From: Escherichia phage vB-Eco-KMB43
Sequence record: OR525698.1
Length of the DNA stretch: 64,000 nucleotides
Direction: 5' to 3' (one strand)
Shown: piece after piece, positions 1 to 64,000 of the stretch
How positions within the stretch are numbered: position 1 is the first letter of the stretch
Layout: each line of letters starts with the position of its first letter
The notes under the pieces: model-generated
Seen by the model: only the letters and a program-made list of their open reading frames with translations
Told to the model about the DNA's origin: nothing
Databases searched by the model: none
Translations under genes and position numbers: made by a program

Positions 1-119
1 TCTAGATATGTAAACATACCATCAATATTAGGTCTTTGTTCGTAACTCCAACAATCACGCAAAATACGCTTTTCGTATTCGCCAACCAACGCATAGGTCT
101 TACCTTCTTCCCATTTCAT
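1..119 (-). CDS. hypothetical protein, N-terminal part only (gene runs past window start); paralog of 124..621
   Basis: ATG at 119-117; translation MKWEEGKTYALVG resembles MKWELGKMYTLDG of the next ORF. Confidence 0.4.
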   Translation of the reverse strand, partial: MKWEEGKTYALVGEYEKRILRDCWSYEQRPNIDGMFTYL

Positions 120-123
120 AATA

Positions 124-621
124 TTATCTCTCATTTTTGATACGTGATTCTAATTGGATCATACGGTCGCGCGTTTGCTTGTATTCACGGATAGCACCGA
201 TCCGGCTAGGCATACCATCTAGGACGCTCTTAATCCCTTCTAGGGTAGTGATTTTAGCAATGCTATTATGTAACCCCATCTTATCGATCAACTGAATGTC
301 GTAGGCTTCCATAAGCAGACCCAGACGTTCTAAGGTTAGATCTGGTTCTTTAACTTCTTTAAAGAATCGACGTTCACCAGCCCAAAACCACGCACCGTGC
401 GCACCAATTGGAGTGTCTCGAACAGAAATACATTTACCATCACTTAACGAGATTTCAAGAACATGACCCTCATTACTCATAACCTCGACTGTAAAAGGAC
501 GTCCATCAAGAAACTCAGCAACTTGACGGTTGATTGACAGTTCAGATTTGGTAAATTCTGCTTTCTTCTCATCACCATCAAGAGTGTACATCTTACCCAA
601 TTCCCATTTCATAGCAATCAC
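124..621 (-). CDS. hypothetical protein (probable start near 612)
   Basis: ORF track; start overlaps nrdG stop; N-terminus paralogous to ORF at 1..119. Confidence 0.55.
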   Translation of the reverse strand: MIAMKWELGKMYTLDGDEKKAEFTKSELSINRQVAEFLDGRPFTVEVMSNEGHVLEISLSDGKCISVRDTPIGAHGAWFWAGERRFFKEVKEPDLTLERLGLLMEAYDIQLIDKMGLHNSIAKITTLEGIKSVLDGMPSRIGAIREYKQTRDRMIQLESRIKNER

Positions 622-622
622 C

Positions 623-1132
623 TCAAATAATTTTTACTGGAATACTATTAACAATCTTGTATTGTACTTGATTGTCAGACCCCCGCCACGGCTTCTTCGT
701 TGGCATATCTTTAATATAACGACCATCGATGAACATGTCAACTGATTCTACAATTTTTCTTTGCTCATCATTCAATTGGTCAAGGGTATAACCAGACCAT
801 AGCCAAATATCTTTATTTGGCATCCATGATTTTACTTCATCGATGATCCGCTGTACACCCTTTAAATTGCGTTTATACAGTGGATCTCCACCTAAGAATG
901 TTAGCCCCTGAATAAAATCAGGTCTAAGCAGATCCAGAATCAATCCCATTGTATCATCGGTGAATGGTTCCCCGTTCTTAGGATTGAGTAGACTAGCATT
1001 AAAGCAACCATCACATGCGTGTGAACATCCGGTAACGTAAAGGGAGACTCTCACTCCCTCACCGTTAACCATATCACAATCTTTAATATCGGCATAGCGT
1101 AATTTGCCGTATGTATCAGAACTCATATTCAA
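623..1132 (-). CDS. nrdG: anaerobic ribonucleotide reductase activating protein (radical SAM)
   Basis: CxxxCxxC motif (CSHACDGC); size and position downstream of nrdD as in T4-type phages. Confidence 0.85.
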   Translation of the reverse strand: MNMSSDTYGKLRYADIKDCDMVNGEGVRVSLYVTGCSHACDGCFNASLLNPKNGEPFTDDTMGLILDLLRPDFIQGLTFLGGDPLYKRNLKGVQRIIDEVKSWMPNKDIWLWSGYTLDQLNDEQRKIVESVDMFIDGRYIKDMPTKKPWRGSDNQVQYKIVNSIPVKII

Positions 1133-1343
1133 TTACCCCGAACTCGTTTACAATCTGCGCTTTATAGTAACCACCGCGAGATGCTAATAGATAAGCTGGG
1201 CTTAGGTATTCGTATTCGCGGATTTCTACTTGTGCGTTTTCAGTTTCCCAAATCAGTAAAGTCCACATATTTGATTCTCCTGTAAAGTTGTATCTCGTCT
1301 TGATGAATATAGTATAGGGGATCGCGAGATCCCCGTCAAGCAT
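1116..1343 (-). CDS. small hypothetical protein (likely 1116..1268, ATG at 1268)
   Basis: Track ORF start lies inside the promoter; internal ATG preceded by GGAGAATCAAAT RBS. Confidence 0.4.
   Translation of the reverse strand: MLDGDLAIPYTIFIKTRYNFTGESNMWTLLIWETENAQVEIREYEYLSPAYLLASRGGYYKAQIVNEFGVIEYEF
1311..1339 (-). promoter_or_regulatory. sigma70-type early promoter (TTGACG -17- TATACT), palindromic GGGGATC..GATCCCC spacer
   Basis: Reverse complement reads TTGACG gggatctcgcgatcccc TATACT; RBS and ATG follow. Confidence 0.6.
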
Positions 1344-1357
1344 TTATTTTAAAAATC

Positions 1358-1903
1358 TCAAAGTATTCTTTCTAGCCATTCGCGACCAGTCATATGAGTA
1401 CCCGCAATCATAAAATTATGGTCTGGCGAGGACCGAAACATATCTAAAATAAACTTCCGACATTCCTCATAGTCATCACGTTTAAGATAGACCACGTTCT
1501 CGCCAGTGCCAATAACTCCTTTACGATAGCCATGTTCTTTACGCGTAGACCATTGCACAGTATCCTTTTTAACTCGAATCACGATTGGTTCCCAATATCC
1601 AGCACATCCAGCATGACCACACGAACAAGTAAGGAAGTATTGACCCTTTGCTTTGTTCTCATCCCATCCAACATTAATCGGATAACATTCATGAAACAAT
1701 GCTAAAACATCATGTGTCTCGTCAATATCTTTATCGTCAATTCGTGCAGTAAACACCCAAACAGGGATCTTATTACCTATTGGTTCATAATCATCGCCCC
1801 ACTCGTCATAAATAGTTTCTAAGGTCATATCAATATTGATTGATTTTGCCGCGTCAATATGTCGTTGTGCTTTACGTTTACGGTTTAATGATTTCATAGT
1901 CAC
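1358..1903 (-). CDS. hypothetical protein (Cys/His-rich)
   Basis: ORF track; between nrdD and nrdG on the same strand; no motif recognised. Confidence 0.55.
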   Translation of the reverse strand: MTMKSLNRKRKAQRHIDAAKSINIDMTLETIYDEWGDDYEPIGNKIPVWVFTARIDDKDIDETHDVLALFHECYPINVGWDENKAKGQYFLTCSCGHAGCAGYWEPIVIRVKKDTVQWSTRKEHGYRKGVIGTGENVVYLKRDDYEECRKFILDMFRSSPDHNFMIAGTHMTGREWLERIL

Positions 1904-1914
1904 CTCACATTATT

Positions 1915-2454
1915 TCAAAGATCGCGATATTGTACATTATGAAAATGAGAACTTGCATTACCAATATTGTAGATAACAAATTCTTCATCCGGCGCTTGCG
2001 CTACAAATTGAGTATGAGCAACCGCCACAACCTTAAAAATACGATCCGTGATCTTGTGTTTAATTTCTGCCCCTACTTCCATAGGAACATATTCATTTGT
2101 TTCTGTTTCAGTCGCAAAACAGCCATCTTCTTCATAAGCACGAACAAATCGGTCGCAATCAGTACGCTTAACAAATTCAAGAGTATATAATTCTCGTGAA
2201 TTGTCGGTATAGACCAATACAGAATTATTATGATAGCGAATCACATACAGGTTATTATCATCGTCAATTACGCAAAAGCTACGGATTCCTTCGCCTTGAC
2301 TCCAGCAGATATTAACCACCGTTCCTCTAATAAAAAAACTTTCCTTTAAATTAAAACTAGCCAATGTGCTAGCGTGCATTTTAACAACAACGCCATCACC
2401 AATTTCCAGTTTACGAAGTTTAACTTCTTTGCTCAGTACACAAAACATCATCAT
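1915..2454 (-). CDS. hypothetical protein
   Basis: ORF track; preceded by promoter cassette and RBS. Confidence 0.55.
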   Translation of the reverse strand: MMMFCVLSKEVKLRKLEIGDGVVVKMHASTLASFNLKESFFIRGTVVNICWSQGEGIRSFCVIDDDNNLYVIRYHNNSVLVYTDNSRELYTLEFVKRTDCDRFVRAYEEDGCFATETETNEYVPMEVGAEIKHKITDRIFKVVAVAHTQFVAQAPDEEFVIYNIGNASSHFHNVQYRDL

Positions 2455-2483
2455 GTTATCCTCTCGTTGTTTTCGATGTGAGC

Positions 2484-2511
2484 ATTATACATTAGCTAAT
2501 CAGGTTGTCAA
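2484..2511 (-). promoter_or_regulatory. sigma70-type early promoter (TTGACA / TATAAT)
   Basis: tgtcaa at 2506-2511 and attata at 2484-2489 on the top strand; member of the repeated cassette family. Confidence 0.6.
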
Positions 2512-2520
2512 CACCCCAAA

Positions 2521-2550
2521 ACGAAAAAGCCGACCCTTTCGGATCGGCTG
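2521..2550 (-). terminator. rho-independent terminator after nrdD
   Basis: Hairpin GCCGATCC-gaaa-GGGTCGGC followed by a T-run on the minus strand. Confidence 0.7.
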
Positions 2551-2554
2551 AAAA

Positions 2555-4417
2555 TTACATGTGCTTAACGCGGTTTACCATCTCGGAGTGTTTCCCGTGG
2601 TTAAATGGACGCAGATCAACAGATCCAAGATATCCACTAACGCGACGGATAACATTCATCTTTTCCAGATTGTCATTGCCGCAATCAGGGCAAACAAAAC
2701 CAGACTCGGTCGCTCTCATTTCCTTATTAGATCCGCATACATGACATACATCAGAAGGAGTATTAACACCGAAGTAGTGCAATTTATCCATTGCATAGTC
2801 TACTACAGTTTCAAGACCTTTCAGGTTGTTTTTCATGTCTGGGAACTCAACATAAGAGATCATGCCACCGGACGCCAGCCAGTGATAATCTTTCTCAAAG
2901 TCGATTTTCTCAAACGGTGTGACTTTCCGGTCTACGTCAAGGTGGAATGAGTTGGTGTACCAGTCTTTATCGGTAGCACCCTTAACAATACCAAATTGCT
3001 CTCGGTCCAGTCGATTAAATCGATAGCAAAGGCTCTCGGCTGGAGTACCGTAAAGACTAAACCCAAGTCCGGTTTCGTCCTTCCATTTTTCAGTATAATG
3101 ACGCAAGATCTTAAGAATATGTTTACCGTATCGCTGCGCATCTTCCGAATCAAACGGATGAACACCAAACAGGACGCTCAATACCTCATGTAAACCAATA
3201 TATCCAAGAGAGATACTAGCGCGACCATCTTTCAACACTTCCAAAATTTCATCGTTTTGATGAATACGGAAAAACGCACCTTCGGTATACAGTACAGGAG
3301 CAACATTGGCTTTAGCACCTTTTAAAGCGTCTACGCGACTCATGAGCGCATCAAAGCAAATAGGCATACGATTAGCTAGCTCTTGTTCGAATAGCTCAAT
3401 TCTGCGCATTACAGACGCTTTACCAGCACGACGCGCGGCAATAAGGGCAATACGCGGAAGATTCAGAGTCACAACACCTAAGTTATTACGTCCGTCTAAT
3501 ACTTCCTCGCCTTTCTCATTATGCCACACACCCAGGAAGCTACGACAACCCATCGGGCTAACCGGAACACTAGATCCGGTGATACTACGGTTATTCTTCG
3601 CAGAGATATAATCAGGGTAAAGACGCTTACTAGAACATTCCAATGCAAGTTGCTTAATGTCGTAGTTCGGATCTTCCGGTTTAAGGTTTAATCCTTCTTC
3701 TAAGAACATCACCAGCTTAGGAAACACCGGAGTGATACCATCTTTACCTAAACCTTTAGTTCGAACGTTCAGGATCGCTTTCTGAATCAGTTTTTCTTCC
3801 CAGCTAGTCCCCATACCAAATGTTAAAGTCACAAAAGGTGTTTGACCGTTGGTGGAGAACAAAGTGTTGATTTCATATTCCAACGCTTGATACCCGTCTA
3901 GCGTTTCTTTTTCTGTCTTCTCTTGTGCATAGAGAGTATCCGCTTTGATTCCGTAGGTTTCGGCATCAGCAAGGTGTTTATGATATGTTTTCTCAACGTA
4001 TGGCGCTAAAACCTGATCGATGTTTGCAATTGTGGTCCCGCCATATTGATGACTTGCCACCTGTGCGATAATTTGAGCGGTTACAGCACAAGCAACGCCG
4101 ATTGATTTCGGACTTTCGATTTGTGCGCTACCCAATTTAAAACCATTCTCTAACATGTCTTTGAGGTTAACAAGACAGCAGTTAGTAAACGGCATAGCGG
4201 GTGCATAATCCATATCATGATAATGAATGTCACCGTCTACATGCGCTTTATAGATGTGCTCAGGTAACACGGTTTTAGCAATCTGTTTAGACACAGCACC
4301 AGCAATCAGATCTCGACGTGTCGGGAATGTTCGCGCGTCTTTGTTCGCGTTCTCTTTGCTTACTTCGTTTTCTTTACCCGTTGCGATCTCTGTAATGTCT
4401 TTGATTAGTTTTTCCAT
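2555..4417 (-). CDS. nrdD: anaerobic ribonucleoside-triphosphate reductase (glycyl radical enzyme)
   Basis: C-terminal RVSGY glycyl-radical motif plus CxxC zinc ribbon; N-terminus closely resembles T4 NrdD as recalled; uninterrupted 620 aa ORF. Confidence 0.95.
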   Translation of the reverse strand: MEKLIKDITEIATGKENEVSKENANKDARTFPTRRDLIAGAVSKQIAKTVLPEHIYKAHVDGDIHYHDMDYAPAMPFTNCCLVNLKDMLENGFKLGSAQIESPKSIGVACAVTAQIIAQVASHQYGGTTIANIDQVLAPYVEKTYHKHLADAETYGIKADTLYAQEKTEKETLDGYQALEYEINTLFSTNGQTPFVTLTFGMGTSWEEKLIQKAILNVRTKGLGKDGITPVFPKLVMFLEEGLNLKPEDPNYDIKQLALECSSKRLYPDYISAKNNRSITGSSVPVSPMGCRSFLGVWHNEKGEEVLDGRNNLGVVTLNLPRIALIAARRAGKASVMRRIELFEQELANRMPICFDALMSRVDALKGAKANVAPVLYTEGAFFRIHQNDEILEVLKDGRASISLGYIGLHEVLSVLFGVHPFDSEDAQRYGKHILKILRHYTEKWKDETGLGFSLYGTPAESLCYRFNRLDREQFGIVKGATDKDWYTNSFHLDVDRKVTPFEKIDFEKDYHWLASGGMISYVEFPDMKNNLKGLETVVDYAMDKLHYFGVNTPSDVCHVCGSNKEMRATESGFVCPDCGNDNLEKMNVIRRVSGYLGSVDLRPFNHGKHSEMVNRVKHM

Positions 4418-4461
4418 TGTATCACCTATGAAAAAGCGGGATTTCTCCCGCTCGTTGATAG

Positions 4462-4956
4462 TTATTTTACCAGTTCTGCTAATTCTTTTTCCGCCGCTTC
4501 CAGTTCAGCTTTCAGTTGTTTGATCTCTTGTCGCTTCTTATTAGCGGCTTCCTGCTTACTATTTCGGATAATCTGATCTAGATATGAATCCCACTCCTGA
4601 ATATTTTTGATAATGTAACCGTCAACATTAATTGGTCGGAGATTTAGTACAGCTTCCAGTTTAGTTGCAAAAACTTTAATTGCTGGTGTGAAGTATTCAT
4701 ACTCGTTATCTTCAAACCAATAGCCTAGACTTGCATTCTCAATACGAAGACGAAGTTCAAGATCAAGGTCTTTATCTTCGGTGTAAAGATCTTGCACATG
4801 CCCCATCGAACTAACAACAACTTTAAAACGAATTTTATCAACACCACCAAACACACCAGTAAGTATACCAGCAATTGAGCTATTAGCGCAAGATTGGTCG
4901 CTGAATGCGTCAAGGTTTTCTTTAGTTACAGTATACCAAACATCTTGTACCCACAT
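4462..4956 (-). CDS. hypothetical protein with C-terminal coiled coil
   Basis: ORF track; C-terminal heptad-like tail (KQLKAELEAAEKELAELVK) similar in character to tails of 5011..6189 and 6246..6830. Confidence 0.55.
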   Translation of the reverse strand: MWVQDVWYTVTKENLDAFSDQSCANSSIAGILTGVFGGVDKIRFKVVVSSMGHVQDLYTEDKDLDLELRLRIENASLGYWFEDNEYEYFTPAIKVFATKLEAVLNLRPINVDGYIIKNIQEWDSYLDQIIRNSKQEAANKKRQEIKQLKAELEAAEKELAELVK

Positions 4957-4980
4957 AATATAATCCTCTCGTTGTTAAGT

Positions 4981-5014
4981 GGGAGTATTATAGCATACTC
5001 CCTTCGCATGTCAA
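4981..5014 (-). promoter_or_regulatory. early promoter with inverted repeat GGGAGTAT..ATACTCCC spanning the -10
   Basis: tgtcaa at 5009-5014; perfect 8 bp inverted-repeat arms at 4981-5002. Confidence 0.55.
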
Positions 5015-6189
5015 ACACTAACTTTTTTCTTTACTGCTTTCACCTTCTGGCGAATTGCTCGAATCTCTTCGATCTCTTTTTCAGTCTCTTTAACAATTTC
5101 TTTGCGATTCTGAATATCTGTATCTAGATTCTCATCGAGTTTAGGAAGCATGTCGATCAAGAACTTTTTAAGGTCTTTCAGGTTGCGAATAACAGTACCT
5201 TCACCCATTACCGCAACACCCACACCATCCGGCAGATCACCAAACAGCTTAACCAGTTCAGACAGATGATCATGATCTTCTAGTGCTTCTTCCGGTTCAG
5301 ATGGCAGTTCAACAAAGTTATAACGTTCATCATTGCTGATCAAGTGATACCAGCAAAGCCCGAAAGATTTCGGTGTATATTCTACACCATCAATTTCAAC
5401 CGCGTCAACACTTCCATAATCATCTACTTTAGTTACCTTAAATCCTTGTCCCAGCTTTTGAACAATTTCAACAACATGACTTGATACAGTTTCAGCGGTA
5501 AACCAATATGGCAAATTATGCTGATTTGGCTTGTAGCGTTCACCTACTTTAAATCTCTGACCATCCGCTTGCATAGCATGAAATTGTTGTTGCGTGATTT
5601 CCGCGAAGTATTCAAATTCGCTACCGTCAAACAAGCAATTCCATTGATCACAAAAACGATCTGCCTTAACAGTTTCACCTTTCGCGGTGATCATGGTAGC
5701 TGATCCGTGCAATTCTTCTTCAACTAAAAAGCCATATTCGACAAAATCAACAAGTTTCATAGCTTCTTTGTGATCTGGATCATGCTCTCCCCAGAATCGC
5801 TTAAATTCTTGCAAACCTTCTGGGGTAAACGAATAACATTTACCTTTTTCAAAGTAAGTCGGCATTGCATCCTCTTTCTTGTTCATCGCTTCGTATGCCT
5901 CTTTTGAGATACGTTTAAAGTATTTGCGCTCATTGTTCATAATCATAGTAGCCCAATAATCCACAATATCATTAGCGGAATAAACTACATCTCCAGCTTC
6001 AATAGTAATAACATGACCGTGGTCATCTTTTTCTAATACTTTAAAGCCCTTTTCTACGATTTCAGCAACCCGAATATGACCACGGCGCGAAGCATCGGTC
6101 AGAATAATTGAATAGCGAGAAAAGTCTAGAAACTCATCTTTACCGCCTTCACGGAATGCATAGTAATGACCTTCAAAGAATTTAGCCAT
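5011..6189 (-). CDS. hypothetical protein with three copies of an ~80 aa repeat domain
   Basis: Internal repeats (YYAFREGG...KGFKVLEKDDHGHV; QGFKVTKVDDYGSVDAVEIDGVEYTPKSF) shared with ORFs 6246..6830 and 6839..7159. Confidence 0.65.
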   Translation of the reverse strand: MAKFFEGHYYAFREGGKDEFLDFSRYSIILTDASRRGHIRVAEIVEKGFKVLEKDDHGHVITIEAGDVVYSANDIVDYWATMIMNNERKYFKRISKEAYEAMNKKEDAMPTYFEKGKCYSFTPEGLQEFKRFWGEHDPDHKEAMKLVDFVEYGFLVEEELHGSATMITAKGETVKADRFCDQWNCLFDGSEFEYFAEITQQQFHAMQADGQRFKVGERYKPNQHNLPYWFTAETVSSHVVEIVQKLGQGFKVTKVDDYGSVDAVEIDGVEYTPKSFGLCWYHLISNDERYNFVELPSEPEEALEDHDHLSELVKLFGDLPDGVGVAVMGEGTVIRNLKDLKKFLIDMLPKLDENLDTDIQNRKEIVKETEKEIEEIRAIRQKVKAVKKKVSV

Positions 6190-6204
6190 AATATAATCCT
6201 CTCG

Positions 6205-6239
6205 TTGTTTAGATGGGAGTATCTTACTACTCCCGTTTC
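6205..6239 (-). promoter_or_regulatory. early promoter (TTGACA -17- TAAGAT) with inverted repeat GGGAGTA..TACTCCC over the -10
   Basis: tgtcaa at 6234-6239; atctta at 6211-6216; inverted repeat 6205-6224. Confidence 0.6.
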
Positions 6240-6245
6240 ATCATG

Positions 6246-6830
6246 TCAAGCGTTAAATGACTTTTGGATCTCTTTCAGTTCAGCTACTTTATCGGCGCTA
6301 TATTTTGCTTGATGTTCCATGCGCTTAAGCTCACCTTTGATATAGGTTTCTAGCTTAGGTTTATTCTCAATCAGAAAATCTTTCAAGTCATCGGCATTTT
6401 TAAAGTATAGCTGATTGTCAAAGCTAAAATCTTCCAGCGTCAATGATACCAAAGAAGACTTCGCAAACAAGTTAATCAGACCTTCCAGAGATTCTTCTTT
6501 CTTAACTGGTTTCATTTCTTCAAACTGCTTTTTAGTGATGCGTTTAAAGTATTTGCGCTCGTTTGCAGCAATCAGAACAGATGCACCTTCATACCCATGA
6601 GTTTCTACCAGATACACACGCCCCATCGCATCAACAGTGAGAACTTTAAAGCCGTTACAAAGCACGTCATACAAGAACTTATTATGTTGCGGACATCGTT
6701 TGATAAATTCTGCGGCTGTTTCTGCACTACGGAAAGTGTAATAACGACCTCGTTCAAAAACAGCATCATTTGAAGACTTAGCCGGATACAATTTATACGT
6801 TTTCTGTACCATAATATAATCCTCTATCAT
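6246..6830 (-). CDS. hypothetical protein, paralog of 5011..6189 (one repeat domain plus helical tail); probable start 6812
   Basis: Shares NERKYFKRI(S/T)K and GFKVL motifs with neighbour; internal ATG at 6812 (MVQKTYK). Confidence 0.6.
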   Translation of the reverse strand: MIEDYIMVQKTYKLYPAKSSNDAVFERGRYYTFRSAETAAEFIKRCPQHNKFLYDVLCNGFKVLTVDAMGRVYLVETHGYEGASVLIAANERKYFKRITKKQFEEMKPVKKEESLEGLINLFAKSSLVSLTLEDFSFDNQLYFKNADDLKDFLIENKPKLETYIKGELKRMEHQAKYSADKVAELKEIQKSFNA

Positions 6831-6838
6831 TTCACTAA

Positions 6839-7159
6839 TTAAACAGCACGGAACAGAATGCGCTCACACGGAAGCAGCATAAATTCCCAACGCGGGTCAA
6901 AGTCTTTAGCGGTGTATGTTTTCCCATCAACCGCTATTTCACTTACATAACCAACAGGTGACACTTTAAGAACAGTAAACCCATTCTTGATGACTTCGTA
7001 GGTATCTTTCACCCCTTCGTATTCATCATCTAAGAAGTCTTTATGTGCTTGCTCAGATTTAAAAACATAGGCCACACCGGATTTAAACATCTTACGCATT
7101 GTTGATTCTCCTTCTTGATTAGATGGGAGTATTTTACTACTCCCATTTCTTATTGTCAA
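6839..7159 (-). CDS. small hypothetical protein, single repeat domain of the same family (probable CDS 6839..7099)
   Basis: Track start is TTG inside the promoter -35; ATG at 7099 (MRKMFKS) has GGAGAATCAACA RBS; NGFTVLKVSPVGYVSEIAVDGKTYTAKDF matches the family repeat. Confidence 0.5.
   Translation of the reverse strand: MTIRNGSSKILPSNQEGESTMRKMFKSGVAYVFKSEQAHKDFLDDEYEGVKDTYEVIKNGFTVLKVSPVGYVSEIAVDGKTYTAKDFDPRWEFMLLPCERILFRAV
7125..7159 (-). promoter_or_regulatory. early promoter with GGGAGTA..TACTCCC inverted repeat
   Basis: tgtcaa at 7154-7159; inverted repeat 7125-7144. Confidence 0.55.
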
Positions 7160-7162
7160 CTA

Positions 7163-7651
7163 CTATCTTAATCTTTGTATGAATTGTTTCTTATACTTCT
7201 TCGTGATTTCTTCTCGTGTATCAGCGTCACAGTAATCGAAACCTTCTGCGTCCATAATATCAACCATCTCCGCGCGTGTCAAGCGTGAAAATCGTTTTAC
7301 TTTATCAACGGCATATTGAGGATGTAAATGATTGTTGGTGTAGTCTCCTTTGATGTAATTAACATAGTTTGTAGCCCAAACAACGAAATCAGCACCTAAA
7401 GCACCAACACCAAACCGTTTAAAGTCTCCGGTCAACGATCCTTCTAGGCGGTTGCAACACGAATGAAGCAATCCCCTTACTCGGCCTTGCCCTTTCCCAT
7501 CTAGATCATGATCATGGTCAAGATGGTTTTTGCTCATATCCTCAAAAAGTGGCAATTGACAAAGGGGGCAAATGCCCCCCTGTTTTTCGAATAGTTCTTG
7601 TTTGTACTCTTTAGCACTCTTAGCAGTCAGTAACATAAATTCACCCTCCAA
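7163..7651 (-). CDS. 49: recombination endonuclease VII (Holliday junction resolvase)
   Basis: CPLCQ...NHLDHDHDLDG...GRVRGLLHSCCN motifs match T4 gp49 as recalled (zinc site plus His-Me finger). Confidence 0.9.
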   Translation of the reverse strand: MEGEFMLLTAKSAKEYKQELFEKQGGICPLCQLPLFEDMSKNHLDHDHDLDGKGQGRVRGLLHSCCNRLEGSLTGDFKRFGVGALGADFVVWATNYVNYIKGDYTNNHLHPQYAVDKVKRFSRLTRAEMVDIMDAEGFDYCDADTREEITKKYKKQFIQRLR

Positions 7652-7660
7652 AGAAGGTAT

Positions 7661-7954
7661 TTAACCATTAATCTTGTTTTTGACTACAAAGGATCGGAAC
7701 TCATCAAAACCACCGATATAATCACCGTCATAGAAAATCTGCGGCATGGTGGCAATAACTTCTACCCCTGCGCGATCCTGAATGTCGGCAATGATAGAAT
7801 CAATCTTTACCGGACGACCGTTTTCGTCTACACCATCATTAACCGGAATGTAGATGTAAGGGATCTTACGCGATTCACAAAGGCGCTTTGCATTCTGGCA
7901 ATACTTACAGTTGTAACCTTCAAAACCAAAAATTTCTACCATGTTATACCTCAT
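7661..7954 (-). CDS. nrdC: glutaredoxin/thioredoxin (RNR electron donor)
   Basis: CKYCQNAKRL active-site CxxC and C-terminal MPQIFYDGDYIGGFDE resemble T4 NrdC as recalled. Confidence 0.85.
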   Translation of the reverse strand: MRYNMVEIFGFEGYNCKYCQNAKRLCESRKIPYIYIPVNDGVDENGRPVKIDSIIADIQDRAGVEVIATMPQIFYDGDYIGGFDEFRSFVVKNKING

Positions 7955-8699
7955 TCAGTTCTATATCAAGTTCATTTTCAATAATATAGGCATTAACTGC
8001 CCGTGCCGCATCATCTTCTGTGTCAAATCTTCCTATATACACACCGCGAACTTTAGCACCGTAATTACCTTGTTTTGGTACTTTGTAAACGTATCTATGA
8101 CGGGAACTTGCTGCTTTTTGGAGCTTCTTGCCATATTCAGACTTTGCATATTCTATATCATCAATCTCGTTTATACAAGACCTATCACCAAAATGTTTCA
8201 ACGCGGCAAGATTATATGCATACGCCGCGCCGATCTCGGAGGGAAAATATCCTAAATGTATCGACTTCCCATCCAACATTATTGCACCAGTCCAATAACC
8301 TTTATTCTTATTAAACGACACACCTTTATACTTCGAATATGTTTTGCATTTGGTCTTGCTCATATTCATATTATTTTGTTTGCGTGTCGTCTCTCTAAGG
8401 TTTTCAATGCGGCTATTATAACGATCTCGGTCTTTATGATCTATATACTTAGGACAATGACCATGAAACATATGATAGATAACACGGTGCATACGTTCGT
8501 ATCGCTCGCCAGTCCATACAATACGATACCCATCGGGGGTATCACTTCCAGCTAATCCGTTTATAACACCTTTTCGGTGCGGGTGAATCTTCCACCTAAG
8601 AAAACCATCATCATAATAAAACCGTGAATGATATAAATCATATAAACGTTTATCTTCTGGAGTCTTGTGTATAACCTCATATTTTAACATTGGTGACAT
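7944..8699 (-). CDS. free-standing HNH homing endonuclease with two AP2-like DNA-binding domains
   Basis: HNH core (IDHKDRDRYNSRIENLRETTRKQN) plus two YKGVS/YxYKV...GxYxGRF AP2-type repeats. Confidence 0.8.
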   Translation of the reverse strand: MSPMLKYEVIHKTPEDKRLYDLYHSRFYYDDGFLRWKIHPHRKGVINGLAGSDTPDGYRIVWTGERYERMHRVIYHMFHGHCPKYIDHKDRDRYNSRIENLRETTRKQNNMNMSKTKCKTYSKYKGVSFNKNKGYWTGAIMLDGKSIHLGYFPSEIGAAYAYNLAALKHFGDRSCINEIDDIEYAKSEYGKKLQKAASSRHRYVYKVPKQGNYGAKVRGVYIGRFDTEDDAARAVNAYIIENELDIELNEV

Positions 8700-9492
8700 A
8701 AACTTCCTTAGTATCGGATTTTTTACCCCCGCTACGATCTAAACAATATGTTTTATCCAGTTCAACAACAGAAACATCATTACGTTCGATAAAATCGAGC
8801 AAATGGTTGTTAACTTTCCCTTTGTGGTGAGTAACATTGCTTAATCCAAACTTAGCACCGCTAGACATTAATGATTCTATCCACATGTAGAATTTAATCT
8901 CTTCTTCTTCACTCCAGAACTTATTATATTCTGCCGACGTGATCCAATATGGCGGATCAAGGAAAACGAAATCACCTGGCAAGATCTCGATCTCGTCATA
9001 GCGACCAGACGTAAAACTGATTCGACCGTCTTTGTTTTCTTCCTTAAAATTCAGGACACGCTCTACCGCGTTTTCGTTAAAAGTCCGGCGACCAAAATTA
9101 GCATTAAATTCGCCCTTCCGGTTATGGCGGTTAATGTTGCTAAAACTATGCTGAATCAACACAAACAGCGATAGCGGATCTGGATTCTCATTATACTTCT
9201 TACGGAATGCCATGTAAGCGTCTTTATCTTCGCGAGACAAACCATTTTCGGCAATAATCCGCTTGATCGTAGAAACCGGATCAGGACACTCGTCAATGGC
9301 CTTGTAAGCGTCAATTAAGCGGTGATCATAGTCATTAGCCAGCACATCCCCTTCGACGTACAGAGACACGCTCAAGCCGCCACAAAAGGCATCAACAAAG
9401 CGGTTATAGTGCTTAGGGAAATACTTACTAACACCGGGCAATAACTTTTCCTTATTGCCAGTATAGGGAATTAAACCTAATGCTTTCTTCAT
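8677..9492 (-). CDS. dam: DNA adenine methyltransferase (Dam-type, N6-A)
   Basis: YTGNK, FVDAFCGGLSV (SAM site) and DPPY motifs; near-collinear with T4 Dam as recalled. Confidence 0.9.
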   Translation of the reverse strand: MKKALGLIPYTGNKEKLLPGVSKYFPKHYNRFVDAFCGGLSVSLYVEGDVLANDYDHRLIDAYKAIDECPDPVSTIKRIIAENGLSREDKDAYMAFRKKYNENPDPLSLFVLIQHSFSNINRHNRKGEFNANFGRRTFNENAVERVLNFKEENKDGRISFTSGRYDEIEILPGDFVFLDPPYWITSAEYNKFWSEEEEIKFYMWIESLMSSGAKFGLSNVTHHKGKVNNHLLDFIERNDVSVVELDKTYCLDRSGGKKSDTKEVYVTNVKI

Positions 9493-9923
9493 TATCCCTT
9501 CCTCAAATAAGTTCGCTCAATCTCTACCAGTTCGAAAAATTCATTCCAATCACACGGAAAATTGCAGTTTCCAAAATGGTCTTCGTTATAGAGTTCTTTA
9601 CCGGATGGCAGCTTAATATCTGTTACAGTATACCAACCGCAACAATCGCAATCACCCTCAGCAACAGAAACCTTCGTAGGAATTTGCATCATTGCTAGAT
9701 AGGTCGGTACGTCAGACTGTTCAAAGATCATGTAACCTTCATGGTCAAACGAGACAAAATTGTCATCACCCAAAAAAGGAATGTAATGGTCATAATCGGT
9801 TACAGGTTGACCGTGCAATTCCCATTCTACAATTTTAACATTACCACTAAACTTTATACCCATAATTTCAACAAGAAAATGAGTATCGTCAATGTAAATC
9901 TTACTAGGAGTTGGATAAACCAT
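9492..9923 (-). CDS. hypothetical protein
   Basis: ORF track; RBS GAGGA upstream; no motif recognised. Confidence 0.5.
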   Translation of the reverse strand: MVYPTPSKIYIDDTHFLVEIMGIKFSGNVKIVEWELHGQPVTDYDHYIPFLGDDNFVSFDHEGYMIFEQSDVPTYLAMMQIPTKVSVAEGDCDCCGWYTVTDIKLPSGKELYNEDHFGNCNFPCDWNEFFELVEIERTYLRKG

Positions 9924-9933
9924 TATATAATCC

Positions 9934-10230
9934 TCATATCTCAGAGAATAGAATCTCTGTTAGCTTCACTGACTGCTCTCTGAATGTTAGCGTATACTCG
10001 AAAGGAAAGTCAACACCCAACTTCAAAAGAGAATAGCCTACCGCCTCTTTATGCTTATCGGTTAGGGCGATCCTAACCAATTCCCGTTGAATCTCTTTAG
10101 GCGGTGAATGGATAGTAACACGGGTATCATGCAATGTCCAGTCACCATTACGAATTAAGATTAACGGTTTATCGTCATTGAAGATCACCGACCCCTTTCC
10201 GGTCGGTGAGTGTTTTATACTAATCATCAA
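9934..10230 (-). CDS. hypothetical protein
   Basis: ORF track; tightly packed in minus-strand operon. Confidence 0.5.
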   Translation of the reverse strand: MMISIKHSPTGKGSVIFNDDKPLILIRNGDWTLHDTRVTIHSPPKEIQRELVRIALTDKHKEAVGYSLLKLGVDFPFEYTLTFREQSVKLTEILFSEI

Positions 10231-10441
10231 ATTCTAAGAAATATTCTGGAACGATATAACCGTTAAAGTCATTACACTTATAAAAATGTGGTGCATTTAA
10301 TGCTGGATGAGCATTAGTAAAGAGTTTACCCTCTAGAAACAGAATGTAATTAATAGGTCTAATACCGACAGAATCAGGGTCTAAACCTTTTTCTTTCAGT
10401 TCAGCCAGCGTTAAAACTCGTCCAGATCGTAACTTAGCCAT
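10220..10441 (-). CDS. hypothetical protein
   Basis: ORF track; start/stop overlap with neighbours. Confidence 0.5.
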   Translation of the reverse strand: MAKLRSGRVLTLAELKEKGLDPDSVGIRPINYILFLEGKLFTNAHPALNAPHFYKCNDFNGYIVPEYFLEFDD

Positions 10442-10727
10442 GATTTACCCCTAATTCATCAAGATTATGTCGCAGCATTTCAGAGTATTTTTCTACTTCC
10501 TTGATCTTAGTGTGGATCTCCACGATCTCATCTTCACTATCAGAAAGTTTAATGGCAATAGCGAGCGTGCTTTTACCCGCTTTCACAGTCTCTTTCAGTT
10601 CAGCCAACAGGTCAGCGTGTTTCAATAGTAATTCTTCACGTCGAACATAAGCGACGGTCAAAGCCTCATCAGCAATTTCTAAAGCGTTTTCAGCGACACC
10701 AACAACCATTTTACGAGTAGACAGCAT
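10434..10727 (-). CDS. hypothetical protein (helical)
   Basis: ORF track; overlapping stop/start with neighbours. Confidence 0.5.
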   Translation of the reverse strand: MLSTRKMVVGVAENALEIADEALTVAYVRREELLLKHADLLAELKETVKAGKSTLAIAIKLSDSEDEIVEIHTKIKEVEKYSEMLRHNLDELGVNHG

Positions 10728-10741
10728 AAATTCACCTCACA

Positions 10742-11050
10742 TTATTTCACGTTAACGCCGTCATCAATCCAGCCGACGCTATTTGGTTTAACAGTTTTAC
10801 CATAGGATGCATACTTAATCAAGCATGGTTTAACATCATTATCAAATCTTCCTAAACGTACTCCCAAATCAGGAATATCCATGTATGCGGCTTTATATCC
10901 CCATGTGCCATATTCAGAATCAATCTCAACCGGACGGCCTTTAAAAGCATACACTACACCGTGACGGTCAACGATAACATAACAATAACCAGCCGGAAGA
11001 TACACAGTTTCGCCGTAAACTTTAACTGGAGTAGCAGAAGAGATAAACAT
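10742..11050 (-). CDS. hypothetical protein
   Basis: ORF track; preceded by promoter cassette at 11085-11113. Confidence 0.55.
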   Translation of the reverse strand: MFISSATPVKVYGETVYLPAGYCYVIVDRHGVVYAFKGRPVEIDSEYGTWGYKAAYMDIPDLGVRLGRFDNDVKPCLIKYASYGKTVKPNSVGWIDDGVNVK

Positions 11051-11084
11051 AATATAATCCTCACATCGTTCATTTGATGCGGCT

Positions 11085-11113
11085 ATTATAGATTAACCGC
11101 ATTTTCATGTCAA
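11085..11113 (-). promoter_or_regulatory. sigma70-type early promoter (TTGACA -17- TATAAT)
   Basis: tgtcaa at 11108-11113 and attata at 11085-11090. Confidence 0.65.
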
Positions 11114-11120
11114 ACAGTTT

Positions 11121-11495
11121 TTAAAAATCTTCTTCCGGTTTATATCGACCGTCATCGACTGGTTTTGGACTGAATCCTTTATGCGTGCGCGGCTTCGCTT
11201 CCGGTTTACCAGCAATCATCAAACCAAAACATTTCAGCCCCTTATAACACATAACAATATCAACCACGGTCCACGTTATAGGCCATAAGATTGCAGCAAT
11301 ACAAAATGCTCCTGTATCGACCTCTTTGGTGTCCTTGTCGAATCTGGCGTACAAGCAGAATACTAGATACGAGATCATTGCACCAGTAGTCCAGATATAA
11401 AGCACATTAACAATATCTTGTGTTGTCACATTATCCTCCTTACATGTCTTGCAGTGCATAAAAGCATTTTTCTTCGTAGTCATAGAAAATGTCAA
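11121..11495 (-). CDS. hypothetical membrane protein (start uncertain, possibly ATG at 11483 or 11459)
   Basis: ORF track; hydrophobic segments; track start is TTG. Confidence 0.45.
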   Translation of the reverse strand: MTFSMTTKKNAFMHCKTCKEDNVTTQDIVNVLYIWTTGAMISYLVFCLYARFDKDTKEVDTGAFCIAAILWPITWTVVDIVMCYKGLKCFGLMIAGKPEAKPRTHKGFSPKPVDDGRYKPEEDF

Positions 11496-11775
11496 AGTAT
11501 GCTTTTTCTACATACTCACCATTGATCCAAGCGGCAGTAACAATCAGAGTGGTCCAGTTAGATCCGCTCTCAACGGTAAAGGTTTTAATACCCAGCTTCA
11601 CAGCAAGGTCACGAGCAAACTGGTCACAACCACGGCAGGAAGTGATATTGGAAGTTTTGATTTTAAAGCCACCGCGAGTTTTAGAAATTTCTACTTTAGC
11701 GAAAGACAGGTTGCTCATTTTGATTCTCCTTAAGAAAGTGTGTTTCGTTTTGATGTGTGTAGTATAGGGGATCAC
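11440..11775 (-). CDS. hypothetical protein (probable CDS 11440..11718)
   Basis: Internal ATG at 11718 (MSNLSFAKV) with GGAGAATCAAA RBS and promoter cassette upstream. Confidence 0.55.
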   Translation of the reverse strand: MIPYTTHIKTKHTFLRRIKMSNLSFAKVEISKTRGGFKIKTSNITSCRGCDQFARDLAVKLGIKTFTVESGSNWTTLIVTAAWINGEYVEKAYFDIFYDYEEKCFYALQDM

Positions 11776-11789
11776 CGATCCCCTGTCAA
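11761..11789 (-). promoter_or_regulatory. early promoter (TTGACA -17- TATACT), spacer GGGATC..GATCCC palindrome
   Basis: tgtcaa at 11784-11789; agtata at 11761-11766. Confidence 0.6.
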
Positions 11790-11806
11790 CAACTTTTTTT
11801 ATGATT

Positions 11807-12127
11807 TTAGTGAATTAACTCTACACCAAAATGAGGCACAGAGAACGCCTTACGAAACACATATTCATCATGTTTAGGAATCGCGCCTAACCTCTCTATT
11901 TCGCTCGCTAACACGATAAACTGTTTATCTGGTGCATATGCCTTGTGTGCTTCAACAACGCACGGAAAACGCGTTTTAGAGAGTTCTGGATAGTTTTCTG
12001 AATCCAGAAGGACAATGAATACCCTGTTACATTGATTGTAGAATCCTGTTTTTGATTTCATCAAGTTTTCTTCTCTGTACAATTCGTGCAATCTTCCTTT
12101 CATGATTTCGTTGGTTCTTGTCTTCAC
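11807..12127 (-). CDS. hypothetical protein (start probably 12103 or 12061)
   Basis: ORF track; overlaps 3' end of next ORF in another frame. Confidence 0.45.
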   Translation of the reverse strand: MKTRTNEIMKGRLHELYREENLMKSKTGFYNQCNRVFIVLLDSENYPELSKTRFPCVVEAHKAYAPDKQFIVLASEIERLGAIPKHDEYVFRKAFSVPHFGVELIH

Positions 12128-12368
12128 AGTTTACCCACTCAACAAGATCTTTACCTAACTCGAAAGCCCATTCTCGGTCTTGCTTTACATTTTGTAGGTA
12201 TGGACTTTCCGACACTCGACGAAGTGATCTTGTCGTAACAAGAATGATCCCAGGAATGTTCGGATGTTCCTTTCCATATACAATAGGACGCGAGTCACTA
12301 TCAATACCCTGTAAGAAGGTGTATCCTGAATCACTTAGGATCATATACATTTTCATTTCATACATCAC
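12027..12368 (-). CDS. hypothetical protein
   Basis: ORF track; several in-frame ATGs near the start. Confidence 0.45.
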   Translation of the reverse strand: MMYEMKMYMILSDSGYTFLQGIDSDSRPIVYGKEHPNIPGIILVTTRSLRRVSESPYLQNVKQDREWAFELGKDLVEWVNCEDKNQRNHERKIARIVQRRKLDEIKNRILQSM

Positions 12369-12622
12369 AGTTTCCTCAACCAGTTATTAAAGCGAGTAAA
12401 CCATGATGCTTTTCGTGCTTCTTTTACTTTATATGCACGCAAACCACTGAAACACCATTCATAATCATCACTGAAACATGATTCAACAGGAACACCCGCA
12501 TTTCGTAGTTCTCTGGTCTTTATCATGAATCCTTGACATAAGGGGCGACCTTCAACAATGATAGGAAGTTTAACTTTTTCCATGAAAGTATACCCAGCAC
12601 GGTCAATAATTTCAATCTTCAT
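12365..12622 (-). CDS. small hypothetical protein, YEWCF family paralog
   Basis: MKIEI...YEWCFSG shared with 12633..12845. Confidence 0.55.
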   Translation of the reverse strand: MKIEIIDRAGYTFMEKVKLPIIVEGRPLCQGFMIKTRELRNAGVPVESCFSDDYEWCFSGLRAYKVKEARKASWFTRFNNWLRKL

Positions 12623-12632
12623 AATATAATCC

Positions 12633-12845
12633 TCAATTAGTTATAGCGCGTGCTTCGTTGCCAGTAAAGCACCATTCATACTTACGATTATGAATACCTG
12701 AAACAGATACACCAGCTTTGATCAATTCTCCAGTTGCCACAAGAAACGATCCGCCAAACTTCTTACCTTCTACAACAATTGGTAATTCAACACCTTTCAT
12801 AAAGCTAAATGCAATATCTTCTAAAGTAAAAATTTCAATTTTCAT
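12633..12845 (-). CDS. small hypothetical protein, YEWCF family paralog
   Basis: MKIEI...KYEWCFTG; adjacent paralog. Confidence 0.55.
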   Translation of the reverse strand: MKIEIFTLEDIAFSFMKGVELPIVVEGKKFGGSFLVATGELIKAGVSVSGIHNRKYEWCFTGNEARAITN

Positions 12846-13089
12846 TTACATTATCTCCATAGATCTTTCCAGCAATATCAATTTCACCAGCGCGAACATC
12901 TAGGATAAGATGCGGTAGGTGAATGCAGTTTTCCCACCCTACGCGCTTCATTTCTGAAACAGTGACGTAAGCCCATCCGTTCGCTGTAATAAAGTCTACT
13001 TCAACCTTGAGAGGAAAGCAAGACTTTTCTATGTTTTCAAATCCGATAATGTGTTTTGTCGTTGAATATGGAATATATCCGGTGATCAT
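12835..13089 (-). CDS. hypothetical protein
   Basis: ORF track. Confidence 0.45.
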   Translation of the reverse strand: MITGYIPYSTTKHIIGFENIEKSCFPLKVEVDFITANGWAYVTVSEMKRVGWENCIHLPHLILDVRAGEIDIAGKIYGDNVNEN

Positions 13090-13547
13090 TTTGTGATCTC
13101 CTTATACTCAACACACCATAAGCGGGTAGCCCATGATAAACGCTCATAACGCTGGCAGAAATCGGACCATAGATATTGTGTACCGTCTTGCATGGTTGAA
13201 ATATGCGTTTTCTCACCTACTTTCACGAAAGAAGTATTCGATTTTGTGATCTCGACCGGAGTATATCCGAAAGCTGGTTCCAAGTCAACATCTGAACTAA
13301 ATGCTAATTTAACAGAATTTGTTTTTCTGACCGCTGTCCGGTTTCCTTCTGGGTATAGCACAGCAGGTTTAGCGCCTAAGCGGATAAACTCAGTGTTTTT
13401 AATAAACAGAATATCATGATAACCGTCATATTCCGACACTTCCATAGTAACAGGAAAATCGACAGGTTCTAAACCTGGTAGATCTCGCATATCATGAAAG
13501 GTCGCCATCAACTTTTTCATTCTATATTCCTCACTCTTCTGTTTCAT
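13086..13547 (-). CDS. hypothetical protein
   Basis: ORF track; overlapping stop/start with neighbours. Confidence 0.5.
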   Translation of the reverse strand: MKQKSEEYRMKKLMATFHDMRDLPGLEPVDFPVTMEVSEYDGYHDILFIKNTEFIRLGAKPAVLYPEGNRTAVRKTNSVKLAFSSDVDLEPAFGYTPVEITKSNTSFVKVGEKTHISTMQDGTQYLWSDFCQRYERLSWATRLWCVEYKEITK

Positions 13548-13767
13548 TTCTTTTATATGGTACTATAACAGGATTAATACAGCAAGCACCAATTACGTTA
13601 TGAGCACCACAATTTAAGCATTTATAATCATGGAACTTATTAAGGAATCGCCCGAACTCATAACCGACCAACGCCGAGTGTACTTGAGTCTCGATCTCAT
13701 CCATATCAGCCAATGTTTTAACCTTCATAATATAATCCTCAAATACTGGTTTTGCGAAGATGGTCAT
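13531..13767 (-). CDS. small Cys-rich hypothetical protein
   Basis: ORF track; CLNCGAHNVIGACC cysteine cluster. Confidence 0.45.
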   Translation of the reverse strand: MTIFAKPVFEDYIMKVKTLADMDEIETQVHSALVGYEFGRFLNKFHDYKCLNCGAHNVIGACCINPVIVPYKRNETEE

Positions 13768-14029
13768 TACATGCTTTTAATGCATCAGTCGCGGTGTCAT
13801 AGCGAGTATTATCATAGCACCAATAACCATCTGTCAACTGATAAATTAATCCATCCTTTTTAGCGTCGATGAAAGACAATTCTTTGAAAGTTTCTACTTT
13901 CTTTGCTGATACTCCACGGTCACGGCGTTTATAGAGTTTAGCTAAAACGCGTTCAGCTTGTTCCTCTTTATCGCCAGACAGATCCCAGATGACGTTTCTG
14001 ATATGCTTGATTAATTGTTCAGTGGTCAT
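13739..14029 (-). CDS. hypothetical protein
   Basis: ORF track; promoter cassette and RBS upstream. Confidence 0.55.
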   Translation of the reverse strand: MTTEQLIKHIRNVIWDLSGDKEEQAERVLAKLYKRRDRGVSAKKVETFKELSFIDAKKDGLIYQLTDGYWCYDNTRYDTATDALKACNDHLRKTSI

Positions 14030-14059
14030 ATTTGATTCTCCTTAGTTGGTATGGTTATC

Positions 14060-14088
14060 ATTATACGGGGATTTCTCCCCGTGTCAAC
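14060..14088 (-). promoter_or_regulatory. early promoter (TTGACA -17- TATAAT), spacer GGGGA..TCCCC palindrome
   Basis: tgtcaa at 14083-14088; attata at 14060-14065. Confidence 0.65.
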
Positions 14089-14090
14089 AA

Positions 14091-14312
14091 TTAAATGATC
14101 TCTGCTTCACCGTTAAGGAAGAAAGACCATGTTTTGTTAGGATAGCGAAGCGCCCATGATTCAGCAGTTTTAACACCAGCTTCAAACAATTGACGGCTGG
14201 TTACTTTAGCCATACCATCTTCGATGGCAACGTTTTCAATAATCATCGGGTACTTAGCGCCACGCATGAAACCGAAGCCAGCGGAAGATTTGATAATTTT
14301 AACAGTTGCCAT
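14091..14312 (-). CDS. small hypothetical protein, distant member of the YEWCF-like family
   Basis: Similar size and pattern (GFMRGAKYPMIIEN...AGV) to 12365..12845 ORFs; own promoter. Confidence 0.5.
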   Translation of the reverse strand: MATVKIIKSSAGFGFMRGAKYPMIIENVAIEDGMAKVTSRQLFEAGVKTAESWALRYPNKTWSFFLNGEAEII

Positions 14313-14353
14313 TTTTGATTCTCCTAGAAAGTGTATCTCGTTTCGATGTGTGT

Positions 14354-14382
14354 ATTATGCAATAACACAGGATCGCTGTCAA
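14354..14382 (-). promoter_or_regulatory. early promoter (TTGACA -17- CATAAT) with conserved leader
   Basis: tgtcaa at 14377-14382; leader CATCGAAACGA...GGAGAATCAAAAATG. Confidence 0.65.
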
Positions 14383-14400
14383 CACTTTCTAAGAAAAATT

Positions 14401-14685
14401 TTAAACTAATCGAATGTAGCCCAGAATTTCAGCACCTTTAGCCAGACCTAAAACTTCCCATTCAAGGTCGCCGTAGTCATAATTTGCAACCATCAACTGA
14501 CCATTTTTCATGCAGCAATCATGAGAGAAAATTTGCCCCGCATAAACTACGATAGTAATAAACTTTCCTGATTCTGGCGGTGTGGAAGACAAAGCGACCA
14601 TATGACCATTCAGCTTAGTCACCAGTGATGGAACAATAAAATTCGGGCTTACCTGAATACCGTTAAATTCGTTTGTGTCTTTCAT
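14401..14685 (-). CDS. hypothetical protein
   Basis: ORF track. Confidence 0.5.
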   Translation of the reverse strand: MKDTNEFNGIQVSPNFIVPSLVTKLNGHMVALSSTPPESGKFITIVVYAGQIFSHDCCMKNGQLMVANYDYGDLEWEVLGLAKGAEILGYIRLV

Positions 14686-15032
14686 GCCATACCCCTTAAA
14701 ACACTAATAGCATAATCATGCTGGTTATTCATAATATCAATTGCATTGTGATAACGAGCTAAACCATCAAGGATAAATTCTTGTTTATCCTGTTTCAGTT
14801 TGGTATCACGCGCAGCCATAAGAGCATCAAGAACAGGTCCAAAGTGATTATCTAATTCATCTTCGGTTGCAATATTTCCTATTGCCTCGTCGATCCGTGA
14901 TTCTAATGCTTGCTTTTCGTTGATCACTTGCTGGGTATATTCCAACACATCAAGAATATCGCGGGTAACGTCGCCATGATAAGGTATTCCCGCATGAAGA
15001 TGATCAATTAATCGCTGAATATCAATGTTCAT
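14682..15032 (-). CDS. hypothetical protein
   Basis: ORF track; ATGA-type overlap with neighbours. Confidence 0.5.
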   Translation of the reverse strand: MNIDIQRLIDHLHAGIPYHGDVTRDILDVLEYTQQVINEKQALESRIDEAIGNIATEDELDNHFGPVLDALMAARDTKLKQDKQEFILDGLARYHNAIDIMNNQHDYAISVLRGMA

Positions 15033-15367
15033 TTGTAACCCTCCTCTGAAAGCACATCCCAGATCGTTGAGTCAAGGTGCATTAAATTCCACATAATAGA
15101 GTCATAACTACCGAAGCCAGAAGTAAAAATTACATCACACTGGCGATATGTCTTATGAAAATCGGTGGCTGTCTCTGCATCAATCGGCATATCGTCACCT
15201 GAAAGCACCAGACATTTAAGAATCATAACTCTGTTAGCCGTTGGCGCTTGCTTAGTCTTTTCAGCATATTTTTCGATGATCCGTTTTGCCTTTTCTTCTT
15301 TGATACGTCCAGACCAAATCCGGTTTCGGTATTGATTCATAATAATTTCAATCACATCATTTTGCAT
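15029..15367 (-). CDS. hypothetical protein
   Basis: ORF track. Confidence 0.5.
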   Translation of the reverse strand: MQNDVIEIIMNQYRNRIWSGRIKEEKAKRIIEKYAEKTKQAPTANRVMILKCLVLSGDDMPIDAETATDFHKTYRQCDVIFTSGFGSYDSIMWNLMHLDSTIWDVLSEEGYK

Positions 15368-15566
15368 TCTTCACGGTCTCCATAATTGTTTTGTAAGCCA
15401 GTTTAAGATGATCACCGAAAAACTTTGCGGTGTTACCCTTCGGATCGCGGAGCATGGTTTCTACGATCTCATCGGCAGTAACAATTTCTCCTTTCTTTGC
15501 TGCATGTTCTACCATATACTTCAAAGTTTCTTCGGAAGCAAGTGCTGCCGCTACTGGATTAATCAT
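15357..15566 (-). CDS. small hypothetical protein
   Basis: ORF track; promoter cassette and RBS upstream. Confidence 0.5.
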   Translation of the reverse strand: MINPVAAALASEETLKYMVEHAAKKGEIVTADEIVETMLRDPKGNTAKFFGDHLKLAYKTIMETVKNAK

Positions 15567-15595
15567 TTTTGATTCTCCTTTGTTGTCGATGTGTG

Positions 15596-15625
15596 CATTA
15601 TGCTATACCCTATTCCGGTTGTCAA
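15596..15625 (-). promoter_or_regulatory. early promoter (TTGACA -17- CATAAT)
   Basis: tgtcaa at 15620-15625; conserved leader and RBS. Confidence 0.65.
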
Positions 15626-15631
15626 CACCTA

Positions 15632-15664
15632 AAAACGAAAAAGCCACCCTTTCGGATGGCTTTT
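15632..15664 (-). terminator. hairpin terminator (usable in both directions)
   Basis: GCCACCC-tttc-GGATGGC stem flanked by A-run and T-run. Confidence 0.65.
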
Positions 15665-15894
15665 GATTATATTTTATTCACGTCCATTTGTATAGTAGTG
15701 TTTGAATCGACCTTTGCTAAACTAGTTAAACATAGTAACCAATTCACCATCCCTTTCCAATGATAACCCTTCCTCGTCTTAGACGGGTCTTCCGATTCGG
15801 CAGTAATTGAACACGCGAAAGTATGAGGAAGCCAAATAGTTGTCTTAATGCTAGTATTCTTTTACTTCTGGTATGCATCCCACGGTGACTAACA

Positions 15895-16392
15895 TTAAGA
15901 CAGTCGAGTGAGTTTATAAATTGTTTTAAAACATAGAGCTTTGATATCGTCTAAAACGCTCTGTAACGAGCTATCAACATCATTATAAATCTCACTAGCC
16001 ATTTGCGTTAACTCTTGCAAATAGGCAATTTCGCTAATCTCCTTGCGGACGACCAACGTTGGCTGATAACGACCAGTGATCCCAATATTGGTTTCAGTGA
16101 AATCATCAACCAATTCTTGCATTTCAAGATAGAACTCTTCTAGAGCCTTATGTTTTGCATAAGATCCAGGACCAGTTACCCCAAAATGCGCAGAATGCAT
16201 ATAAGTAACACTCATCAGACATTCACCGATAAAGCGGTCAACTTTATTAGCTTTCCCCTCTTCGGACGTCTTTCGAAAATCACTGAATTTCATGTTCTCG
16301 ATTCTCCATATTATGCAACATAACAAACTGTTGTGCGGCATATTCCCCCATAATAAAACACTGCTTAGAATCCATACATTTACTACGAGCAT
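15895..16392 (-). CDS. hypothetical protein (probable CDS 15895..16293)
   Basis: Internal ATG at 16293 (MKFSDF) with GGAGAATCGAGAAC RBS. Confidence 0.5.
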   Translation of the reverse strand: MLVVNVWILSSVLLWGNMPHNSLLCCIIWRIENMKFSDFRKTSEEGKANKVDRFIGECLMSVTYMHSAHFGVTGPGSYAKHKALEEFYLEMQELVDDFTETNIGITGRYQPTLVVRKEISEIAYLQELTQMASEIYNDVDSSLQSVLDDIKALCFKTIYKLTRLS

Positions 16393-16582
16393 ACATCTTC
16401 ATAATATGGGCATGAAATTTCTGGCTGGTTTCAATGGAAGGAGATATTTTGTTTACATATACTATCATTGCGCCGTCGAAATAATCAGTAAAGTCACCAG
16501 TTGGATCATATTGATCAGCACTGACACTTCCGACCGCAGTCAAGCATATTGCCGCTGTTAGAGTTTTACGAATAAATGACAT
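16280..16582 (-). CDS. secreted small protein with N-terminal signal peptide
   Basis: MSFIRKTLTAAICLTAVGSVSA signal-like N-terminus; TATAAATA motif upstream on the minus strand. Confidence 0.5.
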   Translation of the reverse strand: MSFIRKTLTAAICLTAVGSVSADQYDPTGDFTDYFDGAMIVYVNKISPSIETSQKFHAHIMKMYARSKCMDSKQCFIMGEYAAQQFVMLHNMENREHEIQ

Positions 16583-16615
16583 AAGTCATTCCCCCAGATT
16601 AAAAATATTCAGTTA

Positions 16616-16623
16616 TATTTATA
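16616..16623 (-). promoter_or_regulatory. possible T4-type late promoter motif (TATAAATA) inside a hairpin loop
   Basis: tatttata on the top strand, flanked by CCCCAGATTA/TAATCTGGGG inverted repeat 16591-16630. Confidence 0.35.
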
Positions 16624-16650
16624 ATCTGGGGCTTTATTTATGATTAACTC

Positions 16651-17247
16651 TTATTTGGTAGTACCGTCAATAAAATGTTTACGACACACAGAAACATATT
16701 TATCCTCTGCACCAACTTCTATTTGAGCACCATCGCGAATAACATTACCATCTTTATCTACGCGAAGGACCATAGTCGCTTTCTTGCCACAATGACAAAT
16801 ACCCTTCATTTCGACCAGTTTATCAGCAAATGCCATTAATGCCGTAGATCCTTCAAATAGATTGCCCTGAAAGTCAGTGCGAAGGCCATAGCACAGTACA
16901 GGGATATTAGCATCATCAACAAGCGCACACAAGCCTAAAACATGCTCTTTAGTCATAAATTGGGCTTCGTCTACAAAAACTGCATCTGGACGCCATCGAT
17001 CCGGTCTACGCTTACCTAACGATTCACGATAAACCAAGTCGAAAAGATCATCCGATTTAGTGAAGGTGATCGCTGGAGCACTTAGGCCAATTCGGGAAAC
17101 GACTTCACTTTCTGAATCTCGATTATCAATCGCTGGCTTAAGAATTAATACTCGCATATCACGTTCGGTATAGTTATAAGCACTTTGTAACAGAGAAGTT
17201 GATTTGCCAGCGTTCATAGATGCATAGTAGAAATATAATTGCGCCAT
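16651..17247 (-). CDS. tk: thymidine kinase
   Basis: P-loop YFYYASMNAGKST, VDEAQF, CYGLRTDFQG and C-terminal Cys cluster match bacterial/T4 thymidine kinases as recalled. Confidence 0.9.
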   Translation of the reverse strand: MAQLYFYYASMNAGKSTSLLQSAYNYTERDMRVLILKPAIDNRDSESEVVSRIGLSAPAITFTKSDDLFDLVYRESLGKRRPDRWRPDAVFVDEAQFMTKEHVLGLCALVDDANIPVLCYGLRTDFQGNLFEGSTALMAFADKLVEMKGICHCGKKATMVLRVDKDGNVIRDGAQIEVGAEDKYVSVCRKHFIDGTTK

Positions 17248-17540
17248 TAATTAATCTCCAAAAATCCAACAAGGCCTAAACCGATATAAGTCCAGATACC
17301 AATGAAAAAGATGTTAATGCTCATGGCAAGGATAAACCCTTTCAGAGTTTTGGGATACCCGACCCAATATTCCCGACCATCTTCTAACCGGATCAACTTA
17401 TTGCCTTGCGAGTCCATATCAACTACAACATGTTTATTTCGAGATTGCAATAGATATTGTTTTACAATCTCTACACCCGCCATAATAACAATAACGAAAA
17501 TAAAAGTCCACACAACAAGATTAATGATAGTCTCAAGCAT
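17247..17540 (-). CDS. small membrane protein (2-3 TM)
   Basis: ORF track; long hydrophobic stretches. Confidence 0.5.
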   Translation of the reverse strand: MLETIINLVVWTFIFVIVIMAGVEIVKQYLLQSRNKHVVVDMDSQGNKLIRLEDGREYWVGYPKTLKGFILAMSINIFFIGIWTYIGLGLVGFLEIN

Positions 17541-17775
17541 TTTCTATCACCTCCACCCAATCAGGTGTTTCCTGAAAGACTCCTTCACCTTCATGATGGT
17601 CGCAACCTTTATTGCTGCAATACATCCACCAATCCCACATTCCCCACGGTAAACGCTGCATATCGTCGTTACAGCAAGTGAAGATAATAGGCCAACCACA
17701 TCTAACACATCGGCAGTTTTCCTTCATGTGTGCGGTATTAGGCTTCTTCATAGATGACTCCAATATAATCGACAT
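17533..17775 (-). CDS. small Cys-rich (zinc-finger-like) protein
   Basis: CRCVRCG...CC...C...C..H pattern. Confidence 0.5.
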   Translation of the reverse strand: MSIILESSMKKPNTAHMKENCRCVRCGWPIIFTCCNDDMQRLPWGMWDWWMYCSNKGCDHHEGEGVFQETPDWVEVIENA

Positions 17776-17978
17776 TTACATTTAGGGCAATGCGGTTCTT
17801 TAATATAATACCCGTCTGTCTTTGGAACACTAACAGGAGCGGTTTTTATATTGTATTCAGTGAAACAACGAAAACAAGTTACGTTTTCTACAGACTGACG
17901 TTTCACCCAATCACCGGAATATAGATCATTTTTATTTGTCATATTCAACCACCACAATGTTAATGTCTGGAGTAGCAA
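17748..17978 (-). CDS. small zinc-ribbon-like protein
   Basis: CFRCF ... CPKCKC cysteine pairs. Confidence 0.5.
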   Translation of the reverse strand: MLLQTLTLWWLNMTNKNDLYSGDWVKRQSVENVTCFRCFTEYNIKTAPVSVPKTDGYYIKEPHCPKCKCRLYWSHL

Positions 17979-18387
17979 TATTAATGATCTCTTCTACACA
18001 TTCCCACTCAAGGCCACCGATACCGCAACCGATTTTAGGAATATAGAAAGGCTGTATAGCACCTTCAAAAACATCATTGATAGTCTCAAATCCTTTCAGG
18101 ATAGCACCATATTCAGCATTTGGACCCGGTCGGAATTGGGTATAGAGATTCACCCCGCACCAGTTATAACCATTAACTTGATGCGTCCAGACACTAAACC
18201 CACCCAGCTTTTCTACCTTACCGCGAGAAGTTTGCTTGTCAATCTCTAACGCTTGCGGGAACTCTTTCGCGATCTTTGCAGCAATACCAGCGCCCATAGT
18301 ATGAAAACAATTACAACCATGAATTAAATGACCGTTTCCTTGTTTAAACAGGGCGATGAGATCGCCCTTTACAGTATCAATAATCAT
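17932..18387 (-). CDS. macrodomain protein (TARG1/DarG-like ADP-ribose hydrolase fold)
   Basis: GDLIAL...HGCNCFHTMGAGIAAKIAKEF matches the TARG1/OARD1-type macrodomain signature as recalled; 151 aa. Confidence 0.6.
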   Translation of the reverse strand: MIIDTVKGDLIALFKQGNGHLIHGCNCFHTMGAGIAAKIAKEFPQALEIDKQTSRGKVEKLGGFSVWTHQVNGYNWCGVNLYTQFRPGPNAEYGAILKGFETINDVFEGAIQPFYIPKIGCGIGGLEWECVEEIINIATPDINIVVVEYDK

Positions 18388-18402
18388 AATATAAACCTCT
18401 CA

Positions 18403-18762
18403 TTAGTCACGGGAAGACAACCCAGCCATAAAACGGCTTAACAGTGTGTCGCGATAAGCAAAGCATAATTGCTTATCAGGGGCAGTATCACAAAGGTTGC
18501 GTTTTGTTTTAGCAAAGCTGGCAATACTCAGATCCCATGCTCGATTTTTTCGTTTTTCGTCTCGACCTTGTTTGTATGCTTCGTCGAGTTCAAGTGCGAT
18601 AAAATCACTACACATGTTATCATCATCACAGAAAGTTTTAATGATCTTTTTGTTGATCTCAAATCCTTTGTATTCGAACTTTGGATAAGGGCGCTCATTA
18701 CTAGCAAGCGCACCAGCCGAGAACATCATAGCAATCATAGCAATTATTGTCAACTTTTTCAT
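18403..18762 (-). CDS. secreted Cys-containing small protein
   Basis: MKKLTIIAMIAMMFSAGALA signal peptide. Confidence 0.5.
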   Translation of the reverse strand: MKKLTIIAMIAMMFSAGALASNERPYPKFEYKGFEINKKIIKTFCDDDNMCSDFIALELDEAYKQGRDEKRKNRAWDLSIASFAKTKRNLCDTAPDKQLCFAYRDTLLSRFMAGLSSRD

Positions 18763-18769
18763 ATATTCC

Positions 18770-19360
18770 TCAATAGCGTTTAGTCTTAAGAATGCCTTTA
18801 CTCTTTAGATGGTTAGCCTTTTTTAGTACGTCATCAGCATAACCTAATCCGGCTTTATAGTTCCATCCAGCATTGTAAGAAGCTAGCGCGAGTCGGATAT
18901 TACCGTTTCGAACATCCAGCCAGTATGCTAACTCATCCATCGCGTAGAATGCAGAAACCTCGCGATTCATGATAAAGTTGATAGTCTGGCGATCACTCAT
19001 TTTAACACCGCGCTTTGCATTTTTCGCTTTCACCGTTTTAAGGTAATTTTGAAATAATCCATAAGCATGATGATTTTTCTTTGGTGCTAAGTTTGCACCC
19101 GCGCTTGATTCTTGCCATGCGATACCCGCCAGGATGTGACCTAAACCCTTTCCGTTATAGCGAATATTCGGATGGTCCTTTTTCAACTTACCGCTTTTCT
19201 CGAATTGCTCGCCGTATTGATAGGCGAAATGTAAATTATCTAGTTGGTGTGCTGTAAAGTTGTCTATCGGCGCTTTTTTGATCGGTGCGCTAGTCGATGC
19301 GTGTGTAGCACCAACGGCTAGTGACAGACTCAATACTATCGCTTTTAGAACTTTTAACAT
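18770..19360 (-). CDS. secreted lytic transglycosylase-like protein (SLT domain)
   Basis: Signal peptide, then AWQESS, GLFQ and YNAG motifs typical of family 1 lytic transglycosylases. Confidence 0.6.
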   Translation of the reverse strand: MLKVLKAIVLSLSLAVGATHASTSAPIKKAPIDNFTAHQLDNLHFAYQYGEQFEKSGKLKKDHPNIRYNGKGLGHILAGIAWQESSAGANLAPKKNHHAYGLFQNYLKTVKAKNAKRGVKMSDRQTINFIMNREVSAFYAMDELAYWLDVRNGNIRLALASYNAGWNYKAGLGYADDVLKKANHLKSKGILKTKRY

Positions 19361-19446
19361 TAATTTCTCCTGTTTGGCTTAACTTTCTGATTCCATAATA
19401 TAGCCCTATCACCAGAAAGTCAAGCATTATTTTTAACCAATTTCCA

Positions 19447-19941
19447 TTATTGGTCTACCTTCAAAACAACCGCCGACATTTTACCCGCCAGTCGTTTTGG
19501 ATTCTCTATAATCATTCGACAGCATAGACCGTGATACGGCTTGCCGTCTTCAATTAGGTCTACTGTCATCCCGATCCACATGTTACCGTCAGTAATTTCT
19601 AATCGATTAGGTCGGTCTTCCATTTTCAGGAAGTCGAAGATCTCCGGCAAACGAGTTTCTATCTTATTGAATAGTTCCATTGTCTTATGTTCATCGATAT
19701 GACGATCGGTTAGACGGTCGATCATATGCGGACTAAAGCGAATAAAAATATACTCACCATAACCATCATTCAAACACTTTTCTTTGATCTGCGCATTGGT
19801 TTTGCGCATTTCGGTTTCGAAGAATCTACGCAGCTTACTACGGCGAACATGTACGTTAATTGTTTCCATTTTATTATCCTTTCTTAAACAAATTGCGAAT
19901 CCAGTATACAAACGGGATTTCTTTAAACTTGAACTTGTCAA
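19447..19941 (-). CDS. hypothetical protein (probable CDS 19447..19869)
   Basis: Internal ATG at 19869 (METINVH) preceded by AGGA RBS. Confidence 0.5.
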   Translation of the reverse strand: MTSSSLKKSRLYTGFAICLRKDNKMETINVHVRRSKLRRFFETEMRKTNAQIKEKCLNDGYGEYIFIRFSPHMIDRLTDRHIDEHKTMELFNKIETRLPEIFDFLKMEDRPNRLEITDGNMWIGMTVDLIEDGKPYHGLCCRMIIENPKRLAGKMSAVVLKVDQ

Positions 19942-20269
19942 TAGTTAATTCTTTAGTAGCAAGATGAATACCATAAGCATCATGTGTAACTATATGCCAT
20001 TTTCTATAGTCCAAATGTGAACAACCGTCTGGATCTAGGTTAATAAGAGTTTCTCTCTCACTAGGATTATTTTTCCACAATTTTGTAATAGGATCGCACA
20101 TAATTCGACCTAGCGTACCATGAATAATCTCACAACGGTAAAGTTTTCCAGCAGTGAGATAGGCGCACCCGTCATAGTCGGTATAAACAAACACTTCTTT
20201 AACACTCATTTTAATACTCCTTTGTTGTTTCGATGGGGGTATATTACTACCCCCGATCATGTGTGTCAA
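19874..20269 (-). CDS. small hypothetical protein, GCSHL family (probable CDS 19874..20209)
   Basis: Track start lies in the promoter; ATG at 20209 with GGAGTATTAAA RBS; DPDGCSHLDYRKWHIV motif. Confidence 0.5.
   Translation of the reverse strand: MTHMIGGSNIPPSKQQRSIKMSVKEVFVYTDYDGCAYLTAGKLYRCEIIHGTLGRIMCDPITKLWKNNPSERETLINLDPDGCSHLDYRKWHIVTHDAYGIHLATKELTIDKFKFKEIPFVYWIRNLFKKG
20241..20269 (-). promoter_or_regulatory. early promoter (TTGACA -17- TAATAT) with GGGGGTA..TACCCCC inverted repeat
   Basis: tgtcaa at 20264-20269; inverted repeat 20235-20254. Confidence 0.6.
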
Positions 20270-20530
20270 CTACTTTTTCAAGATTTTTTTGATTGCATTC
20301 CAAAGACCTTTATTTCCAGGTTGTTTTGGTTCTTCGATCAGTGTCCATGTTCGACCGTCTAAGTGTGCACAATTTTTAAGACAAATAAAAATCTGGTGTC
20401 CCTTATCATCACGGATATAACCACTATTCGCAAATCTTTCATGTGGTGTATATTCATACAGTGTATTAGGTGTAATATACTTGCGGTTACTATAAGGTGT
20501 CATCACATACATCATGGTACTAACTCCCAA
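20270..20530 (-). CDS. small hypothetical protein, GCSHL family paralog
   Basis: CLKNCAHLDGRTWTLIEEP motif shared with neighbours. Confidence 0.5.
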   Translation of the reverse strand: MGVSTMMYVMTPYSNRKYITPNTLYEYTPHERFANSGYIRDDKGHQIFICLKNCAHLDGRTWTLIEEPKQPGNKGLWNAIKKILKK

Positions 20531-20706
20531 TTATCACCGCGAAGATGAGAACATCCACCATCAAGAAGGATCGTAATACGATAACCTATATCATCTTTGA
20601 TGTAACCGATTGTCGGTGGATTTTCGTAGTCTCGTGTCGGGGTAAAATCATACATCTTTCCTGGCGTAATATCTTGTCCTTTATTGCTATTGGTATAAAC
20701 TTTCAT
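20512..20706 (-). CDS. small hypothetical protein, GCSHL family paralog
   Basis: LLDGGCSHLRGDNWELVP motif. Confidence 0.5.
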   Translation of the reverse strand: MKVYTNSNKGQDITPGKMYDFTPTRDYENPPTIGYIKDDIGYRITILLDGGCSHLRGDNWELVP

Positions 20707-20727
20707 TTTCTTAATCTCCTATATTAA

Positions 20728-21426
20728 CTAACCACGGGTATAGTGTTCCAGAACAACTGTCAGATGAATATATTCTAATAAATCTTTCCAAAAGTCAACA
20801 TCTGGTTCTTCCGGCATACCGTTTTTCTTTGCCTCTTCACGAGCGAGTTTAACACGCTCGTAGAGATCTTTCAATTCTTCCCGCACATTATCAAAGGTTC
20901 TTTCTCCTAACTTACACGCTAAAATAGAAGAACGTCGCGCGAGCGGGAATTGTAGATCACCTGTCTGATAGATTTCAAGTAGCTGATAACCAACACGCAG
21001 AGCATGAGAAAGATCTTTCCAGTTACTGAAATACTTTTCAGATTTGGCTACCTGCTTTTTGAGATAGCCAGACAAACCCCACATACCAACATGATAGAAT
21101 TTATCTCGATGTGTTCGGATGTATTCCCATTCTCTGGAGGATTCAATCAACATGTTACTAGGAGCGTGCACCATGTCAATAGCGCCGATATCGCCTTTAC
21201 ATGCCAGATTGATAAACCGTTTTAGACTGAACATATTAACATCAATATCGTCTTTGGTGTTCTTGATACCTTGACCGCTAGTGCTTTGGTCATAGTGTTC
21301 TTTCATCGATCCTAAGATAATTTCTTTCGCAGTCGGAACAAAGATACCACGATAATCTTTATCGGAATTTTCAGTATCAAGGCCGTATAAGTGAGATCCG
21401 AAGACCATTTTAACCATTGTATGCAT
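20728..21426 (-). CDS. nucleotidyltransferase-fold protein (pol-beta/MNT-like GS...D.D motif) with C-terminal helical domain
   Basis: MVFGSHLYGLDTENSDKDYRGIFV fits the GS-x(9-13)-D-x-[DE] minimal nucleotidyltransferase signature. Confidence 0.55.
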   Translation of the reverse strand: MHTMVKMVFGSHLYGLDTENSDKDYRGIFVPTAKEIILGSMKEHYDQSTSGQGIKNTKDDIDVNMFSLKRFINLACKGDIGAIDMVHAPSNMLIESSREWEYIRTHRDKFYHVGMWGLSGYLKKQVAKSEKYFSNWKDLSHALRVGYQLLEIYQTGDLQFPLARRSSILACKLGERTFDNVREELKDLYERVKLAREEAKKNGMPEEPDVDFWKDLLEYIHLTVVLEHYTRG

Positions 21427-21470
21427 AATTAAACCCTCAGTTGATTAAGAGATTGCATCATATCATCATA

Positions 21471-21504
21471 AAACGAAAAAGCCAACCCTTTTCGGATTGG
21501 CTTG
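21471..21504 (-). terminator. rho-independent terminator after the grcA-like gene
   Basis: GCCAATCC-gaaaa-GGGTTGGC hairpin followed by a T-run on the minus strand. Confidence 0.65.
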
Positions 21505-21512
21505 ATGAAAAA

Positions 21513-21929
21513 TTAGAGAGATTCGGTAAAGGTACGAGCGATAACATCACGTTGCTGGTCTGGAGTCAGACTATTGAAGCGCACTGCGTAACCAGAAACG
21601 CGAATTGTAAGCTGCGGGTACTTCTCAGGATGTTCAACAGCGTCCAGCAACATTTCTCGTAACAATACGTTAACATTCAAATGCTGACCACCTTCGACAA
21701 CCGGAGCACCATTATCTACAATCACCGGACGGAAGCTAGTTGTGTGCAGTGCCAGCGAATCGACGTCTTCTGCGGTGATCACATGGTCTTCTGCGAAAGT
21801 TTTACTAACAATTACTTTAGCGCCGATCAGTGCTTTCGGTTCGGATACCAGAATCATAGGCGCGAAGTGTCCACCAATAATAGTACCTTTATGTTCACCT
21901 TTCATGATTTGAATTGCTTTAAATTCCAT
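21513..21929 (-). CDS. grcA: autonomous glycyl radical cofactor (GrcA/YfiD-like)
   Basis: C-terminal ~60 aa ([12 protein letters not shown]...[36 protein letters not shown]) near-identical to E. coli GrcA as recalled. Confidence 0.8.
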
Positions 21930-21939
21930 AATTCACCTC

Positions 21940-22065
21940 TTATAGATCAGGACGTTCGTCATTAATTTTACCAACCAAAACACCATAGAGTTTATCAGGT
22001 TGGACTTTACGATTCTTATTGATTTTAGCACGGAATCGACGAGCTACGCTATCTTTATTTTTCAT
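21940..22065 (-). CDS. possible small basic protein (41 aa), not in the ORF track
   Basis: ATG overlaps upstream stop (TAATG); stop overlaps the grcA RBS; translation MKNKDSVARRFRAKINKNRK... Confidence 0.3.
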   Translation of the reverse strand: MKNKDSVARRFRAKINKNRKVQPDKLYGVLVGKINDERPDL

Positions 22066-22556
22066 TAGTTGATACCTAAGCCAATGAAAATAGGTTGGTC
22101 TTCTACATTACCCATCCCAACACTAAGTCGATTTACTTCTAAAAACTGCAATACGCTGTCAGTAAATCCGCGCATGGTAGTATCTAGGATAAAAATTGTT
22201 TTGTCAAGACTACGACCTCGCCATGTGATCGGATTCAGGAAAGTTCGGATCGACGTACAATCTACATTTGAAATATTTACATTTTCACCGCGACCGCGAT
22301 CTCGGATCGTTTTGGCATGTCCCCGCGTCGTTGAAACGATAAAGACACTATAGCCTTTTCTCGTATAATGGTCATATAACTTGATTGTAGCGTCTGTATG
22401 CCCTGTCTGACGGCCTAAATTGATTGAGACAATGGAATCTAGGTCATCAGCAAAATTGCGTCGCTTACGGCGTTCTATGATGCAATTTACGGCAGAAATA
22501 CACGCAGCATAAATCAAATCTTTACTTTCTAATTCTAAATCAATGTCAATATTCAT
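22065..22556 (-). CDS. hypothetical protein
   Basis: ORF track; preceded by GC hairpin 22577-22607. Confidence 0.5.
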   Translation of the reverse strand: MNIDIDLELESKDLIYAACISAVNCIIERRKRRNFADDLDSIVSINLGRQTGHTDATIKLYDHYTRKGYSVFIVSTTRGHAKTIRDRGRGENVNISNVDCTSIRTFLNPITWRGRSLDKTIFILDTTMRGFTDSVLQFLEVNRLSVGMGNVEDQPIFIGLGIN

Positions 22557-22618
22557 GGTAAAGTCTCCAGTGAACGGGGAGAGATCCTTAGATTGTCTCC
22601 CCGTTGATGGTTAATATT

Positions 22619-23194
22619 TTATTTTGGATCTGGGAAATTCAATAGAGCATATTCTCCATAAAATTTCCTAGCTGCATTATCATAAGCGATTGCAGCTTCG
22701 ATTTCTGTGTCATATTGTCCAAGAACATGTCTTTGTAGGTTGACCATTATACTAGCTCTCCATTTCTTACGCAAATCCTTCCTGTTACACTTACTAACAC
22801 CCTTATACACACTAGAAAACTTTTTAGACTTCTTCTTTCTATTATGTTGATTTTGCGCGTCGGTTGCCTCCCTAAGATTTGGAGGATTGTTATTAGCAGG
22901 ATTACCGTCAATATGATCAATTAATCTAACTTGCGTCCCATGTTCTAGAAACCAAACAACCCTATGCACGAATAAATGAACTCTAGGAAGACCGTCATCT
23001 CTACTATGCCAAAATCGAAGATGACCATCTTTATTTGTTCTGACTTTAACTAAATCGCCGTGTTTATATCTACTCCCTAATGGTCGTCCTTTGATAGCTT
23101 TACTATCGACTCTATAATATAAGATACCCTCTATATGAGCATATCTAAGTTTTATCTCGTTTTGTAGGGATTCATCCCAATATTTAAAAGCCAT
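22619..23194 (-). CDS. free-standing HNH homing endonuclease with AP2-like domain
   Basis: HNH core IDHIDGNPANNNPPNLREATDAQNQHN and AP2-type YKGVS...W.A.I segment. Confidence 0.75.
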   Translation of the reverse strand: MAFKYWDESLQNEIKLRYAHIEGILYYRVDSKAIKGRPLGSRYKHGDLVKVRTNKDGHLRFWHSRDDGLPRVHLFVHRVVWFLEHGTQVRLIDHIDGNPANNNPPNLREATDAQNQHNRKKKSKKFSSVYKGVSKCNRKDLRKKWRASIMVNLQRHVLGQYDTEIEAAIAYDNAARKFYGEYALLNFPDPK

Positions 23195-23239
23195 TTTATA
23201 ATCCTCACAAAGCCAGCGATTAAGCTGGCTTGATTTTAG

Positions 23240-23629
23240 TTATACCGGGTCTGGATATACCTTTTTATCGAGTTCCATATGCGGTCCGTCTTTAAAAGTA
23301 ACCCAATCAACACCGCAGATAACAGGAACACCCAATTCTCGACCAGCTTGTTTAAATGCATCCGCGATCATGCGGTAGTATTTCATGTTCCATGTATCCT
23401 TATCTTTCGGATACGCTACAACGTCAACCGCGAAACCGTGAAGATGACGAGATTTCATAGTCTTAGATTTACCTTCCGCAACATATTTCTTTTGCGTTTC
23501 TAGACTACGTACACCTTCCGTAATACCAAAATCGACCGGAGTCAGTTCTAACGCACGATGAACGACTTTTACCAGGTCAGGATGCACACCAACAAGCCGA
23601 TCTTTGCTTCTTTGAGATAATTTAAACAT
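23240..23629 (-). CDS. peptidase M15-like protein (VanY/L-Ala-D-Glu peptidase fold), candidate endolysin
   Basis: SRHLHGFAVDV and DWVTFKDGPHMEL resemble the H-x6-D...H zinc site of M15 peptidases; no signal peptide. Confidence 0.6.
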   Translation of the reverse strand: MFKLSQRSKDRLVGVHPDLVKVVHRALELTPVDFGITEGVRSLETQKKYVAEGKSKTMKSRHLHGFAVDVVAYPKDKDTWNMKYYRMIADAFKQAGRELGVPVICGVDWVTFKDGPHMELDKKVYPDPV

Positions 23630-23657
23630 TATTCACCCCCTTTGTGAGTGATAATAT

Positions 23658-23849
23658 TTAGATTCCGGCGATCCTGCATAGAGTTCTTGTATTAGCACCA
23701 ATAAGGATAGCATTAACGACAACCATTCCCCAATCAACCCACGGATTATTATAAATGCTAAATCCGTTTGCTAGGCCAAATACAAGCATTCCGGTACACA
23801 TACTCAGAGCAATAATCAACATCACGGTAAAACCAAATGCAAATCTCAT
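23658..23849 (-). CDS. tiny hydrophobic membrane protein
   Basis: ORF track; 2 predicted TM segments. Confidence 0.45.
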   Translation of the reverse strand: MRFAFGFTVMLIIALSMCTGMLVFGLANGFSIYNNPWVDWGMVVVNAILIGANTRTLCRIAGI

Positions 23850-23850
23850 A

Positions 23851-24117
23851 TTATTTTCCTTTTCTCTGTTTACGTTTATAAAAGTAATACATTACCTCAT
23901 CGCGTCCGGTGATCCAACATGCTAGGGCGGTAAACAGGTTTACAATTCCCAACACACCTACGGATGCGGCGCTGTCAACAGACATAGGAACAGTAAAGGC
24001 CATAGCTAACATAGCAACGCCACAAATGACATTAAGCACCATTATAATAAGACCGAAGAAAACCATTGTCAATCCTCCGACACAAGAAAACCAACAATCA
24101 CGCCAGTGATAAGACAT
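23851..24117 (-). CDS. small membrane protein
   Basis: ORF track; hydrophobic core, basic C-terminus. Confidence 0.45.
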   Translation of the reverse strand: MSYHWRDCWFSCVGGLTMVFFGLIIMVLNVICGVAMLAMAFTVPMSVDSAASVGVLGIVNLFTALACWITGRDEVMYYFYKRKQRKGK

Positions 24118-24260
24118 GATGCGCCGCTAATCAGACAACCCGCACCAAGTGATTCCCACCAGATCAGAGAAGCGACAATAACACAGAATCCCCACACTAC
24201 CGCAATCACAACATAGGCAAGGGTCGCCCAAAACATATATTTGTTCATAATAAATCCCAT
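24069..24260 (-). CDS. tiny hydrophobic membrane protein
   Basis: ORF track. Confidence 0.4.
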   Translation of the reverse strand: MGFIMNKYMFWATLAYVVIAVVWGFCVIVASLIWWESLGAGCLISGASCLITGVIVGFLVSED

Positions 24261-24433
24261 TCACCAAACAAATAAGAAAAAAGCCATATCAACAGAAACG
24301 AGGCAATTGATCCGACAAGCAAAATGATATTAGAGAATCCGCCGTCTATCCAGGCGACAAAACAGAATACACCAGTATAGAAGCATAAACCCATTACAAA
24401 ACATACTATAAGCAACCATAGACAAAACGCCAT
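24245..24433 (-). CDS. tiny hydrophobic membrane protein
   Basis: ORF track. Confidence 0.4.
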   Translation of the reverse strand: MAFCLWLLIVCFVMGLCFYTGVFCFVAWIDGGFSNIILLVGSIASFLLIWLFSYLFGEWDLL

Positions 24434-24656
24434 AGAAAGCCCTCCAGTGAGCTAATTTAGTGCGGGTAGTACATTACCCTACCCGTATTGTTAATCATCG
24501 CAGAGCTTCTTCTAGCGCGATCCCAAACCATCCACAAACAACGCCCATACAGACAGCTACAAGAAGATTCATTCTCTCTTTAGGGATCATTGCAATCATA
24601 ACAACAACCATACAGAAAGCCATTACCATTGAAGTTAACATTTGTTCAACCATTTA

Positions 24657-24995
24657 TCACACCTTTAAAGTCATAGACGCATAAACATTAATGCCAGGCC
24701 AGTTAGGATCGCAATTATACTCAACATCCCACAAATAAAGCGGTTTAGATGTATCAGCCAAGTTTTTAAAATCTTCTACCCACATTTCAAGGCTATATGA
24801 TGGATAAACTAGGCTATCATATCCGCCGTAACGTTGGCCTACTGGTCGGTCAGTAAAAACTACCTCAAGATCCGGTAATTCTTTTTCAAGGATAACCGCC
24901 AGCGCATAAATCAGACGGTCTTCCTTGTTACGCTGCCGAAGGACCGTTGTCAGTTGGTTTTTCTGGTTCACTAGCAAGCACCTCCACATTTTCAC
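24657..24995 (-). CDS. hypothetical protein
   Basis: ORF track; start uncertain (overlaps next ORF). Confidence 0.45.
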   Translation of the reverse strand: MKMWRCLLVNQKNQLTTVLRQRNKEDRLIYALAVILEKELPDLEVVFTDRPVGQRYGGYDSLVYPSYSLEMWVEDFKNLADTSKPLYLWDVEYNCDPNWPGINVYASMTLKV

Positions 24996-25248
24996 AGAAT
25001 GAAATTTTCACAGACACAATTTTACCATAAGTGAAGAATGAATATACATTATCGAGATATTCAACGTCACCTACAATCACATCAAACTGCGGATCAGCAA
25101 CCACCGCAACATATTCTACCAGTTCATCAAGAGAATGCAACTTAATTTCATCAATTCGGCTGTATTTGGTCGCATCTTTAATTTTAAAACCAAGTTCTTT
25201 CAGCTTGTCAATCAGAATTTCACGCGGAGTTTCAAACAGTTTGCTCAT
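24928..25248 (-). CDS. hypothetical protein
   Basis: ORF track; GAGGATTATATTATG RBS and start. Confidence 0.5.
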   Translation of the reverse strand: MSKLFETPREILIDKLKELGFKIKDATKYSRIDEIKLHSLDELVEYVAVVADPQFDVIVGDVEYLDNVYSFFTYGKIVSVKISFCENVEVLASEPEKPTDNGPSAA

Positions 25249-25269
25249 AATATAATCCTCACATTAAAT

Positions 25270-25470
25270 CTAAAATTTGTTAACGACGAATTGCATAATT
25301 AGACTAATCACAAACATTGCAAACCAAGTATAAATGCAACAGATAAAAGCTACATACAATTCAATCTGGTCAGAGAATACACCGGGTAAAAGCATTAGCA
25401 AAATAACAACAGTAAAGACGCTAGCGATACCCGCAACAAAACCAATATCATTTTTACTAATCGTCATCAA
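25270..25470 (-). CDS. tiny hydrophobic membrane protein
   Basis: ORF track. Confidence 0.45.
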   Translation of the reverse strand: MMTISKNDIGFVAGIASVFTVVILLMLLPGVFSDQIELYVAFICCIYTWFAMFVISLIMQFVVNKF

Positions 25471-25664
25471 GTCACCGTTTTGTAAAGAAACACAATAAAA
25501 TCCCAGACAAAAAAGACAGTGAAAATAATCATCGTCAAGACAATAAACACTGTCAGATTTTCATCGTTAGTTAATTCATGACCGTCCATCCATATAATCA
25601 CCAGATAAAACATCGAAATCAAGGAGGCGAATACCAAATTATAAAACTCTTCCTTTAATGACAT
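25467..25664 (-). CDS. tiny hydrophobic membrane protein
   Basis: ORF track; ATGA overlap with neighbour. Confidence 0.45.
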   Translation of the reverse strand: MSLKEEFYNLVFASLISMFYLVIIWMDGHELTNDENLTVFIVLTMIIFTVFFVWDFIVFLYKTVT

Positions 25665-25665
25665 A

Positions 25666-25848
25666 CTACACCTCGTCGCGGCTTAAGTCAACAGCAATTG
25701 CATACAGCATAATTAATATGCTAGCAGATCCGAGAATCAATGCACCCTCACATTTTGAAACTCGCTCATCAAAATGTAACATTATCCATCCGAGGATGTT
25801 AAAGGCGCAGACCGCGCCTATGTTCGCTAACCAATTAATCTTTTTCAT
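25666..25848 (-). CDS. tiny hydrophobic membrane protein
   Basis: ORF track. Confidence 0.45.
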   Translation of the reverse strand: MKKINWLANIGAVCAFNILGWIMLHFDERVSKCEGALILGSASILIMLYAIAVDLSRDEV

Positions 25849-25856
25849 AATATACC

Positions 25857-26183
25857 TTAGAAAGAAACAGTTTTCAAGAAATCCAGATTTTTAGTACCGA
25901 AAACAGAAAAGTAGTGTTCTCCTTTTTCGGTTTTAGAGAAAGCGATTGTCTTCTCTACATGGTGACGGAAGCCAGACAGACGATCACCCAGGTCAAGGCG
26001 GCAAGCGTAAGTAGTGCCGTTTTCGAAAGTAACCTCGATTTGAGTTTTGTCATATTCGCTTTCATAGGCTTTTGCTGCTGCGTCCTGTGCTTTACGCTCG
26101 AAGTCTTCGAAGTGGAATACTTCGTTTGCGTTAGCGAATACAGAAGATTCAGAGAAGATAACTTTAACAGATACTGGTTTCAT
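25857..26183 (-). CDS. hypothetical protein
   Basis: ORF track; promoter cassette with conserved leader upstream. Confidence 0.55.
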   Translation of the reverse strand: MKPVSVKVIFSESSVFANANEVFHFEDFERKAQDAAAKAYESEYDKTQIEVTFENGTTYACRLDLGDRLSGFRHHVEKTIAFSKTEKGEHYFSVFGTKNLDFLKTVSF

Positions 26184-26225
26184 TTTGATACTCCTTAGTA
26201 GTTCGTGTTTCGTTTCGATGGGTGT

Positions 26226-26254
26226 ATTATGCTATACACCCTCTCTCGTGTCAA
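26226..26254 (-). promoter_or_regulatory. early promoter (TTGACA -17- CATAAT) with conserved leader
   Basis: tgtcaa at 26249-26254; attatg at 26226-26231. Confidence 0.65.
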
Positions 26255-26262
26255 CAACTTTT

Positions 26263-26451
26263 TTAGTCTTTTTTCATAATTTCTAGAGCTGTTTCTACAG
26301 CACCTTTCCAACCCTCCCACATAATGGACATAGTAAGGAAGTTAAAGCACCCGCAGGAATCAACCTTTTTAGAGATAAACCATTCTACAAACGCTTCGCT
26401 CATACCATGCTCTTTAGCGGATTCGCGTAATTGTTCAATTTGGTCTTCCAT
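26263..26451 (-). CDS. small hypothetical protein
   Basis: ORF track. Confidence 0.45.
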   Translation of the reverse strand: MEDQIEQLRESAKEHGMSEAFVEWFISKKVDSCGCFNFLTMSIMWEGWKGAVETALEIMKKD

Positions 26452-26473
26452 AGTATCACCTCAACACTTAACG

Positions 26474-26668
26474 TTATTCAAACTCAAACGGTCTATTCAA
26501 CCTATTGTAAAAGTACATATAACAAGCAAAATTATGCTTTGGCTGTACCGTATCAGATAGACACGCTTTTACAGCCTCGCGGTCCGATGGGTCTACACCC
26601 TCAGCTTTAAGTAATGCTAAAATCTGGTTATAGCGTACTCTTAGTTGTACTAATGGTTTATCCCCCAT
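26474..26668 (-). CDS. small hypothetical protein
   Basis: ORF track. Confidence 0.45.
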   Translation of the reverse strand: MGDKPLVQLRVRYNQILALLKAEGVDPSDREAVKACLSDTVQPKHNFACYMYFYNRLNRPFEFE

Positions 26669-26677
26669 ATTACCCCC

Positions 26678-26905
26678 TTATAGTTGATCAGCAATGTATG
26701 CGGTGCATTTGCGGAGTTTAGCCATAGCACCACCTTTCATGTCGCTTGCGCCTACAATGTTCATGATCTCTAAGCGATCAGCCGGATTCAGTCTAGTAGC
26801 CCAGATCTGGTTAGCCAGTTCCATTTTACCCATCTGCGGTTCCATCTCAAACATTTCACGCTCAAAGTCGATAATTTCTTTTGCTGCGTCTTTAAAGTTA
26901 ATCAT
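26678..26905 (-). CDS. small hypothetical protein
   Basis: ORF track; promoter upstream. Confidence 0.5.
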   Translation of the reverse strand: MINFKDAAKEIIDFEREMFEMEPQMGKMELANQIWATRLNPADRLEIMNIVGASDMKGGAMAKLRKCTAYIADQL

Positions 26906-26934
26906 TTTGGTCCTCCCGTTTCGTTGATGGTTGT

Positions 26935-26963
26935 ATTGTAGGGGAGTTATCCTCCCATGTCAA
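26935..26963 (-). promoter_or_regulatory. early promoter (TTGACA -17- TACAAT)
   Basis: tgtcaa at 26958-26963; spacer contains GGGAG..CTCCC. Confidence 0.55.
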
Positions 26964-26971
26964 CACTTTTA

Positions 26972-27157
26972 TCAGAAATATGCAATATAGTTTGCCAGTC
27001 CTACAGAGTCATCATTCGGCATTGCTTTTACCGCCAGTTCAAACCCTGCTTCAACTTTCTGTTTAGCGGATTCTTCGTTATAACCCCAGATGACCAGAAT
27101 AGCTACTACGTTTTCTTTGCTTACTGCTTTCAGTGCTTTAGTGATGCGACGTGCCAT
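26972..27157 (-). CDS. small hypothetical protein
   Basis: ORF track; promoter and conserved leader upstream. Confidence 0.5.
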   Translation of the reverse strand: MARRITKALKAVSKENVVAILVIWGYNEESAKQKVEAGFELAVKAMPNDDSVGLANYIAYF

Positions 27158-27203
27158 AATTTGATTCTCCGTTTAAGAAAGCGTGTTTCGTTTCGATGGG
27201 TGT

Positions 27204-27232
27204 ATTATGCTATAGGCGTGATCTGGTGTCAA
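27204..27232 (-). promoter_or_regulatory. early promoter (TTGACA -17- CATAAT) with conserved leader
   Basis: tgtcaa at 27227-27232; leader CATCGAAACGAAACAC...GGAGAATCAAATTATG. Confidence 0.65.
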
Positions 27233-27258
27233 CAACTTTTTTAAAAAAATTTTAGGCA

Positions 27259-27286
27259 ATAAAAAAGCCACTCCGAAGAGTGGCTT
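27259..27286 (-). terminator. rho-independent terminator (UUCG tetraloop hairpin)
   Basis: AGCCACTC-ttcg-GAGTGGCT perfect 8 bp stem followed by a T-run on the minus strand. Confidence 0.75.
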
Positions 27287-27290
27287 ATAG

Positions 27291-27434
27291 GGAAGGTAGC
27301 GAATCTTCCTTGTCTCCAACCTGCTAGCGGCCTAGCAAGTGAATGCTTTAGCGTACCGGATCACCCCATACGCTGTAATAAATGCGGCTAGGTGACGTCC
27401 AAATCATTCTAACCGCGCTGTCTTTAGTTCACTA
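27291..27434 (-). ncRNA. ORF-free structured 3' region, possible small RNA (speculative)
   Basis: 144 nt without ORF between gene end and terminator; several local stem-loops (GGAAGG..CTTCC; GCGGCTAG..CTAACCGC). Confidence 0.2.
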
Positions 27435-27653
27435 TTATTTATATCGCTTTCTCTCGCGACGTTTTTGATCTTCTTCCTTGATAGAGTTAAACGCATCAAA
27501 AAGACACATGACACTGATAATGAACATAACCGTATTTTCTACGATATCCCACGGCTTCGCATCAGTACAGATCCCCCAAACGGTAAGAAATGCAAATAGT
27601 GCAGAAGAGATCACAAGCATGATACTTGCTAAGATATAAAAAGTCATTTTCAT
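27435..27653 (-). CDS. small membrane protein
   Basis: ORF track; hydrophobic N-terminal half, basic tail. Confidence 0.45.
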   Translation of the reverse strand: MKMTFYILASIMLVISSALFAFLTVWGICTDAKPWDIVENTVMFIISVMCLFDAFNSIKEEDQKRRERKRYK

Positions 27654-27844
27654 GGTTTTACCTCAATTCTTCGATATTCATCACACATCCACGCAGTAAG
27701 CAAGAATCCCAGCACATAAGCAACAAAATACGTTAATGCTTCTTCTGGTTCGGTGCTATGCGCCATCATCAGACCAGCGAGAAAGGTCTTAACAATTACA
27801 TTTAAAATAATTAGCCACGCAAATAATTTCATCGTTTGCCCCAT
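27650..27844 (-). CDS. tiny hydrophobic membrane protein
   Basis: ORF track. Confidence 0.45.
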   Translation of the reverse strand: MGQTMKLFAWLIILNVIVKTFLAGLMMAHSTEPEEALTYFVAYVLGFLLTAWMCDEYRRIEVKP

Positions 27845-28068
27845 TTCGGTCGAGTCTTTTCAAACTTATACATCCCGTAACAATCTCGAATCATCCACGT
27901 AACAAGAGCACCAGTCAACACAGACAATACACAGAAGAAGTAAAACGGTCCGGTTGCATTATCAACATGAGCAAGCCAGGTAAAGAAAACACATGCTAAG
28001 AATGTGAAGAACATCATAAAACACAAGAAAGCAAAATATTTTATGCTACTCATAGCGCCACCATACAA
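27829..28068 (-). CDS. small membrane protein
   Basis: ORF track. Confidence 0.45.
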   Translation of the reverse strand: MYGGAMSSIKYFAFLCFMMFFTFLACVFFTWLAHVDNATGPFYFFCVLSVLTGALVTWMIRDCYGMYKFEKTRPKWGKR

Positions 28069-28156
28069 CAGATCATAAGAAAACCCAACGCAATAAGAAT
28101 TGCATCAAATTTAGTGAACTCCGGTCCACATATCAACATCATTCGTTCCTGTTCAT

Positions 28157-28399
28157 TCATAGATCACAGAGCCATCTTAAAGCACCACATAAAGCGAGCA
28201 GAATACTAGGTATAAACGAGATCAAAACAAGTTTGCAAAAATCATCTAAGGTAATACCGGAATAGATACCAACTGTAACAACACCGATCATCAGACACAG
28301 AAAGAAAACAAATGCAATCAGAAACAAAGTATTGCTAAACAGTTTAGTGATCATTAGACACCCCACGACGATCAATTTCAAAAACTTTTTTATCATCAA
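28157..28399 (-). CDS. small membrane protein
   Basis: ORF track. Confidence 0.45.
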   Translation of the reverse strand: MMIKKFLKLIVVGCLMITKLFSNTLFLIAFVFFLCLMIGVVTVGIYSGITLDDFCKLVLISFIPSILLALCGALRWLCDL

Positions 28400-28547
28400 C
28401 GAAGCATGTCACAACTGCCTCGTTGACTTCCGCAAATTGTTGTGTTACCCACTTAAGGTCAGAGCGAAACAATGTTCTATTAATAACAAATGTTTTACCT
28501 TTCTTATCCATACCCATAAATTTTGCTTTAACCATATCCAATTCCAT
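28344..28547 (-). CDS. dmd: Dmd-like antitoxin (inhibitor of host RnlA/LsoA-type toxins)
   Basis: MEL.KV.FMG...DD..W.TQQ.AEVN.A.V..F.DDKKV.E.D.RG pattern matches T4 Dmd along its full length as recalled. Confidence 0.75.
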   Translation of the reverse strand: MELDMVKAKFMGMDKKGKTFVINRTLFRSDLKWVTQQFAEVNEAVVTCFVDDKKVFEIDRRGVSNDH

Positions 28548-28556
28548 ATTATCACC

Positions 28557-28715
28557 TTATTTGCTAATCGCTAAACCCAATCCGAAGAGAGCACCCGATG
28601 CTACAGTATACCCGAAAGTTTCAAAGGCAGTAAAGATATCTAAGCCGCCAGCTAACAGAGTTGCAGTAAACAGAGTACCAGCTACGAACATAAAAGTTTT
28701 ACCGATAAATTTCAT
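28557..28715 (-). CDS. possible tiny hydrophobic/Gly-rich protein (~52 aa), not in the ORF track
   Basis: ATG at 28715 preceded by GGAGAATCAAA RBS and promoter cassette. Confidence 0.4.
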   Translation of the reverse strand: MKFIGKTFMFVAGTLFTATLLAGGLDIFTAFETFGYTVASGALFGLGLAISK

Positions 28716-28747
28716 TTTGATTCTCCTTTCGTTTGTTTGTGGGGGGT

Positions 28748-28776
28748 ATCTTACTACCCCCGTTTCATGTTGTCAA
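28748..28776 (-). promoter_or_regulatory. early promoter (TTGACA -17- TAAGAT) with GGGGGTA..TACCCCC inverted repeat
   Basis: tgtcaa at 28771-28776; inverted repeat 28741-28761. Confidence 0.6.
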
Positions 28777-28782
28777 CTGTTT

Positions 28783-29157
28783 TTAAGAAAATTTTACTTC
28801 GTCTACAATGTCTTTCATGACATTGATTTCCATTCCGGTCAGAACACGTTGGAACATGTGCTGCACATACGCTTTCAGGTATTCATTTGATGGCTTGCTA
28901 TCGAAAGTCTTTTTAGTGTAGTAGTCATCACCGAAAGCTACTGTAATTACATTTTCGTCGTCGTTCCAAGCGATATAAGCAAATTTGCCGTTATCCCAGA
29001 AGCGAGCACTAATTGCTACTTTTGTTGAATCGAATCCTACTTCGCTGTGAGATTCAAGAACTACTTGCGTGCCAGTTTCTTTATGAATGTAGTAGCGGGA
29101 TACTAAGTCAAAGTTACGGGTGTAGTGACATTCGAATTTATCTTTAAACATCATCAT
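28783..29157 (-). CDS. hypothetical protein
   Basis: ORF track; promoter cassette and RBS upstream. Confidence 0.55.
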   Translation of the reverse strand: MMMFKDKFECHYTRNFDLVSRYYIHKETGTQVVLESHSEVGFDSTKVAISARFWDNGKFAYIAWNDDENVITVAFGDDYYTKKTFDSKPSNEYLKAYVQHMFQRVLTGMEINVMKDIVDEVKFS

Positions 29158-29195
29158 TTTTGATTCTCCTAAGTGTGTTTCGTTTCGATATGTGC

Positions 29196-29224
29196 ATTAT
29201 GCTATAGTCGTTTATGGTTGTCAA
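29196..29224 (-). promoter_or_regulatory. early promoter (TTGACA -17- CATAAT) with conserved leader
   Basis: tgtcaa at 29219-29224; attatg at 29196-29201. Confidence 0.65.
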
Positions 29225-29229
29225 CACCT

Positions 29230-29261
29230 AAAAACAAAAAACCCCGAAAAATTTTTCGGGG
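29230..29261 (-). terminator. rho-independent terminator after 57B
   Basis: Perfect palindrome CCCCGAAAAATTTTTCGGGG followed by a long T-run on the minus strand. Confidence 0.75.
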
Positions 29262-29268
29262 TATAGAA

Positions 29269-29739
29269 TTACAGTTTGGTCGTCCACTCCAGGTCTAGAT
29301 CTTCGACATACTCATGAGATCGGACAATCTCTAAATCGAACTCAAGGTCAGTGCCAAATTTACGCGCACCAACATCATAAGAAAGCGTGATATGCGGTAC
29401 ATATTCAGGATAATCCCACGTCGCACCTAAAGCAGTGCCGATATCGTGTCTGAATTGCATGTAGTCGCTTTCAAATGCCAGCACAAGCGCATTAGTACCG
29501 GATTGAGTTTCAAACACTTTCAGATGGCATAGAGAGCCTAAGAACTTCTCCCCTTCTTCTGGGATAAACGGAACATAGACACGAGAATATAAGATAGTGC
29601 TATGCAGTTTATCACGAGGAACGGCATTAGGCAGATCGTAGAACTCCTGCAATTTTTCAATGCGGTCTAGTGTATCCTCAGTGAATTTAACCGCCGCATA
29701 TGTACCTTTAACGGATTCTCTAAACGGGGTCATAATCAA
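29269..29739 (-). CDS. 57B: 2H phosphoesterase, Acb1-type anti-CBASS nuclease (T4 gene 57B position)
   Basis: Two H-x-T/S motifs (HSTILY, HITLSY); position next to 57A and gene 1 as in T4. Confidence 0.75.
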   Translation of the reverse strand: MIMTPFRESVKGTYAAVKFTEDTLDRIEKLQEFYDLPNAVPRDKLHSTILYSRVYVPFIPEEGEKFLGSLCHLKVFETQSGTNALVLAFESDYMQFRHDIGTALGATWDYPEYVPHITLSYDVGARKFGTDLEFDLEIVRSHEYVEDLDLEWTTKL

Positions 29740-30002
29740 GCCTCCGTGATCAGTTCTACTTCCTCTTCTGCTTCTTCTGCGGCTTCGTCTTTAGGGAGAA
29801 GTGCTTTCACTTCTTCGACGATAGCATCAAGGGAAACAGTCCCGTTTTCGTCTGGCTGAATACCCAGAATGCGTACCAGTTCCATCAATACACGCTCACG
29901 ATCTTTCAGTTGGCCTTCTAAGAATGCGGCCTTTTCTTGAGTGTCAAACAGACGTACTTTCAGGACATTAATCATTTGTTCATGCTGATTGGACATATTC
30001 AC
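29736..30002 (-). CDS. 57A: tail fiber assembly chaperone
   Basis: Small acidic helical protein resembling T4 gp57A as recalled; synteny with gene 1. Confidence 0.7.
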   Translation of the reverse strand: MNMSNQHEQMINVLKVRLFDTQEKAAFLEGQLKDRERVLMELVRILGIQPDENGTVSLDAIVEEVKALLPKDEAAEEAEEEVELITEA

Positions 30003-30028
30003 ATCTCCTACTTGTTGATAACTTTTTA

Positions 30029-30685
30029 TTAAATGTTCGCGAGAATCGCGCTTTCAAATTCTTCTAATGTACCATTATTTATGATAATGGTTTCACTGTC
30101 AATAGGCAAAATTCCTTTTTCGGTGGAGTGAGTCGATACAATACCAGTATCACGCTGAATATGCAACACCTTAGCACCCATAGCACGCACGAGAGCAATT
30201 TCAATAGGCTGACGCACATCAACCACTACAAAATAACCTTCTTCATTTTTGCGCTTCATAAACTCATTAACGAAGAGATTACACCAATAAAGCGGATTGA
30301 TCAAGTTAACCATTATATCAGTACCGAGAGTGGTTAACATGAGACGAATAGACCAGACGTTATTATGTTTTTCGCCAATCTCATTAACGACCTTGTAAAT
30401 CTCAGCCAGACGATCACAAGTAAAGGAACTACCTCCATACTTCGAATCTAGCATAAGCAGACACTGAATAAACCACTTATGCGCGGTATAGGTATCAATA
30501 CCTAGATCGGATTCTCTGTCACGCCCTAACCCGTCAAAGTCAAGATAAGTCAGACCTAAGTCTGGTTGACATTCGCACAATATTTCTTTGATCGGTGCTG
30601 CCAGTTGATAACTATGTCCATCAATGATTAACGCGGCAGTGTCTTTTCCTACTCGCTTTTTACCACAAAGTGCAATCAATTTCAT
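30029..30685 (-). CDS. 1: deoxynucleoside monophosphate kinase
   Basis: P-loop GKKRVGKDT and LGTD, MGAKVLH, THSTEKG segments match T4 gp1 as recalled. Confidence 0.85.
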   Translation of the reverse strand: MKLIALCGKKRVGKDTAALIIDGHSYQLAAPIKEILCECQPDLGLTYLDFDGLGRDRESDLGIDTYTAHKWFIQCLLMLDSKYGGSSFTCDRLAEIYKVVNEIGEKHNNVWSIRLMLTTLGTDIMVNLINPLYWCNLFVNEFMKRKNEEGYFVVVDVRQPIEIALVRAMGAKVLHIQRDTGIVSTHSTEKGILPIDSETIIINNGTLEEFESAILANI

Positions 30686-30700
30686 TATATAAGCCTCTTA

Positions 30701-31291
30701 TTACTTTCTAAAAGCAGGGTGCATAGCTTTAATACCTTCCACCCGCTGACGATCCGCCGCCTGAATTGCTGGGCGAGGAACGATCAGTTGACCATCACGT
30801 TCAATGCTCATTGTTTTAAAGGGAAGAATTGCAGTACACACCAGAGATTCATGCATATCATCGGTGTATGTTAACTCAAGTTCCCCCAATTGTGAACACC
30901 AACAACCATAAAAGTTAAAAGTGCACACAATGTTACGTCGTTCGTTGTCCATCATGTGAACTTGAACGGCTTCCGGCATTGAATCCTTCCACGCAGTGGA
31001 GTTACCGTTATTGTAGTCTACTATAGAAAGCATCCATGTGTAAAGGTTTAGATAACTTTCCAAATGCTCATCGACAATAAACCGGACTACCAACGGGTCA
31101 AACTCCACATGACTAGAAGGATAATCAGCAACCGCCAAACCATATTGACCAGCAACTTGCTTAGTCGGTGGAATGGTTATAGCCGGAAGTGTAACACCTT
31201 GAGCATTTAAAGTAAAGCCTTTTGTTAGTTGTCCATCTGGAATATTGATCTGCCAGTTGCTGGGGTTAGCATAGTTAAAGAGATTGGACAT
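30701..31291 (-). CDS. 3: tail completion / sheath stabiliser protein
   Basis: Position between gene 1 and gene 2 as in T4; similar size; sequence not independently verified. Confidence 0.6.
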   Translation of the reverse strand: MSNLFNYANPSNWQINIPDGQLTKGFTLNAQGVTLPAITIPPTKQVAGQYGLAVADYPSSHVEFDPLVVRFIVDEHLESYLNLYTWMLSIVDYNNGNSTAWKDSMPEAVQVHMMDNERRNIVCTFNFYGCWCSQLGELELTYTDDMHESLVCTAILPFKTMSIERDGQLIVPRPAIQAADRQRVEGIKAMHPAFRK

Positions 31292-31480
31292 TTTCGATTC
31301 CTCAAATGAAAATATTTATTAACAATTGTCGCTTTGCGACGTGCCGGAGGCACTGACTACTTTTTAACCGAAACAAATTTCTATTATTCTAAAGATCTTT
31401 CTTCGTTTTGGTTATGTTTTAACCAATAACTATATTTTTATACAGTAATAAATAAAACGGGTACTATACGAGGACTTCTT

Positions 31481-31735
31481 ATGACAGAAGACATTTTGTT
31501 AAAACTCTATGATCGTTTGGATAACGAATTAGCAACATTGCGGGGTGAAGTTCTCTATTTGTCTAAATGCAATACAGATCTGCTTAAGCAGATTGCAGAA
31601 AGGGATGATCAAATAAAATCCCTTTCAGGTGCATTACGTGATCGCGACAAGGCATTAGAGATTTTACAGCGTGTTACCAATAAGGAAGAATTAAAAGACT
31701 TCTTACATGGTTATGCTCATGCTATCGATCTATAA
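31481..31735 (+). CDS. hypothetical coiled-coil protein, opposite strand to its neighbours
   Basis: 84 aa ORF with GAGGA RBS; heptad-like sequence; ends at a terminator hairpin. Confidence 0.45.
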   Translation: MTEDILLKLYDRLDNELATLRGEVLYLSKCNTDLLKQIAERDDQIKSLSGALRDRDKALEILQRVTNKEELKDFLHGYAHAIDL

Positions 31736-31763
31736 TAAAAAAAAGCCCGTCAATGACGGGCTT
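31736..31763 (-). terminator. rho-independent terminator after gene 2
   Basis: AGCCCGTC-att-GACGGGCT stem followed by T8 on the minus strand. Confidence 0.75.
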
Positions 31764-31767
31764 AATG

Positions 31768-32589
31768 TTATGCATCCTTCCAAACTTTCCTTGCGTCGTA
31801 TTTCTTGCCTTTTGACATAAACTGATATGTCGGCATATAGATAATATTGCTCCAGTCTTTCGGGCTAATCTCAACAAGTTTTGTTTTAATGTGTCCCGGT
31901 AGATATGCTTTGATCATGTGGTCACTACCACGCATACCTTTTACATCGCTCCATTTGATTTTTAAGCGTGTTTTATTGCTCAAGGTAGGAGTAGATGCAT
32001 ATTGCTTTAAAAGTGCTTCCAGAAACTGCTGACGGGCTTTAGGCGTTACATAGTGTAAGTTAAGACCCAGCATTACAGTATTACCCGCCTTTGTCTTAGA
32101 ATCACCCAGACAAATGATCAGCGGGAAAACATCCCAATATGGCAAAGTGTCTTTATACTTCGCATCATACATAAAGGTATAGATTCGCCCTACTTGCGGT
32201 TTTACAATCTGGTGTCCCTTTATTCCCGCTTTTATTGTTTTAGTAAACCACTCCTGTGATTTTTCTTTAGGACGACTCTTTGATACAGCACGCATAGACG
32301 CACGAAAATCATTAATCATCATCATTGCGCGTTGCTGCTTATTGAGACCCTTTGCGCCTTTCCCTTTTAGTTTTTCAACTTCTATTGCTGTTTTAATTTC
32401 GCTTGCATAACGAGACATACTTTTAGTGAAAGTCGCATAGGCTATTCCCTTAGAATCTGCAAATGCTTTAGCTGTCATGCCTTTGGCTTTTGCTTTCGCA
32501 AATTCTACACCCAATTCGACCCACTGTTTAGACTTTCTTTTTTGGGGAGACGGCTTTTCGTCTTCTGTGATTATTTCAAATACGCTCAT
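31768..32589 (-). CDS. 2: DNA end protector protein
   Basis: Position and size as T4 gene 2 between genes 3 and 4; basic N-terminus. Confidence 0.65.
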   Translation of the reverse strand: MSVFEIITEDEKPSPQKRKSKQWVELGVEFAKAKAKGMTAKAFADSKGIAYATFTKSMSRYASEIKTAIEVEKLKGKGAKGLNKQQRAMMMINDFRASMRAVSKSRPKEKSQEWFTKTIKAGIKGHQIVKPQVGRIYTFMYDAKYKDTLPYWDVFPLIICLGDSKTKAGNTVMLGLNLHYVTPKARQQFLEALLKQYASTPTLSNKTRLKIKWSDVKGMRGSDHMIKAYLPGHIKTKLVEISPKDWSNIIYMPTYQFMSKGKKYDARKVWKDA

Positions 32590-32600
32590 AATATTATCCT

Positions 32601-33077
32601 CTATTTGTTAAGCCCTTTAAAGCCAAACACTTTCTTTAATGCATGTTCGGTGATGATCTTAAACTCCATGTTATGCTTTTGGCACAAATCAACCGCAGCT
32701 TTCCACTTTTCCGTGTTTACAGTATATGTGTAACACTCTTGCATGTATCTTTGCTTAGTCTTAGTGGTTATTCTTTTTGGCCTTTCCGGTGGCCGTGTCT
32801 CTTTTGCCGGTTTAACTTCCCATAAGAACTCTTTACCATCTACAAATTTCACCCAAAAATCCATATGATACTTTCTGGATCGTTTATCTGCGCTAGACCA
32901 GTAAGGTATAATCACACACTCAGAGTTCCATTTAGACACGCTAGGACTACGGTCCAAAAATTTCATTATGTGCAATTCCCAGCTTGATCTATAAGTGATT
33001 TTATGCAAGTTGTTTCCTTTGTACTTCTCAGGATTTTCTGGCTTGAACTTGCCCTTATAAGTGTTAGATCCTCCCAT
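32601..33077 (-). CDS. 4: head completion protein
   Basis: Position divergent from gene 53 as in T4; size similar. Confidence 0.65.
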   Translation of the reverse strand: MGGSNTYKGKFKPENPEKYKGNNLHKITYRSSWELHIMKFLDRSPSVSKWNSECVIIPYWSSADKRSRKYHMDFWVKFVDGKEFLWEVKPAKETRPPERPKRITTKTKQRYMQECYTYTVNTEKWKAAVDLCQKHNMEFKIITEHALKKVFGFKGLNK

Positions 33078-33092
33078 TTTAGCACCCTTTAT

Positions 33093-33100
33093 TATAAATA
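33093..33100 (+). promoter_or_regulatory. T4-type late promoter motif TATAAATA upstream of gene 53
   Basis: Exact TATAAATA 33 nt upstream of the start codon. Confidence 0.65.
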
Positions 33101-33132
33101 CATAATACTATTTATCAATTGAGGGTGCTAAA

Positions 33133-33687
33133 ATGCTCTTTTCTTTCTTCCCTGCCATTGAATACAACGGCAAGATGATTACTGACATTGTGCGCAATTA
33201 CCGCGCCTATTTCAACGCAATAATTTCTGATTATAACATACAAACATATTACATTCAAGGTAGTCCACGACCGGAACAAGTTGCATATGAAGTATACGGA
33301 AACCAACAACTTTATTGGATCTTGCTGATGCTTAATGACGTATACGATCCGTTCCATGACTGGATCACCGATCAAGAGACAGCATATGAATCAGCCGAAC
33401 AGCGATATGCAAATGTAGGAGGAAATCAAGTATTATACCACGTTGATATTGACGGAAACAAGTATTGGAATCTTACCGAATATCCGAAAGGATCAAGCAA
33501 TTGGTATGATAAAGGGGATATTCATCATCGTCATTTGCAGTTTCAAGGTGCACTATCGGCAGTAGACACACTGGAAGATGCGATCCTCCGTAATGAGGAA
33601 CGACGCAAGATCAAGATCATAGATCCTACACAAATTAAACAATTTATTAACGCATTCATTCGAGAAATGGAAAAGGCTGATGTGTAA
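33133..33687 (+). CDS. 53: baseplate wedge protein
   Basis: Immediately precedes gene 5 as in T4; late promoter upstream. Confidence 0.75.
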   Translation: MLFSFFPAIEYNGKMITDIVRNYRAYFNAIISDYNIQTYYIQGSPRPEQVAYEVYGNQQLYWILLMLNDVYDPFHDWITDQETAYESAEQRYANVGGNQVLYHVDIDGNKYWNLTEYPKGSSNWYDKGDIHHRHLQFQGALSAVDTLEDAILRNEERRKIKIIDPTQIKQFINAFIREMEKADV

Positions 33688-33698
33688 GGTGATTAATT

Positions 33699-35498
33699 AT
33701 GCTAATGTTTAATAACTCCGTTAAATGGTTTACCGGAATTGTAGAAAACAGGGAAGACCCATTAATGCTGGGGCGTGTTCAGGTTAGGATTCATGGTATA
33801 CATCCCTCGCTATCCGCACACGGTGACATTCAAGGTCTCCCAACCGAAGATCTATTATGGATTACGCCAGTACAAGATATTACAAGCGCGGCGATCTCCG
33901 GTATAGGTCAAAGCCCTACTGGTATTGTTGAAGGTTCAATGGTATTTGGTTTGGCTTTAGATGAACGTTATTTAAACTGCGTTATTCTGGGTACTATTGC
34001 CGGACAATATACAGAGAAACCACTCACTACAGAAGGTTTTTGCGACCCTTCTGGTGCATATCCTCGTTATATTGGTAATGATGTTAATATTCTTGCTCGT
34101 GGCGGTATTAACCCAGAAACCGGACAAACAACAAAACCTGATAGTGTCTATATTCGAGATGAAAACACTGGAGTTGCAGTAAATCCAGACGACGAGCCAT
34201 TAGACCAAATTCCGGTTGATGATAATCCTGATTTTACAATAGAAAAAATGCTGCGGGGCGATGAGGGATATCGCGAGAAATGGTATCTTGATTCAGAAGG
34301 ATATCCGACAATAGGCATCGGGCATTTGATCATTTATAAGAAAACCAGTGATCTGGGTATTATCAATAATGAACTTTCTAAGCTGGTAGGGCGTGAAGTT
34401 ACAAACGGAAGACTTACCGCCGAAGAAGTTAGTAAAGTATTTGCCGACGATATAGAAAAGACTCGTCGTGATATGCGCAAACATCCACGAATTGCACCTG
34501 TCTATAATAAATGTAATGCTTCTCGTCGTATGGCATTAGAAAATATGGCGTTTCAAATGGGTGTTGGTGGATTGGGTAAATTTAAGAATAGTCTTGCTGC
34601 GATGTTAGCGGAAGAATGGAAACAAGCCTATGATGGATTACGTCAATCTGTATGGGCTAACCAAACTCCAGGACGATCCAGCCGTGTTTCTAAAATTATT
34701 TTAACTGGTAACTTAGAATCATATGGCGTAATTGCTCCAAAGAAAGATGAATCTGTTTCTGATGATCCGCGAGCACGTTTGAGAAATGCCCGTATTGCTG
34801 CCTATAAGACGCAGAGAGCAGAAGAAGACCCAGAAGCACCGTTTACCCCACAAGACACACGAATCATGTTTAAAGAGCCTAAGAGTTCGTATTCTGCGAG
34901 GTATCCTTATAACCATGTGTACGAGTCAGAGAGCGGTCATATTATCGAGATTGATGATACTCCTTCTCACGAACGTTATCACCGCAAACATCCTTCTGGT
35001 ACATTTGAAGAAACCAGACCGGACGGAACGAGGGTAGAAAAGATTGAGGGTGATGATTATCTGATCGTTAAGCAAGGCCGGAAAGTCAACGTTAAGGGTA
35101 ATTTGCAAGTTGTTGTTGAAGGTGACGCGCAAGTTTATTATATGGGTAATGTAATGCAAACCGTTGATGGTAACGTCACTGAATTTATTCGTGGCAATGT
35201 TAATCAGACCGTTGAAGGTACTGCTAACATGCATGTTGTAGGTGATGTTACCGCTCAGCTTGACGCTAATTTAACGGCTAATGTCAAGGGTAATGCTGAA
35301 TTAATGATCGAGGGTAACACTACCGAAACAATTAAAGGTAACTATGATTTAACCGTTGAGGGTAATTTTAATATGACCGTCAATGGCACTAAATCAGATC
35401 AGGTTAATGGTGACTGGTCCCGTAATTGTGGTGCAAGCGTTAAAGATATTGCATCTGGTACAGTTAAAATTGATGGTAGCCGTATTGATCTTGGGTGA
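33699..35498 (+). CDS. 5: baseplate hub / cell-puncturing protein with lysozyme domain and C-terminal beta-helix
   Basis: Lysozyme motif DSEGYPTIGIGHL; C-terminal VxGxxxxx repeats (VEGDAQV, VDGNVTE, VEGTANM, IEGNTTE). Confidence 0.92.
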   Translation: MLMFNNSVKWFTGIVENREDPLMLGRVQVRIHGIHPSLSAHGDIQGLPTEDLLWITPVQDITSAAISGIGQSPTGIVEGSMVFGLALDERYLNCVILGTIAGQYTEKPLTTEGFCDPSGAYPRYIGNDVNILARGGINPETGQTTKPDSVYIRDENTGVAVNPDDEPLDQIPVDDNPDFTIEKMLRGDEGYREKWYLDSEGYPTIGIGHLIIYKKTSDLGIINNELSKLVGREVTNGRLTAEEVSKVFADDIEKTRRDMRKHPRIAPVYNKCNASRRMALENMAFQMGVGGLGKFKNSLAAMLAEEWKQAYDGLRQSVWANQTPGRSSRVSKIILTGNLESYGVIAPKKDESVSDDPRARLRNARIAAYKTQRAEEDPEAPFTPQDTRIMFKEPKSSYSARYPYNHVYESESGHIIEIDDTPSHERYHRKHPSGTFEETRPDGTRVEKIEGDDYLIVKQGRKVNVKGNLQVVVEGDAQVYYMGNVMQTVDGNVTEFIRGNVNQTVEGTANMHVVGDVTAQLDANLTANVKGNAELMIEGNTTETIKGNYDLTVEGNFNMTVNGTKSDQVNGDWSRNCGASVKDIASGTVKIDGSRIDLG

Positions 35499-35506
35499 GG
35501 TAACTA

Positions 35507-36073
35507 ATGGTTGAAATTCTTCCGATGAGTTCAAAATTGGAGGATATCAGCGAGCGAGAAATCTTTGAGGTGGTGTTCTCTTATAAAGCAACGCCACCGG
35601 ATGCAAATACCACATACACGATTAAAGAGTTTAAGATCAGCGAGTATCGCCCTAATAAGGGCGTTACCGTTGAAGAAACTAAAATATCTGGTGAGTATCG
35701 GGATAGTTTTTCGCTTGGCGCGGATTCTCTTAAATATATAACGAAAGATAGAATTAAAAAATCTGCCGGAAGTTTTGATGATTTACCAGATCCAACTACC
35801 GCAGATCTATATTATTTTAACGCTCCTACACGTCTACAGGAGGTTTATACTTATAAAGTAACCCTAACCTATATCCAATCTGTTTCAGAGTCTTCTGGTG
35901 GTTCTGATGAAGGAAATAGTGGTGGTTCCAATAGCCGAGAGGGTGCTGGTGAAACTAATCCGCCTCCGGTAGTAACCGAGCACACAATAGAGAAAGTTTA
36001 TACTCAAACCGTTTTTGGAAATTGGGATGTGTGGGCGCAGCAACTAAGAGATTATGTACATAGGGGTGTTTAA
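35507..36073 (+). CDS. hypothetical protein in gene 5.1 position
   Basis: ORF track; between gene 5 and the PAAR gene. Confidence 0.55.
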
Positions 36074-36366
36074 TGGCTGGATTATCCTACGATAAAGCTA
36101 AAACTACAGGGCACGGAAACTACCCACCTACGGTAATTAATGCAACTCAATCTAAGGTATTTGTTGAGGGTATCCCTGTATTAGTCGAAGGAGACCCAAT
36201 TACACCACATACAAAAACAACAAAGCCTTATGATACACACGGGGGAACTACGGTCGCCAGTACCCCGAAAGTATTTGTTACCGGAAAGAAAGCAATTCAA
36301 ATGGCAGATCGTATTAGCTGTGGCGATACCGTCGCTATGGCATCACCGAAGGTATTCATAAAATGA
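36073..36366 (+). CDS. 5.4: PAAR-repeat spike tip protein
   Basis: 97 aa; position and size as T4 gp5.4; overlapping stop/start. Confidence 0.75.
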
Positions 36367-38267
36367 CAAAGCAAAAGATTACACAAATTCCTGATATTTT
36401 TAATGCTGCTACATTCGATGAAATTAAAAGCGCATTAACAGACTGGATGAGAAACCAGGAAGAATTTAAAGATTTTGATTTTAATGGTGCTGGTATTAAC
36501 GTATTGATGGACTTGCTCGCATATAATACCCTTTATATTCAGCAATTCGCCAACGCCGCGCTATATGAATCTTTTATCAGAACGGCAATTAAGCGTAGTT
36601 CAGTTGTTCAAGCCGCGCAAGATTTAGGATATTTGCCAGCAAGTAAAACTAGTGCATCGACTACAATTATGTTGCACGTATCCCATCCGCGAAATCCGGC
36701 AAGTATTCGAATCCCACGAGGAACTAAATTTATTGCAAGTGTGGATCGCCAGACGTCTTACCCGTTTGTGACTACAGAAGACGTTGTGAGCGTTTTAGGT
36801 TCAAATGGTTTATATACGCCCATGCTTAAAGTCGCACAAGGTCGTATTGTTCGTACAGAAATGTTATTTGATCCGAAGAAACAAATTCTGATCCGTGATC
36901 CTGATATTGACCGCGCTCAGGTTAAGTTGTGGGTAGACGGTGCTGAATGGAAAGACTGGACGCGAGAAAGCATTGTTAATGCAACTGGCGCTAGTAATAT
37001 TTTCTATATGCGTGAAACCGTAGACGGACATACTGAAATTTTCTTTGGTGAGGGCGAATCAACTTTATCTGCTGCTGGTGGGGCGCTGGAAGCAAATTAT
37101 ATTGGTGGACTTAAGCCGTCAACTGGTGCTAATATTGTTATCGAATATATCAGCACTAAGGGCGCGGAAGCAAACGGTTCAGTTAATTTCACATACGCGG
37201 ATACCCTTGCATCTATCTCTATTGTTAAAATTATTGAGAATCCGACAAATGATCGTGATTATGTCGGTGCAGATGGTGGTGGTGATCCTGAATCAATCGA
37301 ACGTATCCGTGAACTTGCTCCGGTAATGCGTGAATCTCAGCGTCGTTGTGTAACTGCTTCCGACTACGAGGCTTTTGTATCTAGCCGTTTTGGTAGTATT
37401 GTTCAGGCGGTACAATGTTTCACCGACCGAGAAAAACCAGGTTATGCTTTTGTTGCTGTTAAGCCTAAATCTGGCTTGCGCTTGACAACTGTTCAAAAAG
37501 AAGATATGCGGGATTATCTGGCAAAATATAACCTTGCCCCTATCACGCCGAGCATCATTGACCCTAACTATCTGTATATTAAACAGAATATTAAAGTTTC
37601 CTATTCAATCAATGACTTGTCAGAATCAGAGCAGTGGTTGCGAGGTGCGGTTATTGATCAGATTGATGCATATTATACCGACGAAGTGGAAATTTTTAAC
37701 CAGACATTTAGTAAGTCTAAAATGCTTGCTCGTATTGACAAAGCTGATGTATCTGTGATAGGTTCTAGTGCAGAAATCGAGATGGTGCGAGAGATCGACA
37801 ACTTCTATAAAGCACCGATGGCGGGAATCAAGTTTTTAAACCAGTATAAGAGCGGAATCAAGTCTAGTTCATTCAACTTCGAAAAGGACGACAAGCAATA
37901 TCCGATCCATTATGTAAGTACAGAAATGAACAAAGAATCCGGTTTAGCTAAATTGTTGGTTGGACCTTTCCCTGTTGATTCTACAATCGCTTTACCGCAC
38001 TATTCCGGCACTGATTTTGATAAAGAGGTTATTGACGGGGCGGACCTATACTTTGAGGTTGGAGAGGTTCAGCATTATGACGACCTTATTTCATGGGATC
38101 TGGGTAAACTGAATATCAATAGCGATCGCTTTACTGGTTCATATATTGAGTTGACAGCTAAACCGATTGCTGATAACATCTTTACTAAAGACGGTTCTTT
38201 GATCGTGTTTGAAAACGATCTCCGTCCTCAGTACACAACTATTAGTCTGGAGGCAATTGCTCAATGA
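36363..38267 (+). CDS. 6: baseplate wedge protein
   Basis: Size and synteny (5.4-6-7-8). Confidence 0.85.
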
Positions 38268-41200
38268 TTAAAGCGCCTAGTGTAACTAGCTTGACAATAG
38301 AAAAATTGTCTGCTAATCAGGCGTATATCACATGGGATGACGTAGGCGAAAACTTCTTTTATTTTGTGGAGTTAGCCGAAACCAGAACACGAGACGGGGA
38401 GATCATCCCCGTCGATGAGTTAAGCTGGGTAAACCTGGGATATACTGCCGACCAAAACTGGTTTGAGGATAAAAACCTTTTTCCAGAATATTATTACAAA
38501 TTTCGTGTAGCAGTAGCCGCAGAAGGATTTGAACAAAGTAAATGGATTGAAACCGAAGAGTTTCAGACATTTAAAACAAACGCATATAATTTTTCTATGA
38601 TGCGAGAGTTCAACCTTGCAAACGAGTTTATAAAGGAAAAATTTACATACGATAATCGAGAGTATGTCAAGTTTAATACCGACCTTATTCAAGCATCATT
38701 GATGAAGGAAGATTTTGTCTTTAGTCCTGAATATGCAAACATGACAAATATCTCAAACTACATTGTAGTTGATGAGAACTTTCATGAAATACAGGATCAC
38801 ATAGAAAAAGTTTGTATTGATATAAACCGCACTATGTTAGCGGAAATGAACGGTGTTTTGTACCTTTTCGAACGGTTCCAGCCGATTGTGAAAGTGTCAA
38901 ATGATAAAGGTCAATCATGGAAAGCATACAAGGCTTTTAATGACCGTGTAGGAAATCCGGTTTCCCGCACATGCGTTTATCAGTCTAAAACCACTACTTA
39001 CGTTTTAGGATATGACCGAATCTTTTACGGACGACAAGCTAGCGATACTCGATGGAGCGCGGACGATGTTCGATTTAGTGATGATACGATCACTTTTGCA
39101 AAGGTTGGTGACGAGAACGATTTAGGCTTTGACGTTGAGGTCTTTGGTGTATTTTCCAGATTAACAGGGGACACCACAAAATACGCCGAAGCTATGGCGT
39201 GCAGTGATGACTATTTGTGGGTTGGTGCTAAAGATGTTATTCGCCGGATTCGTCTTAAGAATACTCCAGTTGATACCGTACAGGGTTCGCCTACGTTTGG
39301 AGAAAAAATATTCGATCCTGATGTTATCCGAGTAACAGGAAATGATAAAGCTGTCATTCAGAAAATGGATGTGATCGACGGTAAATTGCTTGTATTTGTT
39401 ACTGGTGAAGTTAAACAGCGTTATCAAGATCCAACCAAACCAGAAAACGTTGTTCCGTCAGATGATGCGGGTGTATACTTAATAGGGAGTGATGGTCTGT
39501 CTTTTCAGAGAGTATTTGGCAACACTCCGCAGGAAAGGGAATATATTCAGCATGGGTTCAGTAATATGTCAACCAATGGTGATGAGGTGTTCATAAGCCA
39601 TTATAATCATCACTTCGAAAGCATTTTACCTGATCCAGAAACTGCCGAGAAATATGAATTGGGCGAAGCTGTAAAATATTCTCAGGAGCCAACTTATCTA
39701 ACTGATAAGAAAATACATCAAACGACTTTCAGAGCAAGTTATGATGATTTGCGTATTTGGGAATTAGGACCGCAAGCGTATTATAATGAGGCTGATTATA
39801 CATGGATGCGTCGAAACGGTGTTCGTGTATGGATCACAAATGATAATCGCCCGTTGGTTGTTTATCCAGAGGTTATCTATACTCAAGAAGTTGATACTTC
39901 CGGCATTCTTGATAAAAACAGAATTAACCGTGAAGTTTATGATAAAGGGACCGTGACCTGTTATCTTAACAATGTTAAATTTGAAGGATTTAAACAATAT
40001 GCATCCGGTGTAATGTTCCATAAAAACACGGGAGAGATCATAGGATTCTATCAATTTAACTATCGCGTTCGTGATCAGGTTGGTGTATATTGGAAACCTA
40101 CAAATGTAGCATTTGTTGCTGAATTGCAAAATCAGGTTCGAGAGGTTCCCTGGGTTCCGGTTCACTACGATCGAGAACAAGACCCAGATTTGCGACCTTT
40201 ACTGAATAAGATGACACCTGATAGCTTTTTACTTGAGAACGAAAATTTCAGAAAATTCTCTGAATATTATCTGCAATTCTTAAGTGATGGTTCAGGAACA
40301 TATTATAATAAACTAAAAAATCTGATTAAAAACAAATATCCACGCGAGCAAGATGCATATGAGTATCTTTGGTCAGAGATGAACAAACGAAACATCTATG
40401 CAGATAAAAACAAGCGAGATGCGGTCGTAAGATTCTTTGAATCCCGCAAATCAGATTTTTATTCCACTAAGGGCGTGGAGGCTTCTTATAAGTTCTTGTT
40501 TAAGTTACTTTATAATGAAGATGTGGAAATTGAGGTTGAATCACAAGCCGGACTAGAGTATGATATTGTTGTTAGTTCAACGAACATTGACGAGGATATC
40601 GTAGGTCGCACGATTTATACCACGACCGGACGGGCTAACGTGACTTATCTTGAAAGGGAATATGAAGGTGGACGTCTACGCTGGCGAGTAACCATTCATA
40701 ACCTGATCGGGCGGTTCGAAGAAGGTCAAGTGATCAAATCAGAGAAAACAGCGTTTGAAGGGATGATCCTTGTTGGTGTACGTGGTAAAGAGTTGCTGAG
40801 TAGTTCAATCGACTATATCAACCGATCACGAAGCCAATACACCATGAAGATTAAAAGTGCATTGCCAGTTTCGCGCTATGCAAATGATGTAATGCGATTC
40901 GTTCATCCTGTCGGCTTTGGGTTTATCGGTGTTACCCTGCTTACGATGTTCATTAACAGCGGGTTGAGCATGAAGCACACCGAGACTATAATTCAATCTC
41001 TGAAAAATTATAAGTTTGACAGCGGATTGCCTAGCGTGTATCCTGATCGGGTGGCAGACCTTGATGTTGATGGAAATATTAAGATTGACCCACTAACAGG
41101 GAAACCATTATACTTAACGTCACCGACAATTGGCGAAGAGTTCCCTGTTCCTCCTGAATATGATCAGGAGAACAGCGAATTGTTCCACGGACTTAAAGCA

Positions 41201-41350
41201 AGCGAACGAAGATTTGCAATGAGTCCACTGTTTGACCAGTCGGCGGTAACATTCTCTATGTTCCGTGAACTTGTAGATAAAAGGTTGAAGGATAATATAG
41301 GGAATCCACGCGATCCGAAGAATCCGACACAGAGGAAAATTAATGGCTAA
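38264..41350 (+). CDS. 7: baseplate wedge protein
   Basis: 1028 aa ORF in gene 7 position. Confidence 0.85.
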   Translation: MIKAPSVTSLTIEKLSANQAYITWDDVGENFFYFVELAETRTRDGEIIPVDELSWVNLGYTADQNWFEDKNLFPEYYYKFRVAVAAEGFEQSKWIETEEFQTFKTNAYNFSMMREFNLANEFIKEKFTYDNREYVKFNTDLIQASLMKEDFVFSPEYANMTNISNYIVVDENFHEIQDHIEKVCIDINRTMLAEMNGVLYLFERFQPIVKVSNDKGQSWKAYKAFNDRVGNPVSRTCVYQSKTTTYVLGYDRIFYGRQASDTRWSADDVRFSDDTITFAKVGDENDLGFDVEVFGVFSRLTGDTTKYAEAMACSDDYLWVGAKDVIRRIRLKNTPVDTVQGSPTFGEKIFDPDVIRVTGNDKAVIQKMDVIDGKLLVFVTGEVKQRYQDPTKPENVVPSDDAGVYLIGSDGLSFQRVFGNTPQEREYIQHGFSNMSTNGDEVFISHYNHHFESILPDPETAEKYELGEAVKYSQEPTYLTDKKIHQTTFRASYDDLRIWELGPQAYYNEADYTWMRRNGVRVWITNDNRPLVVYPEVIYTQEVDTSGILDKNRINREVYDKGTVTCYLNNVKFEGFKQYASGVMFHKNTGEIIGFYQFNYRVRDQVGVYWKPTNVAFVAELQNQVREVPWVPVHYDREQDPDLRPLLNKMTPDSFLLENENFRKFSEYYLQFLSDGSGTYYNKLKNLIKNKYPREQDAYEYLWSEMNKRNIYADKNKRDAVVRFFESRKSDFYSTKGVEASYKFLFKLLYNEDVEIEVESQAGLEYDIVVSSTNIDEDIVGRTIYTTTGRANVTYLEREYEGGRLRWRVTIHNLIGRFEEGQVIKSEKTAFEGMILVGVRGKELLSSSIDYINRSRSQYTMKIKSALPVSRYANDVMRFVHPVGFGFIGVTLLTMFINSGLSMKHTETIIQSLKNYKFDSGLPSVYPDRVADLDVDGNIKIDPLTGKPLYLTSPTIGEEFPVPPEYDQENSELFHGLKASERRFAMSPLFDQSAVTFSMFRELVDKRLKDNIGNPRDPKNPTQRKING

Positions 41351-42338
41351 TGAAAATAGTGTGATCTATCGCTCAATCATTACTAGCAAATTCAGAACAG
41401 AAAAACTTCTGAACTTCTATAATTCTGTAGGCGATGGAGCAAATCAAATTACAATTTATGGAACGTTTGGACGTTCGGAGCCGTGGTCAGAAAACGAAAA
41501 AGAGGTGGGCTTTGCCCCACCTTATCCGACCGATTCAACGGCTGGTGTTGTTGACATGTGGACCCATATGATGGGGGCGGTTAAGATTAACAAATCACTT
41601 CTTGATGCGGTTATCCCTCGTAAAGATTGGGGTGATACCGGACAGGATAACCCGCGCACGTTCTTTATCAATGACATTGTTGTCGTAAACTCAGCACCAT
41701 ATAACCGTACAGATGTTGGTAGCGGCTGGATGGTTTACCGTGTAACTGATGTTCCTGATCGCGGTTACTGCTCGATTTCAAGCATTGACGCTAAAGTAGA
41801 GTGTTTGAAGTTGGGCGGAAAGTGGACACCTACCCATGAATCAATTGCGCCACCTGTAGGAAAGGGCGATTCTATTGATATGGGTGATGGGTATCGTTGG
41901 GAATATCTGTACACAATTCCGCCTGATGCGGCGATCAACCGTTGCACCAATGAACATATTGTTGTACCGTTCCCCGATGAACTGCGACAAGATCCGGCGC
42001 GTTGGGGCTATGACAATGTGATCACCTGGTATAATGACTATAATCTGCTTTATCGGCTGAAAGTAGTAACTTTGCGTTTTCAGGCTTATATGGACTCTGC
42101 GCAATTCCCAACTACCGCGTTAGTGGGTAATACTGGTTTCCGTCAGTTAAGCATTATCCTTAACCCATTGGAAAAGAAAGCACGCCCTAGCGATCCAGAC
42201 GTTAAAGCGGTTAAATATAAGTACCGACCGCAAGACTTAGAGCCACACTCAGGAGAAATGATCTACATGGAAAACCGACAACCTATCGTTCGGTCATTAG
42301 ACCAAACAGAACTTGTTTCTGTATTGTTTGAGTTCTAA
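41343..42338 (+). CDS. 8: baseplate wedge protein
   Basis: 331 aa in gene 8 position. Confidence 0.85.
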   Translation: MANENSVIYRSIITSKFRTEKLLNFYNSVGDGANQITIYGTFGRSEPWSENEKEVGFAPPYPTDSTAGVVDMWTHMMGAVKINKSLLDAVIPRKDWGDTGQDNPRTFFINDIVVVNSAPYNRTDVGSGWMVYRVTDVPDRGYCSISSIDAKVECLKLGGKWTPTHESIAPPVGKGDSIDMGDGYRWEYLYTIPPDAAINRCTNEHIVVPFPDELRQDPARWGYDNVITWYNDYNLLYRLKVVTLRFQAYMDSAQFPTTALVGNTGFRQLSIILNPLEKKARPSDPDVKAVKYKYRPQDLEPHSGEMIYMENRQPIVRSLDQTELVSVLFEF

Positions 42339-42351
42339 GTGTATGATTTTA

Positions 42352-42380
42352 AAAGCCAATTCGAGAGAGTTGGCTTTTTC
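42352..42380 (+). terminator. rho-independent terminator after gene 8
   Basis: AAAGCCAA-ttcgagagag-TTGGCTTT hairpin followed by TTTTCC. Confidence 0.7.
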
Positions 42381-42391
42381 CATTTTTGGTG

Positions 42392-42419
42392 TTGACAATA
42401 TTATTTGGTAAGGTATAAT
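42392..42419 (+). promoter_or_regulatory. sigma70-type promoter (TTGACA -16- TATAAT) inside the late structural cluster
   Basis: TTGACA at 42392-42397, TATAAT at 42414-42419; GGAGGA RBS and ATG 30 nt downstream. Confidence 0.7.
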
Positions 42420-42448
42420 GCTCACATCTAAACAACGGAGGATAAATT

Positions 42449-42706
42449 ATGGCACGTCGTAAATTTACAGATAATTGTGAAGCAATTCAGGTATCCCCTT
42501 GCGGTTGGTATGTGATCGCGAACGGTGAAAAGATCGGAGAGATCATCGATCATACTCATTCATCACTAGCCGATTACACCGATGAACTATGGGAGGGTAT
42601 CAACTTCATGAATGACACTAAACGATTCAAGACTATCGACGAAGCTATCTATTTTGTGTATAATCCAACTTTCGGTATGTGGGGAACTAGAAAATGGCAC
42701 GCGTAA
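42449..42706 (+). CDS. hypothetical protein (insert ORF 1)
   Basis: 85 aa; GGAGGA RBS; stop overlaps next start. Confidence 0.6.
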   Translation: MARRKFTDNCEAIQVSPCGWYVIANGEKIGEIIDHTHSSLADYTDELWEGINFMNDTKRFKTIDEAIYFVYNPTFGMWGTRKWHA

Positions 42707-43023
42707 ATATTAAACTGCATTATACAATGGGTAAACCAAAACATCCAATGCATAAAGTGTTTTGGGGCTTGCATCTTCAAGAAAAATGGCATGATAACTA
42801 TTGGTTTTGTGACCATGATAAGAAGTGGCATTCTCAAGATGAAGTTAATGCGATGATGGAACATGGTATAAAATTTAATTACTCTAATTATGACCATAGC
42901 ATTACTTGTATTCGAAAATTGAAACGGTTTATTCGAAAGAATCCGCAATTTAAAAACTTTGTGTTCTTTATGTCTCATGTTTATTTGGGGCATAGCGTTA
43001 CCGTAACAGCAAAGGTTAAATAA
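42694..43023 (+). CDS. hypothetical His/aromatic-rich protein (insert ORF 2)
   Basis: 109 aa; translationally coupled (TAATG) to the next gene. Confidence 0.6.
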   Translation: MARVNIKLHYTMGKPKHPMHKVFWGLHLQEKWHDNYWFCDHDKKWHSQDEVNAMMEHGIKFNYSNYDHSITCIRKLKRFIRKNPQFKNFVFFMSHVYLGHSVTVTAKVK

Positions 43024-43862
43024 TGGCACGACTTTCTAAACAAGAGCAAAAATTACACGATCGGGCGATGGAGCTAATCAATTCAGATCGCCCATTGACC
43101 TATGAAGAAAAAGAATTTTGCTATAACAACTATCATGGCGATGGGCTAGGTGGTTCCGGTGCATTCTTTACCCCAGAAGGGCTTGCCTGGGATTTTACCA
43201 TTGATGCACACTGCACCGGAAAAGTATTGGACCTTTGTGCTGGGATCGGTCGTTTATCTTTTTGTATGTTGCATCGCTGTAAGCCAGAAAAGATCGTATG
43301 CGTCGAACTCAATCCAGAATTTGCGAGGATTGGCAAGCGACTATTACCGGAGGCAGAATGGATCACCAGCGATGTATTCGAATTTGAGTCAAACGAGAAA
43401 TTCGATGTTGTAATTAGCAATCCACCTTTCGGGAAAATCAATACAACCGACACAAAGGATGTATTTGAGTACACTGGCGGCGAATTTGAATTTAAGGTTA
43501 TGACATTAGGCCAGAAGTTTGCCGATGTAGGTTATTTTATTGTTCCTACTGGTTCCGCTGGTTTTGCCTATTCCGGTAGACCTTATTATGATGGATCAGT
43601 GAAGTCTAATAAATATCTAAAATGGAGCAAACAAACTGGTTTGGTGACTTATGCCGGATGTGGGATCGATACATCAATCTATCGCGATGAATGGCACAGT
43701 ACCAACGTTTTAACAGAAGTGGTTGAGGTTCGGTATTACGAGAAAGAAGCCGTAGAAGCGCCTAAATCGCGTCCTAACGAACAAATAGAAGAAAGTAAGG
43801 AGATTACCTTACCGGAACAAGAAACAGCGTCTGGGACGCTCTCAGACTTGTTTGACATTTAA
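43023..43862 (+). CDS. class I SAM-dependent amino-methyltransferase-like protein (NPPF motif)
   Basis: Motif I VLDLCAGIGRLS and motif IV VISNPPFGKI about 55 aa apart (gamma-like order); acidic C-terminal tail. Confidence 0.65.
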   Translation: MARLSKQEQKLHDRAMELINSDRPLTYEEKEFCYNNYHGDGLGGSGAFFTPEGLAWDFTIDAHCTGKVLDLCAGIGRLSFCMLHRCKPEKIVCVELNPEFARIGKRLLPEAEWITSDVFEFESNEKFDVVISNPPFGKINTTDTKDVFEYTGGEFEFKVMTLGQKFADVGYFIVPTGSAGFAYSGRPYYDGSVKSNKYLKWSKQTGLVTYAGCGIDTSIYRDEWHSTNVLTEVVEVRYYEKEAVEAPKSRPNEQIEESKEITLPEQETASGTLSDLFDI

Positions 43863-43865
43863 TTA

Positions 43866-43893
43866 TAAGCCGTCCTCGTGGGCGGCTTTTTTG
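43866..43893 (+). terminator. rho-independent terminator after the methyltransferase-like gene
   Basis: AGCCGTCC-tcgtg-GGCGGCT stem followed by T6. Confidence 0.65.
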
Positions 43894-43902
43894 TATGTAT
43901 TT

Positions 43903-43910
43903 TATAAATA
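43903..43910 (+). promoter_or_regulatory. T4-type late promoter motif TATAAATA upstream of gene 9
   Basis: Exact TATAAATA 28 nt upstream of the start. Confidence 0.65.
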
Positions 43911-43937
43911 ATACATCATAACATGAGGAATTAAACA

Positions 43938-44792
43938 ATGGCACAAGTTCCAAAGAAAAGAATAGACACAGGTACGGTCGGCAATCCATCGACTGGCGAT
44001 ATCTTATATGATGGCGGTAATAAAATTAACGATAACTTTGATTCAATATATGACGCATTTGCTGATCAACGTCTAAAAGAGATTGATCATGGTGCTGGTC
44101 GAATGATTATTCATGCCACGGGATACTATCAGAAACACCCACGACAAAGCTATGCAGGATCGGCGGTAGAGATTGGTAGCTTACATGATATTGACACAAC
44201 TCAAGGCGCATTAATAGCAATTCTTCCTAAAGCTAAAGTTGGTGAGGGTGTTGTGTTCATAAATAGTAACGGTAGCTTTTCGGCAACAACACCACTAAAC
44301 ATTAGAACTCAAGCAGGAGATTCTATTAGCGGGTATTCCGGTGACGCGGTAATAACTCAACCTTTCTCAAAAGTCACCGTCTGGTGTACTGCCGTCGAAG
44401 GTAGTAGAGTTACCTGGCGGCTGGGCATCGAAAGTATGTTTACCGACACAACCACACCACTAGATAGGACAGTTAATGTAACTGGAGTTGCAACCAACGT
44501 TGCTATTGCAGCAAAAACAGAATATGTATCAATTAAACTATTAACAACCGCTAGCAATACGACGGGTTCAAAAATGCGCTCAAGCGAAACTCTATTGATG
44601 ATTGATGCCAGAGCCGGAAAAGTTTACGCGACAGAATATGCGGTTTTACAGAAAACAGAAGACGAATTATACACGGTTCGTTATTTCATTGGTTCCGGCG
44701 ATAAAGTATATGCAGAGTATAAGGCTACTGGCGAAAATATTCGTTTAGCAGTTAAAGCCACAGACACTATTAAAATCGGGGTTGCTACATGA
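43938..44792 (+). CDS. 9: baseplate wedge protein / long tail fiber socket
   Basis: 284 aa in gene 9 position. Confidence 0.8.
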   Translation: MAQVPKKRIDTGTVGNPSTGDILYDGGNKINDNFDSIYDAFADQRLKEIDHGAGRMIIHATGYYQKHPRQSYAGSAVEIGSLHDIDTTQGALIAILPKAKVGEGVVFINSNGSFSATTPLNIRTQAGDSISGYSGDAVITQPFSKVTVWCTAVEGSRVTWRLGIESMFTDTTTPLDRTVNVTGVATNVAIAAKTEYVSIKLLTTASNTTGSKMRSSETLLMIDARAGKVYATEYAVLQKTEDELYTVRYFIGSGDKVYAEYKATGENIRLAVKATDTIKIGVAT

Positions 44793-46591
44793 AACAATTA
44801 ATTAATATCGGTAACGTTGTTGATGACGGTACTGGTGATTATCTAAGAAAAGGCGGTCAAAAGATCAACGACAACTTTTCTGAACTTTATACTAAGCTGG
44901 GGGACGGCGATACCCCCCACGCATCCGGTGCATGGAAAACGCATACAGCGCCATTATTAAAGCCTAATTTTGGGGATGCGTGGGCTATCAATACAACAAA
45001 CAACGCGGTGTCGGTAGAGCTTCCTAAAGGTGGAGTTGGTGATTATAACAAGACAATTAAACTTCGTGATGTTTGGCGCTCGTGGGCGTCTCATAACGTA
45101 ACACTTAAGCCAGCACAAGGCGATACAATTAAAGGATCACCAATTGACCGAGAATTGTATAAAGATTTTATGGATGTTGAACTGGTTTATTGTGCGCCTG
45201 GGCGCTGGGAATATATCGAAAACAAGCGAGTTGACACGATCACCACGTCTGACCTAAGCACAGTAGCTAAGGAAGTTTATATTGCCACAGAAGGGCAAAC
45301 AGATTTCCCTAATGTATTTGGTTCTAACACATATAACACTCGAAATGTTGAAGTATATTATCGAGGAAACCTTTTATATTATGGTAAGTCTTTTAGTAAT
45401 GACTCTAACTACGGTTCAATTGGTGAGGATGGATCACTTGTTGAACTTGATGGCAAAAGCATAAAACTTCGTTTTCCTTGTTCGGCTGGGGACACCGTTC
45501 AAATTATTACATACATGGACGGAATTGCATCATTCCGATCTAGTTATATCACACACACAATTAGAGTGTATGATACCGGAATGACAGCACTAGAAACTAT
45601 TCCGGGTGAAGTGTGGGTAGGTGATTTATCGACGAAAAAAGAATTTACCAATGCTGATTTGGGAGTTAGTAAACGTGATATAATTAACCCAAATTCATTT
45701 GAGTTATTAATAAATGGTACTCAAATGATTAAAGCTGGTGATGCTGATCTTCCTTCGTTTGTCTGTGAAGGTGCTGACGGAGAAACCGAAGAGAGTTGCG
45801 CACTTGCTGGCGGTCAGTGGGTACAGTCTGGAGAAGATTATTCACTGGTATTTGATGAGAATAGCATTGTAACAGGGATTAAATTAGCTAAAGCGTTGGA
45901 CAATAGAGATACTATAACAATTCGTTGGTTTAATAACGATATCGGAACTCTATTAGAATGGGATGGTGTCGGCGGAATTAAAGAAAAAGCAGACAAGATT
46001 TATCTCAATAACGAAGACGAAGTTAATTTAACAAAACAAATTGAATATACAGACTTCCAGAATCCTAGTCAGAAAAACACTCGTCCGGCAGAAGAGTATT
46101 CAGGTCGAATTATGGATATATATTCACTGTTTGATATTTTTCATCCGGTCGGCACGATATACGAAAACGCACATAACCCAGCTAACCCAGCGACCTATAT
46201 GGGGTTTGGTATCTGGGTTCGGTATGCGGAAGGAGAATTTCTTGCTGGTTGGTCTTCCGATGCCAGCGACCAGAATTTTGCATTAAACAATAACGATCTT
46301 GATATTCATGGACAACCTACACACACCGCTGGTGGTACTGGTGGTGAAGTTGCCTATCAAATCAAGAAAGATATGATTCCTGAATTACAATCCAGCGATC
46401 GTGTTTTGGTGAAAGACGATACAGGGTCAATTATCATTGGTGGCTGTCAAGTTGATCCTGATGCGGCAGGTCCAGCGTTTACGAAATATAGAGAGGATAT
46501 CGTAAAAGTTAATTCTGGAAATGCCGATCCATCAATGATGGGTATTCTTCCTCCATATCGCACCGTTCATCGCTGGTTAAGGGTAGGTTAA
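44789..46591 (+). CDS. 10: baseplate wedge protein
   Basis: 600 aa in gene 10 position. Confidence 0.8.
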   Translation: MKQLINIGNVVDDGTGDYLRKGGQKINDNFSELYTKLGDGDTPHASGAWKTHTAPLLKPNFGDAWAINTTNNAVSVELPKGGVGDYNKTIKLRDVWRSWASHNVTLKPAQGDTIKGSPIDRELYKDFMDVELVYCAPGRWEYIENKRVDTITTSDLSTVAKEVYIATEGQTDFPNVFGSNTYNTRNVEVYYRGNLLYYGKSFSNDSNYGSIGEDGSLVELDGKSIKLRFPCSAGDTVQIITYMDGIASFRSSYITHTIRVYDTGMTALETIPGEVWVGDLSTKKEFTNADLGVSKRDIINPNSFELLINGTQMIKAGDADLPSFVCEGADGETEESCALAGGQWVQSGEDYSLVFDENSIVTGIKLAKALDNRDTITIRWFNNDIGTLLEWDGVGGIKEKADKIYLNNEDEVNLTKQIEYTDFQNPSQKNTRPAEEYSGRIMDIYSLFDIFHPVGTIYENAHNPANPATYMGFGIWVRYAEGEFLAGWSSDASDQNFALNNNDLDIHGQPTHTAGGTGGEVAYQIKKDMIPELQSSDRVLVKDDTGSIIIGGCQVDPDAAGPAFTKYREDIVKVNSGNADPSMMGILPPYRTVHRWLRVG

Positions 46592-46592
46592 T

Positions 46593-47237
46593 ATGATTTC
46601 TAAAACACGTTCTAAAGCAAGCGTATTTTCTAGCGACGCAGCATTCATTTCATACGATCCGGGGTCGAAAGACCCCATTATTGGTGACATTCGCCCAATT
46701 GGTGGATTAAACGTAGACCAATCTCGCAAAGGTTCTTTTATTAACAACGTACAATCAGCCATTGATGATTTGTATAGCATTTCTATGCTTAATGTCGGTG
46801 ATGTATTGGTAACTACAAATTCAACTCCACCGGAAGCGGCGGGACAAATAGAAACTCTTTCTTTCACTGGAACGGTAACAAATAAACACGATCCAGCCGC
46901 GACAAAAGTTGTAATTGAAGTTTTGGGTTATCCATTTGTTGTTAATGTTGGAACATCGAATGTTGCATTATGCGAAATGGTCACAACAAAATTTACTGAA
47001 TTGAAAGACAAAAGTATCTTATTCTCTAGAGTTGAGAGGAAAGGTACTGGCAACGATAAAATAGAGATTCAGTATATTGATTCAAATGCACACGAAGCAA
47101 CGGTCGTAGAAAAATATGGTATTAGCGTTCGTGGGGAAATAAATTCCCCTGCTCGTTATGGTTATGGTGCATGGTCCAGAATGGGAACGGAAGAAAAATT
47201 TGGTTCAACACTATTTTATTTTAAGCGTATTGCGTAA
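46593..47237 (+). CDS. 11: baseplate wedge protein (short tail fiber attachment)
   Basis: 214 aa in gene 11 position. Confidence 0.8.
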   Translation: MISKTRSKASVFSSDAAFISYDPGSKDPIIGDIRPIGGLNVDQSRKGSFINNVQSAIDDLYSISMLNVGDVLVTTNSTPPEAAGQIETLSFTGTVTNKHDPAATKVVIEVLGYPFVVNVGTSNVALCEMVTTKFTELKDKSILFSRVERKGTGNDKIEIQYIDSNAHEATVVEKYGISVRGEINSPARYGYGAWSRMGTEEKFGSTLFYFKRIA

Positions 47238-47247
47238 GGTGTAAATT

Positions 47248-48651
47248 ATGAATAACACTATTAATCACGTAAAAGACGATGCACAGTATGTTAAGTTTGA
47301 CCCTACCGGAAATTGGCCTAGCAATATAAAAAACGTACAAGCGGCATTAGCCGCTATTCAGGGGTTTGCTATTGCAGGTCTTCCAACGGCAACCGAAGAA
47401 ACAGCGGGTATTGCTGAAATTGCTACTCAAAAAGAAGTAGATGATGGGTTGGATGGAACTAAAATTGTTACCCCAAAAACATTGGCTGTTAAGCTGTCAA
47501 GACCGGACGCAACAAAACTTGTCAAAGGGATCACTCGCTATGCTAATAACGATGAAGCTATGGGCGATACTCCAAATATTGCAATTGGTCCTGATACATT
47601 AACCCATGTATTCGAGAAGAAGAAGGCAACGGAAACCGTACAGGGTACAATTAAAATTTGTTCTATGGATGCGGCAAAAATAGGTAGCGATGACACTATG
47701 GCAGTAACGCCTAAAAAGATGCACGCTGCGATTGCTCAGATTGTTCCTGGATTGATCCCAGAGCAAAATACCGCTTCCGAATCCCGTGAGGGTCTAGTTA
47801 GGCTGGCAACAAGCCAACAAACGCTTGCTGGTACTATCAGAGAAGGATTTGCCGTTAGCCCATATGCATTTTCCAACGCAAGAGCCAATGAAAATCAGGC
47901 GGGTACTGTTAAAATTGCGTCATCCCAACAAATGATTGACGGTAATGACAACACAGTAGTAGTATCAGCACAAAAATTTGCGAACACTAAAGCAACCACT
48001 GGACAATTCGGTGTTGTTAAGCTAACAGATAATCCCGGTTCCGGTGAAGCAAATGCTGCGTTATCTGCAAATGCTCGTGTATTGCCTCTAAGCGGTGGTG
48101 TCGTTACTGGTGATGTGTATCGTCATAGTGGAGGTGACGGAAACCAGTTTACCACTAAAAACGAAATGGATGCATGGTGTATGCCAATTGGTGCAATTAT
48201 TCTAACTGCATTCAATAGCAATGATCACGGTGCATTTAAAATTTGTAACGGGCAATGGTTGAATAAACACCAATATCCTACGCTATTTGCTCGCATCGGA
48301 TTTACATATGGTGGTGACGGTGGAGATCATTTCGCTGTTCCAGATATGCGCGGTCTTGTTGCTCGTGGGTGCGATTGGGGAAGAGGTTTAGACCCAGGTC
48401 GTGGATTTGGTACTTATCAAGACGACACCATGCAACATATGACAGGTAACTTCCCTGTAGCTAACCGTTGGCGCGGTTGGACTGGTGGTGCATTTGCTAT
48501 CACAGGTGGTCAATGGAGCACGAACTATAAAAACGGTGGTGGTGATGATTGGGGTAGTATTGTTAACTTTGACAGCGCAAGACAGGTTAGAACGTCTGGC
48601 GAAACTCGCGTTAAAAGCCTTGCATTAAACTACGTTATAAGGGTACAATAA
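47248..48651 (+). CDS. 12: short tail fiber protein
   Basis: Gly-rich repeats; C-terminal GGDHFAVPDMRG...MQHMTG region typical of gp12-type receptor-binding tips. Confidence 0.8.
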   Translation: MNNTINHVKDDAQYVKFDPTGNWPSNIKNVQAALAAIQGFAIAGLPTATEETAGIAEIATQKEVDDGLDGTKIVTPKTLAVKLSRPDATKLVKGITRYANNDEAMGDTPNIAIGPDTLTHVFEKKKATETVQGTIKICSMDAAKIGSDDTMAVTPKKMHAAIAQIVPGLIPEQNTASESREGLVRLATSQQTLAGTIREGFAVSPYAFSNARANENQAGTVKIASSQQMIDGNDNTVVVSAQKFANTKATTGQFGVVKLTDNPGSGEANAALSANARVLPLSGGVVTGDVYRHSGGDGNQFTTKNEMDAWCMPIGAIILTAFNSNDHGAFKICNGQWLNKHQYPTLFARIGFTYGGDGGDHFAVPDMRGLVARGCDWGRGLDPGRGFGTYQDDTMQHMTGNFPVANRWRGWTGGAFAITGGQWSTNYKNGGGDDWGSIVNFDSARQVRTSGETRVKSLALNYVIRVQ

Positions 48652-50420
48652 TGATCGAACAATTAAACATTCGAAAGATCCCTAACGTCGATGGTGTCCC
48701 TGGAGAGGGACAACATTCTATTAGCTGGATTAAAAATGGTGAATGTCTAAGCGCAGCAACCACAGAAACAGGACACGAGGGGACGCTTAACCGCGCCCCT
48801 TATGCGATTCAAGAAAATATTGTTCGTTTGGATGAAAATTCTAAGACAACGGTAACAAAAGTTAACGAAGTTGTTACAGCAGTTAATGATATTAAAACTA
48901 CTTTAGGCGCGGTTGCTGATGGTAGTATTATTGATATTGTCAATCAAACTATTGCAAAGGTTGAGTCTGTAGAAGAAAATTTAGGAGAAACTTCAAGGAC
49001 ATTACAAACCACAGTAGATGAACTGGCGGAGACAGGAAAGAAAATTGGTGTTCGTCCGGCAGCAGATCCGAGTACACGAACAATATATGATGATATTTCT
49101 TTCATCAAACAAGAATTGGGCGCTTTCCCTAACTTCAATATCAACGGTTATCCAGATCCAGGTAGTTCCGGTTCCGGTATCAAATATCGAGTTATCCAGA
49201 ATACGGAAGCATTAAACAACCACGGTCAGCGAATCCGCCAACTAGAAAACGACTGGCAAGATTCTGACGTTGGAGAGCTAACAGAACAAGTTAACAAAAT
49301 GCGAAGCGAGCTAGGAGACACATCACTAGCAACACAGGACAATGTTTATCTTCGTCTTCGCACAAACACTCGCAATATCGCTAGTATATCAAACGAAGTT
49401 CAGGAAGTAAAGAAAGCGATTCTATTTGAATCAATTCCCGATATCGGGACTAAAGTAACTAAGCTACAATCTGATTATACACAGCTTAATGATGAAGTCA
49501 ACGGCTTTGACGCTGGTATCCGTCCTCGTTTAACTCTTCTGGAAAATAAGATCGGCAATCCTCAAGCCGCTGGAAGTATTGATTATCGATTGACCAATCA
49601 AGAACTGGAATTTGTAGATCTTAAATCTATTGTCGGTGTCAGTGGTGCTGATGGCCTACGTGGTGAGGTTGCACGAATCTCTAACACAGTTGGTACTGAC
49701 AGTGAGCGTCATACTATCGCAGGTCGTCTAAAAATTGTAGAAAACACACAGGGACGACTAGAAGCTAGCGTACAGGATATCGAGCAAATGATCGGCGATC
49801 GAGATTCCGGTCTAACCGCCGGGGTTATTAAGCTGTCAAGCGACATGTACGGCAATCCAGAAGGAAGCACGCAGCTTGAACAAGATGGGATCGTGAAAAC
49901 TGTTAAGGAATTGAGCACATCAAATGCAAGCAAGGTAACAGACGTTCCTGATGATGGTTTCCATTATCTACGTAAGCACGGGGAATGGGTTCAGGTCGCA
50001 TGGGCGGCTGGTGCATTTAAAAACACCGCTCAGATTGATATTACTCTCGACGGACAAGATCAATACAAAGGAATCCCGCTAAACGATATGACCGAAGAAG
50101 TTCCTGCGCGTGGAATGGTTAAGAGCGAATCTCTTGTTACGGTTAACGACAAAGGCTTATTCCGTTGTGTTTTCCGTTGTTCTGTAAATGCGGCACATAA
50201 CGCTACTTTCGTAGTCGGTATTGCTAAAAATGGTCAGATTGTACATGAGGTACGACATGGTCATTATGGAACTGATGATTTAATTAGCTATTCTACCAGT
50301 GCTTTCCTAAATATTGAAAAGGGCGACCGGATCGATATTCGCATTAAGGGCGTATCCGAAGAAGCATTAGCGCAACAGCTACAAATTAAAGAGTTCCTCT
50401 TTGGGATTTCTCCGGTATAA
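48651..50420 (+). CDS. wac: fibritin (whisker/neck protein)
   Basis: Long coiled-coil-like central region; position between genes 12 and 13. Confidence 0.8.
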   Translation: MIEQLNIRKIPNVDGVPGEGQHSISWIKNGECLSAATTETGHEGTLNRAPYAIQENIVRLDENSKTTVTKVNEVVTAVNDIKTTLGAVADGSIIDIVNQTIAKVESVEENLGETSRTLQTTVDELAETGKKIGVRPAADPSTRTIYDDISFIKQELGAFPNFNINGYPDPGSSGSGIKYRVIQNTEALNNHGQRIRQLENDWQDSDVGELTEQVNKMRSELGDTSLATQDNVYLRLRTNTRNIASISNEVQEVKKAILFESIPDIGTKVTKLQSDYTQLNDEVNGFDAGIRPRLTLLENKIGNPQAAGSIDYRLTNQELEFVDLKSIVGVSGADGLRGEVARISNTVGTDSERHTIAGRLKIVENTQGRLEASVQDIEQMIGDRDSGLTAGVIKLSSDMYGNPEGSTQLEQDGIVKTVKELSTSNASKVTDVPDDGFHYLRKHGEWVQVAWAAGAFKNTAQIDITLDGQDQYKGIPLNDMTEEVPARGMVKSESLVTVNDKGLFRCVFRCSVNAAHNATFVVGIAKNGQIVHEVRHGHYGTDDLISYSTSAFLNIEKGDRIDIRIKGVSEEALAQQLQIKEFLFGISPV

Positions 50421-50426
50421 GAAATT

Positions 50427-50450
50427 AAAGGGGCGTTAAGCCCCTTTTCC
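50427..50450 (+). terminator. rho-independent terminator after wac
   Basis: GGGGC-gttaa-GCCCC hairpin followed by TTTT. Confidence 0.65.
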
Positions 50451-50466
50451 GTTTATAGGTGATATT

Positions 50467-51399
50467 ATGTCAGGATATGTAACCAATAACCCAAGAGAAT
50501 TAAAAGACGCTATTCTGCGTCGTTTAGGCGCACCAGTAATTAACGTAGAAGTCACAGAAGACCAGATTTACGATTGTATTCAGAGAGCACTAGAACTCTA
50601 TGGGGAATATCATTTCGATGGTGTGAATAAAGGATATAAAGTATTTCGTGTTAGTGCAGAGCAAGCGCAACACGGGGTATTTGATTTAAGCGATTCTGGA
50701 GTATTCGCAGTAACTAAAATAATTCGAACAAACGTAGGTAGCGCGGCTACGATGGATGGCACTGCCGTTTATCCGTGGTTTACTGACTTTCTGTTGGGTT
50801 TAGCGGGTGTAAATGGCGGTTTAGGATCTGGCTGTAGTAAATTTTATGGTCCAAATGCAATGGGTGGTGATCTAGGATATTTCGAACAGCTTATGAGCTA
50901 TCGAGCCACTATGCAAAATATGCTCAATCCGCTGCCAGACTATTGGTATAATAGCGCAAACGGACAACTTAAGATTACAGGAAACTTCCGAGAAGGTGAT
51001 CTCATTGTTGTTGAATTATATGTTAAAAGCTATATAGACGTTCCTGACATGATCGGCGCGGTTGCTGGTTATGCTCATGCAGGAGGATGTTCTACCGCTG
51101 GCGGGATTAGCGCCGTTTATGATAATCCAACTGCTGGTTTAAGCGGGATTGTTGCTGGAATGGGACCGATCCGTGATAACAAGCAGGGCGCATATAATAA
51201 CCGTTGGGTTAAAGACATGGCAACCGCTTTCACTAAGGAGGTGTGGGGGTCCATCATGGCTAAACATCAAGGTCTGCAATTACCCGGCGGTGTCACTGTT
51301 GATGGTATCCGAATCATTGAAGAAGCACGCGCCGACATTGAGAAATTGCGACAAGAACTAGAATTATTAGATCCTCCGTTCGGCATCCTCATGATTTGA
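50467..51399 (+). CDS. 13: neck protein
   Basis: 310 aa in gene 13 position. Confidence 0.8.
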
Positions 51400-51435
51400 T
51401 TTATTGGGGGAGTATTCCCCCATTTGGAGTAACAT

Positions 51436-52176
51436 ATGTTTAACAACACTCTTTTTGCTCGCCTTGAATCGCAGAAGGACTACGAGAATACACGACAAAC
51501 AGAGATTCTTAATCCTTATGTGAACTTTCACAAATATACAAATACTCAGACGTTAGCCGACGTTATGGTCGCCGAAGCTATTCAGATGCGAGGTGTAGAA
51601 TTATATTACATCCCTCGTGAATTTGTCAAACCAGATATGATCTTTGGTGAGGATGTTCAAAGCAAATTTACTAAAGCATGGAAATTTGCGGCTTATATTA
51701 ACTCATTTGATGGGTATGAAGGAGCGGGTAATTTCTTCTCTAGTTTCGGGTATCAAGCTAATGATGAACTAACTTTTACGGTTAACCCCAACCTATTCAA
51801 GCATCAAGTAGATGATCAAGAGCCAAAATCAGGTGACTTAATTTATATTCCTATGAGCAATGATTTATTTGAAATCTCATATGTAGAGCCATATCAGCCG
51901 TTTTTTCAGGCTGGCAAAAATGCCATGCGTAAAATTATTGCAGAGAAATTCGTGTATAGCGGTGAGGAATTGCGACCAGAATTACAACGCAATGAGGGAA
52001 TTAATGTTGATGAGTTTGCGGATCTGGATCTTGCACCGATCACTAATCTGGACGGGTTAACAGATATCAACTTAGATCAGTACAAAGAAGATAAGCAATT
52101 CAGAAGCGAAGGACAAGATTTTATTGATCCGTTTGATCCTATTAATGGCAAGGGTTCACCTTTCGCCGATTTTTGA
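51436..52176 (+). CDS. 14: neck protein
   Basis: 246 aa in gene 14 position. Confidence 0.8.
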
Positions 52177-53036
52177 TAAATACTCATAAACAAGGGGGTC
52201 AAATGTTCGGTTGGCACTATAATTCGTCAATTAGAAGGTATATTGTATTGCTGGGTAATTTATTCTCCGGCGTACAAATTAAAAGGGTGCGTAGTGACGG
52301 TGAGCGTTTTATTAAAGTTCCTATCACCTACGCAAAGAAAGAAAAATTCATGATGAGTCTGGACAAATATAACAATATCTTAAGCGAGGAAGACGTAGCA
52401 AAGGTAGAAACTATTTTACCTCGTATGTGTCTTTCTTTGATTGATATGACATACGCCCAGAACTTTAAAACCAATATTGCAAATAAGACAGTACCAAAAT
52501 ATACAGAGGATGGAATCAGGAGCGTAACACAATATAATCCTGTACCATATAAGTTTACTTTCGAGTTAGGGATTTATACGCGTAACGAAGATGATATGTT
52601 TCAGATAATTGAACAGATTCTTCCTTACTTCCAGCCTCATTTTAACTGTAAGATTAAAGAACTACACGGTAATGATGTATGGATTGATCGAGATATTCAG
52701 GTCACAATTAGTTCTATTACTCCAGATGAACAGGTAGGCGAAGATAAGTTTTCTCGTCGTCGTCTTGAGTGGACCATTATGTTCGAATTTATCGGGTTTA
52801 TATATCCTCCAGCTACCGACGTTAAGGGGGAAATCAGAACGATTTATCTTGATTTTCATGCTAATTCTCGTGAATTGAATCCTAGCGGTAATTTTGAATC
52901 AGTGGATCACGAGGTCGTTAAACGTGACGTCGAGCAAGAAGATTGGGACGGAACTATCAAAGAATCATATTCTAGTGATATTCCAATACCAGTTGCACCG
53001 ACTCCACCGGGTCCACGTAGTGTAAGAGAATTTTAA
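52173..53036 (+). CDS. 15: tail sheath terminator/stabiliser protein
   Basis: 287 aa in gene 15 position. Confidence 0.8.
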
Positions 53037-53049
53037 GAGGTAATTTATT

Positions 53050-55370
<2,321 letters not shown>

Positions 55371-55401
55371 CGATAATGCATAAAAAGATGAGGAAATTCT
55401 A

Positions 55402-57402
55402 ATGACTCTATTATCACCGGGTTTCGAAACGAAAGAAACTACTCTCTCCACTACCATTGTGCAATCTGCGACTGGTCGCGCGGCGCTGGTAGGTAAATTT
55501 CAATGGGGTCCAGCTTTCCAGATTGTTCAAGTAACTAATGAAGTTGAATTAGTTAATAAATTTGGTCAGCCGGATAATAACACCGCAGACTATTTCATGA
55601 GCGGGGCTAACTTCCTCCAGTATGGCAATGACCTGCGTGTTGTTCGTGTACTCAATAAAGAAAAAGCAAAAAACGCAACCGCACTGGCTGGTAACGTCGA
55701 GTTTGAAATCACAAACGAAGGTTCAAACTATGAAGTAGGCGATACCATCAAGATTAAACATAACCGTCAAGATATTGAAACGGCAGGTAAAGTAACTAAA
55801 GTTGATGGTGATGGTAAAGTTAAGGGAGTATTTATCCCAACTGGTAAAATTATCGCTCACGCTAAAGCAATTGGTGTTTATCCAGAACTTGATGGCGATT
55901 GGACGGCAGAGTTCACTTCTTCGTCAGGTAACGGCAGTGCGGCGCTGTCAGTAACTAAAATTGTTACTGATTCCGGTCTTCTGTTAACGGATCTGGAAAC
56001 TTCCCGCGCCAATATCACAAATCAAACTTTCTTGACTAAACTCCAGAAGTATGATATGCCAGCGGTAAGCGCGATCTATGCTGGTGAGATTGGCAACTCG
56101 CTGGAAGTGGAAATTCTGGCGCGTAGTGCGTTTAAGAACACTGCACCGGATCTGACCATATATCCTTATGGTGGCGAGCGCACCGCAGCACGCAACCTGA
56201 TTCCATATGCACCGCAGAATGATAATCAATATGCGTTTATTGTTCGTCGTGATGGTGTTGTGGTAGAATCCTATGTACTGTCTACTCTGAAAGGGGATAA
56301 AGACGTATACGGCAATTCTATCTATATGGACGACTTCTTTGCTCGTGGTTCTAGCCAGTACATCTATGCAACCGCTCAGGGCTGGGTAGATGGTTTCAGT
56401 GGCATTATCTCTCTTGCTGGTGGCGTTTCTGCTAACGAATCCGCAACTGCTGGTGTTGGTGCTGATCCGTTCATCGGTGCGATGATGCAAGGATGGGATC
56501 TGTTTGCTGAACGTGAATCTATTCACGTAAACCTGTTGATTGCTGGTGCATGTGCTGGCGAAGGCGATGCGTTCTCTACCGTACAGAAACATGCTGTTTC
56601 CATCGGTGACGAGCGTCAGGATTGCTTAGTAATGGTTTCTCCGCCGCGTAGCACTGTTGTTAATATTCCGGTGACTACCGCAATTGATAACCTGATTGCA
56701 TGGCGCGAAGGTTCAGGAAACTATAATGAAAACAACATGAACATTAATACCACTTACGCGGTTATTGATGGTAACTACAAATATCAGTATGACAAATACA
56801 ACGACGTAAACCGTTGGGTTCCGTTGGCTGCTGATATTGCTGGTTTATGTGCTCGAACTGATGTGGTATCTCAACCGTGGATGAGTCCGGCAGGTTATAA
56901 CCGTGGTCAGGTCATGAACGTGGTTAAACTGGCAATTGAGCCTCGCAAGGCGCACCGCGATCGTCTGTATCAGGCCGCAATTAACCCGGTAATCGGTGCT
57001 GGTGGTGAAGGGTTTATCCTGATGGGTGATAAAACCGCTACGACTGTTCCTAGCCCGTTTGACCGCATTAACGTTCGTCGTCTGTTTAACATGCTGAAAA
57101 AGAATATCGGCGATTCAAGCAAATACAAACTGTTTGAAAACAACGATAACTTTACTCGCGCTTCCTTCCGTATGGAGGTTTCGCAATATCTCAGCACGAT
57201 TCGCTCTCTTGGTGGCATTTATGACTTCCGAGTACAATGCGACACCACGAACAACACGCCTGATGTAATTGATCGTAATGAATTTGTTGCTAGCATGTTC
57301 ATCAAACCGGCAAAATCGATCAACTATATCATGCTCAATTTCACTGCTGTTGCAACTGGTGCTGATTTTGACGAAATTATCGGTCCAGCTAACCAGGCAT
57401 AA
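55402..57402 (+). CDS. 18: tail sheath protein
   Basis: 666 aa in gene 18 position. Confidence 0.9.
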   Translation: MTLLSPGFETKETTLSTTIVQSATGRAALVGKFQWGPAFQIVQVTNEVELVNKFGQPDNNTADYFMSGANFLQYGNDLRVVRVLNKEKAKNATALAGNVEFEITNEGSNYEVGDTIKIKHNRQDIETAGKVTKVDGDGKVKGVFIPTGKIIAHAKAIGVYPELDGDWTAEFTSSSGNGSAALSVTKIVTDSGLLLTDLETSRANITNQTFLTKLQKYDMPAVSAIYAGEIGNSLEVEILARSAFKNTAPDLTIYPYGGERTAARNLIPYAPQNDNQYAFIVRRDGVVVESYVLSTLKGDKDVYGNSIYMDDFFARGSSQYIYATAQGWVDGFSGIISLAGGVSANESATAGVGADPFIGAMMQGWDLFAERESIHVNLLIAGACAGEGDAFSTVQKHAVSIGDERQDCLVMVSPPRSTVVNIPVTTAIDNLIAWREGSGNYNENNMNINTTYAVIDGNYKYQYDKYNDVNRWVPLAADIAGLCARTDVVSQPWMSPAGYNRGQVMNVVKLAIEPRKAHRDRLYQAAINPVIGAGGEGFILMGDKTATTVPSPFDRINVRRLFNMLKKNIGDSSKYKLFENNDNFTRASFRMEVSQYLSTIRSLGGIYDFRVQCDTTNNTPDVIDRNEFVASMFIKPAKSINYIMLNFTAVATGADFDEIIGPANQA

Positions 57403-57435
57403 TCAGTAAATTAGCATAGATTAAAAGTTAAATCA

Positions 57436-57460
57436 AGCGGGGAGAAAATCCCCGCTCTAT
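57436..57460 (+). terminator. intergenic hairpin GCGGGGAGAAAATCCCCGC (terminator or RNA-stability element)
   Basis: 8 bp GC stem after the gene 18 stop; weak U-tract. Confidence 0.45.
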
Positions 57461-57475
57461 TAAGGAATATCAATT

Positions 57476-57970
57476 ATGGCACTCGATTTGAATGATATTA
57501 CACGCGGTTTCGAGTCTGGCGATTTTGCTCGTCCTAACCTGTTTGAAGTTGAGATCCCGTATCTGGGGCAAAACTTTAAGCTGATGTGTAAGGCTGCGAC
57601 CGTCCCGGCTGCGACCGTAGAAAAAATTGCTATAGGTTATCAAAACCGTAAAATTAACATCGCTGGCGACCGTGTATACGACGACTGGACCATCACTGTA
57701 TTCAACGATGACGCACACAAGATCCGTGATGCTATCGTTGCATGGAGCGATCAGACACACGGCACTGGTTCGGCGATCACTGGCGCAACTCCTGCACAGT
57801 ATAAGAAACAAGCTATTGTTCGTCAACTTAACCGTAACACCGAATCAACTAGCGAAAAAACATTGTACGGTATTTTCCCGACCAACGTAGGTGAAGTAAC
57901 CCTCGATTGGGAACAAAACAACGAAGTTGAAACGTTTGAAGTTACTTTTGCTATCGATTGGGTAGAATAA
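57476..57970 (+). CDS. 19: tail tube protein
   Basis: FESGDFARPNLFEVEI...TFEVTFAIDWVE closely resembles T4 gp19 as recalled. Confidence 0.92.
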   Translation: MALDLNDITRGFESGDFARPNLFEVEIPYLGQNFKLMCKAATVPAATVEKIAIGYQNRKINIAGDRVYDDWTITVFNDDAHKIRDAIVAWSDQTHGTGSAITGATPAQYKKQAIVRQLNRNTESTSEKTLYGIFPTNVGEVTLDWEQNNEVETFEVTFAIDWVE

Positions 57971-57982
57971 ATATATTATCAT

Positions 57983-58001
57983 GCGGGGAGAAGTTCCCCG
58001 C
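57983..58001 (+). terminator. intergenic hairpin GCGGGGAGAAGTTCCCCGC (same family as 57436-57460)
   Basis: Near-identical hairpin after gene 19. Confidence 0.45.
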
Positions 58002-58028
58002 CTAATTTCTCCCAATTCGAGGTGAATA

Positions 58029-59594
58029 ATGTTTAGTAGATTAAAAATGCTTGCGCGTTGGGCTGATTTTGACAACGACAAATACGAAGAACAAATTAAA
58101 GATAAAGCAGAGTCTATCGCCGCACCTAAAAACAATGATGGTGCTACGGAAGTAGAAATTAATGATAATTTACCTGCTAGCGCGTGGAACTCTCTTACCC
58201 AGCAATTTTACAGCACCGACCAGAAAATCAGCACAACTAAGCAATTAGTTAACACATATCGCGGTTTGATGAATAACCATGAAGTCGAAAACGCTGTACA
58301 AAATATCGTTAACGATGCGATTGTATTTGAAGAAGGTCATGAAGTTGTTTCATTAAATCTTGAGGCGACTGGTTTTAGTGAATCTGTAAAAGAGCGCATT
58401 CATGAAGAATTTAAAGATCTTTTAAACACTATCCAGTTTGATAAGCGTGGTCAGGATATGTTCCGTCGCTGGTATGTCGATTCGCGTATTTTCTTCCATA
58501 AGATCATCGGTAAAAATCCAAAAGATGGTATCGTAGAATTACGCCAGCTTGATCCACGAAATCTTGAATATGTTCGCGAGATCATTACAGAAGACACCCC
58601 GGAAGGTAAAATTTATAAAGCAACGAAAGAATATTTCATTTACACCGTAGGCAATAGTTCTTATTGCGCGGGCGGTCAAGTATTCTCTCCTAATAGTCGC
58701 GTTAAAATCCCGCGTAGTGCTATTACATACGCTCACAGCGGCTTGATGGATTGCGATGATAAATATATCATTGGTTATTTGCATCGGGCTGTTAAGCCAG
58801 CAAACCAGCTTAAATTGTTGGAAGACGCAATGGTCGTTTATCGTATCACGCGTGCACCGGAACGCCGAGTGTTCTTTATTGATACCGGAAACATGAACAA
58901 CCGCAAGGCTGCACAGCACATGAACTCAGTGGCACAGTCTTTTAAAAACCGCGTTGTTTATGATGCATCGACTGGTAAACTTAAAAACCAGCAAGCAAAC
59001 CTATCAATGACAGAGGACTACTGGTTACAGCGTAGAGATGGTAAAGCAATCACCGATGTTACTACTTTACCCGGTGCATCCGGTATGAGTGATATCGATG
59101 ATATTCGCTACTTTAACCGTAAATTGTATGAAGCGTTGCGTGTGCCATTGTCACGTAGCAATCTCTCCGATGCTAATATGGTGATCGGTGGTGACGGTTC
59201 AGAAATTACTCGCGATGAGTTGGAATTTTCGAAATTCATTAGAACTCTGCAATCACAGTTTTCGGAAGTATTGCGCGATCCGCTTAAATATAATCTGATT
59301 CTCAAAAATGTAATTACGGAAGACGATTGGGATCGTGAAATAAATAATATCAAGGTGGTTTTCCATCGGGACTCTTACTATACAGAAGTTAAAGACGCGG
59401 AAATTTTAGAACGTCGAATCGGTCTAATCGAACGTATTACACCTTACATTGGTAAATATTTCTCTAACCAGACAGTGATGCGTGACATTCTGAAATATAC
59501 CGATGACCAGATGGACACCGAGAAGAAACAGATCGAAGAAGAAGCGAACGATCCGCGCTTTAAACAAACTCCCGATGAAATAGAGGATTTTTAA
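58029..59594 (+). CDS. 20: portal vertex protein
   Basis: 521 aa in gene 20 position. Confidence 0.9.
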   Translation: MFSRLKMLARWADFDNDKYEEQIKDKAESIAAPKNNDGATEVEINDNLPASAWNSLTQQFYSTDQKISTTKQLVNTYRGLMNNHEVENAVQNIVNDAIVFEEGHEVVSLNLEATGFSESVKERIHEEFKDLLNTIQFDKRGQDMFRRWYVDSRIFFHKIIGKNPKDGIVELRQLDPRNLEYVREIITEDTPEGKIYKATKEYFIYTVGNSSYCAGGQVFSPNSRVKIPRSAITYAHSGLMDCDDKYIIGYLHRAVKPANQLKLLEDAMVVYRITRAPERRVFFIDTGNMNNRKAAQHMNSVAQSFKNRVVYDASTGKLKNQQANLSMTEDYWLQRRDGKAITDVTTLPGASGMSDIDDIRYFNRKLYEALRVPLSRSNLSDANMVIGGDGSEITRDELEFSKFIRTLQSQFSEVLRDPLKYNLILKNVITEDDWDREINNIKVVFHRDSYYTEVKDAEILERRIGLIERITPYIGKYFSNQTVMRDILKYTDDQMDTEKKQIEEEANDPRFKQTPDEIEDF

Positions 59595-59828
59595 ATGAAA
59601 CAATTTATCGAAGCAATTAAAACTCGCGATCTAACGCTGATCGAAAAAGAATTTGATAAGATCATGGAGGCTAAAAAAGCCCAGATCATCGAATCCCAGC
59701 GTGTCGAAATCGCATCCAGTATCATGATCGAAGGTGAAGAAGAAAAAGACCGCGATGATGAAGATATGGAAGATGAGGACGACGAAGATCGCAAAGACGA
59801 TAAAAAAGACAAAGAAGACGACGAATAA
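59595..59828 (+). CDS. 67: prohead core protein (acidic tail)
   Basis: 77 aa with highly acidic C-terminus; position after gene 20. Confidence 0.7.
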   Translation: MKQFIEAIKTRDLTLIEKEFDKIMEAKKAQIIESQRVEIASSIMIEGEEEKDRDDEDMEDEDDEDRKDDKKDKEDDE

Positions 59829-59840
59829 TAGGAAGCCAAC

Positions 59841-60248
59841 ATGATTAAAGATTTTACTCCTAAAGCTGACTTAGAAACTTTTCTGCCGGAAGCACAGGAA
59901 AAATTGGACATGTTGGCTATGTTTGAGTCAGAAGAACTATTGAAAATCGTTGAAGGTATCTCCGAGGATGAGCCGGAACTGGCGGTAGCAATGCTGTCTA
60001 TCATCGACGGAATTACTGTAAATGAAGCAATGGTTAAACATGTAAACGCACGCGGGGAAGTTGCACGTAAGAAAGATCGCAAAACCCGTGAGCGTAATGC
60101 TTACATGACTACTGGCCTAAGCAAAGCTAAACGCCGTCAAATTGCCCGTCGTGCTGCAAAAACCAAACGTGCAAATCCATCTATAGAACGTCATGCGGAA
60201 CGTAAGCGCAAAAAAGCAATGCGTAAACGTAAGGCGTTAGGATTATAA
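59841..60248 (+). CDS. 68: prohead core protein
   Basis: 135 aa; basic C-terminus; position before gene 21. Confidence 0.7.
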   Translation: MIKDFTPKADLETFLPEAQEKLDMLAMFESEELLKIVEGISEDEPELAVAMLSIIDGITVNEAMVKHVNARGEVARKKDRKTRERNAYMTTGLSKAKRRQIARRAAKTKRANPSIERHAERKRKKAMRKRKALGL

Positions 60249-60259
60249 CAGGAAACAAC

Positions 60260-60955
60260 ATGGAAAAGAACGAATTACTGATCGAACAATGGGGCGTTCC
60301 TTGTGCTCGCGGTAGTTCGTCATTGCTTGAATCATTTGATGATAAGGCTACAGGAAATCTCTATATTCAAGGGATTTTCCTGCAAGCCGAAACGGTAAAC
60401 CGCAATAAACGCTGGTATCCTCGCAGTGTTCTAGAAAATGCGGTTACTAAATACATACATGAACAAGTTGAGACACATCAAGCTCTAGGCGAACTTAATC
60501 ACCCAGCAAGAGCAATGCCAGATCCATCTAATGCTTGCATCATAATTGAAAAATTATGGTGGGAAGGTAATAACGTGATGGGTAAAGCCCGTGTTATTGA
60601 AGGGGATAAAGGCGCAGGTGATAAACTTGCTGCACTGATTCGCGCTGGCTGGATTCCTGGCGTTTCCTCCCGTGGGTTGGGTCGTTTGAAAGACTCAGGT
60701 CGCGGATACAATATTGTACAGGAAGGTTTTGTGTTGACGGTTGGTGTTGATGTTGTATGGGGTCCGAGCGCACCTGATGCGTGGGTAACTCCGGTGGTTG
60801 AGTCAACGGATAGCGATTCTAGCGCGTCAGACGCACCAGAAAGCGATAAAACCGAAAAAGTGACTAACCCTACAGCCTCGCAACAAAACATCGTAGAATC
60901 GAATAATAGCGCGTTTATGGCGCTCGCAGAAGCGTTATCTAAACGCTATAAATAA
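60260..60955 (+). CDS. 21: prohead core protease
   Basis: 231 aa in gene 21 position. Confidence 0.85.
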   Translation: MEKNELLIEQWGVPCARGSSSLLESFDDKATGNLYIQGIFLQAETVNRNKRWYPRSVLENAVTKYIHEQVETHQALGELNHPARAMPDPSNACIIIEKLWWEGNNVMGKARVIEGDKGAGDKLAALIRAGWIPGVSSRGLGRLKDSGRGYNIVQEGFVLTVGVDVVWGPSAPDAWVTPVVESTDSDSSASDAPESDKTEKVTNPTASQQNIVESNNSAFMALAEALSKRYK

Positions 60956-60986
60956 TAACGTCGTTATCAACAAGAAGGTTATAACC

Positions 60987-61781
60987 ATGCTTAAAGAAAT
61001 GCTGCTCGAAGAAGCAAAACAGATCACCGTAGACCTTGCTCTCGATGACCTGTTTGAATCCGTCGAACTGTCGCCGGAAGTAAAAGAAAATTTTGGTACT
61101 ATCTACGCTCAGGCGGTAAAAGCTAATGCTGTTGCACTGGCAGAAAGCCACATTGAAAAAATCGCCGCTAAAGCCGATGAACTGGTAGAATCAAAGGTCG
61201 AAGAAGCACGCACCGAGATTGAAACCAAACTGTACGAAGATGCAGATAAATTCCTGAATCACTTAGGCGCTAAATGGCTGGCAGAAAATAAAGAAGCCGT
61301 TACCCGTAATATTAAAGCGGATCTGTGCGAATCCCTGATTGGTTCTCTGAAAGATGTTTTCGTTACTCACAATGTTGTAGTACCGGAAGAATCTGTAGAC
61401 GTTGTTGCTGAACTTGACGAAGCACTCAAAGAAGAAAAAGAAAAAACCTCCGAACTCTTTGATGCCAAACTGCAACTTGAAAGCGAAATTCGTGGCATGA
61501 AGCGCGAACAAGCGATCAATGAAAGCACTCGTGATCTTTCCGATACTCAGAAAGAAAAAGTAACCGCGCTGATTGAAGGTCTGGAATATAGCGAAACTTT
61601 CGATAAGAAATTAACTGCAATTGTCGAAATGGTTGCTAAGAAAGAAGACAAACCAGCGAAGATTGAAGAATCACTAAATACTGATGCCGACAAGCTGAAT
61701 GTTATTGCAGAAGCTGTCGAAGAATCAGAGAAAAAGGCAACTGTAGATTCCGGCGTATCCCGCTACCTGAATTTCATCTAA
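60987..61781 (+). CDS. 22: prohead core scaffolding protein
   Basis: 264 aa, acidic and helical; position before the major capsid gene. Confidence 0.85.
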   Translation: MLKEMLLEEAKQITVDLALDDLFESVELSPEVKENFGTIYAQAVKANAVALAESHIEKIAAKADELVESKVEEARTEIETKLYEDADKFLNHLGAKWLAENKEAVTRNIKADLCESLIGSLKDVFVTHNVVVPEESVDVVAELDEALKEEKEKTSELFDAKLQLESEIRGMKREQAINESTRDLSDTQKEKVTALIEGLEYSETFDKKLTAIVEMVAKKEDKPAKIEESLNTDADKLNVIAEAVEESEKKATVDSGVSRYLNFI

Positions 61782-61799
61782 TGTAATTCAAATCTACTT

Positions 61800-61807
61800 T
61801 ATAAATA
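61800..61807 (+). promoter_or_regulatory. T4-type late promoter motif TATAAATA upstream of gene 23
   Basis: Exact TATAAATA 34 nt upstream of the start. Confidence 0.7.
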
Positions 61808-61840
61808 CTTTAGGTTAACAACAAACAAGGTTTAAAGAAC

Positions 61841-63439
61841 ATGAAAACTACCAAAGAACTGATGGAAAAATGGTCCCCGCTGCTGGAGAACGAAAAACTG
61901 CCGGAAATCGCAACTGCGTCTAAGCAGAAACTGGTTGCTAAAATTCTGGAATCTCAGGAAGCGGATTTTGCTGTAGACCCGATCTATAAGGATGAAAAAG
62001 TTGTTGAAGCATTCGGTGGCTTTATCGTAGAAGCCGAAGTTGCTGGCGACCACGGTTATGACGCATCTCAGATCGCGGCTGGTCAGACTACTGGTGCAAT
62101 CACTAACGTAGGTCCGGCTGTTATCGGTATGGTTCGCCGTGCTATCCCTAACCTGATCGCATTTGATATTTGTGGTGTTCAGCCGATGAGCACTCCGACT
62201 AGCCAGATCTTTGCAATCCGTTCTGTATACGGTCCAGATCCGCTGGCAGGTGGCAATGCTCAGAATGTTCGTGAAGCATTCCATCCGATGTATGCACCTG
62301 ATGCGTTCCATAGCTCTCTTGCTGCTAAAGGTGCAACTGTAGGTTCACCAACTGGTACTGCATTCGCTAAACTAACTCTCAGTACTCCGATTGCTGCAGG
62401 TGATATTGTACACCACACCTTCGCAGAAACTGGCATTGCATATCTGCAAAACGTTACCTCAGGACAAGTAACCCCGACCAAATCTGGCAGCGAGTCAGAT
62501 GATGAAGTTGTCATGAAGCTGATTGAAGAAGGTAAACTGGCTGAAATCGCTTTCGGTATGGCGACTTCCATTGCCGAAATTCAGGAAGGATTTAACGGTT
62601 CCAGCAATAACCCGTGGGCTGAAATGTCAATGCGTATTGACAAACAGGTTGTTGAAGCGAAATCTCGCCAACTGAAAGCCCGTTACTCTATCGAAGTTGC
62701 GCAGGATCTGCGTGCTGTACACGGTATGGATGCTGACGCTGAACTGAATGCTATCCTGGCTAACGAAGTTCTGCTGGAAATCAACCGTGAAATCGTTGAC
62801 GTCATCAACTTTACCGCTCAGGTTGGTAAGACTGGTATGACTCAGACCGTTGGTTCTAAAGCTGGTGTATTTGACCTGCAAGACCCGATCGATACTCGCG
62901 GTGCTCGTTGGGCTGGTGAATCCTTCAAATCTCTGATCTACCAGATCGACAAAGAAGCTGCTGAAATCGCTCGTCAGACTGGTCGCGGTGCTGGTAACTT
63001 TGTTATCGCTTCCCGTAACGTTGTAAACATTCTGGCTTCTGCTGATCAGGGTATCAGTCTTGCTATGCAGGGTGCTGCAAAAGGTCTGAACACCGACACC
63101 ACTAAAGCTGTTTTCGCTGGTGTTCTGGCTGGTAAGTACAAAGTGTTCATCGACCAGTATGCTCGTCAAGACTACTTCACCGTAGGTTACAAAGGCGACA
63201 ACGAAATGGATGCTGGTATCTACTATGCTCCGTATGTTGCTCTGACTCCGCTGCGTGCAACTGACCCGCAGTCTTTCCACCCGGTTCTGGGCTTCAAGAC
63301 TCGCTATGGCATCGGCATTAACCCGTTTGCAGACAGCAAATCCCAGGCACCGTCCGCTCGCATCACCTCCGGTATGTTGAGCAAAGACAGCGTAGGTAAA
63401 AACGCATACTTCCGTCGTGTATGGGTTAAGGGTTGCTAA
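61841..63439 (+). CDS. 23: major capsid protein
   Basis: Long blocks nearly identical to T4 gp23 as recalled (GPAVIGMVRRAIPNLIAFDICGVQPM; DAGIYYAPYVALTPLR; YGIGINPFA). Confidence 0.97.
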   Translation: MKTTKELMEKWSPLLENEKLPEIATASKQKLVAKILESQEADFAVDPIYKDEKVVEAFGGFIVEAEVAGDHGYDASQIAAGQTTGAITNVGPAVIGMVRRAIPNLIAFDICGVQPMSTPTSQIFAIRSVYGPDPLAGGNAQNVREAFHPMYAPDAFHSSLAAKGATVGSPTGTAFAKLTLSTPIAAGDIVHHTFAETGIAYLQNVTSGQVTPTKSGSESDDEVVMKLIEEGKLAEIAFGMATSIAEIQEGFNGSSNNPWAEMSMRIDKQVVEAKSRQLKARYSIEVAQDLRAVHGMDADAELNAILANEVLLEINREIVDVINFTAQVGKTGMTQTVGSKAGVFDLQDPIDTRGARWAGESFKSLIYQIDKEAAEIARQTGRGAGNFVIASRNVVNILASADQGISLAMQGAAKGLNTDTTKAVFAGVLAGKYKVFIDQYARQDYFTVGYKGDNEMDAGIYYAPYVALTPLRATDPQSFHPVLGFKTRYGIGINPFADSKSQAPSARITSGMLSKDSVGKNAYFRRVWVKGC

Positions 63440-63524
63440 TATAAGCCAATTCCTGAAAACTCCGGTCGGGTGCAATACCCGACTTATCATAAACCTTATG
63501 ACAGTGTAAAGTGTTAATTCCAAA

Positions 63525-63555
63525 GGGAAGACTCGAAAGGGTCTTCCCTTTTTGC
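63525..63555 (+). terminator. rho-independent terminator after gene 23
   Basis: GGGAAGAC-tcgaaagg-GTCTTCCC stem followed by T5. Confidence 0.8.
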
Positions 63556-63569
63556 GTATTATAACCAGT

Positions 63570-63577
63570 TATAAATA
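63570..63577 (+). promoter_or_regulatory. T4-type late promoter motif TATAAATA
   Basis: Exact TATAAATA just downstream of the gene 23 terminator. Confidence 0.55.
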
Positions 63578-63753
63578 AGGTTGCAAGCCTATATTCTATT
63601 GGGAGCGAAAATAGATACACACAACAAAGACAGGAAGATGCAGAACATCGGTGGGTTGCTAGCCTAAATCCGGTGGCTATGATATGTGATTGATTTTGAT
63701 GCTGGATTTATTAAAACACAACAAACAATTCCACCAATTTTCGTAGTAACTGC

Positions 63754-63942
63754 ATGGCAAAGGGACCAATGAATGAAATGAGCGTTCATGTTGATATTGG
63801 GTCGGATAGATTTGGTAGATATACAGATCTGGTGTCTGCCGACCTTGTTATGACATTCCAGTGTGACGCTAGCGGTAATTTTTGGTTTTGGTACGCTGTT
63901 CCCCGAATTAACCCAAAATTCTCCATAAGGAGGAATGCATGA
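63754..63942 (+). CDS. possible small late protein (62 aa)
   Basis: Stop overlaps the next start (ATGA); no clear RBS. Confidence 0.3.
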   Translation: MAKGPMNEMSVHVDIGSDRFGRYTDLVSADLVMTFQCDASGNFWFWYAVPRINPKFSIRRNA

Positions 63943-64000
63943 GTAAGAAAGAAAACAGCTATGTTATGACTCGTAAGGAATACAACGAATTGATGTTAGC
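63939..64000 (+). CDS. hypothetical protein, N-terminal fragment (continues past window end)
   Basis: AAGGAGGA RBS 4 nt upstream of ATG; translation MSKKENSYVMTRKEYNELML. Confidence 0.5.
   Translation, partial: MSKKENSYVMTRKEYNELML

Follow-up and report, generated by a model that had tools for sequence, protein, structure and literature searches.

Two ORF-Free Intervals Bounded by PeSL Cassettes

What occupies the ORF-poor stretch that follows rI.-1 in Escherichia phage vB-Eco-KMB43? The initial annotation proposed a small RNA, both for this interval (15665-15894) and for a similar one at 27291-27434. The window, that is, the whole 64-kb stretch of phage DNA analyzed here, is 98–99.9% identical to the RB49-type Krischviruses (RB49-like T4-type coliphages). 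In this region the coding strand is the minus strand, and the genes follow one another in the order tk (17247-16651), rI (16582-16280), rI.-1 (16293-15895), a gap, and a gene for a 69-aa protein (15566-15357). The product of rI.-1 belongs to PHROG 858 (E = 3.8e-43), and the gene carries this name in RB49 and JSE. The gap between rI.-1 and the 69-aa gene is 328 nt long and devoid of annotation. The limits given to the first interval were right: the TAA stop codon of rI.-1 is at 15897-15895 and an intrinsic terminator with an 11-bp stem and a U tract lies at 15664-15639, both on the minus strand.

This terminator is the stem-loop half of a promoter-early stem-loop cassette (PeSL), an element reported from RB49 and Phi1 (Arbiol et al. 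2010; PMC2839356). A PeSL associates a stem-loop terminator with an adjoining sigma-70-like early promoter, an AT-rich upstream region, and a downstream Shine-Dalgarno sequence, and is repeated in the hyperplastic regions of these genomes (PMC2839356). In RB49 and Phi1, insertion, deletion, and replacement polymorphisms of the hyperplastic regions are bounded by PeSL, and PeSL recombination has been documented (PMC2839356). The terminator at 15664-15639 is annotated as such in the records of TB34, GEC-3S, and G2248. Its stem-loop is identical in all eight genomes of our E-INS-i alignment, and in a separate alignment GEC-3S differs by one stem base. The promoter half, a sigma-70-type TTGACA-17-CATAAT motif on the minus strand at 15625-15597 that is annotated as a promoter in GEC-3S, drives the next gene, 15566-15357. 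The second interval is followed by the same arrangement on the same strand: a UUCG-loop terminator at 27286-27265, annotated in GEC-3S and G2248, and an early promoter TTGACA-17-CATAAT at 27232-27204 driving a 61-aa gene (27157-26972). Both intervals thus end in a terminator adjoined by this promoter, whose motif occurs at no fewer than eight places across the window. Neither interval contains internal repeats or has an extra copy within the 64-kb window, where only the PeSL parts are repeated.

The First Interval Retains Three Pieces of a Long Gene

A sensitive BLASTN search of the first interval against 50,697 phage records matched 58 Krischvirus records. Fifty of these carry the same remnant and two a Phi1-type rearranged sequence; the six others, matched by the ends of the interval only, carry an intact gene. 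In these six phages (G2248, Brandy, SSG23, SFHK24, UPWr_E1, and JK32), a 2.14-kb ORF of 713–716 codons is located exactly between rI.-1 and the terminator that we find here at 15664-15639. A full-length copy of this gene is also present in the divergent 170-kb metagenomic contig from which our locus L029 was taken. By BLASTN and MAFFT, positions 15894-15754, 15739-15705, and 15712-15667 of the window match the intact ORF at its 5′ end, within it, and at its 3′ end, respectively. The E-INS-i alignment, in which the intact genes are those of G2248, Brandy, SSG23, and JK32, places the window on three pieces of this ORF. A tblastn search with the G2248 protein detected residues 5-32 in about 32 Krischvirus records and residues 647-714 in Phi1. 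The three methods (BLASTN, MAFFT alignment, and tblastn) are independent and agree on synteny and on the alignment to the intact gene.

Read along the minus strand, the interval begins with the former spacer between rI.-1 and the lost gene (15894-15875), in which the Shine-Dalgarno sequence is degraded, GTGGGA here versus GGGGAA or GGGGGA in the phages with an intact gene. The 5′ fragment (15874-15746, codons ~1-46) is identified by alignment, BLASTP, and tblastn; its translation shares 28 of 36 residues with positions 5-40 of the G2248 protein (BLASTP, E = 2e-19). The alignment then defines an internal fragment at 15745-15713, about codons 616-629. The 3′-terminal fragment, about codons 703-714, spans 15712-15674 and ends with the original TAA stop codon at 15676-15674.

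The lesions are numerous. The start codon is lost by a change of ATG to ATA at 15874-15872, an additional A inserted at 15858/15857 shifts the reading frame by +1, and GAG is replaced by the nonsense codon TAG at 15724-15722, a position at which JEP8 and an ECD7-like genome retain GAG. Two deletions of about 1.7 and 0.2 kb have removed most of the gene. The first junction, at ~15745-15733, coincides with a TTGTT(G/A)CTA direct repeat and the second, at 15712-15705, with a GGTCGATT direct repeat; the second deletion took out precisely the capsid-binding motif. Phi1 has the ATA codon and the extra A in common with the window, but underwent a different, single large deletion between GAAGACCCG repeats. 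It retains residues 647-714, the last ~215 nt of the gene, annotated there as "ORFan 84.1."

What is left evolves at the pace of unconstrained sites. Among seven genomes with the same deletions, 19 of 229 sites segregate (π = 0.030), a level equal to or slightly higher than that of the third-codon positions of four flanking genes (about 25/375, π = 0.023–0.034), the comparison bearing on small counts in 7-8 closely related genomes. The length of the remnant is constant in 50 genomes, which are only 1–4% diverged, so that this constancy says little and is not evidence of ongoing decay. Taken with the homology, the lesions, the deletion junctions, and a folding that is neither conserved nor unusual, this neutral rate makes us highly confident that 15666-15894 is a functionless remnant of a gene that encoded a long, second capsid-decoration protein of the Hoc-like type. 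We conclude that this sequence is neutral debris and would form the untranslated end of the rI.-1 transcript, which the retained terminator closes. Transcription of the relic together with the rI.-1 message is probably passive. A search of the literature yielded no Krischvirus transcriptome.

Inverted Repeats and Folding of the Remnant

The proposal of a small RNA had drawn on three nested inverted repeats, and all three are indeed there. CTTCCTC and GAGGAAG form arms at 15769-15775 and 15825-15831, the palindrome CCGATTCGG is at 15792-15800, and a long repeat, TGTCTTAATG with CATTAAGACA, has 15-nt arms at 15841-15855 and 15888-15902 that are 93% complementary and span the rI.-1 stop codon and the first codons of the pseudogene. 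The structure claimed from them does not exceed chance, for once the terminator is removed the interval shows no advantage in folding over shuffled sequences. The minus strand then gives a z score of −1.36, and 13 of 200 shuffles fold equally well; the plus strand gives −0.96. A segment enlarged to include the terminator (15630-15905) reaches −2.82, mostly through the contribution of the latter. In a survey of 666 overlapping 144-nt minus-strand windows across the 64 kb (mean z = −0.47, SD 1.27), the two halves of the interval fall at the 98th and 24th percentiles.

The annotation had suggested looking for structure shared with related phages. In the alignments, the closest relatives show differences in the arms. 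Neither the GAGGAAG arm nor the CCGAATCGG palindrome occurs in any of the four aligned intact genes, and the 10-bp core of the long repeat (TGTCTTAATG/CATTAAGACA) is perfect only in this window among 12 aligned genomes. Position 15844 is a G in the window and a C in the 11 other aligned genomes; position 15900 is a T in the window and in kaaroe and a G in every other aligned genome, leaving one or two internal mismatches in the core. Since kaaroe carries only one of these substitutions, they were acquired successively, in two steps, which does not support an origin of the perfect 10-bp repeat by a single templated (quasi-palindrome) mutation.

Searches for known RNAs gave a similar answer. ARAGORN predicts no tRNA gene in the whole 64-kb window, and no Rfam 15 family matches the window at its gathering threshold. 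The best sub-threshold matches, Phe_leader (22 bits for a cutoff of 55) and EF3314_EF3315 (24 bits for a cutoff of 100), are driven by the terminator. A tRNA or tmRNA is excluded as the identity of either interval by the ARAGORN result and by the lack of any tRNA-clan match at E values up to 10, in line with the earlier failure to fold a canonical tRNA from them.

Could the remnant nevertheless have acquired a function, either as a small regulatory RNA or as a structured rI.-1 3′ UTR exapted from the dead gene? The strong terminator downstream, the necessity of transcription with rI.-1, and a 15-bp hairpin predicted at 15841-15902 speak for such a role, which we nonetheless regard as very improbable: apart from the terminator the fold equals that of shuffled sequences, the differences seen in the hairpin arms of the closest relatives break pairs, substitutions accumulate as at the flanking third-codon positions or slightly faster, and no Rfam or tRNA family is matched. 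In Phi1, moreover, the 3′ ~70 nt of the remnant are swapped for another sequence of the same gene. Translation into a small protein is even harder to defend, and we give it next to no credence. The earlier judgment that the interval holds no credible ORF is borne out, its minus-strand ORFs being limited to one of 44 aa (15878-15744) and one of 27 aa (15750-15667). Both are real reading frames, and some GenBank records place "hypothetical protein" features on the stretch; yet the 44-aa ORF does not follow the frame of the ancestral gene, lacks a usable Shine-Dalgarno sequence, and has ATA in place of its ATG in three relatives (GEC-3S, Whisky, and ECD7). The 27-aa ORF, which runs across both deletion junctions, is debris in a shifted frame, and the substitutions in the interval follow no codon-position pattern. 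Small ORFs were likewise rejected for the second interval, neither start codons nor reading frames being conserved in either one. We see in the first interval an ordinary pseudogene remnant, located in a T4-type hyperplastic region and bounded by PeSL; no tested RNA family fits it. Pseudogene homology, neutral evolution, non-conserved hairpins, and the negative tRNA and Rfam searches together leave the small-RNA idea unsupported here.

The Lost Gene Is Best Read as a Second Hoc-Like Gene

The protein specified by the intact gene has about 714 aa and is predicted to carry its Ig-like domains in a string ahead of a Hoc-type capsid-binding C-terminus. Among protein families, it matches PHROG 1149, "Hoc-like head decoration" (E = 4e-11), and T4 Hoc (5vf3_Z from 5vf3) in a phmmer comparison (E = 7e-4). 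With a profile of the family, hhalign aligns residues 630-701 with residues 303-370 of T4 Hoc (31% identity, E = 9e-6, 83% probability), which places the C-terminus in homology with the capsid-binding domain of T4 Hoc (281-376), as expected of a member of the Hoc family. In the AlphaFold model (mean pLDDT 75.6), residues 1-604 form beta-sandwich domains in tandem, as expected for an Ig-like string, with pLDDT values mostly of 80-95 over the first ~260 residues and of ~55-90 onward to 604. The best Foldseek matches of this model are multi-Ig proteins (E = 1e-18). The C-terminus is modeled as alpha/beta with low confidence (pLDDT 30-60), and it is from the C-terminal ~70-220 residues, where this model is poor, that the ancestral gene is assigned to Hoc.

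The family is restricted and diverse. It comprises 15 clusters in a database of 5.8 billion proteins, all of 706-718 aa, 58–100% identical, and found only on Krischvirus-like contigs. The Hoc-like alleles are 58–78% identical, and the flanks on either side of them are 79–99% identical at the DNA level. The best reading of the sequence and model evidence is that the lost gene was a long, second Hoc-like decoration gene, gone from most Krischviruses. A canonical Hoc is encoded elsewhere in RB49 (PDB 3SHS; PMC10385173), and two Hoc-like proteins coexist in some other phages, for example, Serratia phage Muldoon and Enterobacter phage PG7 (PMC10385173).

In T4-type phages, Hoc is an outer capsid protein of high immunogenicity. 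Like T4 Hoc, the ancestral protein would combine a string of Ig-like domains with a C-terminal segment that aligns to residues 303-370 of the T4 protein, and like hoc its gene is dispensable and variable. In contrast, it is about twice as long (714 vs. 376 aa), and its gene adjoins rI.-1 and tk rather than gene 24/inh. It differs also in that the window holds only a dead fragment. For the intact protein, binding to the center of gp23 hexamers on the capsid, as expected of a Hoc-like protein, is a prediction.

A Proposed Two-Stage Loss by Point Inactivation and Deletion

These comparisons suggest how the interval came about. The ancestor would have had a Hoc-like gene between rI.-1 and a cassette formed by the PeSL terminator and early promoter. 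On the branch from which RB49, Phi1, and this phage descend, the gene would first have been disabled by the change of its start codon from ATG to ATA and by the +1 frameshift. Its bulk would then have been removed by deletions between 8- to 9-nt direct repeats, two of them in the RB49-type genomes, including the window, and a single, different one in Phi1. As Phi1 shares the ATA codon and the +1 A but not the deletions, we infer that point inactivation came before the large deletions, which occurred independently. About 200 nt of scrambled coding sequence would thus be left, probably transcribed as no more than a passive extension of the early tk-rI-rI.-1 message, and the inverted repeats would be by-products of the former coding sequence and of lineage-specific substitutions.

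This scenario has much in common with the PeSL-bounded polymorphisms of the same phages and of the same type of region (PMC2839356): each interval is closed by a stem-loop terminator, after which come a sigma-70-like early promoter and a Shine-Dalgarno sequence, and the genomes differ in whether they possess a non-essential gene. Unlike these polymorphisms, however, the Hoc-like gene was not lost by a clean PeSL-to-PeSL excision but by point inactivation and intragenic deletions at 8- to 9-nt repeats that left both gene ends in place. Phi1 ORF84.1 was listed as a unique ORFan (PMC2839356); judging by its sequence, it is the 3′ end of the same decayed Hoc-like gene.

A Candidate Structured RNA at the Second Interval

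The second interval is as the initial annotation described it, an ORF-free stretch of 144 nt running from a stop codon at 27435, which ends the gene for a 72-aa membrane protein, through to the UUCG-loop terminator at 27286-27265. It lies in a hyperplastic region, with dmd and acb1 located a few genes upstream. Folding, conservation, and stem substitutions point to a candidate structured RNA on the minus strand with four hairpins, H1 (27416-27384), H2 (27374-27350), H3 (27343-27315), and H4 (27309-27291). The z score of the interval is −2.82 alone and −4.10 with the terminator; the interval ranks at the 4th percentile of windows in this genome, which is notable but not extreme.

The interval is present at full length in all 58 Krischvirus records, none of which has a variant with a gene at the site, and in every divergent metagenomic relative that we recovered, about 10 contigs found by protein-neighbor look-ups of homologs of the 72-aa protein and by pattern scans of IMG/VR and metagenomes. 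In the divergent Krischvirus-like contigs (L029-L036, L042, L044-L046) it is ~96% identical, compared with 78–91% for the adjacent genes. Similarly, the whole block 26972-27434 is uniformly ~94–100% identical to L029, and both of its neighbors are 78–82% identical. Across 14 genomes, 13 of the 143 sites segregate, fewer than at the third positions of the downstream 61-aa gene (15/61, p = 0.0065) and of the upstream 72-aa gene (37/71, p = 1e-11); relative to other local non-coding DNA (28/199, p = 0.18) its diversity is not lower. Pairing is kept at the five variable columns of the core stems (5/5, nominal p = 0.03), through changes from G-C to G-U to A-U in H2 and from A-U to G-U in H2 and H4, and the G-U intermediates pair only in the minus-strand (sense) RNA. 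Over the alignment, 99.4% of cells are paired and one pair has changed on both sides, a result equaled by 63 of 500 shuffles; with stems that are nearly identical, this test is underpowered.

No Rfam family matches the interval at threshold, the permissive matches being terminator look-alikes, and our searches found no relative outside Krischvirus. A host or plasmid origin was rejected, as 5,426 E. coli genomes and PLSDB gave no BLASTN match. We also rejected the idea that the interval is a relic of the T1-like phage neighborhood in which homologs of the 61-aa protein occur, homology ending at the 5′ UTR of this gene with no translated similarity.

The interval is a candidate structured 3′-UTR RNA or small RNA, and two readings have to be weighed. 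In one, a functional sense-strand RNA is encoded, either as a 3′-UTR module that stabilizes the upstream early message against 3′ exonucleases or as a stable RNA of ~150-185 nt that is liberated from this message and has the PeSL terminator as its end. Near-invariance in metagenomic relatives whose neighboring genes have diverged to 78–91% identity, fewer segregating sites than at flanking third-codon positions, the z scores with and without the terminator, and the preserved pairing at all five variable core-stem columns argue for it, and indels in the H2 loop that disrupt every reading frame argue for RNA rather than protein as the product. Against it stand a covariation that is not significant, with its single compensatory pair, a diversity that is not below that of other local non-coding DNA, a z score at only the 4th percentile for the genome, and the lack of an Rfam match, of a second copy, and of a relative outside Krischvirus. 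Low diversity, furthermore, is a property of the whole block formed by the interval, the PeSL, and the 61-aa gene, as hitch-hiking or a recent recombination block might produce. On this evidence we hold a functional RNA to be plausible, with a likelihood somewhat under one half. At this site the initial proposal of a small RNA stays plausible in view of conservation and of the pair-keeping stem changes, with a covariation (one compensatory pair, 63/500 shuffles) that does not reach significance.

Because low diversity runs from the interval to the 61-aa gene, a recently exchanged block is a live alternative. The interval would then be neutral debris, a relic of a lost ORF or a stack of old terminator stems left by PeSL-mediated cassette shuffling, that looks conserved by virtue of its position in the exchanged block. 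Its architecture of stop codon, ORF-free stretch, and PeSL is that of the first interval, the identity to L029 rises to ~94–100% over 26972-27434 from 78–82% in the neighbors, H1 is followed by AUUUAUU as expected of a former terminator, and recombination at PeSL is documented in these phages (PMC2839356). Yet no relative has an intact gene at this site, no translated similarity links it to the neighborhood of the 61-aa homologs in T1-like phages, the interval is less variable than the third positions of the 61-aa gene inside the same block, and its stem changes all preserve pairs. We rate neutral debris at slightly less than an even chance. A more specific proposal, that the interval encodes a new Krischvirus-specific structured RNA of ~150-185 nt with four hairpins and the PeSL terminator, made early, possibly released from the 3′ end of an early message, and perhaps acting in trans, for instance on mRNAs of the phage or its host or as a decoy that draws off a host nuclease or defense system, is speculative and in our estimate unlikely.

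In bacteria, small RNAs derived from 3′ UTRs, like protective stem-loops at 3′ ends, finish with an intrinsic terminator. The second interval resembles such elements in layout alone, being structured, conserved, and directly upstream of a strong U-tract terminator at the end of a transcription unit; its signals of conservation and covariation are weak. The initial annotation had also drawn a parallel with the tRNA and small RNA genes of T4. The T4 RNAs, rnaC and rnaD (species 1 and 2) and the tRNA cluster, are small and stable and are encoded among early genes upstream of the lysozyme region. The parallel does not hold: the MAFFT alignment with rnaC and rnaD is essentially random, the tRNA-like T arm of rnaC is absent, and a covariance model of the second interval (R1) finds no match in the T4 tRNA/rnaC/rnaD region (L019).

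Implications for Krischvirus Genomes

The gap between rI.-1 and the next gene in RB49-type phages should be labeled as a Hoc-like pseudogene rather than kept as a target for small-RNA searches, and Phi1 ORF84.1 should no longer count as a unique ORFan. The interval at 27291-27434 is a modest but testable lead for a phage-specific structured RNA. The first interval offers a clean, step-resolved case of accessory gene loss in T4-type phages, in which point inactivation probably preceded independent deletions between 8- to 9-nt repeats and the downstream regulatory cassette was preserved. It also reveals a second Hoc-like capsid-decoration gene, unannotated and very variable, in a minority of Krischviruses. 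As these phages are used in therapy collections, this variable Hoc-like gene could bear on their surface properties.

Decay and Diversity of the Hoc-Like Gene

The Phi1 ORFan 84.1 (L006:1545–1673, the Phi1 locus, corresponding to NC_009821 47400–47528), given in the literature as a gene of Phi1 only (PMC2839356), is the 3'-terminal stretch (~42 codons) of the decayed Hoc-like gene. It is syntenic with positions ~15667–15745 of the window. The large deletion in Phi1 is not that of the RB49-type genomes, and Hoc-like residues 647–714 have therefore been retained there. The window has no intact copy of the gene. Such copies in relatives (L004:476–2620, L005:500–2647, L007:2545–4692, and L008:3043–5181) have "hypothetical protein" as their sole annotation. 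The alleles are strongly diverged, with 58–78% amino acid identity among 15 clusters, whereas the flanking DNA is 79–99% identical. This contrast suggests diversifying selection or a surface protein whose allelic lineages are old.

At the junction between rI.-1 and the Hoc-like gene, the intact-gene phages carry on the minus strand a 7-bp hairpin, GACTGGC-TTAAT-GCCAGTC (window-equivalent 15887–15905). Its loop contains the stop codon of rI.-1, and the Hoc-like ribosome-binding site follows just downstream. In Brandy, SSG23, and RB49, the hairpin is preserved by G-U pairs; in the window, a T at 15900 weakens it. This hairpin may act in coupling or processing within the intact operon. The perfect 10-bp repeat of the window (arms 15841–15855 and 15888–15902) derives from an imperfect quasi-palindrome via two substitutions: the T at 15900, common to the window and kaaroe, and a G at 15844, present in the window only. 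As the two substitutions were acquired in two steps, an origin in a single templated event is unlikely. Slightly further upstream, within the 3' end of rI.-1 and ~45 nt before the former Hoc-like start codon, lies the palindrome TTTATAAA (15912–15921), with TATAAAC as its gene-strand reading and TATAAAT as that of the opposite strand. This palindrome is similar to the T4 late-promoter core TATAAATA and could have driven the Hoc-like gene late in infection.

Interval 2 and the Adjacent 61-aa Gene

In our survey of 144-nt minus-strand windows, folding signals far beyond those of 15665–15894 or 27291–27434 (interval 2) were obtained at six places with z ≤ −5: 57329–57472, 33041–33184, 16529–16672, 16049–16192, 26513–26656, and 43793–43936. 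Some of these probably include terminators, such as the tk-rI spacer (16583–16650).

Several GenBank records annotate small ORFs within or across interval 2 (window 27291–27434; L027:535–678, L037:355–447, and L041:116–262 in relatives). These calls are probably spurious, because H2-loop indels between relatives disrupt every frame called. In one metagenomic relative (L044:3157–3389), a 14-nt deletion (window-equivalent ~27431–27444) has cost the 72-aa gene its stop codon and interval 2 its first bases; all four hairpins remain intact. In the terminator of phage FL15 (L041:198–383), the loop (window-equivalent 27274–27277) is CGAA instead of TTCG, its exact reverse complement, on an unaltered stem; the hairpin loop has therefore been inverted.

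Downstream of interval 2, the 61-aa gene (26972–27157) encodes a DUF7421 protein that is 100% conserved in most Krischviruses. Its homologues in T1-like siphophages (Tunavirus and relatives) are 75–80% identical, and the similarity ends at the 5' UTR of the gene. This limit of homology indicates that the 61-aa gene alone was exchanged horizontally.

What the first reader, a model, noticed from the sequence alone, without database searches (positions are those of the whole stretch)
17247..18387. TARG1/DarG-like macrodomain protein with two small zinc-ribbon partners
ORF 17932-18387 has the GDL...HGCNCFHTMGAGIAAKIAKEF signature that I recognise from TARG1/OARD1-type macrodomains, the family that includes the DarG antitoxin domain that removes ADP-ribose from DNA. 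It sits in an operon with two Cys-rich small proteins and a small membrane protein. A phage copy could reverse host ADP-ribosylation defences such as DarT, or tune the phage's own ADP-ribosyltransferase activity. No signal peptide, so cytoplasmic.
Basis: partly seen in the sequence, partly recalled or inferred. Interest (0 to 1): 0.65.

Follow-up and report, generated by a model that had tools for sequence, protein, structure and literature searches.

The report
Phage Tk.4/AdfM macrodomain, already known
This is the RB49-type coliphage copy of the T4 gene tk.4, a small ADP-ribose-removing enzyme that in T4 was recently shown to protect the phage from the bacterial DarTG2 defence; the three small neighbouring genes are not demonstrable partners, so the finding is correct but ordinary.

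Summary
Four tightly packed minus-strand ORFs lie at 17247-18387. The 151-aa ORF (17932-18387) is a high-confidence macrodomain of the TARG1/DarG/SCO6735 class (Pfam Macro above cut-off; AF2 pLDDT 97; Foldseek TARG1 E 8e-11, DarG TM 0.76-0.80).

The window is a Krischvirus (RB49/JSE-like T4-type phage, 98-99% identical). The ORF is 100% identical to the gene JSE annotates as tk.4. It is 44% identical over its full length to T4 Tk.4 and sits in the same regB-vs.1-vs-tk.4-...-tk position.

T4 tk.4 was named AdfM in a 2025 preprint: it was the only T4 gene needed to resist DarTG2.

One refinement: the catalytic Lys of TARG1 (K84) and DarG (K80) is a near-invariant Gln here (Q84), and TARG1 D125 is Gly. 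This matches Streptomyces SCO6735, whose Gln85 is essential and which cleaves thymidine-linked ADP-ribose on DNA.

The "partners" claim is not supported. T4 has unrelated genes in those slots, and the four families occur in 2731, 233, 785 and 58 phage records. Only one zinc-ribbon gene travels with the macrodomain, into rV5-like phages. Low interest.

The parts
17932..18387 (-). tk.4 / adfM ortholog: 151-aa orphan macrodomain (TARG1/DarG/SCO6735 class, Gln-type active site: H23, N26, Q84, G122)
   Evidence: Pfam Macro 28.7 bits. PDB profile hits to BT1257, TARG1, SCO6735 and DarG at E 1e-16 to 1e-11. AF2 pLDDT 97.4. Foldseek TARG1 E 7.6e-11, DarG TM 0.76-0.80. 43.8% identity to T4 Tk.4, E 4e-44. 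100% identical to the JSE gene annotated tk.4.
18396..18399 (-). Shine-Dalgarno GAGG, 8 nt upstream of the macrodomain ATG; the vs stop codon lies at 18403-18405
   Evidence: Read directly from the sequence.
17748..17942 (-). Neighbour 1: 64-aa four-Cys zinc ribbon (Pfam PF23903 Phage_zn_bind_2). It overlaps the macrodomain gene by 11 nt. Function unknown; not shown to be a partner.
   Evidence: Pfam E 1.1e-23. C23, C26, C52 and C55 are invariant in 9 homologs. It lies near the macrodomain only in Krischvirus and rV5-like phages; elsewhere it has other neighbours.
17533..17751 (-). Neighbour 2: 72-aa Cys/His-rich protein (Pfam PF23895 Phage_zn_bind), with an ATGA start/stop overlap with neighbour 1. 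Function unknown.
   Evidence: Pfam E 5.6e-34. A homolog occupies the tk.4-tk interval of RB14 but not of T4. It carries an in-frame stop in a natural Krischvirus variant.
17247..17540 (-). Neighbour 3: 97-aa protein with two predicted transmembrane segments. It is Krischvirus-specific and unusually variable.
   Evidence: PHROG 16027. Found only in 58 Krischvirus records at 82-100% identity. Hydropathy.

Best explanation
The 151-aa ORF is the Krischvirus ortholog of T4 Tk.4 (AdfM). It is an early-expressed, cytoplasmic, stand-alone macrodomain.

Proposed mechanism: it binds the ADP-ribose that the host toxin DarT2 attaches to thymidine in single-stranded phage DNA and hydrolyses it, restoring replicable DNA. 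It therefore acts as an orphan copy of the enzymatic half of the DarG antitoxin. It lacks DarG's C-terminal DarT-binding domain.

Its active site is of the SCO6735 type: a Gln where DarG and TARG1 have the catalytic Lys, and no Asp partner. Catalysis is therefore probably through a positioned or activated water rather than a lysine nucleophile.

The three small downstream genes (two zinc-binding proteins and a membrane protein) are independent cargo of a variable gene slot between tk.4 and tk, not subunits.

Shown here: fold, family, orthology, synteny and residue conservation. Taken from the literature on the ortholog: the anti-DarTG2 phenotype. Inferred: activity of this particular protein, its substrate, and its catalytic chemistry.
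For: Fold and family:
- Pfam Macro is above its cut-off.
- A family profile hits BT1257, TARG1, SCO6735, Mtb and Taq DarG at E 7e-16 to 8e-11.
- The AF2 model has pLDDT 97.4.
- Foldseek top hits are TARG1 (E 7.6e-11, TM 0.78/0.84), Poa1p and DarG.
- The PADLOC DarG model scores 50.8 bits over its macrodomain part.

Orthology:
- 43.8% identity over the full length to T4 Tk.4.
- The regB-vs.1-vs-tk.4-...-tk order is identical in T4, RB14, JSE and metagenomic T4-likes.
- JSE and Phi1 already annotate the gene as tk.4.

Function of the ortholog:
- tk.4 was the single T4 gene depleted on a DarTG2 host, and a clean knockout sensitised T4 (10.1101/2025.11.20.689424).
- T4 lacking adfA and adfN stays DarTG2-resistant (PMC11825919).

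Active site:
- Q84 aligns with TARG1 K84, DarG K80 and SCO6735 Q85.
- H23, N26 and G122 align with SCO6735 H24, N27 and G128.
- Q84 occurs in 86 of 87 and N26 in 87 of 87 family members, including T4.
- SCO6735 Q85 is essential, and the enzyme cleaves dT-ADPr DNA and protects against DarT (PMC9411070).

Context:
- The gene lies in the same early region as two other anti-defence genes, Acb1 and Dmd.
- A sharp allele-replacement patch confined to this gene in a natural variant would be consistent with arms-race pressure; no selection test was run.
Against: - Nothing was measured for this protein. The phenotype comes from a 44%-identical ortholog and from a preprint.
- No biochemical de-ADP-ribosylation has been reported for any member of the Tk.4 clade. 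The biochemically tested phage AdfM (PhiKZ gp104) is a different, Lys-type clade, only 26% identical.
- Similarity to Poa1p (ADP-ribose-1''-phosphate phosphatase) and to TARG1 (protein and O-acetyl-ADP-ribose substrates) is as strong as to DarG, so sequence alone does not fix the substrate.
- The electropositive DNA-contact lysines of SCO6735 (K34, K89) are not conserved (A33, G88).
Confidence: 0.75

Rival explanations
1. It is a small-molecule ADP-ribose-derivative hydrolase: an ADP-ribose-1''-phosphate phosphatase or O-acetyl-ADP-ribose deacetylase. This is the legacy "phosphatase / A1pp motif" annotation. It would clean up NAD-derived metabolites, for example from RNA repair or sirtuin reactions, and would not act on DNA.
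For: GenBank records name it "phosphatase; contains A1pp phosphatase motif", and PHROG 335 is labelled phosphatase. Yeast Poa1p and TARG1/OARD1 are among the best sequence and structure matches. A bacterial family member sits alone among housekeeping genes with no DarT nearby.
Against: The only phenotype on record for the clade is specific loss of fitness on DarTG2. The nearby genes examined include no Tpt1/KptA or sirtuin annotation that would generate such metabolites. The annotation is a motif-based label from 2003, never tested. The activities are not mutually exclusive: SCO6735 and TARG1 act on several substrates.
Confidence: 0.1
2. It reverses ADP-ribosylation of protein or RNA rather than DNA. 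The targets could be modifications made by the phage's own Alt/ModA/ModB enzymes, or by another host ADP-ribosylating defence toxin.
For: TARG1 and SCO6735 also de-modify Glu/Asp-linked protein ADP-ribose (PMC9411070). The family is very widespread (2731 of 50,697 phage records). That spread could mean a more general role than countering one toxin family, although I did not compare DarTG2 prevalence.
Against: T4 ARTs make Arg-linked ADP-ribose, which to my knowledge TARG1-class macrodomains are not known to cleave; this was not tested here. tk.4 is non-essential on K-12 and conditionally essential only with DarTG2 in the T4 screen.
Confidence: 0.08
3. The four ORFs form one functional module. 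The zinc-ribbon proteins (especially the PF23903 protein) would act with the macrodomain, for instance by binding DNA or DarT and so replacing the missing DarG C-terminal domain.
For: The genes overlap and could be translationally coupled. The macrodomain and the PF23903 gene occur together, in the same order, in unrelated rV5-like phages at 68% and 78% identity, with DNA similarity confined to just these two ORFs. In the jumbo phages GAP32 and CBB the PF23903 homolog sits inside an NAD/ADP-ribose-themed cluster: NAMPT, a 2H/Acb1-like protein, Sir2, and Nudix-cREC.
Against: T4 AdfM works with unrelated neighbours, and tk.4 was the only screen hit. Closely related T4-like phages have DUF7202 or other fillers instead. 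PF23903 homologs in four other lineages have no macrodomain within 3-4 kb. The record counts are 2731, 233, 785 and 58. The PF23895 gene carries a premature stop in a natural variant. The Krischvirus-rV5 sharing can be a single co-transfer event.
Confidence: 0.07

Closest known systems
T4 Tk.4 = AdfM (anti-DarT factor Macrodomain; bioRxiv 10.1101/2025.11.20.689424)
   Same: Full-length homolog (43.8% identity, E 4e-44) of the same length. It occupies the same genomic slot between vs and tk. It shares the HGCNCFHTMGAGIA, NLYTQF and P-x-IGxGIG motifs, including Gln at the catalytic position.
   Different: 56% of residues differ. The downstream small genes are unrelated. The Krischvirus protein has not been tested. 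RB49-type phages are reported to have unmodified cytosine DNA (my recollection; not tested here).
Streptomyces coelicolor SCO6735 (PDB 5e3b; PMC9411070)
   Same: A stand-alone TARG1/ALC1-class macrodomain with Gln (Q85 here Q84), His (H24 here H23), Asn (N27 here N26) and Gly (G128 here G122) in the active site. It lacks both the catalytic Lys and the Asp. It hydrolyses thymidine-linked ADP-ribose on DNA and protects against DarT without being a DarG.
   Different: A bacterial chromosomal protein with low sequence identity (23% in the Foldseek alignment). Its surface lysines K34 and K89, implicated in substrate handling, are Ala33 and Gly88 here. It has a longer insertion after the Gln loop.
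DarG antitoxin of DarTG2 (M. tuberculosis / T. aquaticus; PDB 5m3i, 5m31, 5m3e)
   Same: The same macrodomain class. It is the best single-sequence PDB hit (5m3i, E 4.8e-8) with TM 0.76-0.80, and the protein matches the macrodomain part of the curated DarG HMMs. The target reaction is presumably the same.
   Different: There is no C-terminal DarT-binding domain (151 aa against about 330-340). The catalytic Lys80 is replaced by Gln. No adjacent darT gene is present. It scores 48 bits against the NCBIfam equivalog cut-off of 250.
PhiKZ gp104 AdfM (Cell Rep 2026, PMC13309987)
   Same: A phage-encoded orphan macrodomain that counters DarTG2. It was shown biochemically to remove DarT2-made ADP-ribose from DNA.
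   Different: Only 26% identical. It is a Lys-type active site (N23/K78, as in DarG), is imported into the phage nucleus, and belongs to a different clade and phage family.
Human TARG1/OARD1 (PDB 4j5r)
   Same: The top structural match (E 7.6e-11, rmsd 2.5-2.6 A, 28-29% identity), with the same ADP-ribose-binding glycine loops.
   Different: The TARG1 catalytic dyad K84/D125 corresponds to Q84/G124 here.

Membership tests
Macro domain superfamily (Pfam PF01661) | Profile match above the curated gathering score | tested here: met
   28.7 bits against a cut-off of 22, covering profile positions 1-118 of 118.
Macro domain superfamily (Pfam PF01661) | Three-layer alpha/beta/alpha macrodomain fold | tested here: met
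   AF2 pLDDT 97.4, pTM 0.91. 208 PDB matches at E<=0.001; the ranks shown are macrodomains or macrodomain-like proteins (TARG1, Poa1p, DarG, BT1257, viral nsP3/Nsp3) apart from the OSH55 designed serine hydrolase variants at ranks 19, 20, 25, 32 and 33.
Macro domain superfamily (Pfam PF01661) | Glycine-rich ADP-ribose-binding loops | tested here: met
   M31-G-A-G34-I-A36 and G120-x-G122-I-G-G125 are invariant or nearly invariant in 87 homologs and align with the TARG1, DarG and SCO6735 loops.
TARG1/OARD1 enzymes | Catalytic Lys84-Asp125 dyad | tested here: not met
   The profile alignment places Gln84 at K84 and Gly124 at D125.
DarG antitoxin (NCBIfam NF048014 equivalog; PADLOC DarG) | Full-length match above the curated cut-off, including the C-terminal DarT-binding domain | tested here: not met
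   48.4 bits against a cut-off of 250. Only model positions 2-141 of 338 (NCBIfam) and 3-141 of 329 (PADLOC) are matched.
DarG antitoxin (NCBIfam NF048014 equivalog; PADLOC DarG) | Catalytic Lys80 | tested here: not met
   Gln84 aligns with the first Lys of the DarG TKK motif. That Lys is chain index 90 in 5m3i and was equated with native K80 by assuming a 10-residue tag, which was not verified. The inference is cross-checked through the TARG1 K84 and SCO6735 Q85 alignments and the equivalence stated in PMC9411070.
DarG antitoxin (NCBIfam NF048014 equivalog; PADLOC DarG) | Encoded next to a darT toxin gene | tested here: not met
   The neighbours are vs, vs.1, regB, small ORFs and tk. No PADLOC hit was found in the three adjacent small proteins.
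Phage Tk.4/AdfM clade (T4-type orphan macrodomain) | Full-length homology to T4 Tk.4 | tested here: met
   43.8% identity over 153 columns, E 4e-44. PHROG 335 gives E 1e-61.
Phage Tk.4/AdfM clade (T4-type orphan macrodomain) | Conserved position between vs and tk in a T4-type genome | tested here: met
   regB-vs.1-vs-tk.4-...-tk is seen in the window, T4, RB14, JSE and metagenomic relatives.
Phage Tk.4/AdfM clade (T4-type orphan macrodomain) | Confers resistance to DarTG2 | not testable with these tools
   Shown only for T4 tk.4. It needs plaque assays with a Krischvirus tk.4 deletion or cross-complementation.
SCO6735-type (Gln) DNA ADP-ribosylglycohydrolases | Gln at the position of the DarG/TARG1 catalytic Lys, with conserved His, Asn and Gly | tested here: met
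   Q84, H23, N26 and G122 align with SCO6735 Q85, H24, N27 and G128. Q84 occurs in 86 of 87 homologs.
SCO6735-type (Gln) DNA ADP-ribosylglycohydrolases | Hydrolysis of thymidine-linked ADP-ribose on ssDNA | not testable with these tools
   This needs an in vitro assay on a DarT2-modified oligonucleotide.
   Both are absent from the T4 tk.4-tk interval. The closest other T4-likes carry other fillers. PF23903 homologs lack a nearby macrodomain in GAP32, CBB, KB57, an Alexandravirus and L009. Adjacency is seen only in Krischvirus and rV5-like phages.

The most novel reading that the evidence does not exclude
The PF23903 four-Cys zinc-ribbon protein (17748-17942) could be a trans-acting accessory of ADP-ribose/NAD-conflict enzymes. 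For example, it could be a DarT- or DNA-binding factor that supplies what the orphan macrodomain lacks relative to full-length DarG.

Three observations leave this open:
- It was co-acquired with the macrodomain by rV5-like phages.
- It overlaps the macrodomain gene in Krischvirus.
- In the jumbo phages GAP32 and CBB it sits between a 2H/Acb1-like gene and a Sir2 gene, in an NAMPT-Sir2-Nudix-cREC cluster.

Separately, the Gln-type active site implies that T4-type AdfM uses different chemistry from DarG and PhiKZ AdfM, and possibly has a different substrate range.
Probability: 0.08. Interest if true: 0.5.

Novelty: already known. Interest (0 to 1): 0.18.

Why it matters
Its value here is in annotation. 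The gene labelled "phosphatase" or "hypothetical protein" in the Krischvirus records listed, and in other records among the roughly 2,700 that carry the family, is very probably an anti-DarTG2 counter-defence enzyme. That bears on choosing phages for therapy against DarTG2-carrying strains.

The one point that goes beyond the published work is mechanistic. The T4/RB49 clade has the SCO6735-type Gln active site, not the DarG/PhiKZ Lys type. Two mechanistically distinct macrodomain clades therefore seem to have been recruited by phages for the same job. This is cheap to test, but incremental.

Tried and rejected
1. Zinc-ribbon and membrane "partners". I compared the T4 proteins Tk.1-3 (no similarity). 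I mapped family distributions. I inspected neighbourhoods in RB14, rV5-like phages, GAP32, CBB, KB57, an Alexandravirus and five metagenomic contigs. There is no conserved linkage, except macrodomain plus PF23903 in Krischvirus and rV5-like phages.

2. A sirtuin or NAD theme around PF23903 homologs. It is present in GAP32 and CBB only. It was not found in KB57, the Alexandravirus or L009, so it remains a weak lead.

3. A dedicated promoter or terminator for the four genes. Consensus scans gave counts no higher than shuffled sequence (20 against 16.6 promoters, 4 against 2.9 terminators). The best promoter-like site lies inside the vs coding sequence.

4. Membership in DarG proper was rejected.

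5. A single-protein scan of viral contigs with the 64-aa protein returned only 4 loci, too few for statistics.

6. JSE coordinates for 57B and dmd did not transfer to the window. The genes were relocated by tblastn.

7. The zinc proteins were not folded, and no macrodomain-zinc-protein complex was modelled. There is no multimer tool and no deep alignment for them.
Full report
**What is in the sequence**

The stretch 17247-18387 holds four minus-strand ORFs exactly as described:
- a 151-aa ORF at 17932-18387;
- a 64-aa ORF at 17748-17942 with five Cys;
- a 72-aa ORF at 17533-17751 with seven Cys and three His;
- a 97-aa ORF at 17247-17540 with two strongly hydrophobic segments and no Cys.

The quoted GDL...HGCNCFHTMGAGIAAKIAKEF string is present. 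The genes overlap by 11, 4 (ATGA) and 8 nt, and the last overlaps the tk start as TAATG. A GAGG ribosome-binding site lies 8 nt before the macrodomain ATG.

**Where the window comes from**

The 2.8 kb around the finding is 98-99% identical to 57 RB49-like coliphages of the genus Krischvirus, such as JSE, Phi1 and RB49.

The local gene order is regB (Pfam REGB_T4), vs.1 (SLT), vs, the macrodomain ORF, three small ORFs, then tk. This is the classical T4 order regB-vs.1-vs-tk.4-tk.3-tk.2-tk.1-tk. The JSE and Phi1 GenBank records already name the ORF tk.4, "phosphatase; contains A1pp phosphatase motif".

All genes from gene 3 down to nrdG run leftward in one long early-type block. The four ORFs are therefore not a distinct operon. 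Promoter and terminator consensus scans were no better than shuffled sequence.

**The macrodomain**

- Pfam Macro is matched over the whole model, above the gathering score.
- phmmer against PDB sequences gives M. tuberculosis DarG macrodomain 5m3i (E 4.8e-8), BT1257, SCO6735 and TARG1.
- A profile of 87 homologs raises these to E 7e-16 to 8e-11 and adds Poa1p and the Thermosipho DarTG fusion.
- AlphaFold2 with that alignment gives pLDDT 97.4 and pTM 0.91.
- Foldseek ranks TARG1 first (E 7.6e-11, TM 0.78/0.84, rmsd about 2.5 A), then Poa1p and the two DarG macrodomains (TM 0.76-0.80).

**Active site**

From the HMMER alignments I mapped residues.
- TARG1 T83-K84 aligns with T83-Q84 here.
- TARG1 D125 aligns with G124.
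- The first Lys of the DarG TKK motif (taken to be K80) aligns with Q84.
- SCO6735 H24, N27, Q85 and G128 align with H23, N26, Q84 and G122. The numbering offset reproduces all residues named in the SCO6735 paper, which validates the mapping.

Q84 is present in 86 of 87 family members and N26 in all 87. T4 Tk.4 has the same NLYTQF motif.

According to PMC9411070, SCO6735 lacks both TARG1 catalytic residues. Its Gln85 occupies the Lys position and is essential. The enzyme removes thymidine-linked ADP-ribose from DNA, probably through an activated water, and protects cells from DarT.

But the replacement is the known functional alternative.

**Relation to characterised phage proteins**

The ORF is 43.8% identical over its full length to T4 Tk.4 (E 4e-44).

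A November 2025 preprint (10.1101/2025.11.20.689424) reports that tk.4 was the only T4 gene depleted in a transposon library grown on a DarTG2 host. A clean knockout sensitises T4 to DarTG2, and the protein resembles the Mtb DarG macrodomain. The authors named it AdfM. Earlier work showed that T4 lacking adfA and adfN is still DarTG2-resistant (PMC11825919).

Independently, PhiKZ gp104 was also named AdfM and was shown biochemically to remove DarT2-made ADP-ribose from DNA (PMC13309987). I translated its published sequence. It is only 26% identical to the window protein and has Lys (K78) at the catalytic position.

Phages thus carry at least two clades of orphan anti-DarT2 macrodomains: a Lys type (PhiKZ) and a Gln type (T4 and RB49).

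**Not a DarG**

The curated DarG models match only through their N-terminal macrodomain part. PADLOC scores 50.8 bits over positions 3-141 of 329. The NCBIfam equivalog scores 48.4 bits against a cut-off of 250, over positions 2-141 of 338. There is no DarT-binding domain, no Lys80 and no darT neighbour.

**The "partners"**

- The 64-aa protein is Pfam PF23903. It has four invariant Cys (C23, C26, C52, C55) in nine homologs, so it is a CxxC...CPxC zinc ribbon.
- The 72-aa protein is PF23895.
- T4 Tk.1, Tk.2 and Tk.3 are unrelated to either, and to the membrane protein.
- RB14 has a PF23895 homolog inserted after tk.3.
- The nearest non-Krischvirus T4-likes have a DUF7202 gene instead.
- Another T4-like carries a PF23903 gene 1.7 kb away, beyond tk.
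- Record counts in the phage collection are 2731 (macrodomain), 233 (PF23903), 785 (PF23895) and 58 (membrane protein, Krischvirus only).
- PF23903 homologs in GAP32, CBB, KB57, an Alexandravirus and contig L009 have no macrodomain within 3-4 kb.
- A natural Krischvirus variant has an in-frame stop in the PF23895 gene.

The one positive signal concerns rV5-like phages. They carry the macrodomain (68% identity), a 56-aa ORF, then PF23903 (78% identity). DNA similarity to the window is confined to those two ORFs. This fits one lateral transfer of the two genes in that order (from DNA similarity confined to those two ORFs; no further test was run). It is weak evidence for a functional link.

In GAP32 and CBB the PF23903 gene sits between a 2H/Acb1-like gene and Sir2, next to a Nudix-cREC gene and near NAMPT. 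This is the sirtuin-centred neighbourhood described by Iyer et al. (PMC9503650). It is suggestive but was not reproduced in other lineages.

**Mechanism proposed**

The macrodomain is expressed early from the leftward transcription unit. It binds ADP-ribose attached by DarT2 to thymidine in single-stranded phage DNA and hydrolyses the N-glycosidic bond with an SCO6735-like Gln/His/Asn site. This removes the replication block.

Fold, family, orthology and residue conservation are shown here. The phenotype is taken from the T4 ortholog. Activity, substrate and chemistry of this protein are inferred. Confidence is about 0.75.

The rivals each hold about 0.1 or less:
- a small-molecule Appr-1''-p or OAADPr hydrolase, which is the legacy annotation;
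- protein or RNA de-ADP-ribosylation;
- a genuine four-gene module.

**Verdict**

The finding is real and was read essentially correctly. However, the gene is an annotated ortholog of a protein whose anti-DarTG2 role has been published, and the partner idea does not hold.

The modest additions are the Gln-type active site shared with SCO6735 and a recombination patch confined to this gene in a natural variant. Novelty: already known. Interest: low.

Noticed in passing
window 17950-18300, compared with L022/L023 (metagenomic Krischvirus contigs): In a natural Krischvirus variant, nucleotide identity to the window falls to 74-75% inside the macrodomain ORF (83% at protein level). The flanking vs, the zinc-ribbon genes and tk are 96-100% identical. 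This is a sharp allele-replacement patch confined to the counter-defence gene.
   Followed up: partly
L022 3637-3852 and L023 1768-1983 (equivalent to window 17533-17751): The PF23895 zinc-protein gene of that variant has an in-frame TGA at codon 14 (KENC*CVRC) in contigs from two sequencing runs. The gene may therefore be dispensable, or this may be a shared assembly error.
   Followed up: partly
window 17748-18387, compared with L003, L007, L008 and L010-L012 (rV5-like Vequintavirus phages): rV5-like phages carry the macrodomain (68% aa identity) and the PF23903 zinc ribbon (78%) in the same order, separated by a 56-aa ORF. DNA similarity to the window is restricted to these two ORFs, which would fit lateral transfer of the two genes between unrelated myovirus lineages; no further test was run.
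   Followed up: partly
L004 2474-2710 (Cronobacter phage GAP32) and L017 2929-3171 (Pectobacterium phage CBB): The PF23903 homolog of these jumbo phages lies between an Acb1-like 2H phosphoesterase and a Sir2 gene. A Nudt16-like Nudix-cREC fusion follows, and nicotinamide phosphoribosyltransferase lies upstream. This is an NAD/ADP-ribose-themed cluster described as a putative RNA-repair system in PMC9503650.
   Followed up: partly
window 17247-17540: The 97-aa two-TM protein occurs only in the 58 Krischvirus records. It is far more variable (82-100% identity; a 79% nucleotide-identity dip at 17300-17400 in L022) than its neighbours at about 98%. Its function is unknown.
   Followed up: no
window 29272-29733 (-) and 28362-28547 (-): The same leftward early region encodes two other known counter-defence proteins. 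One is an Acb1 anti-CBASS phosphodiesterase (Pfam Acb1 E 1.5e-51; labelled "RNA ligase" in JSE). The other is Dmd (Pfam Dmd E 6.6e-16).
   Followed up: partly
window 18725-18753 (-): The best sigma-70-like match in the region (TTGACA-17-TATGAT with a TG extension, 11 of 12) lies inside the first codons of vs, pointing towards the macrodomain gene. Promoter-like sites overall were no more frequent than in shuffled sequence.
   Followed up: no
window beyond about 21500, compared with JSE (L019): Window coordinates equal JSE locus coordinates through regB and nrdC.11. They then shift by about 290 bp before dmd and 57B, so the window differs from JSE by one or more indels in the block of small hypothetical genes.
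   Followed up: no

Follow-up and report, generated by a model that had tools for sequence, protein, structure and literature searches.

Three paralogous genes for a predicted SH3-like domain lie between nrdC.11 and regB in an RB49-like coliphage

We found that three adjacent small genes of a T4-type coliphage, here called C, B and A (Table 1), encode copies of one domain of ~60 amino acids, which we confidently predict to be an SH3-like five-stranded barrel. An exhaustive search recovered the domain in 923 protein clusters (at 50% identity). The genes lie on the minus strand, between nrdC.11 and regB, in a stretch of 64,000 nucleotides (the window) of Escherichia phage vB-Eco-KMB43 (OR525698.1), which is a Krischvirus, that is, an RB49-like T4-type coliphage; they are part of the Krischvirus hyperplastic (accessory) region. 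A sequence-only reading of the window had noted that three adjacent ORFs at 19874-20706 share a C-terminal motif, G-C-(S/A)-H-L...W, and had proposed local duplication and divergence of small accessory proteins. The paralogy is confirmed overall, and the interpretation is supported in part. As an explanation of the array as a whole we tentatively favour, at a strength somewhat short of probable, ancient SH3-like paralogues that act early, without enzymatic activity, as binding modules in host takeover or counter-defence.

Table 1. Positions in the window of the array, its surroundings and two other sets of paralogues
Feature	Position	Strand	Details
Gene C	20512-20706	-	64 aa; RB49p097 orthologue; start 20706
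Gene B	20270-20515	-	81 aa; RB49p096 orthologue; ATG at 20515
Gene A	19874-20209	-	111 aa; RB49p095 orthologue; ATG at 20209
regB endoribonuclease (context)	19447-19869	-	downstream of A; annotation of relatives
nrdC.11 nucleotidyltransferase (context)	20728-21426	-	upstream of C; conserved left border of array
Putative PeSL (promoter-early stem-loop)	20235-20269	-	between B stop codon and A Shine-Dalgarno
Terminator-like hairpin overlapping sigma-70-like promoter	21457-21503	-	promoter scan and relatives' annotation
PHROG 7345 pair	12365-12622 and 12633-12845	-	85 aa and 70 aa; 45% identical, E=4e-19 (BLASTP)
PHROG 7345 third member	14091-14312	-	73 aa; BLASTP E=2e-5; PHROG 7345 E=5e-34
MKWExGK(T/M)Y family, two members	1-612	-	ORF 124-612 (162 aa) and ORF 1-119, cut by window edge

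Results

We judged the true starts of A, B and C from Shine-Dalgarno sequences and from the annotation of 13 relatives. On these grounds the ATG codons listed in Table 1 replace TTG codons at 20269 (A) and 20530 (B), a slight correction of the ORFs as first read; the Shine-Dalgarno sequence of C is AGGAG. The stop codon of C overlaps the start of B (ATGA), an arrangement through which the two genes are predicted to be translationally coupled, and the stop codon of A lies 4 nt before the start of regB. Pfam matches agree with the names of the flanking genes, REGB_T4 being found on the regB orthologues of the T4-like contigs L006 and L025, and RlaP on the nrdC.11 orthologues of relatives.

Pairwise alignment bore out the homology of the three proteins (BLASTP): B and C are 40% identical (E=1e-13), and A aligns with C at E=4e-4 and with B at E=2e-3. 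Each also gave a significant full-length profile match to PHROG 6261 (E=1.1e-37 for A, 4.4e-27 for C and 6.4e-6 for B), and B matches PHROG 15978 as well (E=2.3e-60); to our knowledge, both are unnamed phage protein families of unknown function. The likeness spans the whole domain, well beyond the C-terminal motif that first drew attention. An HMM built from A, B and C found no fourth copy within the window, family HMMs found no extra copy in those regions of G2494, the closest genome, that the window does not cover, and a six-frame scan of T4 58-68 kb was likewise without a family copy.

Gene C is the minimal, stand-alone form of this 'CxHL' domain. Its AF2 model (pLDDT 94) comprises five strands, the fifth preceded by a 3-10 helix, and can be superposed on SH3, consistent with an SH3-like barrel. 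Gene A carries a divergent copy with a ~10-aa insertion in the distal hairpin, and its AF2 model places the barrel at residues 5-77 (core pLDDT 75-89). The consensus of the family reads (Y)(I/L)T(A/P)GKxY ... IxDDxG ... CxHL ... W. With residues placed on the fold by the DSSP string and textbook SH3 topology only, the conserved positions would fall at turns (TxGK at the diverging turn, DDxG in the distal hairpin, CxHL in the 3-10 helix), where they probably hold the barrel together. The n-Src-like loop (C residues 22-32), the N-terminal loop and the distal hairpin vary between paralogues and alleles and probably set target specificity.

Wherever the genomic context was readable, the hosts of the domain are phage genomes or viral contigs, and the domain is usually a small protein by itself. 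PHROG 6261 is matched by 105 of 114 wider family members. A related-locus search with a narrower alignment yielded 9 loci in the viral collection and no relative in the bacterial genome collection. Elsewhere the family occurs in a Vibrio phage, in Klebsiella Jedunavirus and in siphovirus-sized viral contigs, in an accessory or 'moron' context; there the gene often sits between morphogenesis genes, and no regB is annotated in the regions read. About 30 members are multidomain proteins. Some have tandem copies of the domain in one polypeptide and others are fused to phage domains, including one with DUF3850 and one with a sub-threshold Tad2-like match, and several share either an unnamed 'PKTWGEMTDAEKGALLLA' domain or else a tail that matches PHROG 2201. 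These partners give no consistent functional pointer.

The family has no name in any curated library that we searched (Pfam, NCBIfam, PDB). Nothing in Pfam was significant for A, B, C or the 114 relatives: the three proteins had no SH3 or Tudor match at E up to 1, a Tudor_5 match appeared in 1 of the 114 members (E=9.5e-4), and five members had weak DUF6501 matches (best E=0.0017). NCBIfam returned only sub-threshold FosA motif matches (13-19 bits against cut-offs of 180-305). We reject the FosA/glyoxalase likeness of A as chance, a short DPDG-type motif that falls far below the cut-offs, with a glyoxalase I match of 29 columns. Searches of PDB sequences with one sequence and with the family profile gave nothing credible (best, RNA polymerase subunit N, E=0.087), all Foldseek matches in the PDB had E above 0.7, and PADLOC, with its models of known anti-phage defence, gave no matches.

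The intergenic element between B and A has the sequence features of a PeSL. It begins directly after the B stop codon (TAG) and consists of TTGACA, 17 nt and TAATAT, with a GGGGGT/ACCCCC stem-loop (-16.8 kcal/mol, z=-3.1) overlapping the -10 box, and AAGGAG and the ATG of A follow it; a PeSL subclass with the stem-loop over the -10 box has been described (PMC2839356). The PeSL pattern was found at 2 sites of the window (5 overlapping matches, 0.02 expected), and a near-identical PeSL recurs at 28741-28776. A promoter scan lends further support to the element between B and A, and at that site the annotation of GEC-3S has a promoter and that of G37-3 a terminator. PeSL and ORFan cassettes of RB49/phi1-type phages excise and insert (Arbiol et al. 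2010, PMC2839356). PeSLs are further characterised by promoter and attenuator activity and by mini-circles that form when two of them recombine, and the presence or absence of A between PeSL and regB in relatives lends indirect support to such recombination.

Further upstream, the sigma-70-like promoter in front of nrdC.11 (TTGGCT, 17 nt, TATGAT, with an extended -10 TG) is likely the start of an nrdC.11-C-B transcription unit; a terminator is annotated at the equivalent site in GEC-3S and G2494. A and regB are predicted to belong to one PeSL-driven unit, and the gene order as a whole is promoter-like site, nrdC.11, C, B, PeSL, A, regB. From these sigma-70-type early promoters the genes would be transcribed immediately after infection. 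The Shine-Dalgarno sequences of all three genes contain GGAG, the RegB cleavage motif (specificity as stated in the RB49 record), so their mRNAs would probably be switched off by RegB, whose gene follows the array.

All 13 Krischvirus genomes inspected carry the array. A, B and C are under purifying selection, with dN/dS of 0.25 for C (12 Krischvirus genomes), 0.17 for B and 0.12 for A (flanking genes, 0.04), which, taken with their presence in every genome, marks them as real genes. Gene A is nearly invariant across the genus (13 genomes from several countries and three continents). Gene B comes in two allele classes, one of which has CAYL in place of CAHL. The allele classes of C and those of B occur in free combination from genome to genome, which argues against a tight allele-specific C-B pair; the raised divergence of these two genes reflects the exchange of old alleles (dS up to 1.6), positive selection not being demonstrated. 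In phage FL04 gene C is frameshifted, so C may be dispensable for the phage.

The interval between nrdC.11 and regB holds two domains in L006, three in the window and six in L025, where one gene is a fusion of two domains, and is thus a hot spot of the family among the T4-like contigs examined. The earlier suggestion of small paralogous proteins in a phage accessory region, where such arrays are common, was right. The three copies are ancient paralogues, not recent duplicates. In phmmer comparisons A is closer to family members of unrelated contigs than to B or C, and B resembles P0034, a protein of another T4-like lineage, more than it resembles C; in L006 and L024, two divergent relatives, nrdC.11 is already followed by a pair of a C-like and a B-like gene. 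L006 lacks gene A and has the equivalent PeSL directly in front of regB. Since A stands behind a mobile PeSL and is missing there, it was probably gained or lost as a cassette and is not a fresh tandem copy. For the main array, local duplication and divergence is right only in part. C and B may go back to an old tandem duplication, and A may have joined the array through PeSL-mediated cassette recombination. We set aside a C/B hybrid gene (P0008) as a possible assembly chimera; it is on a single metagenomic scaffold, 44 nt from the scaffold end, and a ~20-nt stretch identical in some C and B alleles sits exactly at its junction.

Genes B and A extend beyond the domain. In B a Pro/Gly-rich linker, EEPKQPGNKG, leads to a cationic amphipathic helix, LWNAIKKILKK, with a hydrophobic moment of 0.78, equal to the background maximum, and a net charge of +5. 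In A a disordered linker precedes the C-terminal amphipathic helix FVYWIRNLFKK (hydrophobic moment 0.67, net charge +3); the tail background has a mean moment of 0.41 and a 95th percentile of 0.67. In the model of A, pLDDT is below 50 at residues 86-99, and the helix at 99-109 is of low confidence (pLDDT 42-53). Like tails recur in B-type relatives. Both proteins therefore have the form of an amphipathic membrane-targeting sequence, a short C-terminal amphipathic cationic helix after a flexible linker. The helices would probably tether B and A to the inner membrane or to a partner, with C as the soluble form, or the tails could be protein-binding helices rather than membrane anchors.

Two further sets of paralogues had been proposed in the window, and both hold. 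The pair at 12365-12845, which shares an MKIEI-type start, and its weaker relative are related by BLASTP, and all three match PHROG 7345 (Table 1), with a possible weak fourth relative at 12027-12368 (E=4e-4). The 85-aa copy has an amphipathic tail like that of FtsA (SWFTRFNNWLRKL), with a hydrophobic moment of 0.76. At the left edge, where a shared MKWE(L/E)GK(M/T)Y had been noted, ORF 124-612 begins MKWELGKMY and the ORF starting at 119 begins MKWEEGKTY. The 162-aa protein matches PHROG 5347 (E=2.5e-46). Within the window the two match over only 17 aa (E=0.002); their full-length counterparts in G2494 bear out the homology (E down to 1e-13) and reveal a larger array, of four genes and five domains.

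Discussion

Our best guess for the array is that each protein binds a macromolecule of the host (or of the phage) as the cell is taken over or its defences are countered. A bolder and rather doubtful extension is that the 'CxHL' barrel is a widespread, unnamed class of early phage effectors, of which each copy neutralises or hijacks a different host factor (a defence sensor or a membrane-associated complex), the tailed copies working at the inner membrane and the copy expansions between nrdC.11 and regB recording an arms race.

The neighbourhood of regB suggests another function, in which the domain, as a small barrel of the Tudor, Sm or KOW-like kind, would bind nucleic acid and work with RegB on early mRNA, for instance as a specificity or chaperone factor. 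Indeed, the array is immediately upstream of regB in the 3 T4-like contexts that were read through to regB (window, L006 and L025), and A shares its predicted PeSL-driven unit with regB, at a distance of 4 nt. The DUF3850 to which P0127 is fused matches PHROG 986 'RNA-binding protein', and the weak Foldseek matches include Tudor domains. However, the domains have acidic to neutral pI values (5.0 for C, 6.4 for the domain of A and 6.8 for that of B), the RNA-domain fusion is the single one among the multidomain members, and the Vibrio, Jedunavirus and siphovirus-sized members have no annotated regB in the regions read; synteny with regB among T4-like phages may be inherited gene order. We consider this function unlikely.

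Somewhat less likely again is that the copies are neutral or selfish passengers of PeSL cassette shuffling, without function for the phage and tolerated in the hyperplastic region. The variation from two to six copies at the locus, the frameshifted C of FL04 and the known excision and insertion of PeSL and ORFan cassettes (PMC2839356) would all fit with passengers. Against this stand the purifying selection on all three genes, the near-invariance of A across three continents and the conservation of the domain over 923 clusters, and neither C nor B has flanking PeSLs of its own.

We also think it improbable that the Cys-x-His pair forms a metal-binding, redox or catalytic site, to which A and roughly one in four family members would add a second GC motif, and that the proteins are small enzymes or metalloproteins. 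The residues are well conserved (Cys52 in 148 and His54 in 139 of 161 members), a first 'GC' motif occurs in 43 of the 161, including A (DGCAYL ... DGCSHL), and A has four Cys as well as the motif His. Yet 9 of the 161 members have Ser for Cys and 16 have Tyr or Phe for His (6-10%), and a B allele class with CAYL circulates. The motif of C and of B has a single Cys and a single His, which would not supply enough ligands for a site within one molecule, and the matches to enzyme sequences are negligible. From the substitutions and the CAYL allele we infer that the CxHL motif is probably structural rather than catalytic. As for chance similarity of the motif, or ORFs that are not genes, the likelihood is practically nil: BLASTP and HMM statistics, purifying selection, canonical ribosome-binding sites and the confident fold prediction all refute it, and after testing nothing remains in its favour.

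Many counter-defence and host-takeover factors have come from the small early genes that T4-type phages carry in their variable regions, and most of these genes are unnamed. Arrays of paralogous small accessory genes were already known, as were the PeSL cassettes of RB49-type phages, and by itself the finding of one more array is unsurprising. Here, three 'hypothetical proteins' become one defined domain family of about 900 clusters, with a confident fold model, a signature, a hot spot of two to six copies and a plausible mechanism of mobility through PeSLs. The size of the family, the modelled SH3-like fold, the PeSL between B and A and the amphipathic tails go beyond the sequence-only reading. 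A literature search found nothing that combines Krischvirus and anti-defense, and the array is a concrete, cheap set of targets for functional screens.

Among known systems, T4 has in vs.3, vs.4 and vs.5 three small early genes of unknown function directly upstream of regB. Homology to them is rejected: the family HMM, run against Vs.3-5 together with eight more small T4 proteins encoded nearby, gave E=0.32 and 0.5 bits at best. Gp54 of phage Bas11 (66 aa; PDB 9axb), a small barrel that triggers CapRel-SJ46 (PMC11578894), is likewise a phage protein that is not essential, is similar in size and has no assigned primary function, but it is 6% identical, has a six-stranded barrel of rare topology and comes from a different phage group. 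When PDB sequences were searched with the family profile, Gp54 was not among the matches up to E=10.

With the SH3-like small barrels (eukaryotic SH3, Tudor, bacterial SH3-like) the modelled domain shares its five strands, the last of them preceded by a 3-10 helix, its long first loop and its tight distal hairpin. It differs from them in sequence, with identity of 4-15%, no family-level SH3 or Tudor match in Pfam, a signature of its own (TxGKxY, DDxG, CxHL, W) and Foldseek E values above 0.7. The C-terminal amphipathic helices of MinD and FtsA target the membrane, and helices of this type can also bind proteins. The tails of B, A and the 12365 ORF resemble them in being C-terminal, cationic and 11-14 residues long with moments of 0.67-0.78 (0.78 for the FtsA tail), and in following a Pro/Gly-rich stretch in B and a low-confidence (disordered) stretch in A.

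The closest parallel is with the PeSL and ORFan cassettes of RB49/phi1-type phages (PMC2839356; Comeau et al. 2014, PMC4122927), which belong to the same phage group and carry small genes of unknown function in the hyperplastic region; the main text of both papers makes no mention of regB, nrdC.11 or paralogues. Gene A is preceded, as in those cassettes, by an early promoter of sigma-70 consensus whose -10 box is overlapped by a polyG/polyC stem-loop, with the Shine-Dalgarno sequence and the ATG coming next, and L006, without A, has the PeSL directly in front of regB. In contrast to such cassettes, C and B form a predicted translationally coupled pair with no PeSL between them, and A, B and C are no orphans but members of a family of 923 clusters.

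Results

Three small genes, C, B and A (19874-20706), lie between nrdC.11 and regB in a 2.1-kb region that shares 96-98% identity with 58 Krischvirus genomes (RB49, phi1, JSE, GEC-3S, G2494 and others) and carries every gene on the minus strand. Gene order was taken from annotated relatives and from the window sequence itself. The TGA of C and the ATG of B overlap as ATGA, and a canonical Shine-Dalgarno sequence containing GGAG is found at each real start; longer TTG-initiated ORFs for A and B, taken from a mechanical ORF list, were rejected as real genes. The locus has early-type promoters and coupled translation. GGAG, the RegB cleavage motif, is present in all three ribosome-binding sites (~20717, 20526 and 20220); that of regB itself reads AAGGAT.

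Features of the nrdC.11-regB region in order of transcription (dN/dS by Nei-Gojobori, five genes extracted from 12 Krischvirus genomes)
Feature	Coordinates	Strand	Size or position	dN/dS
Terminator-like hairpin overlapping a promoter-like site	21503-21457	-	first in transcription direction	
nrdC.11	21426-20728	-	upstream of C	0.04
C	20706-20512	-	64 aa	0.25
B	20515-20270	-	81 aa	0.17
B/A spacer		-	60 nt, between B stop and A start	
A	20209-19874	-	111 aa	0.12
regB	19869-19447	-	4 nt after A	0.04

The upstream neighbour, nrdC.11 (RlaP nucleotidyltransferase), encodes 232 aa in Krischvirus and lacks a middle segment of ~100 aa relative to the 327-338-aa versions in related metagenomic T4-like contigs (L006 4004-4987, L025 1574-2590). 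A homing/HNH endonuclease gene (~530-590 bp) stands between vs.6 and nrdC.11 in JSE, G37-3, JK32, phiS and FL04 (L011, L012, L014, L015 and L018) and is absent upstream of nrdC.11 in the window, RB49, G2494, W115 and E26, an insertion polymorphism that adjoins the array among Krischvirus genomes.

The kinship of A, B and C, claimed in the sequence-only reading from a shared C-terminal motif, is confirmed by BLASTP: B and C are 40% identical over 63 residues (E=1e-13), A/C and A/B score E=4e-4 and E=2e-3, and all three match PHROG 6261 (B is also core of PHROG 15978). An HMM of the three run over the window found no further copy, and family HMMs found none in the parts of G2494 outside it. Phmmer places A nearer to the outside members P0163 and P0042 than to its neighbours B and C, and B likewise nearer to P0034 than to C; thus, the paralogues are old and the array changes via gain and loss of whole genes. 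The proposal of local duplication and divergence is partly right for this array: the genes are paralogous, and the copies are ancient.

A, B and C are under purifying selection, yet evolve differently. Across the 12 Krischvirus genomes A is almost invariant, B falls into two old allele classes (...HERFANS...CAHLDGRTW and ...DERMSTY...CAYLDDRPW; synonymous divergence up to 1.6), and C has two or three. Classes of C and B occur in all combinations, indicating that recombination shuffles them independently. In FL04 (L018 1601-1781) the 5' end of C is disrupted and frameshifted, the locus is 14 bases shorter than in relatives, and the annotation keeps just a 41-aa C-terminal ORF, the result of either a natural knockout or a sequencing error. 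A metagenomic scaffold (L028 45-296; ENA ERZ16268176:scaffold_28569) encodes an 83-aa hybrid of C codons 1-39 and the second half of B, joined at a ~20-nt stretch, CGGTTACATCAAAGATGATA, that some C and B alleles share exactly. Recombination between paralogues would have deleted one gene to yield it; since it lies 44 nt from the scaffold end, it may be an assembly chimera.

Copy number varies at the fixed locus next to regB. L006 (32.7 kb) has a C-like and a B-like gene between nrdC.11 and regB, no A, and a promoter-early stem-loop (PeSL) directly before regB, with a weak third family member upstream of nrdC.11. L024 has a C-like gene, then the B-like P0034, then a PeSL, where the contig ends; its stem-loop and -10 box match those of the window exactly. 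L025 carries five genes with six domains, P0025 being a two-domain fusion. A PeSL is found at the boundary at which A is gained or lost.

In the window this element occupies the B/A spacer, TAG-TTGACA-CACATGATC-GGGGGT-AG-TAATAT-ACCCCC, where a G/C stem-loop (-16.8 kcal/mol, z=-3.1) encloses the -10 box of a sigma-70 consensus promoter. Judged by its sequence, it is the PeSL of phi1 and RB49, described as an early promoter that doubles as an attenuator, lies beside ORFans and brings about their excision and insertion (Arbiol et al. 2010, PMC2839356). The main text of neither that paper nor its 2014 follow-up (PMC4122927) mentions the A/B/C locus. A second, near-identical PeSL, TTGACAACATGAAACGGGGGTAGTAAGATACCCCCC, lies at 28741-28776 (-), ahead of a Shine-Dalgarno sequence and a small ORF that begins MKFIGKTFMFVAGTLF and whose product resembles a membrane or secreted protein.

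A word-indexed search returned close relatives only; an exhaustive profile search gave 923 clusters (50% identity, E up to 1e-3). The best 150 of these are mostly stand-alone proteins of 58-70 aa. Among the matches listed, P0025, P0031, P0033, P0048 and P0074 hold two to four domain copies per polypeptide, and other members are fused to phage domains of mostly unassigned function, including DUF3850 in one and a sub-threshold Tad2-like match in another. No model in Pfam, NCBIfam or PADLOC covers A, B, C or 114 relatives. Outside T4-like phages the domain occurs in a small-ORF cluster of a Vibrio phage, between head genes of a Klebsiella Jedunavirus and between morphogenesis genes of siphovirus-sized viral contigs, in single copy except for a weak second copy at loci L030/L031, which is typical accessory or 'moron' behaviour.

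Near-invariant HMM positions are T15, K18, Y20, I37, D40, G42, C52, H54, L55 and W60. Ser stands in for the cysteine in 9 of 161 members, and Tyr or Phe for the histidine in 16 of 161, which points to a structural rather than a catalytic or metal-binding role for CxHL; a Cys/His metal site, which has some support, has more evidence against it.

The AlphaFold2 model of C (pLDDT 94, 14-sequence alignment) has five strands and a 3-10 helix, a predicted small-barrel fold. The model of A (mean pLDDT 72) retains the barrel at residues 5-77 and enlarges its distal hairpin; disorder at 86-99 and a C-terminal helix at 99-109 follow. On the DSSP string and textbook SH3 topology, the diverging turn would be made by TxGK, the distal hairpin by DDxG and the 3-10 helix by CxHL. 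Variation, among paralogues as well as among alleles, is highest in the stretch linking strands 2 and 3, probably an n-Src-like loop. Foldseek found nothing significant in the PDB, and BFVD neighbours are uncharacterised phage proteins.

Both B and A close with cationic amphipathic tails, LWNAIKKILKK and FVYWIRNLFKK, whose hydrophobic moments are 0.78 and 0.67 (across the window's minus-strand ORFs, C-termini have a mean of 0.41 and a 95th percentile of 0.67). Such tails are kept in B-type relatives of other lineages, e.g. in P0034 and in the 87-aa gene of L006.

The second paralogue family proposed from sequence is just as well supported: 12365-12622 and 12633-12845 pair at E=4e-19, 14091-14312 joins them at E=2e-5, and each of the three matches PHROG 7345. 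Its 85-aa copy (12365-12622, -) ends in 13 codons for an amphipathic cationic tail, SWFTRFNNWLRKL (moment 0.76), which its 70-aa neighbour lacks, the same pattern as in B and C. This tail, like those of B and A, resembles MinD/FtsA-type membrane-targeting helices, and SWFTRFNNWLRKL is much like that of FtsA; we treat the likeness as a lead rather than a result. Directly downstream of 12365-12622, 12027-12368 (-) is a possible fourth, very divergent PHROG 7345 member (HMM E=4e-4).

The third family (MKWExGK...) is real but seen only in part, its second ORF being cut by the window edge. The MKWExGKTY domain is much more expanded than the left-edge ORFs: G2494 31402-33713 (L019) holds five copies in four neighbouring genes, one of them internally duplicated, and weaker copies were found by HMM in the window at 5011-7159 (-), in ORFs 5011-6189 (two domains), 6246-6830 and 6839-7159. 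It also gave weak PHROG matches to goF and PinA-type families (E ~0.1).

Discussion

A, B and C would be expressed immediately after infection and shut off by RegB at the GGAG of their ribosome-binding sites. The proteins may bind host or phage targets without being enzymes, with variable loops setting target specificity and amphipathic tails placing B and A at the membrane. We hold this functional reading tentatively, with slightly less than even confidence. RNA-related barrels working with RegB are a less likely alternative, having some support and more evidence against them, and the same balance weighs against functionless passengers.

The result is a defined, testable family of unnamed, putatively early phage proteins. 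The CapRel-SJ46 trigger Gp54 of phage Bas11 (PDB 9axb), compared by fold, is six-stranded whereas the C model is five-stranded, and Gp54 is not among the PDB sequences listed by the family profile search; the likeness is one of fold only. As an array, A, B and C are of the ordinary kind for T4-type hyperplastic regions, an observation that was correct and is now better defined.

Follow-up and report, generated by a model that had tools for sequence, protein, structure and literature searches.

The window analysed here, a stretch of 64,000 nucleotides from Escherichia phage vB-Eco-KMB43 (OR525698.1), contains a gene that is assigned by homology as the Krischvirus (RB49/JSE-type) orthologue of T4 nrdC.11 and as a member of the RlaP family of nucleotidyltransferases. 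The gene is already known, having been named and classified before; the only unusual trait of its product is the lack of a ~100-residue module that is found in nearly all other phage copies. By analogy with characterised bacterial relatives, it seems fairly probable that NrdC.11 is a non-templated enzyme that adds 1–2 nt to RNA 3′-OH ends in tRNA repair, together with phage Pnk and Rnl1.

20728..21426, minus strand: nrdC.11 orthologue, RlaP-family (PF10127) nucleotidyltransferase, 232 aa short form (open reading frame, Pfam, PHROG and AF2 model)

A GAGGG Shine-Dalgarno sequence was read 7 nt 5′ of the nrdC.11 ATG at 21426. The protein begins with MHTMVKMVFGSHLYGLDTENSDKDYRGIFV, and M1 was taken as the true start because homologues (T4 NrdC.11, MKTVVKSYFGSHLYG) show it so; the start at M7 given in the sequence-only reading was therefore set aside. 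The Pfam model PF10127 (RlaP) matched the window protein with E 3.4e-14 and 53.6 bits at a cut-off of 23 (curated gathering score), residues 7–191 being aligned with profile positions 24–198 of 249, and PHROG 388 ('nucleotidyltransferase') matched with E 2e-79; the family match is far above chance. The nucleotidyltransferase fold that had been proposed from the letters alone is thus borne out by Pfam, PHROG and a confident AlphaFold model. The subfamily, for which MNT/KNTase-like, CD-NTase-like and tRNA nucleotidyltransferase-like candidates had been named, is RlaP and not MNT-, CD-NTase- or tRNA nucleotidyltransferase-like. Assignment to a well-characterised family, which that reading had counted against itself, is largely what was found (RlaP/NrdC.11), the NTase fold itself being upheld by structure prediction. 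CD-NTase, CCA-adding and MNT assignments were rejected for lack of a profile match and for the wrong context. An NCBIfam search with the window protein gave no match, and a PADLOC search gave a chance-level match only (E 0.03). Relatives were present in 1619 phage records (tblastn) and amounted to 3575 cluster representatives at E<=0.001 in an exhaustive HMMER scan.

Over the surrounding 6 kb, the window shares 98% identity with Krischvirus genomes (e.g. RB49, JSE and G5211). The RB49 translation and the window protein are 100% identical, and the JSE protein (YP_002922172.1, annotated in RefSeq as 'nrdC.11, nucleotidyltransferase') is identical at 231/232 positions. A counterpart in T4, which the sequence-only reading did not recall, was found in T4 NrdC.11 (NP_049709.1, 336 aa), residues 1–328 of 336 being aligned with residues 1–222 of 232 of the window protein (BLASTP E 1e-50). 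T4 NrdC.11 and the PHROG 388 orthologues have their catalytic and helical-domain motifs in common with the window protein, and both genes lie in the early region and are transcribed leftward. The flanks differ: T4 nrdC.11 sits between nrdC.10 and mobD, whereas the copy in the window and in JSE sits between vs.6 and three small regB-proximal genes, so that the T4 synteny is absent here. A COG3541 nucleotidyltransferase domain has been recorded in most of six nrdC.11 orthologues (PMC1524935), and deletion of T4 nrdC.11 is viable on laboratory hosts (PMC9825161).

Comparison of a NrdC.11 alignment with an alignment of operon-encoded canonical RlaPs (hhalign) gave a probability of 92.6% and E 4.6e-7 over the NTase domain. 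The RlaP family was reportedly defined by Burroughs and Aravind in 2016. Canonical bacterial RlaPs (PfRlaP, PaRlaP) belong to the same Pfam family as the window protein and share with it an insert-free two-domain layout, the DxD...D triad and the helical-domain K/R pair, but only ~15–25% identity; they fall into SSN cluster 1a, against cluster 5, and the window gene, unlike theirs, is phage-encoded and lacks an operon ligase. The closest cellular relatives are bacterial NrdC.11-type long-form RlaPs (e.g. those of loci L020, L009 and L032), which form one subclade with the window protein in the tree and show 36–38% identity to it for three that were aligned; in the best tblastn segment, identity reaches 53%. 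These bacterial proteins carry an insert and are usually paired with a downstream canonical RlaP, whereas the window protein has no insert; a second (canonical) RlaP gene was searched for in the window and none was found.

The catalytic signature reported earlier (GS, ten residues, D-x-D) was recovered as G10-S11 followed, after ten residues, by D22-K23-D24, and it is conserved in homologues; with D62 as third acidic residue, the Pol-beta NTase signature (G[GS], DxD, third acidic residue) is present in the window protein.

21355..21399, minus strand: codons of G10-S11 ... D22-x-D24, first two parts of the NTase catalytic signature (alignments and model)
21241..21243, minus strand: codon of D62, candidate third carboxylate for metal binding, where strand 62–67 begins (alignments and model)
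20995..21018, minus strand: codons of W136-K137 ... H141 ... R144, conserved helical-domain motif (alignments)

Alignment of 36 NrdC.11-type sequences showed G10, S11, D22 and D24 to be invariant, as were D62, W136, H141, W213 and many more. A cross-subfamily alignment was made of the window protein, T4 NrdC.11, bacterial NrdC.11-type proteins, canonical RlaPs and Bacillales homologues; G10, G15, S21, D22, D24, D62, K137 and R144 were invariant across these RlaP types and S11 nearly so. An AlphaFold (AF2) model built with 36 homologues as input (pLDDT 92.4, pTM 0.88) comprises an N-terminal alpha/beta NTase domain from residue 1 to ~96, with strands 2–9, 24–30, 44–48 and 62–67, and a C-terminal helical domain from ~98 to the end, made up of a bundle of helices and, at the C-terminus, a long helix (210–230). 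G10-S11 and D22-x-D24 fall where strand 1 ends and strand 2 begins. The helical C-terminal domain proposed before was thus recovered, at ~135 residues, and the model marks the window protein as a Pol-beta-type nucleotidyltransferase with a helical C-domain. The best PDB structural matches (Foldseek, E 4e-5 to 5e-4) were two-domain nucleotidyltransferases, namely ANT(4′)/KNTase, Hailong HalB, the uncharacterised 3c18 and LinB, which share 10–14% identity with the window protein; they confirm the fold and do not point to function. PDB sequence searches with the window protein and with profiles A1 and A3 returned nothing relevant.

The substrate, described as unknown in the sequence-only reading, is partly known as a class, since RNA 3′-OH ends are used by two bacterial RlaPs (PMC12776372). 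In this December 2025 preprint two Pseudomonas enzymes (PfRlaP, PaRlaP), encoded between rtcB and rtcA, were characterised. They label RNA, while genomic or synthetic DNA and protein are not labelled and E. coli proteins are no substrates; 1–2 NMPs (or dNMPs) are added to the 3′-OH of RNA, 3′-phosphate ends are not used, and activity is best with Mn2+ or Co2+ (PMC12776372). With a cleaved-tRNA mimic, nucleotides are added preferentially to the 5′ half at its 3′ end rather than to the acceptor end, and aminoacylation was partly regained by a tRNA missing one anticodon-loop nucleotide; in total RNA, the labelled species also include full-length tRNA and ones of rRNA size, and there is little NTP specificity (PMC12776372). 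The PfRlaP crystal structure has an NTase domain and a helical domain, with the C-terminal helix packed back onto the NTase domain, and T4 NrdC.11 was put in the RlaP family (SSN cluster 5; the studied enzymes are in 1a) and called 'of unknown function' (PMC12776372). Earlier, a comparison of jumbo phages had led to the prediction that phage RlaPs put missing nucleotides back onto cleaved RNAs, which are then ligated (PMC7824862), and the idea of anti-RloC repair by NrdC.11 is likewise already in the literature.

On the model of these enzymes, D22, D24 and D62 in the N-terminal Pol-beta NTase domain of NrdC.11 would serve to bind an NTP and two divalent metal ions, probably Mn2+, and the helical C-domain (K137, R144) would close the cleft in which the 3′ end of the RNA lies. 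One or two NMPs would then be added to a 3′-OH RNA end without a template. NrdC.11 would act after PseT has stripped the 2′,3′-cyclic phosphate from a tRNA half, restoring the nucleotide that RloC or another 'nucleotide-excising' anticodon nuclease had removed, and RNA ligase 1 would then reseal a full-length anticodon loop. Such repair would naturally be directed at RloC-type damage, and plausibly counters nucleotide-excising anticodon nucleases. The proposal draws on family membership, catalytic conservation, the two-domain fold, bacterial repair neighbourhoods and the occurrence of Pnk and Rnl1 in JSE, all observed here, and takes its biochemistry from the Pseudomonas RlaPs in the literature, so that an activity of the window protein and a role in tRNA repair in vivo are extrapolated from them. 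As RlaP addition is not templated, 'repair' of this kind would be inefficient.

Bacterial gene neighbourhoods were analysed by scanning one genome per bacterial species, which yielded 147 confirmed relatives, and 80 loci were retained; ORFs were called, neighbours were clustered and recurrent clusters were identified with Pfam. RNA-repair gene(s) were present within 5 kb in 19/80 bacterial loci of the NrdC.11 subclade (a second, canonical RlaP at 12 loci, RtcB at 7, Ro60/TROVE at 6, Pnkp at 4, Hen1 at 4 and RtcA at 1). Because RNA-repair genes are rare in genomes, the enrichment near NrdC.11-type genes was judged strong, by inference and not from a computed background frequency. The remaining 61/80 loci had no RNA-repair neighbour within 5 kb, and their recurrent neighbours were miscellaneous housekeeping genes (Cu-oxidase_4, DUF92, Wzy_C, polysaccharide deacetylase). 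At 12 loci a canonical RlaP gene (254–278 aa, PF10127 up to E 6e-81) follows directly in the same orientation, with an overlap of a few bases, and both products keep the catalytic Asp triad. In the Nitrosospira locus the order is Ro60-RtcB-RtcA-NrdC.11-like-RlaP-Hen1. The pairing suggests a two-enzyme or heteromeric arrangement that is absent from phages.

L020:555-8158 (Nitrosospira), L009, L017, L022, L038, L044, L050, L052, L060, L063, L072 and L074: tandem NrdC.11-type and canonical RlaP loci
L033-L035, L041, L042, L053, L055, L058, L064, L070, L071, L075, L079 and L082: Bacillales loci of insert-less homologues

The Bacillales group consists of co-linear, insert-less homologues of ~250 aa (26–28% identity) in Bacillaceae chromosomes; they form the sister group of the NrdC.11 clade in the neighbour-joining tree, and RNA-repair genes were absent within 5 kb of their loci. 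Modest additional observations are the architecture without the insert and the bacterial tandem pairing of NrdC.11-type and canonical RlaP genes.

RlaP takes its name from a genomic association with RNA ligase or other RNA-repair genes. As to the phage, JSE carries pseT (polynucleotide kinase/phosphatase) and rnlA (RNA ligase 1), and guilt by association was taken from bacteria only, because the phage gene is not adjacent to either (~80 kb in JSE); a ligase or Pnk gene was not present near nrdC.11 in the window. In JSE, a DprA-like gene occupies the position of T4 rnlB (RNA ligase 2) after gene 24, and a second, short 'polynucleotide kinase' (158 aa) is annotated next to nrdB, besides pseT. 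The genes around nrdC.11 and these two JSE loci are as follows.

21513..21929, minus strand: vs.6 orthologue, GrcA/YfiD-like glycyl-radical 'spare part' protein (Gly_radical, E 1.5e-16)
21503..21479, minus strand: hairpin and T-run after the vs.6/GrcA-like gene (consensus scan only)
21485..21457, minus strand: sigma-70-like promoter TTGGCT-17-TATGAT with TG upstream, ahead of nrdC.11 (consensus scan only)
20512..20706, 20270..20530 and 19874..20209, minus strand: three tandem small paralogues of 64, 86 and 111 aa (PHROG 6261/15978)
19447..19869, same direction as nrdC.11: regB, three small genes away
L085:1423-2010 (JSE 101422-102009) and L003:9859-10335 (JSE 135858-136334): DprA-like and short kinase loci of JSE, in the order reported

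The GrcA-like gene and the three paralogues noted in the sequence-only reading are present, but its upstream and downstream are reversed: on the coding strand the vs.6/GrcA-like gene lies upstream of nrdC.11 and the three small paralogues lie downstream. Its description of the surroundings as an accessory island is weak, since vs.6 and nrdC.11 (the latter on a 2006 list) are both conserved T4-like ORFs with orthologues in 6/6 T4-like genomes compared (PMC1524935); the region is the usual T4-like early region rather than a special accessory island. A vs.6 homologue is also found in syntenic position in a divergent phage contig (L084). The three paralogues, located between nrdC.11 and regB, have a G-C-S/A-H-L motif in common and gave no Pfam match. 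In the gap between vs.6 and nrdC.11 (21427-21512) the hairpin/T-run overlaps the predicted promoter, both being consensus matches and not evidence of function. The gap holds no homing-endonuclease gene in the window, but one is present in JSE (L001:9442-9972) and in the divergent contig (L084:3951-4547); the terminator/promoter junction is here a polymorphic site of homing-endonuclease insertion. An HNH_3 + AP2-domain homing endonuclease (PHROG 99) is encoded at 22619-23194 (minus strand), between the vs.8-like gene and the endolysin gene.

The position of regB bears on an alternative use of the same chemistry, in which NrdC.11 tails RNA ends outside repair, either on transcripts (e.g. RegB products after end-healing by Pnk, for decay control) or at tRNA 3′ ends. 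The biochemistry would be the same as for repair, RlaPs being able to label full-length tRNA and rRNA-sized species with little NTP specificity, and Krischvirus nrdC.11 is only three small genes upstream of the co-directional regB. This proximity is Krischvirus-specific, however, T4 nrdC.11 having other flanks; bacterial relatives neighbour ligases and end-healing enzymes and not decay machinery, and RlaP favours the 3′ end of a cleaved anticodon over the acceptor end. Tailing was regarded as unlikely.

In the alignment with T4 NrdC.11, the window protein shows a 106-column gap, opposite which about 104 T4 residues fall. The segment that is missing, T4 residues ~131–240, consists of one helix, a beta-sheet and one long helix, and the corresponding junction lies at residues ~129–135 of the window protein, just upstream of the W136-K137 motif; the long-form architecture (300–350 aa, with a central alpha/beta insert) is absent from the window protein. 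Canonical RlaPs and the Pfam model are likewise without the insert and the window protein is co-linear with both, while the Pfam match of T4 NrdC.11 ends at the insert. When NrdC.11-type proteins were reduced to 148 representatives at 50% identity, the insert was absent in only 5/148 (the Krischvirus pair, P0143/P0230 and P0153). The junctions of these short forms differ from one another, and in a neighbour-joining tree the short forms nest separately among long forms. In 200 bootstrap replicates the short lineages were never grouped together or with the Bacillales short forms; the Krischvirus pair was recovered in 114/200 with a simple neighbour-joining and rooting procedure, so that node support is modest. 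In the simplest reading of this tree, which is indicative and not definitive, a single gain of the insert took place at the root of the NrdC.11 clade, followed by about three independent losses.

Loss of the module raises the alternative that the short form is a decaying remnant, inactivated by removal of ~100 aa and kept by linkage. The lost module has motifs that are near-invariant in long forms, KYG(V/I)KGS and YGERA, and T4 nrdC.11 is dispensable in the laboratory. A frameshifted allele also exists: in public metagenome data, the representative P0182 is a 94-aa allele, 97% identical to the window protein over the first ~70 residues and then out of frame, which is either a natural nrdC.11 knockout in some Krischvirus or an assembly error. 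The short form is nevertheless probably functional, as far as sequence and model indicate, because the conserved catalytic and cleft residues are all intact, the AlphaFold model is confident across the insert junction, and length and synteny are kept in the divergent contig L084, the protein of which is 57% identical, of the same length and in the same locus order (endolysin, vs.8-like, Gly_radical, HNH, RlaP). The insert-free architecture also equals that of canonical, active-type RlaPs, similar losses recur in other lineages, and copies with at least 99% identity occur in 57 phage records; decay is a very unlikely explanation. A frameshifted allele together with dispensability in T4 is expected for a conditionally useful counter-defence gene.

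Two further alternatives arise from the fold. HalB, a Hailong defence enzyme, produces oligodeoxyadenylate, and NrdC.11 might make or mimic such a nucleotide signal (HalB-like short oligonucleotides) or disturb nucleotide-based immune signalling, an interference that the sequence-only reading had also suggested. HalB and KNTase/ANT(4′)-type enzymes share the overall fold of the window protein, a Pol-beta NTase domain with a helical (HEPN-like) domain, but have no detectable sequence relationship to it, and their acceptors or products (oligo-dA signal, antibiotics) and gene contexts differ. The likeness to HalB is at the level of fold only (13–14% identity); HalB was not detected by sequence with protein or family profiles, PADLOC gave no match of note, and neither a sequence relationship nor an adjacent HalA-like effector gene was found for the window protein. 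No channel or effector gene lies beside any bacterial relative examined, and characterised RlaPs require an RNA 3′-OH primer and stop after 1–2 additions, which leaves signalling extremely improbable, whether as synthesis or as interference. It is just as improbable that NrdC.11 nucleotidylylates a small molecule or a protein, as do KNTase/ANT(4′), LinB, DrrA and the MNT antitoxins, which AMPylate HEPN toxins: matches to these are of the generic two-domain KNTase-like fold (TM-scores 0.28–0.46, 10–14% identity), RlaPs do not act on E. coli proteins, and in place of a small MNT and a separate HEPN toxin with a conserved Rx4-6H motif the window protein is a fused two-domain protein without an adjacent toxin gene, its sole Rx4H string (R107-H112) having a non-conserved His that is Thr in most homologues. 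Each of these alternatives (tailing, a HalB-like signal, small-molecule or protein nucleotidylylation, and decay) has little support.

RNA end repair by NrdC.11 with Pnk and Rnl1 is the best-supported reading, and a function outside repair, in RegB-linked RNA tailing or in interference with oligonucleotide signalling, is a more remote possibility. Since the window protein is without the insert of its subclade, its substrate range may differ from that of T4 NrdC.11. More tentatively, and with some doubt, the Krischvirus protein may represent a natural minimal version of NrdC.11, whose choice of RNA ends would have changed with the loss of the insert; the missing phage counter-measure against RloC-type nucleases may be this protein or NrdC.11 as a group. 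As a variant that naturally has no insert, the short Krischvirus form is suited to probing what the NrdC.11-specific module contributes. If NrdC.11 replaces nucleotides excised by RloC, it would be a third enzyme in the classic T4 Pnk/Rnl1 tRNA-repair pathway; this would be the first case of a virus replacing lost nucleotides of host tRNA rather than merely resealing a nick, and it would explain how T4-like phages could survive a host defence that has been proposed to be 'repair-proof'.
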